Shown here piece by piece: positions 1 to 34,995 of a stretch of DNA of 34,995 nt (positions within the stretch are counted from its first letter, which is position 1; every line of letters starts with the position of its first letter). A model generated the notes under the pieces. It saw only the letters and a program-made list of their open reading frames with translations. It had not been told where the DNA came from and searched no databases. This DNA comes from Octopus sinensis (lineage: Eukaryota). The position numbers and the translations under genes are program-made. The stretch is from NCBI RefSeq assembly GCF_006345805.1, contig NW_021831710.1, forward strand, positions 1 through 34,995, given 5' to 3'.

Positions 1-322
1 TTTGCCCATCCTATCCAACAAGACCCTGAAGAAGTTTTCTTTAGGGGGTGTTGAACGAAACAAAAATATTTCCTCAAGTGAATTATTCAACCCCAAAGAA
101 TTTATTTGTGATACTCCCTCACTACTTTTGCTCGTGATTAGAGATGCACCTATGGTCAGACACTAAGTGACAGGCTCAGCAAATCTGCGGAATGGAGCAG
201 AATATTTGCTGTAGCCCACATTGCTACCATTTACACCGAGACAAAACGCATGGGTAGCATTTCCAATCAGTTAAAATTAGAAACATAAGAGTCTGGTGCC
301 TGGTACAGCATCAGAGTACATT
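1..322 (-). mobile_element. Copy 1 (5' part, runs off the window edge) of a ~550-bp non-coding repeat family associated with microsatellites
   Basis: Reverse complement (TGTACTCTGATGCTGTACCAGGCACC...GTGCATCTCTAATCACGAGCAAAAGTAGTG...) aligns by eye to the start of the copy at 23486-24037. It abuts a (GAA)n tract. Confidence 0.8.
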
Positions 323-491
323 CTTCTTCTTCTTCTTCTTCTTCTTCTTCTTCTTCTTCTTCTTCTTCTTCTTCTTTTCCTCTCTCCTCCCTTTCCCCCT
401 CCCCCTCCCCCCCCTCCTCCTTCTTCTTCTCTCCTCCTCCTCCTCCTTCTCCTCTCTCTTCCTCTTCTTCATCATCAGATCCATCATCATC

Positions 492-544
<53 letters not shown>

Positions 545-610
545 CCATCATCATCACCATCATCATCATCATCATCATAATCATCATCATTATCATTATT
601 ATTATTAACT
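321..610. repeat. Compound microsatellite (TTC)n/(CCT)n/(CAT)n/(TTA)n
   Basis: Direct reading; it explains the ORFs at 267-635, 296-580 and 311-493. Confidence 0.97.
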
Positions 611-1416
611 TTTTGGCTGACGGAAACCCCCACATTTGTGTGTCGCATTTCTTCCTTTTGTATTATTCTAAAAAAAAACTCCTTGTGCAGAAACTCCTAT
701 TTTCATTAATGTTATTTTTAGAATTGTTCACCTAGATCAATTTCTATGCATGATATTTGTTATCAATATGCAGTTATTATTTGCTGAAAAAGGTTTGCCT
801 GTTTATTTCTTTCTTCAATCCACACCCCTTCTAATAAAACCTCATTCTTTATCTATACAAACAAAGCAGAAATGTTTATAACCAAAGATTTAGTATTGTA
901 AATATCTTAGATGCGTCTGTAATTGTGAAAATTCGATTTCTTTAGTTATTTTGGTGTCGATTTATTTTCGTAGATTAATATGAGATGAAGTATCTTCTTA
1001 AATGGTCTTTGCATTGCGCGTTTGGCGTTATATATTTTCATAATTACGAACAGTATGTACTCAGTAAAGTTTTATGGGATGTTTGATATCACTGTGTGGC
1101 AACTGCATAGAATATCGAATTAGCATGATCCTATGTTTCAAATATGATATAAGTACCGCGTATCGATTACGTAGTAACACGTACGGAAGTATTGTCTGCG
1201 GAGTTTGTATTATTTGCTGGTGAGTGTTATAGATTACAGTGATGTGAGAGTTGGATCATACGGTTTGGAGATAATTCCTTGGAGTATGTGAGATCATGTA
1301 AGTACTGTAAGGTCAGTCATAATATTGGGTACTGAATATATTGAGCATATCAATGCATTACGCACATAGGAACAATAAAAGTATTAGATATACTACTAGC
1401 GACAGCACTCGCACCG

Positions 1417-1860
<444 letters not shown>

Positions 1861-2076
1861 GGCGAACTGGCAGAAACGTATAGCACGCGGACGAAATGAT
1901 AGCGGTATTTCTATGCCATTATGTTCTGAGTTCAAATTCGCGATGACTGACTTTCATCCTTCGGGGTCGATAAATCAAGTACCAGTACGCACTGGGGTCG
2001 ATGTAATCGATTAAATATATTGTCTGTCCTGTTGTCCCCTCTATGAAAGCCCCTTGTGGGTAGGTAATAAAGAAAT
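1861..2076 (+). mobile_element. tRNA-derived SINE, family A (GGCGAACTGGCAGAA head)
   Basis: A-box-like TGGCAGAAAC, B-box-like GAGTTCAAATTC and central block CTTTCATCCTTCGGGGTCGATAAATCAAGTACCAG. Homologous copies at 8390, 10051, 17431, 22089 and 31290. Confidence 0.8.
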
Positions 2077-2531
2077 ATATAACATATATATGTGTATGCT
2101 GTATGTATATATGTATATACGCATCCATGTGTGTATGTACGTATGTATATGCATGTATGGATAGATGGATCTATGCATGTCTATATACGCATATATAAGC
2201 ATACGCTTGAATGTAAGTCTATGTATGTGAGTGTACATTATGTGTGTATATATATGTATATGTATGCATGTAGGTATATGTATATATGTCTGTGTGTGTA
2301 TGTGTGTGTGTAATAAGCAGGTGAAGGGAAGGGTGCACACTGCTATTGCCGAAGAATTTACTGATATAATTTATGATCTTACCTAAAAAAAATGAAGAAC
2401 TTACATATTTAGAGGTGGTGGTGGTATGTGTGTGTGGGGGGTATCTTCTGAAGAATCGATAACTTTCCATTCTATTGATTTAAAACCATAGTAATATACG
2501 AGCACGCAGACACACACATGCATATGAACAA

Positions 2532-2563
<32 letters not shown>

Positions 2564-2598
2564 GCGTGTATGTGTACGTGTGCGTGTGTATACAGAGA

Positions 2599-2615
2599 GA
2601 TAGATAGATAGATAT

Positions 2616-2663
<48 letters not shown>

Positions 2664-2739
2664 ACAGATAGATACACGCACACACACTCACGCACACACA
2701 CACACACACATATATATTATATGTATATATATTTGATAC

Positions 2740-2782
<43 letters not shown>

Positions 2783-2790
2783 GTATATAT
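2599..2790. repeat. (GATA)n, (CA)n and (TA)n microsatellites
   Basis: Direct reading. Confidence 0.95.
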
Positions 2791-2985
2791 TTGTGTGTTT
2801 AATTCTACATATGTATGTTTGAGTATTTTGATGTATGATATTAAAACTGTTATTCGCCATTTGACGTTAATCAATATTCTCGTATTTTATAACCTCATTT
2901 TTAACTCTCGCTCTCCCCTTGTTACTCACTCATTCTGCATGTATGCATGCCTGAGTGCTTTCGTGGGTGAGTTGTATTTGTTTTG

Positions 2986-3279
2986 TATGTGTGTGTGTGT
3001 AATGTGTGTGTGCGATGTGTGTGTGTGCGTAATAAAAGGGATAAGTAGCCGAAATGTCTTAACATTTTTTCCCGCAAGCTAGCAAGTATACACAAATACG
3101 CACTAACTTCAGCATTTCAACTGCTTGGGATACGTGGAACTCTGTATATGGATGCATCTTCAGAATCGGGATAGATGTCCGTTTATTGTTGTATTTAAGT
3201 CTAGTGTGTAGTGTATTATATACGCACTTGAAGGTCTCTGCTTCACTCTTCACTCTCTCCCTCTGTGTATATATTATTA

Positions 3280-3340
<61 letters not shown>

Positions 3341-4212
3341 GTATATATGTATGTATATATTATGTATGTAGGTATATATAGGCGTATATATATATATATA
3401 TAAGGGTATGTGCTCATGTACCCATCTGTCGACTTCTCTACGTTTCTCTTCTACTGTCGCTCTTTATGATTATATATAATATATATATCTATATATATAT
3501 ATATATATTATATATATATATGTATGTTATATATATATATATATATATATAGATATATTATGTACGTATATGTATGTGGTGTGTATGTGCACGCACATGT
3601 TTGTGTGTGTGTGCGTGTGTTATGGGATAAACTGAAATACATCTACTTGTGTGTCAGTGTATAAGTTTACGATGGAGGTGGAGAGGTTAAATTTGCGAAA
3701 ATGTGAAGACCGACAAGAAATATCTGATACCAAAATTGAGCAACAAATCAACTACGCCATAAATGTCGTTTAAATTTATAATTACTTTTCTGTATCATAT
3801 ATAAACACACACACACAAACACACACAGACTCATAATTTGTTCATATATATATTTATATATGTATGTATGGGTGAGTGCATATTTATGCTTTTTATATGT
3901 GTGCATGTGTGTATGCATATATATGGAAGTAGGTAGATGATTGTGAGAATGAGTGTAATAATTTGTATATTTCTCTATAATTACCACAGCCATAAAAAAT
4001 CTATATAAAATCCTATATAACTGCACGTACACATGTATATATGTACATACATAATTACGTGCACGTTTTTTCGCTTTTTCTTCTTTCTCTATTTCTGTTC
4101 CATCTCAAGCAGGCTCGATACGTTAAAGGCTTTTCCATTTTCCCCAGCCTCAAAATACTACACTGGTTGTTTACCCTCCGCCTGTCTTACTCTTTTGTTT
4201 TTCTCTAAATTG

Positions 4213-4262
<50 letters not shown>

Positions 4263-4555
4263 ATATATAATATATATATATGTGTGTGTGTGTAAGTGTG
4301 TGTGTGCGATCGTGTGTGTGTGCGTAATAAAAGGATAAGTAGCCGAATGTCTTAACATTTTTTCCCGCAAGCTAGCAAGTATACCCAAATACGCACTAAC
4401 TTCAGCATTTCAACTGCTTGGGATACGTGGAACTCTGTATATGGATATCTTCAGAACGGGATAGATCCGTTTATTGTTGTATTTAAGTCTAGTGTGTAGT
4501 GTATTATATACGCACTTGAAGGTCTCTGCTTCACTCTTCACTCTCTCCCTCTGTG

Positions 4556-4587
<32 letters not shown>

Positions 4588-4768
4588 ATATATATCTATA
4601 TAGATATATATATATATGTATGTATGTATGTATATATGTATGTATATATATATGTATGTATGTATATAAGGCGTATATTATATATATATATAAGGGTATG
4701 TGCTCATTACCCATCTGTCGACTTCTCTACGTTTCTCTTCTACTGTCGCTCTTTATGGATAATATATA

Positions 4769-4839
<71 letters not shown>

Positions 4840-5470
4840 GTGGTATGTGTATGTCACGCACATGTTTGTGTGTGTTGTGCTGTGTTATGGGATAAACTGA
4901 AATACATCTACTTGTGTGTCATTGTATAAGTTTACGATGGAGGTGGAGAGGTTAAATTTGCGAAAATGTGAAGACGACAAGAATATCTGATACCAAAATT
5001 GAGCAACAAATCAACTACGCCATAATTGTCGTTTAAATTTATAATACTTTCTGTATCATATATAACACACACACACAAACACACACAGACTCATAATTTG
5101 TTCATATATATATTTATATATGTATGTATGGGTGAGTGCATATTTATGCTTTTTATATGTGTGCATGTGTGTATGCATATATATAGAAGTAGGTAGATGA
5201 TTGTGAGAATGAGTGTAATAATAATTGTTATTTCTCTATAATTACCACAGCCATAAAAAATCTATATAAAATCTATATAACTGCACGTACACATGTATAT
5301 ATGTAATACATAAATACGAGCACGTTTTTTCGCTTTTTCTTCTTTCTCTATTTCTGTTCCATCTCAAGCAGGCTCGATACGTAAAGCTTTCCATTTTCCC
5401 CAGCCTCAAAAGACTACACTTGGTTGTTTACCCTCCGCCTGTCTTACTCTTTTGTTTTTCTCTAAATTTG

Positions 5471-5553
<83 letters not shown>

Positions 5554-5560
5554 ATAGTGT
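2986..5560. repeat. Tandem duplication of a ~1.29-kb segment (copy 1 ~2986-4278, copy 2 ~4279-5560)
   Basis: Unique anchors recur at ~1.29-kb spacing: TGCGTAATAAAAG(G)GATAAGTAGCC at ~3026/4321, GGAGGTGGAGAGGTTAAATTTGCG at ~3674/4939, CATCTCAAGCAGGCTCGATACG at ~4101/5360. Confidence 0.95.
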
Positions 5561-5729
5561 GTGTGTGTATGTATTTTTATATATACACACACATAATGCA
5601 TATGTATATAAACCTACTTATATAAATAACAAGGAGCGTATATGTGTGTAAGCATGTATATACTAATTCCCTCTTGTGAACATCTTATACTGAACTTTAC
5701 TATTGCTCTCTACTTAACTTTCTGATATC

Positions 5730-5777
5730 GTCTCTGATGAAGGGATGTCCCTAATATCCCAGAAACAGCTGTAAGAC
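5730..5777 (+). ncRNA. Solo minimal type I hammerhead ribozyme, Penelope-like-element type
   Basis: GTCT-CTGATGA-A-GGGAT(gtccctaat)ATCCC-A-GAAA-CAGCTG-TA|AGAC. Helix I GTCT/AGAC, helix II GGGAT/ATCCC with an A.A mismatch at its base, palindromic helix III ACAGCTGT, GUA cleavage triplet. Confidence 0.75.
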
Positions 5778-7140
5778 TACCTTTCTCTTTATAAATGTCC
5801 TATAAGTTCCTCGCAGCTTTGGCTTTGTTGTCTCATTTTATTTAACACACACACTCATATATATAGTTACATGGACACAGCTATACATGTGTATATATGT
5901 GCGTATTTGTGTGTATGAGTATGTATATAGTTAATTTCTCTGTGGTAATTTCTCTGTGTTTGCATTTTGAGGTATTAATATTTGGAATTACCTTCTGAGC
6001 AACAGTATTTTGCTCCTTGCATTATCTCTAACTTGATTCTCTGCATTAAATATCTGATCTCAAACCCCTTCTGTATCTCATTGATCTTCATGTAATCCCT
6101 GTCAGAAGGGTACAGTAATGAAAGTTTTGGTATGAAAAATGGGCATGGTCTTGTGTCTTTCAAATATTTTGGGTGGATTTGTGGGGAATAAGAGAGGTAG
6201 ATTCACGTAGAGTTAAACGGCAATATCAAATAACGGCTAAGCAAATCGTCTGGCTAAAAGTAGGAGAATACAGGTCTGTAGTATGTCACTACGATGCACA
6301 ATCCACTCCATTCCATTTTTAAATGTAAATAGGGGTATGAAAATATGAGGAATAGATATTCCAATATAATCAGCTGTAAATTTTACAGAATATTTCACAT
6401 GAATTCTCTTACATGCAATGGCGTTAGAAGCATAGTGCTACCGAAACAATTGTAACTAGTAATAAAGATGTTCTAAATTCATTTTCAGTCTTCATGATTA
6501 GATTACATTCAGCGCCATGTAACTTGAATTTTCGCGGGCCTCAAACAGAAAACCCGTCTTCTTCGGGCTTAGATTACCGAATGAAAGACACAAAATCCAA
6601 GGTGTCTGCCGGAAAATAAGATGCCATTGATCAAGACGGTGTTGTCAGCGTAAGGTCAGTTGCTCAGCAACGGCAGTTCCTTTATTTGAGGTCAATTTCT
6701 TTGACCGCGTAGCTAGATAGGAGGTGGCTTTTAAATGTATGGGTGCGGCAGAAACCAGGTTAAGGTCGATTGTTTATATACATATTATTATGTGTGAATA
6801 TATATGTATATATATATATATATATGTGTGTGTGAATGTCATGCGTGTGTATAAAGGATGCATACATACGCACACACGTGTGTGTGTGTGTGTGTGACTG
6901 TGTGTTTGTTTTTTAACGAAAAGATATATATAAACATAATTTAACGTTAAATAGAAAGATTGCTAAATAATTTTAAGGCGGTATATTTTCAACTTTTGCA
7001 AGGAAAGGTGTGAGGAAAAGAGACTTAGAACTTTCGACTTGAAAGCGAGCAGACATTTTCAGCCTGACAGCGAGCAGACATTTTCCCATCTAAAATTTAA
7101 AATATACATACGCATAAATTTATATATATACACACACAAC

Positions 7141-7147
<7 letters not shown>

Positions 7148-7175
<28 letters not shown>

Positions 7176-7225
7176 TGTATGTATGTATGTATGTATGTAT
7201 GTATGTATGTATGTATGTATGTATG
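7148..7225. repeat. (TATG)n microsatellite
   Basis: Direct reading. Confidence 0.97.
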
Positions 7226-7749
7226 CGGTCGTGTGTGTATGCGCGAGTGTGCAAGTATGGGTATTATGAACACATGTATGTATGTAGGCACATAGTGTTG
7301 GCAGGTAGGTTGATATTCATATTTGTTTCCGTCTGTGTGTATGCGTCCGTGTATATATTACCGTCAAAGAAGTTAACAGATGAGTGCCGTAGTCTTTAGG
7401 TTATAGATGGAAACAGAAATAAAATTTTTATCGATTCCTGGTGTTGACAAAGCCATCATAAATTTTCAGATAAAATCTTTTGAATTTACGAGTCACACAC
7501 GCACAACTTCGCAAATGATCATAAAACGTAGTGGTGTATTTGTGAGATATATGAAGCATAGCAGAAGTGCAACGTAACTCAAGCTCAGCGGAACCGAAGT
7601 GCAGTTAACTGAAATGAATTGCTTACGACCGGAAATCCATTTTAATCCTTGGGTTTAACACGCCACTTTTCTAATCACACTTGATGTAAAACTCATACCG
7701 TTTGCTTAATACATCTCTTTTATGTCGGGCTAGTGGCAGAAAATTGAAC

Positions 7750-7767
7750 ATTATTATTATTATCATA

Positions 7768-7826
<59 letters not shown>

Positions 7827-7861
7827 CATTATTATTATTATTATCATCATCATCATTATTA

Positions 7862-7907
<46 letters not shown>
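7750..7907. repeat. (TTA)n/(TCA)n microsatellite, equivalent to the (TAA)n tail of the adjacent minus-strand element
   Basis: Direct reading. Confidence 0.95.
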
Positions 7908-8322
7908 GAGCAAGAGAGCAGCGTATGATATCAAAGGGACATTGGGGTACAAATATACGAACTCCAATATACCCATCATGTCTACCCGTCTGATAGGAGT
8001 ACACTGGACGCATGCATCACGAGCATATGTGCGTAACATGGTGATCTCATATCAAGATAAACAGCGCATGACGTTTACATGTGGGGCCCACTTAGAATTT
8101 TTTTCAGAACGTGTAGCCCGTCCCGCTGAAGAAGCCTCTGAATAAGGTTTGTTTAAGCATAATAAACAAAACATCCTTGTTTCCAGAGGGGATAAATTCA
8201 GACACCAAATAATTCTTCTCAACACATGTCTATGATGCTCCCCCAATACTTCTGCTCGTGATCAGAGATGCACGTATCGTCAGTCATCTCGGGACATGCT
8301 CAACTGGTTAGGGTCAAGCAAA
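7908..8322 (-). mobile_element. Copy 2 (5'-truncated) of the ~550-bp microsatellite-associated repeat
   Basis: Reverse complement matches ~23630-24037 (AACCAGTTGAGCATGTCCC, TATCTTGATATGAGATCACCATG, ATCAGACGGGTAG, CATGATGGGTATATTGG). Its 3' end runs into (TAA)n. Confidence 0.85.
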
Positions 8323-8389
8323 GTGTCCAATGGACAAACCTTGCTGTATTGTCGTGGCGTTTCATATAGCTTCTGGGCTAGTGGCGTAT

Positions 8390-8453
8390 AATGCCATTCA
8401 TCCTTTCGAGGTCGATAAATTAAATACCTGTTGCGTACTGGTGTCAATCTAAT
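8390..8453 (+). mobile_element. Fragment of the family A SINE central block
   Basis: CATTCATCCTTTCGAGGTCGATAAATTAAATACCTGTTGCGTACTGGTGTCAATCTAAT matches 1950-2010. Confidence 0.7.
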
Positions 8454-9625
8454 ATGCGTATGTATGTATGTAGTATGTATGTATATATGCACATAGGTAT
8501 AAACATACATATTCTGTATCATGCTGATTTCTGCCTTCGAATTCTGTTATGACATTACGTCTTCCTGATATACGCTAGAAATTACGCGCTACTTCAACGA
8601 GGAAATTGAATGGACAATTAAATGCTCATCGTCGCAAACGTAGGATGACCCATCTTCTTATACCTTCATATGTTTTCTCCATACAACTTTATTGTATGCT
8701 TACATCTTTAAAAAAATGTTGCATCTTTAGATCTTTCTGCGATGAACGGAGCTTTCGTTATATCTTTCTATTAAACAATGCGTTGAAAGTAATTTGGTTA
8801 TAAATAGAAGCCAGGGAATTTATAAGCCGGATCTAACGTAGTTGTCATAGAAACTAAAAACCAAATTGATTTGGATATGAAGTCAGTAAAGCTTGTGCAA
8901 ATTTCGTGTATGGTTGGTTAGTAGTAATAGAAATGACCAGAAGGGATTTAGTACTACCAAAGCAAATCTACTTTATGTCTTGTCTTCTGAAGTTCGATAA
9001 ACATGATCAATAGCTGTTTAGGATTACCAAGATTTTGATGATTTCTCCTTCATCTCAAGAATTTGTCGCAAAAGAATGAAGACAAACACAAGATAATTTG
9101 GCGCAATCGTATTTCGAGTTAGTATTTTTTCTTATTTTGTATTTATCTTTATACATTTCTGACATTACATTTAAGATTATCAAATATATTTTAGCTTATA
9201 TCCTCGACAACATTATCAAATAAGACTGGACTATAGTTTTTCCTGAACTGTCTGAAGTAATTTTTGTTTTTGATATTGATAAGGAATTGTTTATGTCTCT
9301 TTTATTCGTTTTGCGATATCCTTAATAATCAGACGTCGTACAAGAGGCTGCCTGTAATAATGGAAATATTGTTCGCATCAGAATATATATTGAGAGACAA
9401 AGTTATATCAAGTACCACAAAACACCACTTCTTCATGTCTCATGATTACCAAATAGCAATTAATATCAGCTCCATGTGAGGAGAGGAGGTCAAACTTAAG
9501 ATGTGAGACTTCTTCAAAATGTGATTTTGCCCCAAAAGGCGTCTTTAGCACGAAAACCATCCAACCAATTTCCAGTAGCAAAGGAGAAAAAAACGTAGAA
9601 CACAGGTCTGGGTAATTTCCATATG

Positions 9626-9944
9626 TGGCACTCCGTCAGTTACGACGACGAGTGTTCCAGTTGATCTGATCAACGGAACAGCCTGCTCATGTAAATTAAC
9701 ATGCTCATGGCTGAGTACTCCACAGATACATGTTCCTTTAGCGTAGTTCTGAGAGAAATTCAGCGTGACAAAGAGTGTAACAAGGCTGGTCCTTTGAATT
9801 ACTATTACTATGCATGTTTGCCAGCTGAGTAGACTGGAGCCACGTGAAAAAAAGTGACTTGCTCAAGAGAACAACGCGTCGCGGGAACTTGAACTCATGG
9901 TCTTGTAATCATGAACTGAATGCCCTAACCATTAAGCCACGCGC
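9626..9944 (-). mobile_element. tRNA-derived SINE, family B (GCGCGTGGCTTAATGGTTAGGG head)
   Basis: Minus strand has A-box-like TGGCTTAATGG and B-box-like GAGTTCAAGTTCC, then TTGAGCAAGTCACTT, ending ...CGTCGTCGTAACTGACGGAGTGCCA. Confidence 0.8.
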
Positions 9945-10050
9945 ATTTAGCGGTAATTTTAATGATTTAAACAAAAAAATACCAATTTCTCTTAGTCATA
10001 GCTGTAATATTACGTTGCATCTATGAAAGCAAAATAAACTGATAAATAAT

Positions 10051-10227
10051 ATTGGTTTCAAGTGGATTACGTCGATTACTTGGCCGGTACATTATTTATC
10101 GATGCAGGAAAGATGAAAGGCAAAGTCGACCTCAGTCGAATTTGAACTCAGAACGTAAAGAGCCTTAAGAAATGTTGCTAAGCATTTCCCGACGTGCTAA
10201 CTGTCCGGCCAGTTCACCGACCGCCTT
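10051..10227 (-). mobile_element. tRNA-derived SINE, family A
   Basis: Minus strand reads AAGGCGG...GAACTGGCCGGACAGTTAGCACG...GTTCTGAGTTCAAATTCGACTGAGGTCGACTTTGCCTTTCATC; homologous to 1861-2076. Confidence 0.8.
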
Positions 10228-10322
10228 ATGTGTACATGATATGTGTGTGTGTGTGTGTATGTGTGTGTGTGTATGTGCGTGCGTGCATGTGTATAAATAT
10301 ATACATTCTTTTATTCGTTTAT

Positions 10323-10709
10323 TCTTATACTTGTTTCAGTCATTTAACTACGGTCATGCTGGAGCACCGCCTTTTGTTTTCCGTGTAAGCCTAGTACTTA
10401 TTCGATCGGTCATCTTTTGCCGAATCGCTAAGTTACGGGGACGTAAATACACCAGCATCGGCTGTCAAGCGATGTTGGGGGAACAAACACACACACAAAC
10501 ATATACACACACATACATACAGACACACACACACACATATACATACACACACACATATATATATATATATATATGACGGGCTCCTTTCAGTTTCCGTCTA
10601 TCAAATGCACTCATAAGGTGTAGGTCGGGCCGAGGCTATAGAAGAAAACACTTGCCCAATGCATCACGCGGTGGTTGGTAAGTAAGCTTCTTACCACACA
10701 GCCACCCTG
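10323..10709 (-). mobile_element. tRNA-derived SINE, family C (GTGGCTGTGTGGTAAG head, internal CA/TA microsatellite)
   Basis: Homologous to 18416-18876 and 32050-32378. Shared blocks: GGCGGTGCTCCAGCATG, GATGCTGGTGTATTTACGTCCCCGTAACTTAGC, GACGGAAACTGAAAG. Confidence 0.85.
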
Positions 10710-12935
10710 TATCTGTCGAAATGAAAAATGTAAATGTTCTGTAATGGTCACTCGATACAGTTTCTAAATAACAGCTTTACTGGATAACTATAGTGCTCTC
10801 ATCAATATATAGCACTGACCGTATATGATCACCACAGCTCTGCTCTTATCATTTCGCCATTGTATCTATGATTAGCCGTGTGTATCCTAGCATATGCGGT
10901 GTGTGTATTTTCGCATATTACAGGAATAAAAAGGCAAGGAACATTTAGAAATATAAGAACTCATCACATATAGATTTCTATTATGAAAGTAATATCCATA
11001 AAATATCAAAAGAGAGTAAAAAGAAACATAATAAAAAAAAAATTTTTTCAGAGGAAGCAAATTGGCCAGGAATCAAAATATTCTTTGAAGAAATGGGAAA
11101 ATTATGAATAGGTAATCACACGATTTATGTTCCTGAGACCAATAGACATAATGTTAACTGTCCGAAATATGTTGTTTGCTTATATGTGTGTAGATATGGA
11201 AGGATATATAATGTGAACATATATATATACGTGAGTACATGAATGTGTGCGTTTGTGAGTGTATGTTTGTGTGCGCGCAATGTCTAGGTTTCTTTTCTCT
11301 CTTTGATTATGCTTTAGATTCTTCTAACGAATCCATCATGTTCAATCAAACAGCCACGTTCTGAATTGTCTGTGGAAAGCTTGTTATCTTGGTTGATGAA
11401 GTCAAATCTGTATTTTGGTGTCTTCAATTCTACTTTATCTATCAGGTTATTAAAAATAAATGTGTTTTTCTTGTGTCTCATATATTTTTCATATTCACTT
11501 TCACTTGCTCATTCCGTTTGACAGTTAGCCAAGATGTTATGTTAGTCTTGGCATAATCTTCTCTTTATATATTACCTTCTTTTTCTGTCTATCATTATTC
11601 TTTCAATTATGAGTGAAATTCCTTTCAACTATATATACTTCCGCTTCTATCAACGCGTTTTACTTTGTCTTACATTGAGCTGAAATATATAACAACTTAC
11701 TACTATTGCGAAAGCAATCGATCTTGCTTCCTGCCCTCAACAAATGACATTTTTTATTCAATATTTTCCTCTTAATTTCTCCTCGCTGCTTAATACATAG
11801 TAATCATGAACTGGAAGAAAGTGGTCTTAATTTGATACAGAAAGTTGGCACGTACTGTAAGAGCAGCGTACTAAATTTCTTATATAACATTCTTTACGGT
11901 TTCTACATTTCACTGTTTCCTAAGGAAATTATGCCGCTTTTAATAATTCAAAGTGGATGACGAAACGCCTAGTAATATACCAGATTATTTCGAACTTATT
12001 CTTTAATTCACGATGGGATTATTTCTTATAATAGACATATCAAACTTTTATATTAATATTTTCTATTTATATTTTATTTCACTTCCTAGAGAGGTGTTAG
12101 AAATATCAAGTAATTATTCCTCAAACCTCGCCAGTTTGTGAACTCAAGAAAAGTGAAAATAACATTAAACAATGTCCAAGATGCCTCTTGAAAGTTGGGT
12201 TTCTCAATCGTTAGTGTTGCCCAAGTTATTTACAATTAAAACGAGATTGCAGAAACTGTAAATCTCCTGGATGATTGAATGCATAATGTTTGATGAAATA
12301 ACCAACTGAGATTAATGGAACTCCACCTGGTTTTTACAGAATGGCTTGAATACATGTGTGCAGAATAGAGTACCATTGATGCACCTCAGACTTCGAATTT
12401 TACTCCTGTATGCTACTCTAAAGTACCAGGAATTTACCCAGGGGTTTTACGCCAATATGTCGATCTAAAATACTAGCAATATAGCCAGGACGATGAATGT
12501 ACCATATGTTTATAAAGTACGTCTCAAGTCAGATCCCAAGAGAGTATCTTTGACACGGTGCAGTACCTTGTCAGAGATACTCCATTACCATTGCTACTAG
12601 AATAAGAGATCGATATGCACCTATACTGTTGAACATTTACTGGTCGAGCAGAGGTTCCAGCTGTGGCCATTCCATCGTTACGAATAATTTAAACCTAGAT
12701 CTCCTCGGAAAAGAAACATTCTAGCTGTGACATTTCCGCTGTTGATAGTTACATCTAAAAGTCAGCCATTTGAGAGACACTCAAGCCGCAACCACCCCAA
12801 TGATATATACCGTTCAGCCCCAGGTCAGCTAGCAGACAGACATTCCAAACACGACCAGCTGACTTCCAGGGGGAAACCAGCTACAGCACACACATGATCT
12901 CTCTCGCTCTCGCTCTCTCTCTCTCTCTTTCACAG

Positions 12936-12970
<35 letters not shown>

Positions 12971-13260
12971 ATATATATATCTATATACATATGTAACATT
13001 TGATCTCCTCTAAGTACAAGCTAGATTTAGGTTCCATTGTCTTATGGCGAAATCGCAAAACATACACGCCCACATACCCCTACATACTCACGCCCGCATA
13101 CCCCTACATAGACGCACCCTTACATTTAGTCATATTGGCAGCAGAGGTAATAAATATCGGAATACTCAGTCAACAAACATCGGACATACAGACCAAGGTA
13201 ATTCTCTCTTCTACACCGAATACGCCTGTGTCCTATCCCACCTTTCCGTCTCCTCCAACT

Positions 13261-13599
13261 TCATATTCTCCTCCTCATCCTCATTATCATCATCATCATC
13301 ACCATCGTCAACACCAGCAACAATATATCATTATCATCACCACCACCACCAATAGCTGTACTAGTGACAGCAATATCAGAGGCAGCAGCAGCAGCAGCAA
13401 CAGTAGTAGCGATAGTATGACCATTAATTGTAGTAGTGAAGTTGATGGTGGTGGTGGTGGTGGTGGTGGTGGTGGTGGTGGTGGTGGTAGTGGTGGTTAA
13501 GACGGTGGCGGATTTGGTGGTAGTAGTAGTAGTAGTAGTAGTAGCAGCAGCAGCAGTAGTAGCAGTAGTAGTATTAGTAGTAGAAGAAGAAGAAGAAGA

Positions 13600-13648
<49 letters not shown>

Positions 13649-13650
13649 CA
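13261..13650. repeat. Compound trinucleotide microsatellites (CAT)/(GCA)/(GGT)/(TAG)/(GAA)
   Basis: Direct reading. Confidence 0.95.
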
Positions 13651-13802
13651 ACGGCACATAATGATACGTTTTTATCTTTAGAATCAAATTCTTCCTTGAG
13701 CGAATGATTCACAACGTCTGCTTTCTGACCATTCTTTAGCTTACATAAACAACAAACACGCACGCTTTCACACACACACACACACACAAACGCACACACT
13801 CT

Positions 13803-13856
<54 letters not shown>

Positions 13857-14289
13857 ATGCATGTATACAGTAAACACACACAGACACACGCACATAGACA
13901 CGGGTATGCTATGCAATCACATTTATCTCTCTAACCTTTTTCTAACTGTATGCACTTAACGGGGTGCACTTTATGTTCTATGTTGGTTTCTAATTATTTG
14001 TATTAACATACATACTTCCCCATTCCTTTCATAGCCACCACTCAAGAACACTTCGTATGTCCATTCGTTTTGTTATCGACGCACGGTCTCCTAGGCCCTA
14101 CCACCTCACATCACATGATGCGCATGCGTCAACCATTCTTTGCCACCATACTTGATCGGCTTGAACAATAAATGCAACAGCTCCATTTTCTTCTAACAGT
14201 CTCCTTCTAAATTTATTTTTATATCAATTATTCTTCGTCTCGCCCTACTTTTCCCTCTTCCTGCTTTCCTTCCTCGTCCTTCATCTCCT

Positions 14290-14424
14290 TTTTATCCCCC
14301 TCCTCCTCCTCCTCCTCCTCCTCCTCCTTCTTTTTCTAAAGTTAACCATATGCTCCATGTTATCATCATCATCGTCATCATCATCACCATCATCACCATC
14401 AACATCATCGTCATCATCATCAAT

Positions 14425-14468
<44 letters not shown>

Positions 14469-14652
14469 GAACATCATCGTCATCATCATCTTTATCGTGA
14501 GTCATCGTCATTGTCGTCACCGTCATTGTCGTCAGCATCATCATCATAATCGTCGTCGTCCTCATCGTGCTTATCATCATGGTCATCTTCGTCGTCATCA
14601 TCATCTTCATCATCATCATCATCATCATCATCACATCACCATCATCATCACC

Positions 14653-14684
<32 letters not shown>

Positions 14685-14702
14685 CACCAACATCATCATC
14701 AC

Positions 14703-14756
<54 letters not shown>

Positions 14757-15144
14757 AATCGTCGTCGTCGTCGTCGTCGTGATCATCATCATCACCATCA
14801 TCACAGTCGTCAATATCCTCGTCATGATACTGTTTGCGTTTTTTTTTGTTTTGTTTAACATTATCGTTATTATTGTTGTTTCCTTTATCTTTAAATATTG
14901 TTGTTGTTGTTATTGATGCTGTTGTTGCCAGTGCTGTCTGTCATTGATGAATGTATATTGCTGCAGGGTTAAACAGATGTGGTGTGTATATCATTTCTTA
15001 AATACCAGTAGCCGTCTTATAGTGATCATCATCTTGCCCATCATCATCATCACAAACCATTGTCATTATCACCAGGCACATCATCATCTTCACCATCATG
15101 AACATCAACACCATCATCACCGTTGTCGTCGTCGACGTCATCTG

Positions 15145-15181
<37 letters not shown>

Positions 15182-15650
15182 TCATCAAATATATCATCAA
15201 ACAAATCACCGCTACCAACACCACAATCACCCCCAACACCACAACACCACCACCATCATCATCATCATCAAATATATCATCAAACAAATCACCGCTACCA
15301 AACCACAATCACCGCCACCATCATCATCATCATTTAATATATCAAATACATCGTCATCACCACCACCACCACCATCATCATTTTCGTCATCCGCCATCGT
15401 TGTCGTCATCATTATCGTCGTCATCGTCATCATCATCATCATGTACATCATGATCACCAGTATCATTATCACCTTTACGAATATCAAAATCACCACTCTT
15501 TAAATTCATCCTCACAATTGTCTCCACCATTCTCGTCATCAACATTATCATCATCATCATCAACGTCGTCGTTCTCATCGTCGTCTTCATTGTCGTTATC
15601 ATCATCATTACCCCCATCATTATCTTCATCGTCATTATCATCTATATAAA
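14290..15650. repeat. ~1.3-kb degenerate (CAT/CAC/CGT)n low-complexity tract
   Basis: Direct reading; it explains the poly-His/Ile/Ser/Met/Asp ORFs. Confidence 0.95.
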
Positions 15651-16179
15651 CAATACATCTGTCTCGCATCTAAAAATATGCCTTACATCTAAAACATCTC
15701 ACATCTGTACTTATACTGCAGTTATTTATTCGTGTTTCTGAATTTCTTCTATCTGTCTGTCAGGTTCTCTGTCTACCTTTCTATCTATCTGACCAAGGTT
15801 ACCGTGGTCTTTTTCGTAGGCTTTTCTTCCCACGGATAAATCTTACTTGCTTTCCCCTTTACACCATATATCATAATACTGTGATACACGATCCCTATTG
15901 ATCGTTTTTTTTCCTCTTCCCCCTTTTTCCCCTTTTTTCTTTTTTTCATTTCTCTTTCCTTTTGTTCCTTTTCCTTTTCTTTTTTTCTTTTTATTCCTTT
16001 TATTTTATTCAAATTTTTTTTTTTGTTCTTTTCTTCCCTTTTACGATCCCTCTTGATCGAAAATCTACGCCACCCCTTTTTTTTTTCTTTTGTTTTTTGT
16101 TCTCTTCATCCGCCAAAAGAAAAGTTCTACCTTGTAACTTGTCCCATCTGTGTGCAGCCCTGTGTGGCCAATAAAGAAA

Positions 16180-16189
16180 CTTATCTATC

Positions 16190-16220
<31 letters not shown>

Positions 16221-16251
16221 CTATCTGTCTATCTGTCTGTCTGTCCATCTG

Positions 16252-16306
<55 letters not shown>

Positions 16307-16313
16307 CTCTCTC

Positions 16314-16370
<57 letters not shown>
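16180..16370. repeat. (CTAT)n, (CT)n and (TA)n microsatellites
   Basis: Direct reading. Confidence 0.95.
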
Positions 16371-16374
<4 letters not shown>

Positions 16375-17430
16375 TGTCTACCTGTATGTTTGTTTATTCT
16401 CTATGTATCTTCACTTCTCATTACGTCCTCCTCCTCCTCCTCCTACACCTCGACCTCATTTTCCTCTTTGCTACAGCAACTATCTTACCAAACCTTTCTA
16501 TCTTCTTCCCGTATTACATCACATCCATTATGTAGCCATCATCTTCTTGACCAGACAATACCACTTGAGATGCCTTGTACAGCACCTGCGCCTGCTTCTT
16601 TCTTTGCCTTCCTCTCTCTCTCTCTCCTCTCTCTCTCTTTAACTCTCTCTCATCCTCTTGCTTCCGTGTCTCTGTTACATTTCGTTTTGTAGTATATATC
16701 ACAGGAACTATACTTACTACACGTTATATGACCTTACAATGACAGATACGGTCGTGGAATAGATTACAATAATAGCACATAGAACTATAATATGTATTCT
16801 TCAGCCAGATAAATACAGCACCCAAATTTCCTTGAAATTACAAACTATCTTCTTAGAATAAGAAGATGTCAGATTTTTAATTATAGATGTTTTTGAAATA
16901 AGACGATCTGTAATTATACAACAAGAACAACAGCTATAAAATAACAATAACAACAACAAAAGCAATAATAGAAAGATAAACCATGGCAGTAGCAACAAAG
17001 TGATAACAGAATATTCTGAAGGCTGTAAGTCGGTGGATAGATCTGTTAAAACCACATGACATAACTCTCTGAAATCAATTGCGAACGTTCTAAAAGAAGA
17101 AGAATGGACAAATTGATTTCGTAAACTTTAACAAGACAACTCCTTTAACAAGACAAGATGGCAACACTTGAAATGATTTAACCATAGGTCGGCTCGACCA
17201 TGGATCGATAAGGATAAAACAACAGCAATTTGTTAAATTCTAGATGCCATTTCTATATCTTTCACAAAAAACAAGAACAACAGCAATGATGCCGGCAACA
17301 ATTCTATACATATGCAGGTACACTGATGAACCGAGCGATGACAGTTTCACTTCGTCAACAGTCCTAGCAGAAATAGCAGCCACATTTCCCTCTAAGAAGA
17401 TTGTTCTTTGCTTAAAAATAATAATAGTAG

Positions 17431-17650
17431 TCGTTTCTACTTTCGGTACTGGGTTAGTAATTCTGAGGGGGTGGTCAGCCCATTACGTTGACCCAGGATT
17501 TGACTTGTACTTTATTTTATAGTTCTACGATAGTATGAAAGTCAAACTGACCTGACCTCGACTGGATTTGAATTCTACTTGTTAATGAACCAGAAGTAAT
17601 GCCGCAAGGTATTTATTCTTCCAGCCTTTTACATTCTGAGCTCAAATTCG
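17431..17650 (-). mobile_element. Degenerate family A SINE (minus, ~17431-17575), followed by a short plus-strand head fragment (~17600-17650)
   Basis: Minus strand gives GAATTCAAATCCAGTCGAGGTC...TTGACTTTCATAC...AGTACAAGTCAAATCCTGGGTCAACGTAATGGG. The plus fragment contains TTCTGAGCTCAAATTC. Confidence 0.6.
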
Positions 17651-18415
17651 TTTAAACTCGCCACGATGCTTACTGTGATCCGACATACTTTAAACTTTAA
17701 AAAATAAGGCGTGATGGTTATGAAAAGAGTCTCTGATCCCAGGTCTATTGTATCATACCTATCATTTACAAAACGATATCGTCACTATAGAGGACCTAAA
17801 TAAACTGAAATTTGGAGAGAAAAGTTACCTGGAAGTGGATATGCTAGTGACTTTGGTATAATTCACGGTTCTTAAAATCATAAACTGGTTCTATACCTTA
17901 CACAATAAATAACAGTAAAAATCAGATATCAGCAACCTTTATCGAGAAATGGGCCACAACATACATAATTCAACGTTAATCGAGCTGTGCGACCAAGGAA
18001 CTTCAACGTAATCTTTCATTAGGCGTGCCGTAGTTTGCCTACAACTTTATACTACAAATGTTTCACAATGCTTATTTCTTCTTCGCCTCTAAAGTAATAT
18101 TTTCCTCTTGCTTTCATCTCTCGAGCGACGAAAGAAATAAATATCAATTGTAGTGCTCCTGTGTAACCCCATATTCGATCAGACTCATCGACTCATATTT
18201 ACAAGGTTATAATCGATAGCGTTCGAGTCACGTCATCACATTTTTCAAAAATGCATCTATGAGCACTTACAGTATGTGTCCTAAATTAAAGTGCCGAGGG
18301 TTTTACATGTGGGTTATCTATATCCCATTTTTAAAAGGCTAAGCAACCATCTTAAAGTATATATACATATACACATATAACTATATACGTCTGCGTGTTT
18401 GTGTTTGTGAGTATA

Positions 18416-18637
18416 CTCTTTCTCTTTTACTTGTTTCAGTCATTTGACTGCGGTCATGCTGGAGCAGCGCTTTTAATCGAGCAACTCGACCCTGGGACTT
18501 ATTCTTTTGTAAGCCCAGTACTTATTTTATCGGTCCCTTTTGCCGAACCGCTAAGTAACGGGGATATAACACAAACCAGCATCGGTTGTCAAGCGTTATT
18601 AGGGGGAGAAACACACACACACCATACACACATACAC

Positions 18638-18685
<48 letters not shown>

Positions 18686-18876
18686 TATAATAACATATAC
18701 ATAATATATACAACACGGGCTTCTTTTAGTTTCCGTCTACCAAATCCAAAACTCAACAAGGTTTTGGTCGGCCCGAAGCTATAGTAGAAGACACTTGCCC
18801 AAGGTGCCACGCAGTGGGACTGAACCCGGAACCATGTGGCTGGTAAACAAGCTACTTACCACACAGCCACTCCTGT
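18416..18876 (-). mobile_element. Near full-length tRNA-derived SINE, family C
   Basis: Minus-strand head ACAGGAGTGGCTGTGTGGTAAGTAGC...CCGGGTTCAGTCCCACTGCGTGGCACCTTGGGCAAGTGTCTTCTACTATAG (A box TGGCTGTGTGG, B box GGTTCAGTCCC). Internal TA/CA tract; tail ...CAGTCAAATGACTGAAACAAGTAAAAGAG. Confidence 0.9.
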
Positions 18877-18976
18877 ATTATATAATTTATATATTATACA
18901 TATTAAATTATTTTCTATCATATATGCTGCATATGTGTGTGTGTAAACATGTATATGAAAGCTTTACATACATTAT

Positions 18977-19313
18977 GTAAATAATAAGTATAAAACTAAA
19001 AATGTAATATATAGATATAAAGTTACATCCAAGGATATTGAGTACTTTTATATAGGTGCGACTGCACTAAAAAATCTAAACAAGTCTAAGTAGGTGAACC
19101 TCGTCCATTAAAAACAGACATAAATACTATACTATCAACTGGGAATTAATTAGTACTGCAAAACCTTACAGACCAGGAAATAATAAATGTGACTTAACTA
19201 TTGAGGAATTTTACGAAATTTTTACATCTCTGGGTAATATAATAAATTCTAGACAAGAAGAAGTTTTAAGATGCTTGCATATGAGAAAATTTACTGTTGC
19301 TCAATATAACTGA
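18977..19313 (+). pseudogene. Penelope-like element GIY-YIG endonuclease domain, decayed (frameshift and internal deletion)
   Basis: Manual translation: VNNKYKTKNVIYRYKVTSKDIEYFYIGAT (VIY...YIG, with YIG at 19049-19057). A second frame from 19110 reads KNRHKYYTINWELISTAKPYRPGNNKCDLTIEEFYEIFTSLGNIINSRQEEVLRCLHMRKFTVAQYN*, matching the PLE endonuclease C-terminal pattern Y.I.W.I...A.PY......C.L...E......N.R.E....C.H..KF. Confidence 0.8.
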
Positions 19314-19502
19314 ATTAAAAACATTTAAACGACGTAATGATTTTGAATAACTGACTATAATGAATAAACTGATTGATTATCCAATCAATACTTGAATGAA
19401 GATAGTTCGTGTCTAAATTAACATGCAACTCCACATCATAAAACGAAAAAAAAAAATTCAGCATAAAACTTTAAAGAGTTAAATCAAAAGATACTAAAGT
19501 GA

Positions 19503-19588
19503 AGACTCTGAAGAAACCGCATCGGTATTATAGTATGGTTACAATTGCAACTGTTACTAATCGATGCAGTACAAACCTGTGTAGGTCT
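19503..19588 (+). ncRNA. Degenerate type I hammerhead ribozyme downstream of the Penelope-like ORF
   Basis: AGACT-CTGAAGA-aaccGCATCG...CGATGCagta-CAAA(G12 to C)-C-ctgt-G-TA|GGTCT. Helix I AGACT/GGTCT; long helix II including GCATCG/CGATGC and TAGTA/TACTA. Confidence 0.55.
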
Positions 19589-19649
19589 ATTTGAGGTTGT
19601 ATTGAAATATGAAAAGGAATAAAAGGTAATGCTAATGCTATTTCGTAAT

Positions 19650-19683
<34 letters not shown>

Positions 19684-19898
19684 GTCATCATCATCATCAT
19701 CATCATCATTATTATTATTATTATTATTATTAATATTATTATTATTATTGATATATATGTAAATATTCATGCACACAGAAATGCACACACAAACTGTCTT
19801 TCTTATACACACCACAAAGCACTCACACGTTCACACACATGTATATAGTAATATGATAATAGTAGTAATAATAATAATAATAATAAAATATTAATAAT

Positions 19899-19929
<31 letters not shown>

Positions 19930-19933
19930 TAAA

Positions 19934-19984
<51 letters not shown>

Positions 19985-19995
19985 AAAAATAATAA

Positions 19996-20038
<43 letters not shown>

Positions 20039-20112
20039 TAATAATAAAAAATAATTATATAAATAATAATAATAATAATAATAAAATAATAATATAATAA
20101 TAATAATAATAA

Positions 20113-20143
<31 letters not shown>

Positions 20144-20190
20144 AACGAAGAAGGAAGAAAGAAGAAGAAGAAGAAGAAGAAGAAGAAGAA
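19650..20190. repeat. Compound (CAT)/(TTA), then (TAA)n/(GAA)n microsatellites
   Basis: Direct reading. Confidence 0.95.
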
Positions 20191-20197
20191 AAAGGAT

Positions 20198-20870
20198 CTG
20201 GATTTTCCCAGCAAAAACTTGGATTTGCCCCAGCAAAAAACCTGAATTTGCCCCATGAATAAAACTGGTGGGAACACAAACCACCTCCAGTGCTTGAAAA
20301 TGACCACATCTCACTCCTCTGGAACTTCACCATTCAAACTGACAGAAAGATTGATGCAAATAGGCCAGACATCATATTGAAAGACTTCAGACAAAGAACA
20401 TGCCTCCTCATTGATATGACTGTCCCAATCGATATAAAAGTATCTGTCAAGACCTACCAAAAACTGATCAAATATAAAGATCTTGAAATAGAAATCAGCA
20501 AAATGTGGAACCTGAAAACTAAAAAATACCTGTTGTCATAGGTGCCCTGGGAATGATAGCGAAAGGGGCTGGTTGCTACCTAACTCAGATACCAGGAAAC
20601 CACAAAATGGCAGAAATGCAAAAGATAGTGCTCATGGGAACTGCTCATATCCTACGCAAAATACTTTCTATGTAATCTCAGAGTTTAAAACAAACATAAT
20701 TTTCGTTTTTTTTTTTAATTTTGGACATTCACTAGTACAACACCAAAAAAAAACCAAATATATGGCACTCTAGGCATAACAACAGCATGAACTTCCAACC
20801 TGTTGTCTCTTGAAGTTCCTGGGTGAGACTTGGAACCACTTGTACAAATATAAAGCAAAAGTCAAACATA
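20198..20870 (+). mobile_element. 5'-truncated R4/Dong-type non-LTR retrotransposon: restriction-like endonuclease C-terminus (20256-20675, one frameshift near 20525) plus 3' UTR
   Basis: WWEHKPPPVLENDHISLLWNFTIQTDRKIDANRPDIILKDFRQRTCLLIDMTVP...KYKDLEIEISKMWNLKTK/IPVVIGALGMI...QKIVLMGTAHILRKILSM* carries the PD-(D/E)xK RLE motif (RPD...IDMTVP...KY.DL). It lies between (TAA)n/(GAA)n and (TAA)n. Confidence 0.88.
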
Positions 20871-20952
20871 TATAATAATAAAAATAATAATAATAATAAT
20901 AAAATAATAATAATAATGATGTTAATAATAATAATATAATAATAATATAATA

Positions 20953-20987
<35 letters not shown>

Positions 20988-21002
20988 GTAATAATAATAA
21001 TG

Positions 21003-21090
<88 letters not shown>

Positions 21091-21110
21091 TAATAACAAT
21101 AATAATAGAT
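20871..21110. repeat. (TAA)n microsatellite (tail or target of the R4/Dong element)
   Basis: Direct reading. Confidence 0.95.
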
Positions 21111-22088
21111 ATCTATAATATGAGTTGGACCTCTACTACGCTCTCAGGAAACTTAAAATCGCATGGAGCGCTCTGAAGCTGTTATGAAATGCGCATATAT
21201 GCGTTTGTATATTGTGTGTGTGTACGTGCGCTGTGTTTACGTATGTATGTTTGTGTGTATGTATGTTTGCGTGTGTATGTTTATGTGCGTGTGCGTGTAT
21301 ATGTGTCTGTGTTTGCTTGCGTGTGCGTATGTGTATGTGTGGGTCAGTGTAAAATCCCCTCGCGGCTCCTTACCCGTTAAGGTCAACACAATGACACAGG
21401 TGTTCTTTTGCATTATCTTTTTGTCTAGTAATGTTTTTAATTTTCAACACTTTTCTCCTTTTCCTATATTTTATGTTGTAATCAATCAAATTTCAGATGA
21501 AAGCTAATATTTTGTACATTGTCCAAATATATGATTCCGACGTAAACATTAAAGGCCAAAGGTGACTAGACTAATACAAAACATACACAAGTTCCCCTGG
21601 CAATTTTCCCCTACTCAAAATTACCCAACATAATTAAGAAAGTGAAGACAACTGTCTATTTAGTTTGAAAGATTGTTCAGCAAAAACTTTTTTATCACAC
21701 ATCTTTTCCTTAACTAACACTGTATTGCTTAATTACAAGAGCAACAAAGAATAAAATATAATAGTTAATATCATCGAGGCTACTTAGGGCACCAGATTTG
21801 CAGAATCCGTAAAAATGTGTGGGTCGAAATCGAAATGTTTTATGGTAAAAGAAATGGTGATATATAATCTTTAGAACTCTTTCATGTCTTTATTTACAAA
21901 GTCAGCTTTTAATTAATCAGTGGGAGATTGATAAAATAAATACCGTTTAAGGCCTTTTTCTGTGTCTTATCTTTAGCCGTAAATATCATAAGACCGCTTA
22001 ACTGGTTTCTATGACGTTTAAGTGACGGGGAAAATAACCTTCTCCGTGAACGGGACGTCGATCCGATGCAGCGTTCAAGTTATGTAAT

Positions 22089-22220
22089 TTTGTGGGAAGG
22101 GAGCAGATCGCCTGCATTGCCCCCAATACTTGATTCATTCTTTATGTCAGCGACCCCAAAGACATGAAAGGCAAATGTGGTCTCGGCAGGAATAAAACCC
22201 AGCATGTAAAGAATCGAAAG
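22089..22220 (-). mobile_element. Degenerate family A SINE fragment
   Basis: Minus strand reads CCGAGACCACATTTGCCTTTCATGTCTTTGGGGTCGCTGACATAAAG...AAGTATTGGGGGCAATGCAGGCGATC. Confidence 0.65.
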
Positions 22221-22409
22221 AAATTCTGCAAAGCATTTTGTTCGACTTTTTAACCATTCTGCTAGGTAGCCACCACCTTATATTTTGTTTACAGCCACCT
22301 ACTGAATTTCCTAATTTCGAAGGTAAAACATTTATTAATCTGTTGTTGATTAGCGAAATAAACACCGTTAATTCTTCAATCATATATAATCAACTGTAGA
22401 TCTTCTGAA

Positions 22410-22980
22410 CTCCGCAAACTTAGTAGTAGATATAGAGAATAGGAAGTGCTAGATAATTGACTTAACAGTTCTAAATGATGAAAAAATTCAATACGAGAGA
22501 TGTATATGAACGTAGCAAAGTACCAGAACCTAGAATTTGAATTACAGAGACTATGGAAAGTGTGGAGAAAATTTATCCCAGTAGTTATAGGTGTACTGTG
22601 AACTCTCCCTAAAGATCTGAAAAGATGGATAGAGGAAATAGGTATAAAACCTAGTTTAGTACAGCTCCAGAACATAGTGTTATTTAGGACAGCTAAATTT
22701 ACCTGAGATAAAAGCACAGCTAAAGCAAGATATCCTTGTCAAAGCACAAGATGTCCACGCCAAAGCATAAAGTATTCGCTGGTATAAGAAATGATAACGT
22801 TTCTTTGAACAAAGCAAACAGTTCAAATCCCAGCCCGTTATTTGGCAATGCCCCTGCCACTTCACCTTCCCAAAGTTTCAGTCATTTCTTTTCCTTCACT
22901 CGCTCTAGGACGCTGAGTGTGCCTCAACAAGTGATTGTAACAAGCATGCAGATTAAAATTAAATAAATAAATAAATACCA
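22410..22980 (+). mobile_element. Second, divergent R4/Dong-type RLE C-terminal relic (22410-22706) with probable 3' UTR ending in (TAA)n
   Basis: Manual translation across stops and a frameshift: NLVVDIENRKC*IIDLTVLNDEKIQ / VAKYQNLEFELQRLWKVWRKFIPVVIGVL*TLPKDLKRWIEEIGIKPSLVQLQNIVLFRTAKFT*. The motif order is the same as in the 20256-20675 copy. Confidence 0.8.
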
Positions 22981-22992
22981 ATAATAATAATG

Positions 22993-23049
<57 letters not shown>

Positions 23050-23077
23050 TAATGAGAATAATAATAATAATGATGAT

Positions 23078-23122
<45 letters not shown>

Positions 23123-23308
23123 TAGAAGAAGAAGAAGAAGAAGAAGAATGATGATGATGATGATGATGATGATAAAAATAATAATGATAATAATAATAAT
23201 AATAATAATATAATAATAATAATATAATATAATAATAATAATAATAATTAGAAGAAGAAGAAGAGAAGAATGATGATGATGATGATGATGATGATAAAAA
23301 TAATAATG

Positions 23309-23382
<74 letters not shown>

Positions 23383-23485
23383 TAGAAGGGAAGAAGAAGA
23401 AGAAGAATGATGATGATGATGATGATGATGATAAAAATAATAATGATAATAATAAAATATAATAATAATAATAATAATAATAATA
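22980..23485. repeat. (TAA)n containing three copies of a compound (TAA)-(GAA)-(TGA)-AAAA-(TAA) module
   Basis: ATTAGAAG...GAAGAATGATGATGAT...GATAAAAATAATAATGATAAT recurs at ~23120, ~23247 and ~23382. Confidence 0.9.
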
Positions 23486-24037
23486 AATGCCCTGATGCAG
23501 TACCAGGCAGTGGCTCTCATGGCTTCTGATCTTAACTGATTGGAAGTGTTATCATGTACATTGTTTTGTCTTGGTATAAAAGATGGGCTACACAAATAAT
23601 ATTCTGCAATACCACAGATTTGCTTGTCAGTTGTTTGACCTTAACCAGTTGAGCATGTCCCTTAGTGGCTGACAATACGTGCATCTCTGATCACGAGCAG
23701 AAGTAGTGGGGGAGCATCATGGCCATGTTTGAGAGGGATTCTTTGGAGTTTATGGGTTCACCTCTGGAAACATAGGTGTTTCGTTCAACATCCTAAAGCA
23801 ACCCTTATTCAAGGACCTTTTGAGCAGGATGGGCTACTCAACTGAAGAAAATTCTAACTGGGCCCCACCTGCAAGGTCATGTGCTGTTATCTTGATATGA
23901 GATCACCATGTCGCGCACATATGGTTGTGATGCATGTGCCTGGTGTACCTTATCAGACGGGTAGTCATGATGGGTATATTGGGTTTCGTATATTTTAACC
24001 CCGTGTCACTTTGATGGCATGAACTGCTCTCTCACTC
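23486..24037 (+). mobile_element. Full-length copy (~550 bp) of the non-coding microsatellite-associated repeat
   Basis: Begins AATGCCCTGATGCAGTACCAGGC right after (TAA)n and ends GCTCTCTCACTC followed by (AAT)n. Homologous to 1-322 and 7908-8322. No ORF and no tRNA-like head seen. Confidence 0.85.
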
Positions 24038-24127
24038 AATAATAATAAATAATAATAATAAAGAAGAGAAGAAGAAGAAGAAGAGAAGAAGAAGAAAAGA
24101 AGAATAAGAAGAAGAAGGAGAAGAAGA

Positions 24128-24174
<47 letters not shown>

Positions 24175-24187
24175 AAAAATAATAATG

Positions 24188-24228
<41 letters not shown>

Positions 24229-24508
24229 AATAATAATAATATCACACATATTGAGAAGAGCATTGTCGATGTGAGAACTGTTGCTGCTCATGTATTTTAA
24301 TTTGACTTTAAAAAAAAAAAAAAATGAACGAACTACTGAGTTTGGTTTAATGGACTACCCATGTATACTATGAGTTTCTTTGCCCTAGGAGTCGGGAAGA
24401 CACTCGGCAAGAAATGGAAGCAAATTTGAAAGAAGAAGAAAAAAAAAAAAAATAATAATAATAATAATAATAATGATGATGATGATGATAATAATGATAA
24501 TAATAATG

Positions 24509-24540
<32 letters not shown>

Positions 24541-24541
24541 T
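24038..24541. repeat. (TAA)/(GAA)/(TGA) microsatellite blocks, with a short possible LINE 3'-end relic at ~24340-24430
   Basis: Direct reading. CCCTAGGAGTCGGGAAGACACTCGGCAAGAAATGGAAGCAAATTTG precedes a (GAA)/A/(TAA) tail; the LINE assignment is weak. Confidence 0.7.
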
Positions 24542-25940
24542 ACATGTCTTATTGTTGCTGAGTGGATGATAAACAAAATATATATCTGATGGAACCTAAA
24601 CTAAGTTAGAAAGTCGTGGCGGATTCAAGGGAGTTACGTTGAGCTTTCAAAGTGGAAGGATGAGGAGCAAGGGTAAAAGGAGGCGGAGGAAAGCCGCAAC
24701 TGATAATGATCACCACCAGTCATCTGTTTGTACAATAAAACTCTCTTCAGTGTTTTGTACACGCTATTGGCGCATCGCAATAATTAGAGCTGAGGGCAAG
24801 TAGGGGATTGTTGATAACGATAGAAAAGCTCCTGTTTAAAATATCTTAATCATTGGAAAGCTGTTAGCTTAATGAAGGTGAAGATGGAGGAAATAGAATC
24901 CAATATTTATTTATGAAGAGAGTTTCAGTAATTTAAAGTAATTTACTGTTAATTACGGTAAATAACATGTCAATGCGAGAAGATAAATGTATCTGTTGGG
25001 AGAGAAGTACGTGTACGTGTGTATGTGTGTGTGTGTGTGAGTATGTTTGTGTACGTGTGCGTATGTGTGTATGCGTATGTAGGTGTGTGCATAGGTGTGT
25101 GTGTGTGTGTGTGCTACATATATCTGAGGAGCCGTTGATGTGTGAATATGTGTGTGTGAGTGTTTGTATGTGAAGATGAATGAGAGATGTTTATGTATGA
25201 GAGATACGCAGAAGCTCAGATACCTTTGTGTGTGTGTGTGTTTCTGTATGAGTGTGTGTACCTATATCGGGGGAATCTTAGATGCCTCAATTTGTTGTGT
25301 GTGTGTGGTGTGTCTGCGTGTGTTCTTCTGCGAACGTGTAGGTATGAGTATGCATATGTAAGGATGTATGGGAGAGGAAAATGAAAAATAAATAACGGCG
25401 ATCTATATAATCCTGCACGTGCAATGTAGGCAAAGCTAACAGTATATATGTATGCGCGTATCCGTGTGTATATGTGCCTGTGTTTGCGCGTGTGCGCGAG
25501 AGTGGAATACGATGGAAATGGAATGTGCGACTAATAAAACAGGAAACTTAATAAACAACTAAAATCTCTGGATCTATTCCTCAGTACATATGATTTTATA
25601 TTTGCAATTATATGAATGTTATACACACACACGCGCGCCCACACACATGTATATGTAATATATATATATATATATGTGTGTGTGTGTTTATATATATATG
25701 CATATACACACACATAAATATATATATACACATACATGCATATATATATATATATATAATATATATATATATATGCTTGGCTTAAATTTTCCTTTCGGGC
25801 TGGCCAGATCGGAGCAATCTCAAGATTAATCAGCCGAAATCGCGAGGATGATCCGGATCTTGACTGAAGACTGAATGCTTCGAATTCCGTATTTTTTGTA
25901 TCGTCTTCTAAATGTTTTGCGTTCTTGTCCCAGTTGGTAT

Positions 25941-25973
<33 letters not shown>

Positions 25974-26012
25974 ACACACACACACACACCAACACACACA
26001 TATATAATATAT

Positions 26013-26063
<51 letters not shown>

Positions 26064-26229
26064 CAGTGTGTGTGTGTGCGTATTTTCTTTTCATGTTTAT
26101 GAATATCGGTAGAAGTTACGGAGTTATTTATTCGACAAATATTCGGTATTTACGTCTCAATATAATATATGTTGATTACAAAATATACATATGCATACAT
26201 ACATCACTAATATATATATATATAAATAT

Positions 26230-27269
26230 ATCATTGTTTGGGATAAAGCAACTATGTCCCATAATTGGGCCCTACGAGCACTTGATACCACAATGAGAAA
26301 CCTTAAATCGAGCAACAACATCCTTGAAGGTGCCGCTCTACTTCTTGCAGGAGATTTTTGACAAACTCTGCCTATTATACCCAAAGGAACACCCGCTTAT
26401 GAACTTAATGCCTGCCTTAAAAAATTCCTCCTTTTCTCAAATGTCCAATCGAAACAACTCACCATCGACATAAGATCATTCATGCATACTGGTTAGTCTG
26501 CAACCCAGTTTTCGCAGATGCTCTTATAATCGGAAATAGCCAAATTTCGTCCGACGACACCAGATACATTGACACTACTACCATTGGCCATACTGTCACC
26601 AACTCTGATGACTCATGGTCTGCCGTTTACCCAAACCATGCAACGGAATACATAAAAGCAGGTTGGCTTCGCGGCAACGCTGTTCTTGCATCTGCAAATG
26701 CAGCTGTCATCACTCTTAACCACGACTTACTCAGTCAGCTACCTTCTCAAGAACATTGTTACAGATCAGTTGACACCCTTACCGACCTCGATCAGGTTAC
26801 ACATATTCCAACAGAATTTCTCAACTCCCATGAACTCCCTCCTAATGAGGGAGTTCACTTAAAAGTCGGTTGCCCTGTCATCCTCCTACGCAATCTAAAC
26901 ACACCCACACTATGCAACAGAACGCGTCTTGTGGTCAAACAAACGACTGACTGCGTCATTGAATCCCAAATTATCACGGGTCACAGCTAAAACGATACCG
27001 TTTTCATTCTGAATATTCCGCTAATACCAACAGACTGCTCCTATCCTATGCAGAGACTTCAGTTTCCTCTCAAACTCAGCTACGCCATGACAATTAACAA
27101 AGCACAAGATCAGTCGCTGAAAACTGTCGGATTGGACTTTCGAACGTCGTGCTTTTCGCATGGACAGTTCTACGTCGGTTGTTCCAGAGTTCAGCATACA
27201 GACAACTTATTCATCTATGCTCCTGAAGGAAAAGCCAAAAACGTCGTCTACAAAGCAATCCTACAGTAG
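26230..27269 (+). pseudogene. Helitron RepHel PIF1-like (SF1) helicase, C-terminal part, with in-frame stops and frameshifts
   Basis: IIVWDKATMSHNWALRALDTTMRNLK (Walker B region), LLAGDF*QTLPIIPKG (motif III), LKVGCPVILLRNL...LCNRTRL, and RLQFPLKLSYAMTINKAQDQSLKTVGLD...CFSHGQFYVGCSRV...NVVYKAILQ* (motifs V and VI). Confidence 0.92.
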
Positions 27270-27856
27270 TTATTCTTCTGCAATCTTCACATCTACGCCA
27301 AACTGTAGCCGTTAGCAATCAGACTTCCTGCAAGTATTTCATTGATATTTTGCTTCATTACCCTGATTGCAGTTAACAGTATATTACGCTTCTTTCTTCA
27401 TGCATGCTGTTTACTCATAAGCATGCTCTGACATTTATTTTTGTAAATACCATTATTTAATTTGTGTGTTATAAATGTTTCCTTTTCGTTATCACACATG
27501 ACTTTCATTGAAAAAAAAAGCTTCAATGCGGTTGTGTCAAGCATTACGAGAAAAAATAAGTACATGATACAAAACGCTTCAACTAAGATATAGGATCCCT
27601 ATATATCTACTGAATTGCGATCTCATTTCATGGACTTTTATTTATTACTAACGGCCAAATTTATATTCAAGAAATTTTATTCATTGCGTAAGTTGCTTAA
27701 TACCATATCATAAACTGTTAACGAAAATAGTAATTATATATATTTTGCTTATCAACTTGAAATGACTTCTAACTGAGGGCTAGTTCAACTTAAACCGTCT
27801 ACGGGGGTGCACCAAATTATAAATTACACCGTCCAAAGGACGGGTGCATTTGCTAC
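26230..27856 (+). mobile_element. Helitron relic including its 3' terminus
   Basis: The helicase is followed by the hairpin CCGTCC-AAA-GGACGG (27829-27843) and then CTAC|T (degenerate CTRR followed by T) at 27853-27857. The 5' end is not identified. Confidence 0.8.
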
Positions 27857-28226
27857 TTTACAAATAATAAGAAACTTTGGGCAAACTCTTGTATAGGATC
27901 GCGAACCGACTAATTCCTTGTGGATGAATTTAGTAGAAGAAACTCTCTAGAAGCCCGTAGATTATATATATATATATATATATATAGGACACAGAAGTGT
28001 GTCTATGGCCAGCTGGAGGAGTGTGTCCTCTGGGGCTAAAAACTACAGTAGCATCCACCTTAGGGTTAGCCATATTGAAATGGCAAAAATACGTCACGAT
28101 GTGTTACCGCTACTGTATATAACTCACTTTGATATCTATCATTGTTTGATTTCACTTTTCAATATCAGCGACAGTGGACGCTGGAAAAAGTATAAGTATT
28201 TGTGAAGGAAATCTAATTCTCGCCGA

Positions 28227-28296
28227 CAACTATGATTGTCACACGCTGACGAGAGGTCAATACCTCGAAACTCGAGTCCGTGTGTATCATAAGTTG
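28227..28296 (+). ncRNA. Type I hammerhead ribozyme, copy 1 (predicted cleavage after 28278)
   Basis: CAACTATGAT-TGT-CACACG-CTGACGA-GAGG(tcaata)CCTC-GAAA-CTCGAG-TC|CGTGTG-T-ATCATA-A-GTTG. Confidence 0.93.
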
Positions 28297-28578
28297 AAGA
28301 CGGGAAGGATTGACTTCCCTTTGCAAATACTGACAGGACACAGAAAGTGTGTCTATGACCAGCTGGAGGAGTGGTCCTCCTGGGGCTAAAAATACAGTAG
28401 CATCCACCCTTAGGGGTTAGCCATATTGAAATGGCAAAAATACGTCACGATGTGTTACCGCTACTGTATATAACTCACTTTGATATTTATCATTGTTTGA
28501 TTTCACTTTTTCAATATCAGCGACAGTGGACGCTGGAAAAAGTATAAGTATTTGTGAAGGAAATCTAATTCTCGCCGA

Positions 28579-28648
28579 CAACTATGATTGTCACACGCTG
28601 ACGAGAGGTCAATACCTCGAAACTCGAGTCCGTGTGTATCATAAGTTG
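28579..28648 (+). ncRNA. Type I hammerhead ribozyme, copy 2 (predicted cleavage after 28630)
   Basis: Identical to copy 1. Confidence 0.93.
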
Positions 28649-28934
28649 AAGACGGGAAGGATGACTTCCCTTTGCAAATACTGACAGGACACAGAAAGTG
28701 TGTGTCTATGACCAGCTGGAGGAGTGTGTCCTCCTGGGGCTAAAAACTACAGTAGCATCCACCCTTAGGGGTTAGCCATATTGAAATGGCAAAAAATACG
28801 TCACGATGTGTTACCGCTACTGTATATAACTCACTTTGATATTTATCATTGTTTGATTTCACTTTTTCAATATCAGCGACAGTGGACGCTGGAAAAAGTA
28901 TAAGTATTTGTGAAGGAAATCTAATTCTCGCCGA

Positions 28935-29004
28935 CAACTATGATTGTCACACGCTGACGAGAGGTCAATACCTCGAAACTCGAGTCCGTGTGTATCATAA
29001 GTTG
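28935..29004 (+). ncRNA. Type I hammerhead ribozyme, copy 3 (predicted cleavage after 28986)
   Basis: Identical to copy 1. Confidence 0.93.
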
Positions 29005-29285
29005 AAGACGGGAAGGATGACTTCCCTTTGCAAATACTGACAGGACACAGAAAGTGTGTCTATGACCAGCTGGAGGAGTGTGTCCTCCTGGGGCTAAAAA
29101 CTACAGTAGCATCCACCCTTAGGGGTTAGCCATATTGAAATGGCAAAAAATACGTCACGATGTGTTACCGCTACTGTATATAACTCACTTTGATATTTAT
29201 CATTTTGATTTCACTTTTTCAATATCAGCGACAGTGGACGCTGGAAAAAGTATAAGTATTGTGAAGGAAATCTAATTCTCGCCGA

Positions 29286-29354
29286 CAACTATGATTGTCA
29301 CACGCTGACGAGAGGTCAATACCTCGAAACTCGAGTCCGTGTGTATCATAAGTG
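29286..29354 (+). ncRNA. Type I hammerhead ribozyme, copy 4 (predicted cleavage after 29337)
   Basis: Core identical to copy 1; one T is missing in the distal helix I (AGTG instead of AGTTG). Confidence 0.92.
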
Positions 29355-29507
29355 AAGACGGGAAGGATGACTTCCCTTTGCAAATACTGACAGGACACAG
29401 AAAGTGTGTCTATGGCCAGCTGGAGGAGTGTGTCCTCCTGGGGCTAAAAACTACAGTAGCATCCACCCTTAGGGGTTAGCTATATTAAAATGGCAAAAAT
29501 ACGTCAC

Positions 29508-29544
<37 letters not shown>

Positions 29545-29644
29545 ATAATATAATATAATATAATATAATATAATATAATATGTACATACTCATATGTGTG
29601 TGTGTGTGTGTGTGTGTTTGCATGTATCTGTATATAGTTGTGGT

Positions 29645-29848
29645 TGTCCCATCACCGCGGTTTTGCAACCGGGGTTGACTTGTTTACGTCCCCATAACCT
29701 AGCTGTTTGATAAAAGACCGGTTTAATAAGTATAAAAGTTTTAAATATATAAAAAAACTGGAGTTTGTTTGTTCGACCAAACATTTGAAGGTGGTGCCCC
29801 AGCATGTGCGCGATCCAACTGCTCAAACAAGTGAAAGATAAATGAAAT
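29645..29848 (+). mobile_element. 3' half of a family C-like SINE, diverged
   Basis: TGTTTACGTCCCCATAACCTAGC...AAAAGACCG...AATAAGTA...GAAGGTGGTGCCCCAGCATG...AAACAAGTGAAAGATAAA. Confidence 0.7.
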
Positions 29849-30761
29849 AGACACGCAGACTCTGGCATAATGTTACCCAAACCGTAATTTACATATTTGC
29901 TAGAAAAGGTTAAACAAAGAAAAAAAAAAAAGCAAAGAGAAAAATTGCTTCTTACTTTTTTTGTTTCTTTTTGTTTGTTTGTTTCTTTCTGCACAGATCT
30001 AATTATTCGTAATCAGTTTTGTAATGCTAATGCATTAAATCTGGAAACACTCGTTTGACAATTGTTTATCATGACAATAGTCTACGTAAGTAAATCCTCT
30101 CAGTATTGTAGTCGCTAAAATATGCTAATGCCTTACACCCACTGATTTACTGAAGTATATATTTACATAAACGATTGCAACGTGGAACGACACATGTTAG
30201 CCATTCCGAAACACACAAAAACAGTTAAATTCACTTAAACATTCATTGCTTGTAATATGGCGTCTAACACTTCGTCGCTCGAAACAGCGACCGCATCGCC
30301 GATAGAGTTTCACTGCATCTCCGTACACCTCCCGAATATTTACATAAGAATTCACTCGGCATTGCTTCCGGGATTATGCCGCCGAAGTCTGTTTATTCAT
30401 TAAAGCTATTCTGCCGAGGCTAAAACAAAAGAATTGACCTCTAGTCAAACGAAGGTTTATAAGAAAACAGAATCTGAAAGAGTAACCTCTCAGGTATCGA
30501 GCGTATGAGCACAGAATAAATCTCCATTTGATTAACGAATATAGTGAAATTATATAGTAAATTACTAACGTCTGAATGGAAAAAAATATCGAATACATGC
30601 AAACAAATACATACACACACACACAAAGACACGAACGAATGCGCACATATGTATATGTGTGTAAGTGTGTATGAATATATATATATGTCACTATATATAC
30701 AAATATCTATACATATATATATATATTATATATATACACACGCAGAGGGAGAAAGAGAGAA

Positions 30762-30822
<61 letters not shown>

Positions 30823-30823
30823 C

Positions 30824-30907
<84 letters not shown>
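30762..30907. repeat. (GATA)n microsatellite
   Basis: Direct reading. Confidence 0.97.
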
Positions 30908-31289
30908 GTTTACGGAGGTCATTGTAAATGAACATTAAAAATTCAAAACACGTCGATAAGCACATTATAAGTTAATTTACATATATGTATCGTTCTTGTA
31001 AAAGCAAATCATTGAATTGCCTGATAAGTAGATAAAGTTCTTTAACAATCAATTGATATGTGAAAATATTTATGTAGCAGGTCAAGTGATTTTACAAAGG
31101 TTTTCTTATCAACACAAAGATCTTGCGCGAAATCGATTCGCTATTTATTGTTTCCCGTTTTGTATATTTATTTTATTAAAGGAAATCTTTAGGACAATAT
31201 CTTGGGGTGTATTGATTTCTAATAACGATAGAGAAGAATTGCTGTTGAAATTTTAAAAGTCTATGATTTTCTATAATATTAATTTAAAA

Positions 31290-31359
31290 TTTTGGTAGAA
31301 GTCCAGCAATCTGGCAGGAGTAGGTCGATTACATTCACCCCAGTTTTCAAATAGTACTT
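31290..31359 (-). mobile_element. Short family A SINE 3' fragment
   Basis: Minus strand reads AAGTACTATTTGAAAACTGGGGTGAATGTAATCGACC. Confidence 0.55.
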
Positions 31360-31470
31360 CAAAACACACGTATGCATGTGTGTGCATGCGTGTGTGCGTT
31401 TGGTATGCGTATATATATATAATAATATATATATATATATATATATAGATATATATATATAATATAATAT

Positions 31471-31502
<32 letters not shown>

Positions 31503-31505
31503 ATA

Positions 31506-31966
31506 TCTATGTATAATTATATATTATATTATATTATATATATTATATTATATTATATAAAATCCGTTCTGTCTGTCTGTGTGCGTTTCTTCTAGGATCT
31601 CGGGCATCCTCCATCCGATTGCGCTAAAATTTGATATGTAAATACCGACGGTATCAATGCGTGTATAAGTCTTGAAAACATTACAAAAATCGATTCTAGG
31701 TGAGAATGCGATCGATAAAGCCGCAGGAACGTGCATTTGTAAGCGCAAGTATATCAGCTGTTTCGATTGATACTACGCGTACTCGAGAAAAATGCACGTG
31801 CAGTTTACGCAAAGAATGCCGACCTGTTTGGTGTCTCAAATTTAGGTTAAATCAGTGTTTCTCAAAGGGGAGGCCTATGGGACACTCGGACAAGTTGCTT
31901 TGATAAAATTTGGTTTAAATGTTTGACGACTCAGCACAGTCCATTGGACGGGGGGCGTTTTGCTCG
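31506..31966 (+). mobile_element. Non-autonomous Helitron (~460 bp)
   Basis: 5' A|TCTAT..., an AT-rich start, then TTATATAAAATCCGTTCTGTCTGTCTGTGTG...CCATCCGATTGCGCTAAAATTTGATATG. The 3' hairpin GTCC-ATT-GGAC followed by CTCG|T resembles the 27829-27856 Helitron end. Confidence 0.65.
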
Positions 31967-32014
<48 letters not shown>

Positions 32015-32049
32015 CACATATATATATATGTGTGTGTGTGTGTGTACAT

Positions 32050-32378
32050 TCTTTTATTCTTTTCTCTTTTACTTGTTACAGTCATTTGACTGCGGCCACA
32101 CTGCATCATCGCTTTAAAGAGTAGTAGTCGAAGAAATTGACCCCAGCACTATTTTTTGTAAGCCTAGTACGTATCATATCGGTTTCTTATGCCGAATCGC
32201 TAAGTTACGGGGACATAACCACACTAGCATCGGTTGGCAAGCGATGGCGTCGGAACAAACACACATATAAATATGTACACACACACAACACACACACACA
32301 TATACATATATATGGATATGACGGTCTTCTATTAGCTTCCGTCAACCCGATCCACTCAAAAGGCTTTAGTCGGCCTGA
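32050..32378 (-). mobile_element. 5'-truncated family C SINE
   Basis: ACTTGTTACAGTCATTTGACTGCGGCC, GCCGAATCGCTAAGTTACGGGGAC and an internal CA/TA tract; homologous to 18416-18876. Confidence 0.8.
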
Positions 32379-32849
32379 TATAATATTTTATATATATATA
32401 TATACACTTAAAAACAAACACACATATACAAACACACACGCTATCTATCTACCTATCTGCCTATCTATCTAACAATCTCGCTCTCTCCTCTCTCTTCTCT
32501 CTCTCTTTCTATCACCCTCCCTTTCTATTATATATATACATGTTTGTATGTAAGTGTGTGTACAACACACACACGCACAAGCAGACACGCTCACAGTGAA
32601 CTACACACAGAAGTGTGTGTCTATGTGATTATACTATTTTATATATTACGTATAGACAACCCTTATCAAGAGGCGGGCGGGCCTCATAAAGCATGGATCA
32701 TCCTCTGGAGGGTCACACAACCAAGAAAACTGAATTTGTTTTTTGTCAGCCGTGCTAGTCAGAAAGCCCTTGGTCAGCAGGTCGCTTATGGGTCCTCTTT
32801 CATTGACAATGTATTTTTGTGGATAATTGAGTCTACAAGAGACGGAGGT

Positions 32850-33345
32850 TAGAATAGAAAGAAACAAACAGAAAGAAAGGAAGAAAGAAAAGAAGGAGGA
32901 GGAGAAAAAAGAAGAAGAAGAAGGAGGGGGGATGGGAGGAGGAGGAGGAAGAGGAGGAATAGGAGAAGAAGAAGAAGAAGAAGAAGAAGAAGGAGAGGAA
33001 GAAGAGAAGAAGAAGAAGAAGAAGAAGAGGAAACACGAGGAGGGGGAGAAGAAGAAGAAATGGAAGAAGAAGAAGAAGAAGAAGAAGAAGAAGAAGAAGA
33101 AGAAGAAGAAGAAGAAATGGCTAATGGTTTTTGGCGTCAGACTTGCCGAAAATAGAACTGAATAGATAGTTGACATTGGGAATTAATTTTTACGACTTCT
33201 ATTTTAGGAATGTGTTTAGTCATTTGGTTGAAATCACAGAAGCGTGGCAGCAAACAAAGGTGGATAAGAAAATGAAGATAATTGAAAGGTCAAGTTATAG
33301 GAAAATATTTCTTCCCCTTCCTCTTCCACTTCCACTTCCACTTCC

Positions 33346-33376
<31 letters not shown>

Positions 33377-33469
33377 CTTCTTCTTCTTCTTCTTCTTCTT
33401 CTTCTTCTTCTCCTTCTTCTTCTTCCTCTTCTCCTCCTCTCTTCTCCTTCTTCTTCTTTTTCTCTCTTC

Positions 33470-33500
<31 letters not shown>

Positions 33501-33764
33501 CTCTTCTTCTTCTTCTTCTTCTTCTTCTTTTCTTTACTTTTCTCTTGTCTTCTTCCTGTCGCTTTTTCTTCTTCGTTCCCCACTTTCTCCACCACTTCCC
33601 CCTTCTCTCCCTCGTCCCCTCCTCTTCCTCCTCCTCCTCCTCTTCCAATCCTCCTCCTCCTCATCTTCCACCTCCTCCTGCTCTTCCTCCTTCTTCTTCT
33701 TCTTCTACTACTACTACTTCTACTACTACTACTACTACTACAACTACTACTACTACTACTACTA

Positions 33765-33797
<33 letters not shown>
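32850..33797. repeat. (GAA/GGA)n tract, a ~190-bp spacer, then a (TTC/TCC)n and (TAC)n tract
   Basis: Direct reading. Confidence 0.95.
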
Positions 33798-34197
33798 CCA
33801 ACCGCTTCATCTGTAACGTATTACCTTTTTGTTAATCCACTTACGTGCTGTGTAATCTTTCACTTGTTCATTTTTTTTTAAAAGCTACACAAAATATAAC
33901 AATATAGCTGTTTACATTTATATCTATGTGTGTGCGTATGTTTGTGTGTGTGTGAGCGAGAAAAAGAGTGTATGTGTGTGTGTGTGCGTGAGCGTGTGTG
34001 CGTGCGTGTGTGTTTGTGCGCGTGCCCAGGTGTATGAAGTCAGAGATCTGACCTCTTAAGCCAGTAATTTTCCTCTTAACCATGTTAGCCAATACAACCG
34101 GTACATGATCAGGGTGTCAGCGACTAAACCGGCAAGTCAACTTAGCTTTCTTGGTAGGGAAGTAATTGTTGCAAACCTGAGCATGTATGGTCAAGGT

Positions 34198-34320
34198 TAC
34201 ATGACTTACTTGTTAGGCGGTTTCACTCACGATCGAGAGATCGAGGGTTTCAACCAATGGACCGGGTGGTACGTACGTTGTCTTTGAAGCAATACATCAT
34301 TTTATGTTGCCCTGCGATCT
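34198..34320 (+). mobile_element. Degenerate family B SINE head
   Basis: TACATGACTTACTTGTTAGGCGG...CTCACGATCGAGAGATCGAGGGTTTCAA...GTTGTCTTTGAAGCAATACATCATTTTATGTTGC resembles the 9944 head. Confidence 0.5.
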
Positions 34321-34995
34321 TTGACGTCTGATGAGTGGTTCCTCATGCACCACTTCAGGTAACTTTCACTTGGTAGAAAGAGTGAGCAATATATATATAT
34401 ATATATTATTATATATAATATATATAATATATATATATATATATATGGTATAACAATAAGAGGCTTCCAAATTGGAAGCTTCTTATTGTGTTTCTATATG
34501 AATAATTAAAGTGTTATGACTAATTCGTTTTTTGTGCTAGGCCACTGGTAATAATAATTTATTACCCTATTTTATTATATATATATATATATGTATATTG
34601 TTTTTGTTTTTATATCACTATAAAAACAAAAGACCCATCATTTTTGTAAAAACTACAGAACTGCCTTTCTCGGACTACCATTTTACACATGGTACAAAGG
34701 TGGAGAAAATATTGAAGAGCAGGGTAGGAGACTGAATGCAAATCCGCTTGAGAGAAAGGCACTCATTTGAACCCTGTAATATCTAAAACATTTTTTATTT
34801 ATTTTAGTCATTAGATTGTGACCATGCTAGTGCACTTTTGTAAATTTGGCTTGTGGACGGTTTAAAGAGTACCAAATATTTAGATGTAGTCACTTGAGGA
34901 GCACAGCATATATCAATACAAAATTAGACAGATACTGTTTACATTCTTTCTGTTTTGTTTTGTTTTTTGTTTTTTTCAGCCGCATTCAAAGATTT

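What the first reader, a model, noticed from the sequence alone, without database searches (positions are those of the whole stretch)
27987..29507. Tandem ~350-bp repeat with an intact type I hammerhead ribozyme in every unit: candidate cephalopod retrozyme / circular-RNA-producing element
Seen in sequence: four full units plus a partial fifth. Each full unit has the complete hammerhead core: CUGACGA, helix II GAGG/CCUC with a UCAAUA loop, GAAA, helix III and a GUC triplet. Helix I is CACACG/CGUGUG, extended past a UGU/U internal loop by UAUGAU/AUCAUA and CAAC/GUUG. The catalytic core is identical in all four copies, while the rest of the unit carries indels. Predicted cleavage sites (28278, 28630, 28986, 29337) would release monomers of 352, 356 and 351 nt. 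Established knowledge: tandem type I hammerhead repeats of this size are the architecture of metazoan non-LTR retrozymes and ribozyme satellites (newt satellite 2, schistosome Sm-alpha, cave cricket pDo500, related repeats in corals and mussels), which are processed to linear and circular monomer RNAs. Inference: this is a retrozyme family in an octopus-like genome. I cannot check whether it has been described. The ORF track shows only spurious short ORFs here.
Basis: partly seen in the sequence, partly recalled or inferred. Interest (0 to 1): 0.93.

Follow-up and report, generated by a model that had tools for sequence, protein, structure and literature searches.

The report
Octopus hammerhead-ribozyme retrozyme tandem repeat
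This is a young, non-coding mobile element in an octopus genome: a 4.3-unit tandem repeat of about 354 bp in which every unit carries an apparently intact self-cleaving hammerhead ribozyme. It belongs to a known class (animal "non-LTR retrozymes") that I did not find described for cephalopods, and its insertion junctions give clues to how such elements are copied into DNA.

Summary
Window 27987-29507 is a 4.3-copy tandem repeat with a period of about 354 bp. It holds four full-length type I hammerheads on the + strand (Rfam RF00163, 32.2 bits, just under the gathering score of 34). Cleavage after GUC would release monomers of 352, 356 and 351 nt.

The octopus origin is supported. A neighbouring Helitron remnant is closest to Octopus sinensis and O. 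bimaculoides proteins. O. sinensis chromosomal DNA also holds a 98%-identical two-unit copy with intact ribozymes, plus an ~80%-diverged subfamily.

The array meets every sequence-level criterion for a metazoan non-LTR retrozyme. Self-cleavage and circular RNA could not be tested here.

New from this work:
- All six outer junctions of three independent insertions abut (TA)n.
- Both young arrays end at the same unit nucleotide (…ACGUCAC, nt 174), and the inverted piece of the third insertion ends within 3 nt of it.
- The 5' ends vary, and two insertions carry 5' inversions.
- Arrays run through the cleavage site one to four times.

This fits target-primed reverse transcription of a template that is continuous across the cleavage site. 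The centre of the window's array was also duplicated at the DNA level afterwards.

Verdict: a new member of a known kind, of moderate interest.

The parts
27963..27986 (.). (TA)12 tract directly abutting the 5' end of the array; part of the (TA)n microsatellite used as the target or priming site
   Evidence: Sequence. A random placement puts both edges against a (TA)>=8 run only 0.24% of the time. The same arrangement is seen at the two O. sinensis insertions.
27987..29507 (+). The whole element: a 4.27-unit head-to-tail array of a ~354-bp non-coding unit (subfamily A). It starts at unit nt 57 and ends at unit nt 174, numbering from the cleavage site.
   Evidence: TRF, unit alignment, unit numbering.
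28224..28300 (+). Hammerhead 1 with extended helix I (Rfam core 28240-28284); predicted cleavage between 28278 and 28279
28576..28652 (+). Hammerhead 2 (Rfam core 28592-28636); predicted cleavage between 28630 and 28631
28932..29008 (+). Hammerhead 3 (Rfam core 28948-28992); predicted cleavage between 28986 and 28987
29283..29358 (+). Hammerhead 4 (Rfam core 29299-29343); predicted cleavage between 29337 and 29338. The distal helix I 3' strand has lost one T.
28279..28630 (+). Monomer 1 (352 nt), the RNA that would be released by cleavage at two successive sites
   Evidence: Circular fold -113.6 kcal/mol, z = -5.9.
28631..28986 (+). Monomer 2 (356 nt), used as the reference unit for numbering
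   Evidence: Circular fold -112.0 kcal/mol, z = -5.8.
28987..29337 (+). Monomer 3 (351 nt)
   Evidence: Circular fold -107.4 kcal/mol, z = -5.1.
28795..28812 (+). Predicted hairpin AAUACGU-CACG-AUGUGUU (unit nt 165-182). The recurrent 3' terminus of insertions (nt 174|175) lies in its tetraloop. The same sequence recurs in each unit.
   Evidence: Circular MFE pair table; junction comparison. The structure is predicted only.
29501..29507 (+). The 3' terminus of the element, …ACGTCAC, identical to the 3' terminus of the independent O. sinensis insertion L027
29508..29532 (.). (TA)n tract directly abutting the 3' end of the array

Best explanation
The array is a recently inserted, non-autonomous retroelement of the metazoan non-LTR retrozyme type, in an Octopus genome.

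Proposed life cycle, marked as shown or inferred:
1. A genomic array is transcribed on the + strand as a multimer (inferred; no promoter was identified).
2. Each type I hammerhead cuts after GUC and releases ~354-nt monomers (inferred from an intact core and helices). Helix III is only 2 bp capped by the palindromic tetraloop UCGA. Cleavage is therefore probably helped by two neighbouring ribozymes pairing through an 8-bp intermolecular helix III, a 'double hammerhead' (inferred from energetics and from conservation of the palindrome).
3. [quoted passage not shown]
4. The reverse transcriptase of an autonomous element nicks a (TA)n microsatellite and primes cDNA synthesis on the RNA at a preferred internal site. 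That site is nt 174, in a predicted hairpin loop. The enzyme most likely comes from a Penelope-like element. Synthesis runs around the template one to more than four times, then stops at a variable point, sometimes with a 5' inversion. The genomic footprints are shown; the mechanism is inferred.
5. After insertion, the centre of this particular array was further duplicated or homogenised by unequal crossing-over (shown as a pattern of shared variants).
For: Ribozyme:
- Four full-length RF00163 matches with every core nucleotide present, and none on the other strand.
- The descriptor gives no background hits in about 200 kb.
- Between subfamilies A and B, helix I keeps pairing through two double (compensatory) changes. 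The helix III tetraloop changes UCGA to UGCA and stays palindromic. That is 3 double changes against a shuffled mean of 0.8, and only 6 of 500 shuffles reach 3.

Double hammerhead:
- The helix III hairpin alone is +2.9 kcal/mol, whereas the 8-bp intermolecular duplex is -10.7 kcal/mol.
- The dimer MFE (-53.5, against -48.8 for two monomers) uses exactly that pairing.

Compact circle:
- Circular MFE is -107 to -114 kcal/mol, z = -5.1 to -5.9, with about 63% of bases paired and helix I closing the molecule.

Class features:
- GC is 42.6%, there are no credible ORFs or Pfam hits, and there is no tRNA.

Mobility:
- A 98%-identical 1.95-unit copy with two hammerheads lies on O. sinensis chromosome CM016874.1 (L027 5223-5914, minus strand). 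Its flanks are unrelated to the window's.
- A third, ~80%-diverged insertion (subfamily B, 1.27 units) lies on CM016862.1 (L023).
- All six outer junctions of the three insertions abut (TA)n. For the window alone the chance is 0.24%.
- The 3' junction is identical in the window and in L027 (…AAATGGCAAAAATACGTCAC|TATATA). The outer end of the L023 inverted piece falls at the same unit position within 3 nt.
- The 5' ends differ (nt 57, 193/195 and 126). Two insertions carry inverted 5' pieces.
- Arrays pass through the intact GAGUC|CGUGUG site one to four times.

Literature:
- Penelope-like elements carry hammerheads, prefer (TA)n targets and often have an adjacent inverted 5'-truncated copy (PMC8557442).
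- Octopus genomes hold Penelope families, including recently active ones (PMC13282606 and PMC8967140).

Post-insertion growth:
- The inner three units share a derived A. The two edge units and L027 have G, and the edge units carry private substitutions.
Against: - No transcription, cleavage or circular RNA could be examined.
- The Rfam score is 1.8 bits below the curated threshold.
- Thermodynamic folding of the 77-nt domain prefers an alternative local pairing (-24.4 kcal/mol) over the canonical hammerhead secondary structure (-17.4 kcal/mol). Such models ignore the tertiary core, however.
- The only subfamily-B ribozyme seen has U4 changed to C and two broken helix II pairs, so it is probably dead. 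If that reflects the subfamily master copy, ribozyme activity is not strictly needed for spread.
- Only three insertions were available, so the '3' end at nt 174' rule rests on three of five cDNA start points.
- No Penelope-like RT lies near any copy. The one autonomous element nearby is an APE-type LINE that inserted into the B copy with an ordinary 17-bp target-site duplication.
- No copy was found in 62 kb of O. bimaculoides DNA.
- No ORF derived from the repeat appears in the protein collection, although that test has low power.
Confidence: 0.72

Rival explanations
1. Ordinary satellite or minisatellite growth. A single fragment carrying a hammerhead, for example the terminal repeat of a Penelope-like element, landed here once. 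It was then amplified locally by unequal crossing-over or replication slippage. The ribozyme is a passenger and no circular RNA intermediate is involved. This is the scenario favoured for array growth by Li et al. 2026.
For: - The inner three units share a derived A and are substitution-identical, while the edge units keep the ancestral G and carry private changes. That is the classic signature of DNA-level homogenisation in the middle of an array.
- Li et al. 2026 propose local amplification of PLE terminal sequences.
Against: - Three independent insertions with different unit counts (4.27, 1.95 and 1.27) all sit in (TA)n.
- Two of them share the identical 3' junction although their flanks are unrelated.
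- Even the smallest insertions already span more than one unit and cross the cleavage site.
- 5' inversions are products of reverse transcription, not of unequal crossing-over.
- DNA-level growth therefore explains part of this array's length but not its origin or dispersal.
Confidence: 0.12
2. The element is the same, but the template for reverse transcription is a linear, uncleaved multimeric transcript with a defined 3' end at …GUCAC, not a circular monomer.
For: - The constant 3' end at nt 174 is what one expects if the RNA simply ends there.
- Arrays that cross the cleavage site only require that the template was uncut, not that it was circular.
Against: - Nothing in the unit explains a defined RNA 3' end at nt 174. 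There is no downstream T-run or clear polyadenylation signal in the sequence (by eye).
- A read-through transcript of a genomic array would normally carry flanking sequence into new copies, and none is seen at any of the three insertions.
- An inverted piece also starts at nt 174-177 in L023. That means this site was used for internal priming, which fits a preferred initiation site better than an RNA end.
Confidence: 0.18
3. The element is mobilised by a microsatellite-targeting LINE, such as the Dong/R4 lineage that is abundant and recently active in octopus, and not by a Penelope-like element.
For: - O. vulgaris has 1,129 recently active Dong-R4 insertions against 329 Penelope insertions (PMC13282606).
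- From my own knowledge, R4/Dong-clade LINEs target simple repeats.
- A constant 3' end, 5' truncation and 5' inversion (twin priming) are generic hallmarks of LINE-type target-primed reverse transcription.
Against: - Hammerheads are a signature of Penelope-like elements, which also show a (TA)n preference and adjacent inverted 5'-truncated copies (PMC8557442).
- Retrozyme units are phylogenetically related to PLE pseudo-LTRs in vertebrates (Li et al. 2026).
- The two LINE 3' regions available here share nothing with the unit, but neither of them is a Dong element.
Confidence: 0.2
4. An inert relic. The hammerhead motif is intact by recency alone. The array is not transcribed, or the ribozyme does not cleave, and the family is no longer active.
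For: - Invariance of the core within a 97-100% identical array carries no information.
- The score is below Rfam's gathering cut-off.
- The subfamily-B core is degenerate.
- No ORF-derived trace of the repeat appears in assemblies of public runs.
Against: - Copies at unrelated loci are 98% identical and the units within arrays are nearly identical, so the family was moving very recently.
- Helices I and III show compensatory changes between subfamilies, which points to past selection on the RNA structure.
Confidence: 0.1
5. The repeat is cargo or an internal satellite of the adjacent Helitron.
For: - A Helitron helicase remnant ends about 720 bp upstream (26421-27266; Pfam Pif1_2B, 1e-9).
- Two of the five O. 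sinensis Helitron-paralogue loci also contain family members.
Against: - Helitron homology to three octopus paralogues stops at window position ~27855-27866, about 100 bp before the (TA)n tract and the array.
- In L027 and L023 the copies lie 5-9 kb away, on either side and in either orientation. Three other O. sinensis paralogue loci and all three O. bimaculoides loci have none.
- The array has its own (TA)n junctions.
Confidence: 0.02

Closest known systems
Non-LTR retrozymes of the mussel Mytilus galloprovincialis (Cervera & de la Pena 2020, PMC7229834)
   Same: - The host is also a mollusc.
- A type I hammerhead lies in every unit of a ~350-390-bp non-coding, low-GC tandem repeat.
- The monomer is predicted to be highly self-paired.
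- The proposed route is self-cleavage, then host-ligase circularisation, then reverse transcription by an autonomous non-LTR element or PLE.
   Different: - There is no detectable sequence similarity outside the catalytic core. Unit sequences are species-specific according to that paper.
- Here, expression and circularity are untested.
- The (TA)n target, the fixed 3' terminus and the 5' inversions seen here are not reported for the mussel elements in the text I read.
Axolotl Rtz_353 / HHR_Amex2 and newt satellite 2 (PMC7229834)
   Same: - The unit is about 330-350 bp.
- It carries a type I hammerhead with a very short helix III capped by a palindromic tetraloop. HHR_Amex2 has a 2-bp stem plus tetraloop, as here.
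- Those ribozymes cleave poorly as monomers and well as dimers, which is the behaviour predicted here.
   Different: - The host is a vertebrate and the copy number is enormous (about 126,000 hammerhead motifs).
- Helix II of HHR_Amex2 has a U.U mismatch, whereas here helix II is a clean 4-5 bp.
- There is no sequence homology.
[quoted passage not shown] 2017; Craig et al. 2021, PMC8557442)
   Same: - The ribozymes are type I hammerheads arranged in tandem that act as dimers through a palindromic helix III.
- The elements insert into (TA)n, often with an adjacent inverted 5'-truncated copy and a partial-tandem structure.
   Different: - PLE hammerheads are described as minimal variants that lack helix III nucleotides and loop-loop contacts. 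This one has a 6-nt (or 4-nt) loop 2 and an internal loop in a long helix I.
- No RT/GIY-YIG ORF lies within the window or next to any copy.
Schistosome Sm-alpha and cave-cricket pDo500 ribozyme repeats
   Same: Both are type I hammerheads in short, repeated, non-coding genomic elements of invertebrates. This is from my own knowledge.
   Different: - Sm-alpha is a dispersed, SINE-like element thought to be transcribed by RNA polymerase III.
- I saw no convincing A/B boxes and no tRNA-like part here.
- This element is tandem and targets (TA)n.
Plant LTR retrozymes (Cervera et al. 2016, PMC4918200)
   Same: They share the overall logic of a non-autonomous retroelement that propagates through a ribozyme-processed circular RNA.
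   Different: Plant retrozymes have type III hammerheads inside ~350-bp LTRs, a PBS, a PPT and 4-bp target-site duplications, and they are mobilised by Gypsy elements. None of these features is present here.

Membership tests
Metazoan non-LTR retrozyme | A type I hammerhead ribozyme in every tandem unit (the definition of an 'active' retrozyme in Li et al. 2026) | tested here: met
   Four of four units give full-length RF00163 matches with an intact core. The score of 32.2 bits is 1.8 below Rfam's gathering score.
Metazoan non-LTR retrozyme | Head-to-tail repeats of ~150-450 bp, from dimers to large multimers | tested here: met
   4.27 units of 351-356 bp. The O. sinensis copies have 1.95 and 1.27 units.
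Metazoan non-LTR retrozyme | Low GC (<50%), no coding capacity, no LTR, PBS or PPT | tested here: met
   GC is 42.6%. There are only short spurious ORFs, with no Pfam hit and no database homologue. The array is bounded directly by (TA)n, with no terminal repeats other than the unit itself.
Metazoan non-LTR retrozyme | A dispersed multi-copy family in the host genome | tested here: met
   Two further independent insertions were found in about 104 kb of sampled O. sinensis DNA, with unrelated flanks. Genome-wide copy number was not measurable.
Metazoan non-LTR retrozyme | The monomer RNA is predicted to form a stable, highly self-paired circle in which the hammerhead can form | tested here: met
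   Circular MFE z = -5.1 to -5.9 with about 63% of bases paired, and helix I is formed in the MFE. The canonical hammerhead fold is 7 kcal/mol above the local MFE, so the 'free to form' part is only partly supported.
Metazoan non-LTR retrozyme | Efficient self-cleavage of transcripts at the hammerhead site | not testable with these tools
   This needs in vitro transcription of monomer and dimer constructs.
Metazoan non-LTR retrozyme | Accumulation of linear and circular monomer RNA in tissues | not testable with these tools
   No RNA data could be searched by nucleotide sequence. The ORF-based proxy searches were negative but have low power.
Metazoan non-LTR retrozyme | Co-occurrence with Penelope-like elements in the same genome | tested here: inconclusive
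   No PLE lies in the window or in the fetched loci. The literature reports Penelope families, some recently active, in O. vulgaris and O. bimaculoides and Naiad remnants in Octopus spp..
Penelope-like element (autonomous copy or its pseudo-LTR) | An RT plus GIY-YIG endonuclease ORF flanked by the repeat | tested here: not met
   There is no such ORF within the 35-kb window or within 10 kb of the L023 and L027 copies. The only RT nearby is an APE-type LINE that interrupted the L023 copy.
Penelope-like element (autonomous copy or its pseudo-LTR) | Insertion bias for (TA)n, partial tandems, and an adjacent inverted 5'-truncated copy | tested here: met
   All six outer junctions are in (TA)n, and inverted 5' pieces are present in L027 and L023. 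This supports 'works like, or is mobilised by, a PLE' but not membership.
Hammerhead ribozyme, type I (Rfam RF00163) | Conserved core C3-A9, G12-A14 and the N-U-H cleavage triplet, with helices II and III closed and helix I open | tested here: met
   The core reads CUGACGA … GAA A … GUC^C, and the alignment to the model is complete. Helices I and III are kept by compensatory changes in the diverged subfamily.
Hammerhead ribozyme, type I (Rfam RF00163) | Score at or above the curated gathering threshold | tested here: not met
   32.2 bits against 34. The shortfall comes from helix II and loop 2 letters that differ from the consensus, not from the core.
Dimeric ('double') hammerhead | A helix III too weak as a hairpin but palindromic, so that two ribozymes form an extended intermolecular helix III | tested here: met
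   ACUCGAGU is self-complementary. The hairpin is +2.9 kcal/mol, the duplex is -10.7 kcal/mol, and the dimer MFE adopts the duplex. The palindrome is kept as ACUGCAGU in subfamily B and as a wobble variant ACUUGAGU in L027. Kinetic dependence on dimers was not testable.

The most novel reading that the evidence does not exclude
The insertion junctions may be a genomic footprint of site-specific, rolling-circle reverse transcription of a ribozyme-made circular RNA. On this reading, a (TA)n-nicking enzyme primes cDNA synthesis at one preferred internal nucleotide (nt 174, in a hairpin loop, 174 nt from the ribozyme cut). It then copies round the circle several times, which creates a tandem array in a single event. 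If the enzyme is a Penelope-like RT, the closest relative of telomerase RT, this would be internal-template initiation on a circular RNA. It would give the still hypothetical retrozyme mobilisation step a defined, testable start site and target.
Probability: 0.3. Interest if true: 0.75.

Novelty: new member of a known kind. Interest (0 to 1): 0.5.

Why it matters
Retrozymes are the second known route to abundant circular RNAs in animals, besides back-splicing. They reach up to about 1% of total RNA in mussel tissues (PMC7229834). How they get back into DNA is still a hypothesis.

Cephalopods are a group whose RNA biology and transposon load attract wide interest. I found no paper in the searchable library that links hammerheads or retrozymes with them. 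Recent detailed octopus repeat annotations do not mention ribozymes, and Rfam's threshold would miss this motif. The family is probably sitting unrecognised among 'unknown' or tandem repeats.

This family is very young, with 98-100% identity between copies, and has clean junctions. That makes it a good system for settling three questions:
- Is the template circular?
- Where does reverse transcription start?
- Which autonomous element is the partner?

On its own, though, the element is an expected addition to a class already known from many invertebrate phyla.

Tried and rejected
- The Rfam gathering-threshold scan of the window returned nothing. Only the permissive scan shows the hammerheads.
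- I looked for other copies in the window by blastn of the unit against the masked window and found none.
- Exact look-up of two spurious ORFs spanning the unit found nothing on record. Protein-database searches with the ribozyme-spanning ORF and with a composite of all six-frame segments found no hits. These are low-power negatives.
- The pattern scan of metagenome contigs returned 22 contigs, mostly from one sample. They carry other type I hammerhead families with the same ACUCGAGUC helix III but are otherwise unrelated. The viral contig scan returned 0.
- The Helitron-cargo idea was rejected on boundaries and on inconsistent association.
- I first read L023 as two separate subfamily-B insertions. 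I corrected this to one insertion split by a LINE with a 17-bp target-site duplication.
- I rejected the idea that core invariance within the array shows selection (P about 0.08).
- I looked by eye for RNA polymerase III A/B boxes and ran a tRNA search, and found nothing convincing.
- The LINE 3' regions share no similarity with the unit.
- The bacterial promoter/terminator scanner and the phage, plasmid and E. coli collections were not used, because they are irrelevant to an animal genome.
- The species of the window could not be fixed more closely than the genus Octopus or a close relative. All matches to O. sinensis and O. bimaculoides flanking repeats are paralogous, at 72-88% identity.
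Full report
1. THE OBSERVATION

Tandem Repeats Finder reports one long-period array in the window: 27986-29507, period 356, 4.3 copies, 97% matches.

The 33-nt string CTGACGAGAGGTCAATACCTCGAAACTCGAGTC occurs exactly four times on the + strand. It ends at 28278, 28630, 28986 and 29337, which gives spacings of 352, 356 and 351 nt.

Rfam at gathering thresholds reports nothing for the window. A permissive scan of 27900-29600 gives four full-length matches to Hammerhead_1 (RF00163, type I). Each scores 32.2 bits against a gathering score of 34, with E = 1.1e-5, and covers model positions 1-45 of 45.

- Helix I is CACACG/CGUGUG, extended past a UGU/U internal loop by UAUGAU/AUCAUA and CAAC/GUUG.
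- The first core strand is CUGACGA.
- Helix II is GAGG/CCUC, with a possible fifth U-A pair.
- The second core strand is GAA.
- Helix III is A-C(UCGA)G-U.
- The cleavage triplet is GUC, followed by C.

A simple descriptor of my own (core plus three helices) found these four ribozymes, two in an O. sinensis locus, and nothing else. The search covered about 200 kb of comparable DNA on both strands. The motif is therefore not a chance product of AT-rich, repeat-rich sequence.

- The fourth copy has lost one T of the distal GUUG.
- The invariance of the core inside the array is not evidence of constraint. With about 20 variant events in 356 columns, the chance that none hits a 45-nt segment is about 0.08.
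- The three complete monomers differ from each other by no substitutions at all, only 5-7 single-base indel columns. These may be assembly errors, so 352/356/351 should be read as 'about 354'.

2. SURROUNDINGS AND ORGANISM

The 35-kb window has 35% GC and is packed with microsatellites. It has no credible long ORF, no tRNA and no second copy of the unit.

A filtered six-frame survey turned up one real coding remnant. At 26421-27266 (+) there is a 282-codon frame with one internal stop that matches the Pif1 2B domain (Pfam PF21530, 1e-9). This is the helicase of a Helitron.

Its best database relatives are annotated proteins of Octopus sinensis (72-75% identity) and O. bimaculoides (65-72%). 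Identity falls to 50% or less in other animals. I fetched the chromosomal DNA around eight such Octopus genes. The Helitron part of the window (26231-27866) aligns to them at about 82%, and several other interspersed repeats of the window align at 72-88%.

The window therefore comes from an Octopus or a close relative. The exact species cannot be named with these tools. Helitron homology stops about 100 bp before the array, so the array is not Helitron cargo.

3. OTHER COPIES

Locus L027 is O. sinensis GCA_006345805.1, chromosome CM016874.1, positions 9,799,928-9,821,806. It contains 1.95 units that are 97.7-98.3% identical to the window's unit (L027 5223-5914, minus strand). It has two hammerheads. 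One is identical to the window's (32.2 bits). The other has a C-to-U change in the helix III loop (29.5 bits). The DNA next to this copy is unrelated to the DNA next to the window's array, so these are independent insertions.

Locus L023 (chromosome CM016862.1) contains a second subfamily (B) that is 72-82% identical to the first. I first read it as two copies. In fact the sequence TTCATCGAAAACCGGTG occurs at 1786-1802 and again at 7226-7242. Between these lies a complete LINE, with ORF1 at 2044-3033 and a 987-aa ORF2 that matches Exo_endo_phos and RVT_1. Joining the two pieces gives a sequence collinear with unit positions 126 through 356 to 221. It is therefore one insertion of 1.27 units, later split by a LINE that made a 17-bp target-site duplication.

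That makes two insertions in about 104 kb of sampled O. sinensis DNA and none in 62 kb of O. bimaculoides DNA. The family must be fairly abundant in O. sinensis, but the sample is far too small and too biased for a copy-number estimate.

4. WHAT THE JUNCTIONS SAY

I number the unit from the cleavage site, using monomer 2 (28631-28986) as the reference. Searches give the following:

- Window insertion: (TA)12 | nt 57 … 4.27 units … nt 174 | (TA)n.
- L027 insertion: (TA)n | an inverted piece, the reverse complement of nt 182-208 | forward from nt 193/195 … 1.95 units … nt 174 | (TA)n.
- L023 insertion: (CA)n(TA)n | an inverted piece running from nt 174-177 back to nt 30 | forward from nt 126 … 1.27 units … nt ~221 | (TA)n.

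All six outer junctions abut (TA)n. For the window alone, a random placement does this 0.24% of the time.

The 3' junction of the window and that of L027 are letter-for-letter the same: …AAATGGCAAAAATACGTCAC|TATATA. The outer end of the L023 inverted piece falls at the same place, within 3 nt, in a subfamily that is 20% diverged.

In target-primed reverse transcription, the 3' end of the forward copy marks a point where cDNA synthesis began. In the twin-priming variant, so does the outer end of an inverted 5' piece. Three of the five such points are at nt 174-177, and all five lie within nt 174-221. The 5' ends are at three unrelated positions.

A constant 3' end, variable 5' truncation and 5' inversions are the classical marks of target-primed reverse transcription. 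(TA)n preference and an adjacent inverted 5'-truncated copy are described specifically for Penelope-like elements (Craig et al. 2021, PMC8557442).

Two further inferences follow:
- The 3' end is 174 nt away from the ribozyme cut, so the template was not a ribozyme-cleaved linear monomer primed at its end.
- Every array reads through intact GAGUC|CGUGUG sites one to four times and carries no foreign flanking sequence. The template was therefore continuous across the cut and consisted only of unit sequence. That describes either a circular monomer copied round and round or an uncleaved multimer with a precise end.

In the predicted circular fold, nt 174|175 sits in the CACG tetraloop of a 7-bp hairpin spanning nt 165-182. 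That is a prediction only.

5. THE RIBOZYME AND THE RNA

The monomer, folded as a circle, is far more stable than dinucleotide-shuffled controls. Its MFE is -107 to -114 kcal/mol, z = -5.1 to -5.9, with about 63% of bases paired. The long helix I closes the molecule. This matches the 'stable and highly self-paired' circles described for coral, mussel and axolotl retrozymes.

Helix III is only two base pairs closed by the palindromic tetraloop UCGA. As a hairpin it is unstable (+2.9 kcal/mol). Two copies can instead form an 8-bp intermolecular helix (-10.7 kcal/mol). The predicted dimer structure (-53.5 kcal/mol, against -48.8 for two monomers) uses exactly this pairing. This is the double-hammerhead arrangement known from newt and axolotl repeats, from avocado sunblotch viroid and from Penelope-like elements.

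Comparing subfamilies A and B (alignment A1), 92.7% of pair cells are standard pairs. There are three double (compensatory) changes:
- A-U to G-C in proximal helix I.
- A-U to G-C in distal helix I.
- C-G to G-C inside the helix III tetraloop, which keeps the palindrome.

Shuffles average 0.8 such pairs, and 6 of 500 reach three. With four distinct sequences this is suggestive, not proof.

The single subfamily-B ribozyme available has U4 changed to C and two broken helix II pairs. It is probably inactive, and I cannot tell whether that is a private decay or a property of the subfamily.

6. HOW THE ARRAY GREW

At alignment column 82, the leading and trailing units of the window, and both L027 units, have G. 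The three inner units have A. The leading and trailing units also carry private substitutions, while the inner three have none.

Rolling-circle copying of one template should give identical units. A derived state shared by adjacent inner units therefore indicates duplication or homogenisation of the centre after insertion. So the local-amplification scenario of Li et al. 2026 is partly right for this array. It does not explain the dispersed copies or their junctions.

7. COMPARISON WITH WHAT IS KNOWN

The element meets all sequence-level criteria for a metazoan non-LTR retrozyme (see the membership table). The functional criteria of cleavage and circular RNA could not be tested.

It is not itself a Penelope-like element, because no RT/GIY-YIG ORF accompanies any copy, but it inserts like one. 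The octopus literature reports Penelope and Dong-R4 families with recent activity. Either could be the partner. The hammerhead link and the (TA)n and inversion features favour Penelope.

The closest described relatives in kind are the mussel retrozymes (same phylum, similar unit size) and axolotl Rtz_353/HHR_Amex2 (same helix III design).

In four searches of the held library I found no paper that connects hammerheads or retrozymes with cephalopods. The exception is a passing mention of Octopus in the Naiad PLE paper, and those elements lack hammerheads. The library is incomplete, so an earlier mention elsewhere cannot be excluded.

8. VERDICT

It is a new member, in a new host group, of a known kind of element. 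A specialist would expect it rather than be surprised by it.

Its added value is the very young age of the family and the clean junctions. These point to (TA)n-targeted, target-primed reverse transcription that starts at a preferred internal site on a template continuous across the ribozyme cut.

Confidence that this is a retrozyme-type retroelement is about 0.85. Confidence in the full life cycle as stated is about 0.7. Interest is 0.5.

Noticed in passing
window 26231-27866 (coding remnant 26421-27266, + strand): A Helitron remnant. It has a 282-codon Pif1-type helicase frame with one in-frame stop (Pfam Pif1_2B, 1e-9) and is about 82% identical at the DNA level to paralogues in O. sinensis and O. 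bimaculoides. A GC-rich palindrome (caccgtcc…ggacgggtg, ~27829-27851) lies near the end of the homology and looks like a Helitron 3' terminal hairpin.
   Followed up: partly
window 20263-20672 (+): Two adjacent frame fragments (…LLWNFTIQTDRKIDANRPDIILKD… and …KIPVVIGALGMIAKG…GTAHILRKILS) resemble the C-terminal end of a LINE ORF2. A near-identical motif ends a 466-aa frame in L027 19261-20658. There is no Pfam hit.
   Followed up: partly
window 10239-10674, 18416-18875, 32001-32375: Three copies of a ~450-bp interspersed repeat, each next to CA/TA microsatellites. They are 72-82% identical to L025 5235-5755 and L024 6203-6545 and are probably one of the abundant octopus SINE-like families. No tRNA-like part was detected by ARAGORN.
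   Followed up: partly
window ~3060-3930 versus ~4350-5190: A local duplication with a period of about 1.29 kb. The same translated segment (HFFPQASKYTQIRTNFSISTAWDTWNSVYG) occurs at 3063 and 4356. The same 37-bp tandem-repeat consensus occurs at 3843-3925 and 5103-5184.
   Followed up: no
L023 1803-7225 (O. sinensis CM016862.1): An apparently full-length LINE with open ORF1 (330 aa, CCHC knuckle) and ORF2 (987 aa, APE endonuclease plus RVT_1). It inserted into the subfamily-B retrozyme copy with a perfect 17-bp target-site duplication (TTCATCGAAAACCGGTG), so it is probably a recently active element.
   Followed up: partly
L023 7244-7300: The subfamily-B hammerhead has a probably dead core (CCGACGA, and helix II pairs 10.1-11.1 and 10.4-11.4 broken). 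Helices I and III are nevertheless kept by compensatory changes. The parts of this insertion present twice (the inverted piece and the overlapping forward pieces) are 98% identical. It is unclear whether subfamily B spreads without an active ribozyme.
   Followed up: partly
L001-L022 (metagenome contigs, mostly sample Ga0126336): Other type I hammerhead families share the helix III and cleavage-site string GAAACUCGAGUC but have different helices I and II. An example is agcaaCUGAUGAGGUUCACUGAAGAACCGAAACUCGAGUCuugcuu, seen on 18 contigs. They presumably come from animal host DNA in a host-associated sample. L001 has two copies 662 bp apart.
   Followed up: partly
window unit nt 166-186 (e.g. 28796-28816): The sequence around the recurrent 3' terminus, AUACGUCACGAUGUGUUAC, resembles the ribozyme's own substrate strand GAGUC^CGUGUGUAU with two 1-nt insertions (GUC-A-CG-A-UGUGU). 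This could be chance or an old internal duplication of the cleavage-site region.
   Followed up: no
window 28279-29337: The three inner monomers differ only by single-base or two-base indels (9 or so events) and by no substitutions. That ratio is unusual for real mutations and suggests long-read assembly errors in this repeat.
   Followed up: no
window 27988-28005: The array's 5' end starts exactly at a small hairpin of the unit (GACACA-GAA(A)-GUGUGUC). This may mark where reverse transcription stalled or switched.
   Followed up: no
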